A stretch of DNA of 20,000 nucleotides, taken from positions 312,671 through 332,670 of the forward strand of contig MU006110.1 in assembly GCA_010093705.1 (NCBI GenBank), read 5' to 3'. The stretch is from Patellaria atrata CBS 101060 (taxonomy: Eukaryota). The position numbers and the translations under genes were made by a program. This document shows, piece by piece, positions 1 through 20,000 of this stretch (its first letter is position 1; the number at the start of each line of letters is the position of its first letter). A model generated the notes under the pieces. It ran no database searches and was not told where the DNA came from. It worked only from the letters and a program-made list of their open reading frames with translations.

Positions 1-96
1 AAGTTTTAGCAGGAAAGTATCCTAAGGTAGAAGTAAGTGTATCACGCTAACCTTATAGATATCGTACTTCCAAGCCGCAACAATAAACCGATTGCA

Positions 97-243
97 TGTT
101 ACATTATATTAGTAAGGGTGGGTTATGAACGGCGGTATAAGATTGGGTGAGATTGTGTGAGATTGTGTGAGATTGTGTGAGATTGGGTGAGATTGGGTGA
201 GATCGGGTGAGATTGGGTGACGGACTTCCTACTAGGATTGACA
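97..243. mobile_element. Putative 147-bp solo LTR with 5-bp TSD
   Basis: Starts TGTTA, ends TGACA; TTGCA on both flanks (92-96, 244-248); encloses the 10-bp tandem array. Confidence 0.5.
141..220. repeat. 8 x 10-bp tandem repeat GATTG(G/T)GTGA
   Basis: Eight contiguous copies, one with a GATCG variant. Confidence 0.95.
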
Positions 244-386
244 TTGCACCTGGTTGAATAACAATGATACAGTAAATGCACTGGTAATCAGAACATACTG
301 ATTGTATACAGTGTGATTCATATTAAACATAACTTACCTATGTTGCAGGCGAATGGCTCACATCTTGAAATATCACAACCATTGAA

Positions 387-393
387 TATAAAA
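387..393 (+). promoter_or_regulatory. Candidate TATA box for the 552-728 gene
   Basis: TATAAAA about 100 nt upstream of the 5'-UTR intron at 491-551. Confidence 0.4.
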
Positions 394-551
394 GGGGCGC
401 TGCGTGAAAATAATAAGCTTCATTAACCAACTACTCCGCGAAAGAAGGCTCAGACTACACTTACTTCAGCCGAAAAACTAAAAAAGCACAGTACGTTTCA
501 TTCTATTCGTTTAGTAAATTCAGAACGTTTACTAATTTTTCCCTGTCTAAG

Positions 552-728
552 ATGTGTGAGAAGACAGTGTCCCTGAAAAAATGGGCGTGTGGCGATGAGG
601 AGGAAGAAGAAGTCAAATTTGAATCTTGCGGCGATTTGAGCAAACCTGGTCATACAGTTAAAATTAACACTCTGGGCTCTAAACGCGTTGGAAGTAAATG
701 CGGGAAGTTCGGCTGCCGCAACCCCTAA
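552..728 (+). CDS. 58-aa Cys-rich microprotein (below ORF-track cutoff)
   Basis: MCEKTVSLKKWACGDEEEEEVKFESCGDLSKPGHTVKINTLGSKRVGSKCGKFGCRNP*; immediately preceded by a canonical intron (GTACGT 491, TACTAAT, AG 551) and a TATA box. Confidence 0.6.
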   Translation: MCEKTVSLKKWACGDEEEEEVKFESCGDLSKPGHTVKINTLGSKRVGSKCGKFGCRNP

Positions 729-1144
729 TGGAATCAATAATCCGTGAGCACCTTCTCTCCAGAACGGTTCTCAACGCTAACAATCGCAAAGAGAGATCTG
801 GATACCTTACTTGGTGGGGTGATAGGATTGAGCGATTGGGGTACTTTTACGCATGGAAGACATGCAAGGCCACATTCATTAGCAAGCGATTATTGGACGT
901 TATTGTTCAGCTTGTAGTCACTCTCCTTTAAAGATATAAATGCTATAAATAATGTAGTATTTATCGCCTAAATTCTCATGCTCTTGTGACTTTCTTACCA
1001 TCTCGGAAAAGGCTAAATGGGTTGGTATGATGCGCACGTGATTAGTGAGACGTTCCAACATCGCATTCAAAACCGCAACTCTCTTCCTCATTAACTACCA
1101 CAAACCATTCCATTCTTAAACACAAAGTACTCTCACACCACAGA

Positions 1145-2018
1145 ATGGAGTCTCTACCATACCACGGTTCTACCTCGGACTTCTTCCGCTTTGATACCGG
1201 CCGGATCATCAAATTGCCTATGAAGGTTTGGGAAGGAAACCCAAACCACCAAGAGTTAGAGGAAGAAATGGAGAGAGCTATATCCTTCGAACGAAAGATT
1301 TTAGAAAAACTAGGTAGCCATTCTAGGATTGTTCCGTTTGTTTTCCCCCCAACCATATATAGCCGCGAAGCTAAGCGTCCTTCACAGATATCTAGGAGCT
1401 TATGATAAGGGCATTCTGCTTAGAGAAGCAAGCCATGGAAACGTACAAACATACCTCAATTCCAACCTCGCGGTAATCGATAATTCTCTACGCTGGAAAT
1501 GGTCTCTGCAAGCTGTTGAAGCTGTTGTATATATACACAGCGCGGGCGTAATACACTCGGACCTGCGACCCGAAAATTTCTTAGTACATGCTACAACTGA
1601 ACTATCGCTAGACCTCTGGCTCTGCGACTTTGGCGGAGCGAGGTGTGATAAGCTGGGATTGAATGTCCACCACCTACCCGACGATCCGTTTTTTGACCCC
1701 CGATTGCCGTGGGTTTCCACACCGGCAGTTGATATCTTCAGTTTGGGGTCTATCATTTACACTATCCTCACAGGACACTGGCCGTATAGAGAGGGGTTGC
1801 CCCCGGTAACTATGGAGGAGAAATGCTCATATGAGTCCAACGTGAACAAGATGTTTGAAGCGGGTGTCTTCCCAGATGTCTCCAGGCTGAGAGGCGGCAG
1901 AGTGATCAAAGGATGCTGGGACCACCAATACCAAACGGCTGAGGAGGTACTATTAGCTATTAAGTCGGAGATGGCAGTGCTGAATTGCAAGTCAGCCAGA
2001 AGGGCGGAGATGCTCTAG
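1145..2018 (+). CDS. Small Ser/Thr protein kinase, 273 aa; exons 1145-1335, 1388-2018
   Basis: Intron GTTTGT..GCTAAG..CAG (1336-1387) joins two ORFs in frame; motifs IIK, alphaC Glu (FERKIL), HSDLRPEN, DFG, DIFSLG. Confidence 0.88.
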
Positions 2019-2354
2019 GAGCTAAGAGGGTTAATAGACTAGTCTATAGTCTGTCAACACTTGATCAAAACATATTGCAATGGGAGGAAGGGATATAAGC
2101 TCAATTACAATCACTGTAAAAATTAGGATGATGGAATAGGACCTTAAAACACTTTCTAGAAACTATAGGTTCGATTCTCAGAAACTAGGGCGCATAAATC
2201 GACCAAATCGGTCATTTAGAGAACTGGAAAGCGGAATCACGAATTGTGATCTCTACGGCGCTTAAGTAGTTCCATAGTCAAATTAAATCCTAGTACAAAC
2301 CTTTATAAAAAGGAAGGATTCTTGTACCTAGGTGGAGTCATCTACCCCAAGACA

Positions 2355-2914
2355 ATGCTTTTTGCAACTCTGATTCGAGTCCTTACGGTATATCTTCTCG
2401 TCCGTGTCAGCATCCTCTCATATTTCTCAACTTGACCCCATATTCTGATCCTAGGAAAATGGGAACCATCGTTGTGATTATTGTAACCCGACACGACACA
2501 TGGCGAAGCACTTGTTCATTATGGGGTCATCTACGACGAATCTCCATAGTCCTAAAACGTCGAGTTGATATAAGGGCCGAGGGTCCGCCGCCATCTGAAG
2601 AAAGACTCCCTATAGAACTATCACCCCCGCCACCATACGTTGAGAACCCCCCACATCACCTAGAGCATAAAGATAACCCTACCGGAATTAGCGGTTGTTG
2701 CAAACCACTTAATTCTCACCAGCTGGACTAGGTTGAGAAGGTAACTGTGCCACTGAGACTATCAATCGAGCTTTTCGGAGTCTAACACGTTTAGATCATA
2801 TTCTGGAGCCAGGTCCAAGATGTATACCACTATTGGCGGATGAGGTGGATTTCATGTAGTGCAAATACATGCACGTTTTCAATATGTCTTGTCCATGTTA
2901 GGGTTTCTTCGTAG
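2355..2914 (+). pseudogene. Unresolved small spliced gene or gene relic
   Basis: TATAAAA near 2304, ATG 2355 with hydrophobic start, PPPPY-containing ORF 2432-2731, clear intron GTAACT..CTAAC..TAG (2741-2794). No consistent single reading frame could be built. Confidence 0.3.
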
Positions 2915-3781
2915 ATATTCTGGACTATCATCGTCACAATTTTCGAACGTTGGAAGCGCCATTATTACAGTGCACGTGAGTGCGAATACTCGAATGATCA
3001 TACTACTGATTTAGGCCAAAACTTGTAATAGTTTGCGAAAATCGAAGTGAATCTGCGGCACACGGATCTCAATTTCAATGCTTTGCGTATGCCCACACTA
3101 CTGTGCAGCTTTTCGGTTGAGTATTGAGAGTAGGTAATTCCGTGGGTAACACGAAGTATCGGGCACCGCCGAGCGGTGGGTGGTCAGGGTGGTAGGATGC
3201 CCGCAATGTGGACCGTCGATTGTTTAGTCTCGCAAACGCCAAGACTTATTCCATAACCGTTACCTCGAAAGGAAAATCAGTACGGAGTACGAAAATGACG
3301 TTCCTCTCCGTACCTACTTTCTTCAGATACTTCAGTTTCACTACGTTGGAAGAGCACGCAAGTTTCTAAGTACATAGCAAAGAACACTTGTACAGTACCC
3401 CCTCACCCAAATCGAAATAGGACCAAGACACTTATCCACAGAGGGTGAGATACTAAGATGGGACATCCGAGTCTAAGTGATAAATGACTACAAGTACATT
3501 ATAGAAGGATCAGCAAATATTACGATGTATATAACTAAGATGAAGTATGGCCTAGCTACAAAGTGTCATTTCAATCCCCTTGCGAATATATAGACGAGCC
3601 ACGGTGTTGATCCAGCGTACTCGACCCCGAAGGGAGTCCCAGCACAATACTGCCTGATAGGGATCTTCCCTTAGCTGATCACTTTGTCTCGCAAGCTTCC
3701 GTCGTAATACTCGAACCTGTCGTGTCTTTGGGGCGAGGGGGTCAAGAACAAACCGTGCCTGGGTGGTGTTCTCATATTGAC

Positions 3782-4219
3782 TTAGTAAAACGCGGCGACG
3801 AGGTATGGAGTTTGACCAACCTGAGACATAACCCGTGAACTCAAAGATGCGATTTGGTCCTGCAAACCAATATTTTGCTTGCATAAACAATCATATTCCT
3901 CCATATATCTGTCCAAGTCCGCTTTACACTCCTGCCACGCGTTGTACCACCCAAGGAGATCGGCGCAGATTTCCTCTACCTTTTCCTCCGCTTGTTGGCG
4001 ATGTCCCTTTGCTTTCTCGAGCTCGTCTTTAGTCGTATTATGGGCTTGTATCTCCGTTTGTAGAGCGAGAGAGCATTCAAGTAGCGTAAATCTACTCTCT
4101 GGTGTACTCTCCACTTCTGATTCGTTTGCGACTTCTGTCTCGGGTGACTCTACTCTGCGGCTGCGGCGTAGATCCCGAAGGAAAGGATGCTTAGGAATTG
4201 TACAAGCTGAATGACTCAT
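3782..4219 (-). CDS. Hypothetical coiled-coil protein (possible extra 3' exon to 3552)
   Basis: 145-aa ATG ORF rich in E/K/Q/L with heptad-like pattern (LQTEIQAHNTTKDELEKAK..LQDQIASL). Confidence 0.6.
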   Translation of the reverse strand: MSHSACTIPKHPFLRDLRRSRRVESPETEVANESEVESTPESRFTLLECSLALQTEIQAHNTTKDELEKAKGHRQQAEEKVEEICADLLGWYNAWQECKADLDRYMEEYDCLCKQNIGLQDQIASLSSRVMSQVGQTPYLVAAFY

Positions 4220-4389
4220 TTTAGGGGCTGGGTGATAATTCTCTCAGAGACTCTAGTTCTACAGGAATCTATCCTGACTTTATGTGTCCGTTACACGCCC
4301 GTGTCCTGTTGCTCGTTTTGGAAGTACTAATATAAGACTTTAGCGCTGGATCAATTTACCTCTTGCACTGAGATGAGTTCCTGATTTAT

Positions 4390-5658
4390 ATGAGCGCTAA
4401 GCAGCGCTTATATCTTCAGTTCCCAGCCTCATCCTTCTTTGAGACAGGAAAAATGTCGTTCGCAATGGACGGTGTTTTCAATCGACATCCTCGTCCTCAA
4501 GCTGCGTACCTGCCCGTCCCAACTAAAGCGGCATTGTTGACCCAGAATATTATGAAAGACAAACCTCACGATGGCCTTGTAACTCTGGAAAAGCCAAAGC
4601 CTATCAAGTCTCGTCTGTCATACCCTACCCGGCTCATAGATAGCCACCGGCCCAATACCAATGTCCAAACTATTACTATCGAGCAGAAATTTCCTTCCGA
4701 TATACTCACACGAATGGGAACCTTGACCCAAGGCCAAAAACTGTGGATGGTTTGCCGGTGTATCACTCCTAAGCATAGTGGCGAATTGATAATGTTTAAG
4801 GATTGTAAGCCAGGAGAAGCATCGCGTGAGATCGGAATTCTCAAGAAACTATCACATCCGAACATAGTCCAACTAAAACAAGCATTCATTCATCAGAACA
4901 TCTGCTATGTAGGAATCACCTATCTTCGTTTTACCCTTAGGGAAATACTCTATGTCCATATGAGCCTTGGTGAACTACAAGTTAAATATCTAGCCAAGGA
5001 GGTAGGTTGCAACCCTATTGATACAGGATATCTACCCTAACGTTTTTACCTGTCCTGCATAGGTCTTTCAAGGGCTTCAGTATCTCCACGAGAAAAAGTG
5101 CACCTATACTGGATTAAACCTAGACTCTGTACGAATCGATGGAAAGAAAGGGAACGTTGTTCTAGGTAAGTTCGATAGTGCGCTAAGGGATTATCGTTAA
5201 CAACGATGTAGAGGGCTTCTCTCAGGCATTTCTAGATGATGATGATGCTGATGCTGATGAACATGGGACTTATATAATGAATTCGCATGATAGTCTACAA
5301 GATCTCGGATTCATACTCCTTGAGTGTATGGAAGGACGGCCGGCGGAGACTAAGCGTGACATTGATTTCATAAAGAAACAACGGGAACAATACAAGGTCT
5401 TTGGATTACATAATGCTGAGGCCTGGAGTGGATGCAAGCAGCTTATCGACTTTCTCGATGAGTTATTCAATGTGGATAAAGAATTTACCGCGAAAATACA
5501 ACGGCCAGTAAGTTGTCTAAGTTTTACGCGATACGCTCGCTTACGTATTGCAGCACGAATTCATCAAGGAAGATGGTGTAGGTCCATCATGCCTAATGCA
5601 TTACCTGGAGTTGGTCTCGCTAGAATGTTTCACTGAGTGGCAGGCATATATAGCTTAA
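4390..5658 (+). CDS. Protein kinase-like protein, probable pseudokinase; exons 4390(or 4453)-5001, 5063-5165, 5212-5507, 5554-5658
   Basis: Three canonical introns keep frame; IMFK, REIGILKKLSHPNIVQL, VFQGLQYLHEK and DLGFILLECM present. HRD region reads YTGLNLDSV and DFG position reads EGFS. Confidence 0.78.
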
Positions 5659-5927
5659 CGCGCGCCTGTACTGAGATATAAGAATACTAAAGATGAAGTT
5701 ATTGGAAATAAGTTATTATATTGTGACTATATGATTAAGGAATTCATAAACTCGAAGTGGAAATTTTCGCCGCCGTGCTAATTCTGAACTTGCTCAGACA
5801 ACTGCCTTACAGTAACCTACTTTAAGCGCAATCGTTCAATTTAGCGCCTGCTAGCACTATAAAAGATACATAGAATTTCTACCTTATGTACACTATCGCA
5901 AGACAACCACAGCACCTTCTAATCACT

Positions 5928-6670
5928 ATGGCTTCCGTGCAACACCTTGAACAGCCTGCATCTGATCTTATTCTTAATAAACCTAAGGATTTGAGGCCCG
6001 AAAGTGAGGAGTTCTTCCCTAATAGTTCGATGAACACACCCCAACCAAACCCAAAGGCCCATGGTACATTGGCTAGAGACTGCTTAGAGCTTCCTCCTAT
6101 CCTACCAAACCCATCTGTTCCAGTCAATGGTCATCTTCAAACATATTTTCACAATTTTGGGCCCACACCTCTATATGCTCCTATGCAACCCTCGTTTGGA
6201 CATGTTCTCCCGTCATTTCCCCCGAGCCACACATTCCTACCAGAGTTCCACAGCGTACCGCACCCCTCATTAGGGCCACAAATGACGATGGGTTCTCAAT
6301 TATCCATACCACCCCCTTTCTTACCAAGTGTGAACACTCCCCGTCACGGTGAATGTTGCATGGAATGTTGCATAAAGCAACGTGCTCGAGTAGTTTCATT
6401 GGAAAATGAAGTCACAGATCTTCGAAGGTATATAGTCCACAGTAATCTTGAGCGTATCGCTTATGAGTCAATAGATCCTACGATGATTTGCACTCTAAGA
6501 TCCATAAAGAATCGAGAAATCTTGAGAAAATGGCGATATGGAGTAAGGAAGTCGGAACCTGGGCTATATTCATCAATAATCTTCTCCTTCCCATTACAGA
6601 AGACGAGTCGAGTGAACCGTTCCGGGGATTAGAAGTAGTGTCTGAAGACACTGAGGAGCAGTTGCCTTAA
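5928..6670 (+). CDS. Pro-rich protein with CCxxCC motif and C-terminal coiled coil; exons 5928(or 5886)-6427, 6475-6670
   Basis: TATAAAA near 5858; intron GTATAT..TAG (6428-6474) joins ORFs 5886 and 6488 in frame (LENEVTDLRRSYDDLHSKIHKE). Confidence 0.65.
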
Positions 6671-6877
6671 AACCTGGGATCTCTTTTATTCACTTTGACC
6701 CGTTGTAATTATTTTTCCGTGAATCTCATTCTCGTAGCAATAGTTCCCATCTTAGAATAGTGATAATTACTTTCTTGAGTTTAAGAATTCTTAAATCTAT
6801 TAGTCTCTCAGAATAAGCGCGTATAAAGGAAGATAAATTGAGGAATACACCCACTAATATGAATCCACAAGCAAAAC

Positions 6878-7243
6878 ATGACCCGAGTCCACTTTTCATA
6901 CCCTCTTGTGACCATGATCACGCGTCATCCGACGGAAATTGAGATGCGAAATATGGATGACTTTCAGATTCACCTGGAAAGGTGTCCACGTTGCTATCAT
7001 TTGTCTCTAGACGACCCTCGAGCGTTATGTCCCAGAGCTTGGAACCTCGCAAACCATCTTCAGGAATATTTATTCATGACCAATGGCCGACTGTTCAGTA
7101 CATCATCTAGACAATTTCTTATCATGGTAGAACTACCAAAATACTTCGACTTTGTAGACTGGTTTTTCCGGTCTGTAATAGGTCAGAGGTACCGATATCG
7201 ATATAGACCAAATGCGAGCATGCCCATTCATCGACTTCGATAG
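6878..7243 (+). CDS. Small hypothetical protein with H-x3-C-x2-C..C putative Zn site
   Basis: 121-aa ATG ORF, TATAAA near 6822, AAAACATG context, motif HLERCPRC..LC. Confidence 0.62.
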   Translation: MTRVHFSYPLVTMITRHPTEIEMRNMDDFQIHLERCPRCYHLSLDDPRALCPRAWNLANHLQEYLFMTNGRLFSTSSRQFLIMVELPKYFDFVDWFFRSVIGQRYRYRYRPNASMPIHRLR

Positions 7244-7289
7244 GTGGAGCGAGCGAACGATCTTACTGAGCAATTCTAATATTCAAAGA

Positions 7290-7494
7290 TGTTAGAATTG
7301 AGAGTCACGCAAGGTGGCTGGATATCTGAGATGGCTGGCACAGGATAATGGAGATGGCTGGCACAGGACAATAGAGATGGCTGGACAGGCATGGATTTAA
7401 GATAGGACAGGCACTCACATGATAGTTGACAATGAAGGAACATTCTACATCATTCTATTTACTCTCTTAGCTCATACCAGCATATATTTCAACA
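7290..7494. mobile_element. Solo-LTR-like remnant (205 bp), no TSD
   Basis: Termini TGTTAGAAT..ATTTCAACA, both one transition from TGTTGGAAT/ATTCCAACA; internal 23-bp tandem repeats; flanks AAAGA/CGACT do not match. Confidence 0.55.
7328..7389. repeat. About 2.7 x 23-bp repeat GAGATGGCTGGCACAGGAYAATR
   Basis: Units at 7328, 7351 and a partial one at 7374. Confidence 0.85.
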
Positions 7495-7667
7495 CGACTG
7501 TCCTCCCTGCTAGCGCGGGCGACACAATGTAACACACTATTGTTCTAACCGCTGCTTCAACCTATGAGTATGCTTACGCATCTTGCTTTAACTATAACAC
7601 TACACTATGACTATGAAATCCATTAGGAAGTAGCATTAACTTTATATTAGGAATTGATATATCATGC

Positions 7668-8204
7668 TCACTGATTACTGCGCAGTGCATCCAAGATCTT
7701 GGCAATACTGCGATAACTGTTGCTTGTACGCCCGAAAACTGCTTCAACACTAAAGAGAGCCTGTTCGCATAAGCCCTCTGCTTCCTGCATTCTACTAGTC
7801 TGTTAGAAGAGAACTGCCATATCCTCAGCTATGTTAAGTGCCGATATATACGTCTTCACCCCTCAGTCAAGTGCTTTTCTTATAGCCTTGTTATGAAACG
7901 AGAATAAAGCTATGGTAAAAGTGAGTTGAATTGGTTACCGACCGGTTGGTAGACCGTTCCGTAACAAGCCTTGCAGCGCTCGCCAGCACATCTCCGCCGC
8001 CTCGTCAAGCCGTCCCAGGCCTGCGTAGAGCCTGCCTAAGTTATTGACCGTCTTGAGTGTTGATGTATGATCCGGTCCCCATGCCTTCTCTTTGCCTTAC
8101 AGCGCTCGCAAGCACATCTTCTCCGCCTCGTCAAGCCGTCCCAGGTTCGCGTAGAGCGAGCCTAAGTTGTTGACCGTTTTAAGTGTTGATGTATGGTCTG
8201 CTCC
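7668..8204 (-). pseudogene. Decayed 3' tail of the NLR (about two TPRs plus capping repeat)
   Basis: TPR units continue past TAG 8205-8207, with TAA at 8097-8099 and a 78-bp insert. A frameshifted cap follows (KALD*GVKTYISALNIAEDMAVLF*QTSRMQEAEGLCEQAL..LRSNQ*). Confidence 0.8.
7889..7966. mobile_element. 78-bp TG..CA mini-element (tiny solo LTR or TRIM-like) with 5-bp TSD AGCCT
   Basis: TGTTATGAAACG..CGTTCCGTAACA (10/12 inverted match); AGCCT at 7884-7888 and 7967-7971; removal restores CAA GGC TAT (QGY). Confidence 0.85.
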
Positions 8205-9400
8205 CTATGCCTTCTTAAAGCCTTGCAGCGCTCGTAAGTACATCTTCTTCGCCTCGTCAAGCCGTCCTAGGGATTTATAGAGCGAGCCTAAGTTGTTGAC
8301 CGTGGCGAGTGTTGATGTATGATCCGGTCCCCATGCCTTCTCATAGCCTTGCAGCGCTCGCAAGCACACCTTCTCCGCCTCGTTAAGCCGTCCCAGGTTC
8401 GCGTAGAGCAAGCTCAAGTTGTAGACCGTAATGAGCGTTGATGTACGGTCTGGTCCCCATGCCTTCTCTTTGCCTTGCAGCGCTCGCAAGTACATCTTCT
8501 CCGCCTCGTCAAGCCGTCCTAGGGATTGGTAGAGCGAGCCTAAGTTGNNNNNNNNNNNNNNNNNNNNNNNNNNNNNNNNNNNNNNNNNNNNNNNNNNNNN
8601 NNNNNNNNNNNNNNNNNNNNNNNNNNNNNNNNNNNNNNNNNNNNNNNNNNNNNNNNNNNNNNNNNNNNNNNNNNNNNNNNNNNNNNNNNNNNNNNNNNNN
8701 NNNNNNNNNNNNNNNNNNNNNNNNNNNNNNNNNNNNNNNNNNNNNNNNNNNNNNNNNNNNNNNNNNNNNNNNNNNNNNNNNNNNNNNNNNNNNNNNNNNN
8801 NNNNNNNNNNNNNNNNNNNNNNNNNNNNNNNNNNNNNNNNNNNNNNNNNNNNNNNNNNNNNNNNNNNNNNNNNNNNNNNNNNNNNNNNNNNNNNNNNNNN
8901 NNNNNNNNNNNNNNNNNNNNNNNNNNNNNNNNNNNNNNNNNNNNNNNNNNNNNNNNNNNNNNNNNNNNNNNNNNNNNNNNNNNNNNNNNNNNNNNNNNNN
9001 NNNNNNNNNNNNNNNNNNNNNNNNNNNNNNNNNNNNNNNNNNNNNNNNNNNNNNNNNNNNNNNNNNNNNNNNNNNNNNNNNNNNNNNNNNNNNNNNNNNN
9101 NNNNNNNNNNNNNNNNNNNNNNNNNTCCGCCTCGTCAAGCCGTCTCAGGTCCGCGTAGAGCTTGCCTAAGTTATTGACCGTCTTGAGTGTTGATGTATGA
9201 TCCGGTCCCCATGCCTTCTCATAGCCTTGCAGCGCTCGCAAGCACACCTTCTCCGCCTCGTCAAACCGTCCCAGGTCCACGTAGAGCTTGCCTAAGTTGT
9301 TGACCGTGTCAAGTGTTGATGTATGATCCGGTCCCCATGCCTTCTCAAAGCCTTGCAGCGCTCGCAAGTACATCTTCTCTGCCTCGTCAAACCGTTCATG
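7972..9400 (-). repeat. 126-bp (42-aa) highly conserved TPR tandem array
   Basis: Unit ..RLDEAEKMYLRALQGxEKAWGPDHTSTLxTVNNLGxLY..; eight DEA-type motifs visible, about four more inferred in the gap. Confidence 0.95.
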
Positions 9401-12029
9401 ATCCGAACACACGTATCCAAATATATGCAGAATCGAGTTCTTCCCATCCTCATCCAACCTGCCGTCGTCAATAAACCCCCAACACCTTATCAAGTGTCGC
9501 AAAAGCCGACGCTGGGTCAGCCACGAGTGCTGCACATTATCCTCGGGTGCATGTCTGCCTACACACTTTATAGCCACCCCCGCCATCTCTGAATCCCATT
9601 CTTGGTTCACTACATGCACCGTCCATGAGTGAACACAGCTGTGCATCCCGTACCCCTGAGACTCGACCACATTTCCTTTAGAGGACTTGTCCACATCTAT
9701 CAACCCGTAGTCACAGAGCACCCTTACTGCCTTGGTGAAAGTCAGCTCATCCTCTGTTAGTTGATAAAGCCACTGTGGCCCACCAGTTCTCCCTTCTCTC
9801 AGAAGCTCAAACCAGAGGTCCTGGTTGTCAAAGTATGCCCATAGCTGAAGTAGCTTGGATGCTATCTCGCTCTGCTGCTTGATGTGATCTAAAGAAAGCT
9901 GCCATGTCGAGTACAGTTGTCGGTCTTCGTATGTGCTTACTTCAGGGCTCATTTGTTGTAGCCTTCGCCATGACGCCCGGTACAGACAGAGGTAGTCGGC
10001 AAAGCTTGTCGCCACCTGATAAAGGTAGGCGCCTGCCGTAGCCAAGGCCAGCGGTAGTCCATCCAGCTCTCTAGCAAGCTCGGCGGCATTAGGATCTGAA
10101 AGGCGTTAGCGTTGCGTCTACAGCGCAGTACAGCGCAGGAATTCAAACAACTCACCGTCTATCACACCCTCGCGATGCGATATATTAGACAGGATCTGCA
10201 GACTATGGCGGACGTCTTCTAACTTGCCCACCTTCACGCGATAGCCCATATTGACCTTCGATGACCTTGTCGTGATGATTACCGAGCCGTGGTGCGCTTC
10301 AGGCAGAAACTGCCGGATATCGACTGCACCAGGATCCACGTTGCCTGGCACCTTAGGGTTGTCGTAGTTATCGAACACAATTAACCACTGTGTGTTCTTA
10401 GGATGCTCCAGCCACCGTTTAGCCGCTGCCACCACTTCATCTTGCTTCTTGTCATCTGTGAAAACACCTAACCGACTGGCTGATGGGCAGTCCTGTAAGA
10501 TCCGCTTTACTAGCCGCAAGTAGCTCTGCTTCACCGACACTTCGTCTTTAATGTTCAGCCAGAATATCGCTGAATAGTTGTCTCGATGGGCCTTGATGTA
10601 TGCAATCGCCAGCTGCGTCTTCCCGATCCCGCCTAGGCCATGTAGAGTGACTGCTTGACGACCGGTGCCCTCACTAAGCGTCTTGTGCATTGCAGTGAGC
10701 TCCGCTTGTCTCGCAACAAAGTGATTGGTCTCAGAGACCTCAGATAAGCTAAAGACGACAGAAAAGCTCTTTTCAGCATTGCTTCGAGCTATAGACAGTT
10801 ACTGTTATCGCTATTATCGATAACTATATACAAGGGCTACATACCCGCATCAATCCTAATCTCTTCTTCCCATCGTAGGCTGATGACGCTGCCTGCACTT
10901 CTAACCATAGTAATCAAATGGCCTGAAACTTTCTCATAGTCGTTATTCTCTTTCGACTCGAACTTGACCATTTCTTTATGGTCCGCATGGATCATGATCT
11001 GCTCTGCGTCGGTTGCACCTGGAACGACTGCGGATGCTTTTGGCACCACCTGTATCATCAGTACTTGCGATACCTGCGGTCAACGTGAAGGCATACCATG
11101 ATTGAACGACCTAGCGCCGTCGGAGTCTCGTACTCCTCGTAAACAAACTTCGTCATAAACTCCCCACTGATCGGCCCGTACTGTCTAAGCTGCTGCTGGA
11201 GCCATTCCGAGTCTCGCTCCAAATGCTCTAGCAGCCGGCTGGTGGTGGCCTTGTATACCGATGCCGCATTCACCAGCAGCTTTCCGAACTGCACTCCGTT
11301 GCCGCCCTGGTGAGGTGTACCTATGAACATGATTCCGTACGTCGACGTCTTAATCGACCGGTGCTCTTCTAGTGCGCCTTTCCGCGCCGCGTCCGAGTGA
11401 ATGAGAGCCTGGGCTTGATCAGCTGTGTATGCGACAGAGAGGAGCAAGACTGACGCCTTTGACGATGATGCCACCCAGGCTGTGCGCCACAAAGATTATC
11501 GGTCGTTTCGTGGTCTTCTGCTGTCAGAACCACATCTTATGAGTGTCCGCTCTTATCTCACATTTGTACGTTTTCTCCTGAGGCAGAGATCTGACACTAG
11601 CTGCTCTGCATGATCGTGGAGGAATTGGTGGCTAACACGCTTGCCGTGCGTGTTCGCATCGTATCCCCAGCAGAATATGCGTGCATTTGGAATGTCCTTT
11701 GGTAGGAGATCGCGGAGCCAGTGGGTGCCGTTCGCTGCCGTCCAGGTCTCGTCGCGGTGCCCGTTCAAGCCATGGACAGCAACGATGCTGGGCACTGTCA
11801 GTACGGGCTCTTGTGATGCTACGGATGGCTTACTCCACCACCGGCTGCTCTCCCTCCGCCACGACCTTGAGACCATGGGCAGATGCTTTAGACGGTTCCC
11901 GTGGCTTCGATGAGCTGCCAGCCTGCTACAGCGTCAGCCTGACAGAGGCAGAGTATCAGGGTCGATAATTACAGAGTTCTGACGATTCTTCCGGAATGGA
12001 TTCAGTCGCTGCAATCTAGAGCCCATCAT
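8205..12029 (-). CDS. Fungal NLR: SesB-like alpha/beta-hydrolase, NB-ARC, TPR; 8 exons; premature stop
   Basis: Introns 11972-11926, 11833-11788, 11561-~11518, 11454-11409, 11096-11050, 10844-10789, 10155-10096. Hydrolase motifs VDIVAVHGLNG, AHSLGG, GTPHQG, ADHKEM. NB-ARC motifs GLGGIGKT, LIVFDNYD, IITTR, GLPLAL. Confidence 0.9.
8548..9125. other. Assembly gap (578 N) inside the TPR array
   Basis: Run of N flanked on both sides by the same repeat unit. Confidence 1.
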
Positions 12030-12715
12030 GGTTCGAACGCAGGATTCAACGATATCGCCAATGCTAAAAATTCGTGAGAACTGCTGGGTTCCATCGTACT
12101 GGGCAGCCTGTATTAACATTTAACACTGTCGGTTCAGCTGCGGGGCGCCGCCAATCCATGGCGCGGACGCAGTCAGCCCCCAGCGCCGCCTCTGTCACGT
12201 CCGCGCCGCGAGTGGGTGGGGGCCGAACTGCGCACAACAATCGTTCCATCGAAAGTTGTCGACGTACATTCACCTGAATATATGGTAACGATTATGTACG
12301 ACGTGAGGGATGGTTTTGCACTAGCCGGGATTGGAAACTTCTCTGATCGGAAGTACCAACTAGGGTGACGACCTTACATGATTTGCGCGCCATAGTAGAC
12401 ACAAGGCTAGTGATGACTTCCCAACATCGTAGTAAGGTTCTAGGGACTAGATAGGACCGCTAATAAACATTATGGAGTGATAAGAGCTTAACGGTGGTAC
12501 TATAGGGAAGAAACTCTATTTCGCTATCGAAGGAGGTTCTCTGCGAATCAGGCACGGAAGTAACAATACGTAACGTTATTTTAGATAGAAGGGGTCCTAG
12601 ATATCTAGGAGTAGTTATAGCACATAATTCATGTAGGATTATAATGAATATCAACATGTAAGGAATGACTAGGCGAGTTGAGATAGATACCTAACTGAAT
12701 TGATCCCATAAATGA

Positions 12716-14803
12716 CTAGAAAGTATCCTCGAATTTACGCTTACTCGGAACAGTTGGTAATGGCTTTTGAGCTACATGATCAGCCGTCCCAAATGGAGCG
12801 TAAAGACCTTGAGCTTCGATAAGATTCGAAACACTTCTTGGGAGGCCACTTAGCATCCGTGGTTTAGAAGTAATACCTAGAATCGAAATGCAGATTATAT
12901 CATTCAGAGTAGCCACAGAAAACCGTAGACGTCGTCCGTATGGAGGAGCGCCACGTGGAACCCGTTCCACACATGGAAATGAAGAGCCCATGAACAGAAA
13001 GTATGAGGAAGTTCTCCGTAGCGCGTTGTAAAGAGCGACCGTCCCCTCTTTGTTCAATTCCATGCGGCAGTACACCATACCCTCACAGAGGTATTGTCCA
13101 TCGCTAAAAGTCGGAGTCGAAACAAGTTCAAAGTAGAACATAGAGGCAAGTATAGAGTCCAGGATGCGAGGAACCTCAGAGTCTACTTTAAGTGACAATG
13201 AAACTTTGTCTTTGATGCCCTCCATCGATTGTACATCATCTAAAGTAGGTTCCAAATCGGTAAACGTTACGTTAAGTCGGTGGTAACGCCACTGAGATTC
13301 CCTAGGAAGCGAGAGCTTGAATCTTCGCCATGCATCCTCACCATCCATTGTCTTCATCAATGTGTCCAGGAGGCGGTACGCAAATCTACGGTTCACAGGT
13401 GATTGTGGACCGACAGTAATCGAGTTAGAGCACATACCAGTCCCAAGGGACAACACAAAATCGGGATCAGCTTTGTCGGGCCACAAACATCTGGTCTCCC
13501 AGTATCCAATATCAATCGGATTATTGTGTCGAAGTCCACCATCTTGATACGTGCCAAGGTTTCGTAGAAATTTTGGCCGGAAGTACCAAGGCGCGGCGGA
13601 TGTGCAAGATGCCCTTTGAAAAAAGTTAATGGACTCATGCTACTATGAGTTGAGGATTACTTGCGCGTCACTAATCGTCATGTCATGTTCCGAATCTAAT
13701 GCTCGGATAACTTGATAACCTAAATGATTTATTAGAGGCGATACGAAGAAGACTGTGGAATTTGGTGACTACCTTTAGTAGGAGACCTGGGTAGCCCGTT
13801 GTAATTCGCTATGAGACAAGGCATGGTGCCCCGAGCCGTTGTAGTTGTGACTGCTACTTTAGTCTGACAGCGCAATGGGTTGAACATTTTGACCGGAGTG
13901 TTCTCAGTCGAACGAAAGATTTGCTCAATAGCGCTTGAGTCGTATCTATAATCGTTAATATATGAGAGCAGTAGGTGCTGTATCCCTGCTAGAGACAAGA
14001 ATGACTTGTTGCCGTGTTTGAATGTTTGAAGTGCAAGGTGTTCAAAATTCTTAACGCATTCCTGGATAGGCCACCGCATGGTCATCAAACCAAGGCTGAT
14101 CAAACCACCAGTAGACGTTCCACAGACGTAGTCAAATGCGTCTCTTATACAGCAACCGAACTCATTAAGGGCGGAGTCGAAATATTCCAGGAACTTTAGA
14201 GGAGCTATGCCTCGAACGCCTCCTCCATCAATACTTAGCATTCGGATGCCTGCAGTCGGAGGTATGAATTGGAACACATCATCTTGATTAGAATGCCCGC
14301 AAAGTGGACAAAGTGAGATGATGAATTGAAATTTCGACGTCCTGGAGCGCTTGCCGACGGTCTTTATACAGGTATCACACACCGCGTGTGCGCAATCGAA
14401 GACCTTCTCTGGTGAGCGCATAAGACAACAAAAACAACTCTTGTTGCTCTTGAGCTCAGGAAACCGGGTATGTAACGAGCGAAGGCACTCTAGGTGTAGC
14501 TCAACCACACTTATGGGGGGTTTATTTGAGTTGTAGAGACGGATGAATTCACTTTCCGTCTCCGTGAGAAACTTAACATGAACATCCTCGTGTATAGTGT
14601 AACTACGAATGGCTTGCTGACAGGCTTTTCGACACAATCGGTCGAATAAAAGAGCAGGGGGAAAAGCTACATGGGATAGCATTAGTATTACGAATGCAAA
14701 TGAGAAGCGCCATATATACCATGAGAATTAGCGGGATAGTTGGCCAAGAAAAGACACGATGCCGTGAGCGGAACAACGACATGCCAGAGCCAGGCTTGGC
14801 TGG
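12716..14803 (-). pseudogene. RING-finger + patatin-like phospholipase, 3' part; interrupted at 14803/14804 by copia
   Basis: Exons 14803-14720, 14666-13773, 13719-13665, 13613-12716; motifs DGGGVRG, GTSTG, CTSAAP, YQDGG; C3HC4-like pattern at 14299-14436; no stops in the visible part. Confidence 0.88.
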
Positions 14804-15012
14804 TGTCAGATTTGTGATGCACAAATCGATGGGGGGATATCGCTTGATTGTTTAATGACTGTTCTAACGAGCGTTTAAATACATGAGAACATGCAGGCAA
14901 CAGCGTTGATACCTACTAGGCAGCTGTGTCAAAGGAATGGTGCTAATAGCTAGCGTAAGGCAGTAGGAAATATACTTGATTATCCGTTACTACTAACTTC
15001 TTCAGTCTGACA
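14804..15012 (-). repeat. 3' LTR, 209 bp
   Basis: TGTCAGA..TCTGACA termini; 14804-14880 identical to 19924-20000. Confidence 0.95.
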
Positions 15013-15021
15013 CACCCTTCC
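15013..15021 (-). promoter_or_regulatory. Polypurine tract GGAAGGGTG
   Basis: Abuts the 3' LTR, just after the pol stop. Confidence 0.75.
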
Positions 15022-15033
15022 AGCTCGAGAGGC

Positions 15034-18000
15034 CTAGAGAGGGACTACTCGTGCTGTATAACCGTTTTGGGTCTTCTTTCTTGAATCGAGCTGTTCGACG
15101 TGATGCTGGATATCCGTCATTCCTAACTGTAGGAGGAAGTGTTGATGCTTCTGTGGAGGTAACAATTTGGTGAATCCGTCAGCTGGCATCTCAGCTGTAG
15201 GCTTCCAGTTGACGGCAATGGTACCGTTTTGGACCTCTTGACGTAGCCAGTGTTGGTGAATATCTACGTGTCGAAGTTTAGTTGTGAGTTGAGGCGTATC
15301 AGCCTCAAGAAGCCGTATAGTTTGGCGATTGTCGCAGAAAATTGAGATCTGTTGTTCTGGATCGAAATCAATATGATCAAAAAGGCGTTTCCACGAGATC
15401 AGCTCTCTAGCTGTTAAAGAGAGCGATAGCAGTTCAGCTTCCGTGCTTGACGTGGTGACCGTATCTTGCTTTGAAGCTTTCCAATCAATTGGTCCACCAA
15501 ATAACGAAAATAGATAGCCCTGACTACTTTTGCGATCTATAGTATCATCAGCAAATGATGCATCTGAGGCAACTACGAAGATCGTGCTATCCTGTGGCTC
15601 GTTGCTATACCCAATGGAGCAAAATCTAGTATGGTATAGGTAACAAATAGCTTGTTTTGCCGCTTTGATATGTCGTTCCGACGGATTGGTGAGGTATTTC
15701 GACAGTTCTGAAGCTGCTTTAGCTACGTCAGGTCTTGTTGTTGAGGCTGGCCAAATAATTGAGCCAACTAACTGCTGGTAAAGGCGAATTTGAGAAGGAG
15801 ATGCCTGAGTTGTGGACCGTTCTAAAACACCAGATGGAAGCGGTGTTCGTGGAACTTTTCCGTCGAATTCGATCAGTTTGAATTTTGAGAAGATATTCTC
15901 AAGATAGGCATCTTGACAGAGCCATAGCTTACGTGCGTCTAGGTCACGTACGATACGGATACCTAGGAAGTACTGAAGATCTCCAAGATCTTTCATCGGA
16001 TACTGAGCCATTAGTTTGGATTTGAACTCTTTTAGTTCTTCAGAATAGTATGCTGAGCAAAGTAAAACTATATCGTCCACATAGAAAAATACGGTTAGCC
16101 AGTCATTCGTATACAGGCAATTGACACCTGATACTTCAGATAGACCCAGATCTTCAAGGGACCTAGATAGTGTCTTCCACCAAAGTAGAGGAGATCTTTT
16201 AAGACCATATAGGGCTCGTTTGAGGTGAAGAACGGATCCAGGGGTTGTAAATCCGTTAGGTGGGATGCAGTATACCTCTTCGTCAAGTGGGCTGTTTACA
16301 AAGGCGTTTACAGCATCTAAATGGTGAGCTATTAGGCCAAAAGCAGCTGCAATCGATAGCATAGCTCGCATAGTACGTATAGCTAGAGTAGCAGCATAGG
16401 TATCCAGATCTGTGTATTGCAAATCGCCTCTGACGCAAAGTCGCGCTTTGAACTTGGTTAGAAATCCCTCCTCGTCGTATTTGTATGTCCAAACCCAAGT
16501 CAGGGGAACTATCTGAGTTCCTTCTAGCAGATCGGATCTCCGTTCAACAGTAAACGTGCCACGACGCTGTAGTTCAGTATACTCCCGAGTGGCTGCTGTT
16601 AGCCAATCTTGCTTAAAAGGGTGATTAAGAGCTTGCTTCCAACCACCTGGTGCTGGGGGAAGCTGACTTCTATGTAGCCGGTTCGTTGGTTGGATTTCAC
16701 GTTTTTGGGAGGCTAAAAAGGAGGTAAATAGCGCGTTATGGTCCGTTCGGCCACGGCGACGTTTAGAAGTTAGTATATTTGATTCTGAAAAGTCAGACGA
16801 GATTAAATTAGCTCGTGGGGCCGTGTTTCGTGAACTTCTAGCATGAGCTGTGGTGTTTGACGAAGTGGAGGGGCTGGGCTCGTTTTGAGCCAAATCCTGA
16901 GTATCTTGAGTATCCCTTGCTAAATCTTGGGCAAGCTCCTGGGTGAGCTGATGGGACGGATCCTCAGGAGCCGAATCTAAGGCATCATAAAAGTCATGAT
17001 ACTGATCCAGAGGAGTTGCTACTTGTTGCTGGGGGTCAACACCATCTGGTGTAGCTCTCGGGCTAGGTAGGTAAGGATTGGGTGACCTTTGAGCGGATAT
17101 GGCGCTACTATTGGCCGATGGTATGGGACCATTTTTGGTTGTATCCTTAAGAGTAGGAACAAGCTTAGGGGCAACCCCTAATTCCGAAAAATCATCGTCA
17201 TTGTCTAGTATGGCTGGGAAATCTTCCTGCAAGGCCATAGCCCTGAGTTTGGCTGGTATCTCGATTATGTCGATGATATCTTCAGTGGATTCCTTCAAAA
17301 TGTGACCAATGTCGATGGCTTGAGGCCTATATAGCTCGTTTTCATCAAAACGAACGTCTCTTGAGGAGAAAACGCGTTTACGACTAGGAACCCAGATTCT
17401 GAAGATATTTGATGAGTCGTATCCAACTAGGTAGCCAATATGGGCACGTGGATCGAGTTTTTGAAGTTTGGGTATATCTTTCTTCAAAACATATGCTTTG
17501 CAACCGTATACTTTCAGGTGGCTAAGATCTGGTTTCCTACCAGTGACCATTTCGTACGGTGTTTTCCAGTTGAGCCGTTTCTGAGGAGTCCTATTAGCTA
17601 GATATACAGCTGTATTGATTGGTTCAATCCAGATATCGTGGGGTAAATTAGCACCAATTCGTAGAGAGCGAGCCTTTACTACCAACACCCTTCCAGAAGC
17701 TTCAGCACCTCCGTTTTGGGCCTGAGTGCCAGGGGCTGATGGTTCTGATATGCCACCTTCTGAGGCGAGTAGGTCGTAAAATTCTGCTGTAAGAGCACTC
17801 TCACCGTCACGTTCAAAATAGACAACTGTATGGTCAAATCGAGCTTTGATACGAGCAACGAAATATTTGCAAATCTGGCTAACTTGGCTTTTCCGAGTGT
17901 GAGATACGGCTTCGTGCCAGCCAGTGGCCCTATCATAGAAGTGAGATACGTATTTGCTTCCGTTATAACCACCTTTAAGGTAAATAAGGTCAAAAGCAAC

Positions 18001-19764
18001 TCGTTCAAAGGGTCTCGTTGCGGGTAAAGTGGCCCTTGGTCTTCGTGAAACAATCTCTGTTGATTTAGTCAAAGCGCAAGTTTCGCATTCGACTGTGGTA
18101 GGACCTCTGCCAAAGACTTCAGCTCCAGTCACGTTCGCTTGGAGATGTTCGAGGGTCTCAGGTCCTGGATGTGCGAGCATTTTATGCCATTTCTCAGCAG
18201 GGGCTGATATTGGCGGCCTCGGCTGAGCGGAGCGAGTTACCATAGCGACGCGCTGTTGATTGATGTCAAGCTCGACATGATGGAGTACGTATAGGGTGTC
18301 AATCAGGTAGATTTTACAAATTTCGTTTCCGTCTAAATCCTCAAAGATCCCTTTCCGTGCGTGGTGGAATACTCCTCGTTTTTGAGCTCGAGACTGTGAG
18401 ATCAGAGATGTTCTGAATTGTGGGCATAAATAGGCGTCGTTCATAGTGATATAGTCCCTTCCGTATGGTGTATCTACAGGGACTTCAAAGCTTCCGATGG
18501 CTTCAACTAGAACGGATCCAAAGCCCATTCCGAGCGTTAAACCTGGTTCTACTCGTTCGATCTTAAAGATGTCCGGATTGTTGCAAACGTGGACATCAGA
18601 CCCACCGTCTAGCAAGAAACTAGCTGAGAATTTGAAGGGCAAGTCGTTAGGGAGGCTCGTGGCCATCAGATTGACCTTTTTGCTTGAGGTTTCAGAGGAT
18701 TTGGAGTCGTTTTGCTGTTTTGACCCCTGAGAGGATTCCTTGAAAATTGACCGGATATTGTCAATAGTATACTTAACTCTATCGCTAGATTTCTGATACT
18801 TCTCTTCGACCTCTCGTTGAGTCTGATCAGAGTAGCTATTAGTCTTCTTGACAGCTGGATTGATGTAGGAACACGTATAGAATAGGTGTTTTTCTCCACA
18901 AAGGCATGTAGGTGGATCCCGCTTATCACCAGTGTGAGATTTCTTAGATTTCTCCTTTTTGTCAATGTTAGCTGTTGGGTTATTTGATTCTCCCTGAAAG
19001 GTGGCAAAAGCTGTGCTTGATGAGCCTGATCCAGAGTTACCCCCAACAGCCTAAACGGATCGGTAATAACTAGTGAATTCTGAGATAAGGTCATAGACGT
19101 CGTCGACATATTTCACGGTGTCTCTGGTTGGTGTAACTTCCTGAGTAATAGGTTGAGAGGTCAGTTTTGGTATGGATCTAATCTGTCTGTTAAGATCTTT
19201 CTGACAGGAAGTTGCCCATTGTGGATCTATCTTTTTGAGGCCTTCAAGTAGTTCGAACTCGAGCATATGGCCCTGATAGAGGGGATGGTTGGACGTTTTG
19301 CACTCAGTATAGACGGTTTCAAAACGTTGGAGCCAGTCAAGAACTGAGCTCTTTTTGATAGTTGATCTCAGACGGTAGATCCGGGCCTGAAGATCCAAAT
19401 AGGTGGCTCGATCGTCTGGTTGAAGTCTCTTCTTTAATTCAACAAGCCTTTCGTGAAGGGTATTCAGCCTGATGATAAAAACAAGATGTTGAGTTGACAC
19501 AGATTCGAACACAAAGTCAGATACGTTATCTAACTTGGTCTGAGCCTTTTCGAATTCTCTATACAGAATTCTATGATTTTCGACAGCAGCAGGGTCCTTA
19601 TCTGTCAGTTGATCTGGTGCGCTTAAAACAGGGGGTGAAGCATCATTTGGATCACAATACTTCCAGGCCGTGCCTGCTTTGCCCCTTATAAGGCCAATCC
19701 ACAAGTTCCAATCCGTCGAGGAGTTGAGAACAACAGTAGATTTGATAGTATTTGAAGACGACAT
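15034..19764 (-). CDS. Gag-Pol polyprotein, single frame with one internal TAG (19051-19053)
   Basis: ATG 19764 (MSSSNT). Zn knuckle CLCGEKHLFYTC; protease LLDGGSDVH; integrase WHKMLAH..CETC, AFDL, RDGE, NGGAE; RT YVDD; RNase H SDASFAD, TEAEL, ADGFTK. Confidence 0.93.
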
Positions 19765-19910
19765 TGTGGTAGCGGTTGGTATCAGAAAACCAGATAAAAA
19801 GGGAGGATATTTGAGCAAAGATAGGATCAAAAGAAGGTGAACTTGATACACCAAAGATCTAAAAGATAGACAAATATCCGATATAAACTGATTTTAGAAC
19901 CTAGGGCAAA

Positions 19911-19923
19911 CCGGGCTCATAAC
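19911..19923 (-). promoter_or_regulatory. Primer-binding site GTTATGAGCCCGG (initiator tRNA-Met anticodon arm)
   Basis: Directly adjacent to the 5' LTR; complement contains GGGCTCATAAC, the conserved tRNAiMet anticodon stem-loop. Confidence 0.85.
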
Positions 19924-20000
19924 TGTCAGATTTGTGATGCACAAATCGATGGGGGGATATCGCTTGATTGTTTAATGACTGTTCTAACGAGCGTTTAAAT
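19924..20000 (-). repeat. 5' LTR (partial, runs off window)
   Basis: 77/77 identity with the 3' LTR. Confidence 0.95.

What the first reader, a model, noticed from the sequence alone, without database searches (positions are those of the whole stretch)
552..14803. Candidate immunity/allorecognition island: hydrolase-NLR, RING-patatin, kinase, pseudokinase and small Cys/coiled-coil proteins
Seen: no housekeeping genes; two lipase-type genes in tandem 686 bp apart, beside an intact kinase, a catalytically degenerate kinase and several small proteins. Known: SesB-like hydrolase and patatin domains are effector domains of fungal NLRs (patatin PLP-1 acts in sec-9/het-z incompatibility), and plant NLRs work with pseudokinases (ZAR1 with ZED1/RKS1). 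Inference: these genes could form a linked sensor/decoy/executioner module rather than a random pile-up.
Basis: partly seen in the sequence, partly recalled or inferred. Interest (0 to 1): 0.7.

Follow-up and report, generated by a model that had tools for sequence, protein, structure and literature searches.

The report
Decayed Starship block with conserved pseudokinase
These genes are the decaying helper-gene block of a giant fungal transposon (Starship), and the interesting part is an enzymatically dead kinase that keeps turning up next to the block's membrane-cutting lipase gene in other fungi, hinting at an overlooked partner for it.

Summary
The genes are real, but they are not a stand-alone immune island. 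The 'RING-patatin' is the 3' two-thirds of a ~960-aa gene split by a recent Copia insertion. Its 5' part lies on contig C38 beside DUF3723 and ferric-reductase (FRE) pseudogenes. DUF3723, FRE, patatin (PLP) and NLR are the known Starship auxiliary set; all four are damaged here, and no captain of their own was found. The NLR looks like a later arrival: 84-87% identical to Pleosporales NLRs, GC-rich, 3' end broken, not seen beside PLP or pseudokinase elsewhere.

Two things were not found in print. First, the pseudokinase is a family-wide dead kinase (catalytic Asp in 0 of 14) lying 3-22 gene models from a PLP in 8 of 11 comparable species and diverging in step with it (rho 0.75-0.84). Second, the PLP is predicted to be GBP/atlastin-like GTPase fold + RING + patatin. 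Best reading: a degraded Starship whose conserved core includes a PLP-pseudokinase pair, probably regulatory. Binding and function are untested. The scan noted the captain relics earlier, and a similar Starship relic in another genome.

The parts
552..728 (+). Small Cys-rich ORF, 58 aa; gene status unverified
   Evidence: ORF only; no Pfam family; no homologue in the fetched loci
1145..2018 (+). Intact-motif protein kinase, 2 exons, 273 aa
   Evidence: Model with GT-AG intron, HSDLRPEN and DFG; Pfam Pkinase 61 bits; internally deleted paralogue at C37:118-650, dN/dS 0.25 over 144 codons
3782..4219 (-). Coiled-coil ORF, 145 aa; gene status unverified
   Evidence: Only sub-threshold coil hits in Pfam; no homologue in the fetched loci
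4453..5658 (+). Pseudokinase, 4 exons, 350 aa (database model P0049 starts 21 codons earlier); member of a conserved dead-kinase family linked to PLP
   Evidence: kinase fold by AF2 and Foldseek; linkage
5928..6632 (+). Pro-rich ORF with a CCxxCC motif, 234 aa
   Evidence: Paralogue at C37:35.2-35.8 kb, 63% aa, dN/dS 0.55, with a stop in the C37 copy
6878..7243 (+). Small CxxC protein, 121 aa; possibly a second companion of the pseudokinase
   Evidence: Homologue 3.1 kb downstream of the pseudokinase in L041, 28% identity, E 3e-6; ESM Atlas lead 0.87 to an uncharacterised Ascomycota cluster
7296..7495 (.). Short dispersed repeat
   Evidence: About 25 matches at 69-93% on other contigs and elsewhere on C22
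7668..12029 (-). SesB-like hydrolase-NB-ARC-TPR NLR; open to 8208, then premature stops and a decayed tail; 578-N gap at 8548-9125
   Evidence: the TAG at 8205-8207 and the insertion lie in public contigs with 0 differences (possibly the same sample)
7889..7966 (.). 78-bp internally deleted LTR-like remnant (TG...CA) in the last TPR, TSD AGCCT
   Evidence: both ends match a ~170-bp repeat on C22 and C37
12716..14803 (-). 3' part (homologue aa 317-954) of the Starship-type PLP: helical linker, RING-HC, patatin (DGGGVRG, GTSTG, DGG intact), C-terminal beta domain; 5' part on C38:45549-46502
14804..20000 (-). Ty1/Copia retrotransposon inserted in the PLP gene; LTR 14804-15012, second LTR from 19924 cut by the contig end
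   Evidence: RVT_2 and integrase; LTRs 209 of 209 identical; 5,083-bp overlap with the C38 end at 99.88%; TSD GCTGG

Best explanation
The window is the distal part of the auxiliary-gene block of a degraded Starship transposon: FRE, DUF3723 (+ coiled coil), PLP, NLR, small genes, pseudokinase, kinase. It is being killed by RIP-type stops and retrotransposon insertions (shown; about 0.85). Within such blocks the conserved unit is PLP + pseudokinase, not this NLR (linkage shown). Most likely working (inferred): the PLP is a regulated membrane lipase. Its GBP/atlastin-like, probably GTPase-dead N-terminal domain would drive oligomerisation or membrane docking, and its RING adds ubiquitin control. 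The dead kinase would act as a non-catalytic regulator or adaptor of it (functional partnership about 0.55, direct binding about 0.3). The pair would serve the element at hyphal fusion or in non-self cell death, as an addiction or allorecognition-like switch (about 0.4). The NLR is interchangeable cargo picked up later. In this genome the PLP copy is disrupted, so the module is probably non-functional here.
For: DUF3723 and FRE lie directly upstream of the PLP 5' part. The order FRE-DUF3723-PLP matches the Voyager reference gene numbers 11352/11356/11357 (PMC9156397 passages). Contig joins C37-C38-C22 are fixed by matching TSDs. Pseudokinase within 3-22 gene models of a PLP in 8 of 11 species: Polyplosphaeria 4, Periconia 4, Westerdykella 5, Bipolaris maydis 3 (eight accession pairs), B. 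sorokiniana 3, Chrysothrix 7, Karstenula 11, P. minitans 22; chance about 1e-11 under a crude model. They are 2.7 kb apart in L039. Pairwise identities correlate: rho 0.84 for 9 pairs; 0.75 (20 of 5040 permutations) after dropping two near-kin. Catalytic Asp in 0 of 14 rows with residues, DFG Gly in 0 of 16, beta3 Lys in 16 of 18. PLP model: N-terminus Z 18.2 to GBP1 (rmsd 3.4, 245 aligned), 17.5 to an SMG1-8-9 chain, 17.4 to atlastin-1; patatin Z 29-30 to iPLA2beta, patatin and CapV.
Against: 3 of 11 species show no linkage for the copies sampled (Lojkania and P. sporulosa on different short contigs; Pyrenophora 3,540 accessions apart). For 7 more species with the pseudokinase no PLP was retrieved. 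L041 (18 kb) has the pseudokinase but no PLP. Gene order is inferred from accession or locus-tag numbers plus equal contig length, not from DNA. Co-inheritance on one element gives the same linkage and correlation without any shared function. The block has no captain of its own: the flanking captains belong to a separate captain + HET-NLR mini-element with its own 3' end. No empty site, DR or TIR could be tested. The fold was predicted for homologue P0003, not for the split gene. No expression or binding data.
Confidence: 0.62

Rival explanations
1. Hitchhiking only: PLP and pseudokinase are both old Starship passengers that stay near each other because the auxiliary block is inherited whole; they do not act together.
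For: Linkage and co-divergence are expected for any two genes on one element. Spacing (3-22 genes) and relative orientation vary (convergent in the window, same strand in L039). L041 has the pseudokinase without a PLP.
Against: The pair persists at 31-49% identity across three orders and two classes while neighbours turn over (NLR here, ankyrin relic in L039). The dead kinase keeps a family-specific C-lobe and an N-terminal RxPRPQ...PTK motif, so it is under selection for some binding job.
Confidence: 0.25
2. One reading: this NLR senses through its TPRs with the pseudokinase as decoy and the kinase as modifier (ZAR1/ZED1-like), and the hydrolase or patatin executes cell death.
For: NLRs are a recurrent Starship auxiliary class. 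SesB-like and patatin domains are fungal NLR effectors. In L039 a repeat-protein (ankyrin) relic sits in the same slot between pseudokinase and PLP. The NLR's first 852 codons are stop-free while its tail has many lesions, so a truncated form may still be selected.
Against: The NLR is 84-87% identical to Pleosporales NLRs, against 43-50% for the PLP and 34-39% for the pseudokinase. It sits in a 97%-supported 7-row clade with six named Pleosporales rows (quick tree). GC3 is 0.61 against 0.40-0.53 for neighbours. No co-location in 0 of 3 comparable genomes or in L039/L041. The intact kinase has no linked homologue in those loci.
Confidence: 0.1
3. Random accumulation of accessory genes in a repeat-rich region.
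For: Several ORFs have no support beyond the frame; many transposon fragments surround the window.
Against: All four Starship auxiliary families occur within about 12 kb once the Copia is discounted. The genome's only DUF3723 match is here. Pseudokinase-PLP linkage recurs in 8 of 11 species.
Confidence: 0.03

Closest known systems
Starship auxiliary genes and 'degraded Starship / Starship-like' regions (Gluck-Thaler et al. 2022, PMC9156397; starfish, PMC11162782; passages read)
   Same: DUF3723, FRE, PLP and NLR together in an accessory, repeat-rich block near DUF3435 genes; FRE-DUF3723-PLP order as in Voyager's reference genes
   Different: No captain at the block's own 5' end, no boundary shown; a PLP-linked pseudokinase family and the PLP's GBP-fold + RING architecture are not described in the passages read
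Tangerine Starship of Xanthoria (PMC13486527, passages read)
   Same: DUF3723 + PLP + NLR, with the NLR showing a separate, horizontally acquired history
   Different: Intact captain and defined ends there; no kinase mentioned (0 occurrences in the main text)
Neurospora PLP-1/SEC-9 and Podospora het-z (review PMC12881547, passages read)
   Same: Patatin domain with intact catalytic motifs; possible role in non-self cell death
   Different: PLP-1 is patatin-NB-ARC-TPR in one chain guarding SEC-9; here the patatin is C-terminal to a GBP-like domain and RING, and no sec-9 lies nearby
SesB-like NB-ARC-TPR fungal NLRs (PMC12258605, passages read)
   Same: Hydrolase-NB-ARC-TPR with 126-bp high-identity repeats
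   Different: Ordinary member; 3' end broken
GBP/atlastin/RNF112/SMG8-9 GTPase fold and CBASS CapV/CapE phospholipases (structure matches)
   Same: Fold of the PLP N-terminus (Z 15-18) and of its lipase domain (Z 27-30)
   Different: P-loop shortened to GxxxK[AS] and no DxxG in 25 of 25 rows, so probably a pseudo-GTPase (my motif assignment); the three-domain fusion is absent from the matched structures
Plant ZAR1 with ZED1/RKS1 pseudokinases (recalled, not tested)
   Same: A pseudokinase beside an NLR
   Different: The pseudokinase follows the PLP, not this NLR

Membership tests
Starship (sensu stricto) | DUF3435 captain as first gene at the element's 5' end, pointing into the cargo | tested here: not met
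   3 DUF3435 loci in G000. The C22 one points away from the window. All three belong to a captain + HET-NLR unit whose 3' ends coincide, on C37 at about 21.88 kb, before the block. No other captain relic in the fetched block.
Starship (sensu stricto) | Direct repeats/TSD and TIRs defined by an empty site | not testable with these tools
   G000 has no relatives held
Degraded Starship / Starship-like region | At least three of DUF3723, FRE, PLP, NLR co-located | tested here: met
   All four; definition from PMC9156397
Degraded Starship / Starship-like region | Auxiliary genes fall in Starship-specific clades | not tested
   No reference set at hand; a Macrophomina PLP is among the top hits, but its Starship location was not checked
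Pseudokinase | Kinase fold | tested here: met
   AF2 pLDDT 79, Foldseek E 4e-14 to STE20-type kinases
Pseudokinase | Loss of a catalytic motif across the family | tested here: met
   HRD Asp 0 of 14 rows with residues (4 of 18 gapped); DFG Gly 0 of 16; DFG Asp 10 of 16; beta3 Lys 16 of 18
PLP-1/HET-Z patatin NLR | Patatin fused to NB-ARC and TPR | tested here: not met
   Homologues carry only Patatin and weak RING hits; the model shows GBP fold + RING + patatin
PLP-1/HET-Z patatin NLR | Linked polymorphic sec-9 partner | tested here: inconclusive
   No SNARE family among scanned ORFs of the window, C38, C37 or 100 kb of C22; short exons could be missed
GBP/atlastin-type active GTPase | G1 GxxxxGK[ST] and G3 DxxG motifs | tested here: not met
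   GxxxK[AS]-type loop and DxxG in 0 of 25 rows; positions assigned by me from the fold
SesB-like NB-ARC-TPR NLR | Hydrolase with GxSxG-type motif, P-loop NB-ARC, TPR array | tested here: met
   AHSLGG, GLGGIGKT, TPR_10/12; N-terminus 81% identical to P0222, whose database record carries PF05057
NLR-pseudokinase resistosome (ZAR1-like) | Conserved NLR-pseudokinase pairing | tested here: not met
   No co-location of NLR homologues with the pseudokinase family; only the best 120 of 591 hits were seen
NLR-pseudokinase resistosome (ZAR1-like) | Physical complex | not tested
   No complex was modelled

The most novel reading that the evidence does not exclude
Starships carry an unrecognised regulated cell-death or membrane-remodelling switch of two pseudoenzymes and a lipase: a GBP/atlastin-like pseudo-GTPase-RING-patatin protein held or triggered by a dedicated pseudokinase (a fifth auxiliary gene), with a swappable repeat-protein sensor slot (TPR NLR here, ankyrin in L039). 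It would act as an addiction or fusion-control system that helps the element persist and spread.
Probability: 0.22. Interest if true: 0.85.

Novelty: new variant of a known kind. Interest (0 to 1): 0.55.

Why it matters
What Starship auxiliary genes do is an open question: the papers read call their function unknown and guess at roles in transfer or hyphal fusion. A domain-level model of the PLP (GBP/atlastin fold, RING, CapV-like lipase) and a specific co-inherited partner turn that into direct experiments. The pseudokinase family would also be a new marker for finding captain-less Starship relics. The locus itself is a decaying copy and matters little.

Tried and rejected
Reading the C22 captain (11 kb left) as this block's captain: rejected, wrong orientation and a separate 3' end. 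Reading the C37 captain as head of one ~130-kb element: not supported, the three copies end together before the block. Reading the pseudokinase as a fresh pseudogene: rejected, open 4-exon frame and family-wide loss. Expression: no RNA holder listed; the two runs laid are probably DNA and show no joints. The careful NB-ARC tree did not finish; only the quick tree of 47 rows (hits P0216-P0262 with at least 150 aligned residues, out of 120) was read, and no test_one_clade was run. Region-wide RIP index in 2.5-kb bins is mostly negative in the window, so RIP is inferred only from the CpA-type stops. A PDB sequence search with one hydrolase exon found nothing. Pfam found nothing for the 58-aa, 121-aa and 2309-2731 ORFs. 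L043 and L044 are generic kinases, and L040 and L042 are too short for context. Literature: 'Starship'+'pseudokinase' 0 papers; patatin+guanylate-binding+RING+fungal+pseudokinase 0; Starship+patatin+GTPase 2 listings, of which one was searched for passages and was irrelevant; searches gave nothing on these points in listings.
Full report
Setting. The window is the last 20 kb of contig C22 of G000. The database labels its proteins as from the genus Patellaria, order Patellariales, Dothideomycetes.

Observation. Hand-built models with GT-AG introns give a 273-aa kinase with HSDLRPEN and DFG, a 350-aa pseudokinase, and an 8-exon hydrolase-NB-ARC-TPR gene with no stop in 852 codons up to the N gap. 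The NLR-patatin spacing is 686 bp. The RING-HC ligands are conserved in at least 90% of 25 homologues. Two corrections follow.

Correction 1: the patatin gene is split. A Copia element starts at 14804. The five bases left of its LTR, GCTGG, recur right of an LTR on C38. The C22 and C38 ends overlap over 5,083 bp at 99.88%, the LTRs are identical (209 of 209), and homologue residues 1-317 map to C38 and 317-954 to the window. So a ~960-aa gene was interrupted recently.

Correction 2: the NLR's 3' end is broken. It has TAG at 8205-8207 and TAA at 8097-8099 (both CpA-type changes), a 78-bp LTR-like insertion with TSD AGCCT, and more stops beyond. Public contigs match across the first stop and the insertion with no differences. 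They are probably DNA and may come from the same sample; the second stop is not cleanly covered.

Context. Directly upstream of the PLP start on C38 lie DUF3723 (the only locus matching in G000), a coiled-coil frame and a ferric reductase. DUF3723 and FRE carry in-frame stops. C38 joins C37 through a second Copia, TSD GAAAC. DUF3723, FRE, PLP and NLR are the four Starship auxiliary families, and regions with three or more of them but no captain are called degraded Starships (PMC9156397, outline and passages; PMC11162782, passages).

Captains. G000 has three broken DUF3435 matches. They belong to one captain + HET-NACHT unit, 91-94% identical between copies, whose 3' ends coincide. One copy lies on each side of the roughly 110-kb block, but neither encloses it. 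I therefore file the region as Starship-like or degraded, not as a Starship with shown ends.

The pseudokinase is a family. A search of 1.84 billion representatives with one exon gave 116 hits. I aligned the window's own database protein (P0049) with 17 of the 19 other hits longer than 250 aa; P0153 and P0163 were left out. The catalytic Asp is present in 0 of 14 rows with residues, the DFG Gly in 0 of 16, the beta3 Lys in 16 of 18. The model is a kinase fold. The family keeps its own C-lobe motifs and an N-terminal RxPRPQ...PTK motif.

It travels with the PLP. Eighteen other species carried a named pseudokinase; for 11 a PLP was also in my lists. In 8 of these 11 the two lie 3-22 gene models apart, judged by accession or locus-tag number and equal contig length: Polyplosphaeria 4, Periconia 4, Westerdykella 5, Bipolaris maydis 3, B. 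sorokiniana 3, Chrysothrix 7, Karstenula 11, Paraphaeosphaeria minitans 22. They were not linked in Lojkania, P. sporulosa and Pyrenophora (for the last, 15 of 31 PLP cluster members were listed). These species span Pleosporales and Arthoniales besides the host's order.

DNA-level check of the linkage. Of 6 metagenome loci, 4 are family members and 2 are long enough to read. L039 has a full PLP 2.7 kb from the pseudokinase, an ankyrin-repeat relic between them, and homologues of two unknown C37 genes. L041 has no PLP but has a homologue of the window's CxxC protein. Pairwise identities of the two genes correlate (rho 0.84, 9 pairs; 0.75 with 7, 20 of 5040 permutations). Periconia pairs with Westerdykella in both genes rather than with its suborder mate Karstenula. 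Shared descent of one element explains this as well as shared function does.

The NLR does not travel with them. Its NB-ARC exon is 84-87% identical to Lentithecium, Corynespora and Clathrospora proteins, against 43-50% for the best named PLP hits and 34-39% for the pseudokinase. Its GC3 is 0.61 against 0.40-0.53, and a quick tree puts it with six Pleosporales rows at 97% (only Lentithecium's order was looked up, the rest recalled). None of the 8 linked species is among the best 120 of 591 hits, and 0 of 3 comparable genomes share a contig (read by eye). This fits a later gain, as reported for the Tangerine NLR (PMC13486527, passages). It is not proof of transfer, since this NB-ARC family evolves slowly (64-71% to the best lichen-fungus hits). 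The intact kinase has a deleted paralogue on C37 and no homologue in L039 or L041; its wider synteny was not searched.

What the PLP is. An AF2 model of homologue P0003 (pLDDT 83) matches GBP1, an SMG1-8-9 chain, atlastin, Sey1 and RNF112 over residues 1-296 (Z 14.8-18.2, next unrelated GTPase 10.9). It matches iPLA2beta, patatin and CBASS CapV/CapE over 464-845 (Z 27-30); the ESM Atlas points the same way. The P-loop reads GxxxK[AS], and DxxG is absent in 25 of 25 rows, so GTP hydrolysis is doubtful (inference). The lipase motifs are intact. This differs from PLP-1, which is patatin-NB-ARC-TPR (PMC12881547, passages).

Mechanism. Shown: gene content, breakage, linkage, motif loss, predicted folds. 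Inferred: the PLP is a regulated lipase, the pseudokinase its non-catalytic regulator or adaptor, and the pair helps the element at hyphal fusion or through conditional cell death. Parallels with TRIB-COP1, ROP5-IRG and ZAR1-ZED1 are recalled, not tested. No binding, expression or phenotype evidence exists.

Novelty. Kinases have been noticed as frequent Starship cargo without further analysis (PMC13562431, passages; bioRxiv 10.1101/2024.06.28.601215, passages). My searches found no paper with 'Starship' and 'pseudokinase', and none with the GBP-RING-patatin terms. The library lacks most subscription papers. I read no supplements; the cargo orthogroup tables of PMC9156397, PMC11162782 and PMC13562431 may already list this family as a generic kinase. 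Also searched for passages, without bearing on novelty: PMC10104507, PMC12258605, 10.1101/2023.02.06.527415, 10.1101/2025.02.28.640899.

Verdict. A decayed member of a known kind of region, carrying an apparently undescribed conserved component and a newly interpretable PLP architecture. Interest 0.55.

Noticed in passing
G000 C37:13.8-21.9 kb, C5:761-769 kb, C22:261-303 kb: Three copies (91-94% identical) of a captain + HET-NACHT NLR mini-element, ~8 kb on C37 and C5 and expanded to 42 kb on C22, with a shared 3' end; the 5' end sits in a tRNA-Glu gene on C37 and in a tRNA fragment on C22.
   Followed up: partly
G000 scaffolding: C37 end joins C38 start (Copia, TSD GAAAC) and C38 end joins C22 end (Copia, TSD GCTGG).
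   Followed up: yes
L023:8140-8280 (-), C38 DUF3723: DUF3723 contains LNGLHRVRAA, resembling the ParB/Srx GxxRxxA motif (recalled); no test was completed.
   Followed up: no
L039:11502-13598 (-): Stop-riddled ankyrin-repeat gene between pseudokinase and PLP (Ank_2, 103 bits), in the slot the NLR occupies in the window.
   Followed up: partly
L031:5420-6460 (-) and 8845-9765 (+), C37: Two genes without a Pfam family whose homologues also flank the pseudokinase in L039 (34% and 47%): further candidate conserved auxiliary genes.
   Followed up: partly
L041:4765-7456: A Pkinase_fungal gene and another kinase lie upstream of the pseudokinase, so an active kinase neighbour may recur though not the same family.
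   Followed up: no
window 15034-19893 (-): Copia with open pol (1,338 aa) and gag-like frames separated by a single stop, identical LTRs and near-identical LTR copies on several contigs: a recently active family.
   Followed up: no
window 125-224: Tandem 10-bp GATTG(G/T)GTGA repeats at what looks like the end of another repeat element upstream.
   Followed up: no
G000 C6:1258316-1260253: A second, divergent PLP-family locus (27-32% to P0003, one stop); neighbours not examined.
   Followed up: no
P0166/P0198 and P0350/P0020: Bipolaris maydis and B. sorokiniana pseudokinase and PLP are each 99% identical, which may reflect recent exchange of the element.
   Followed up: no
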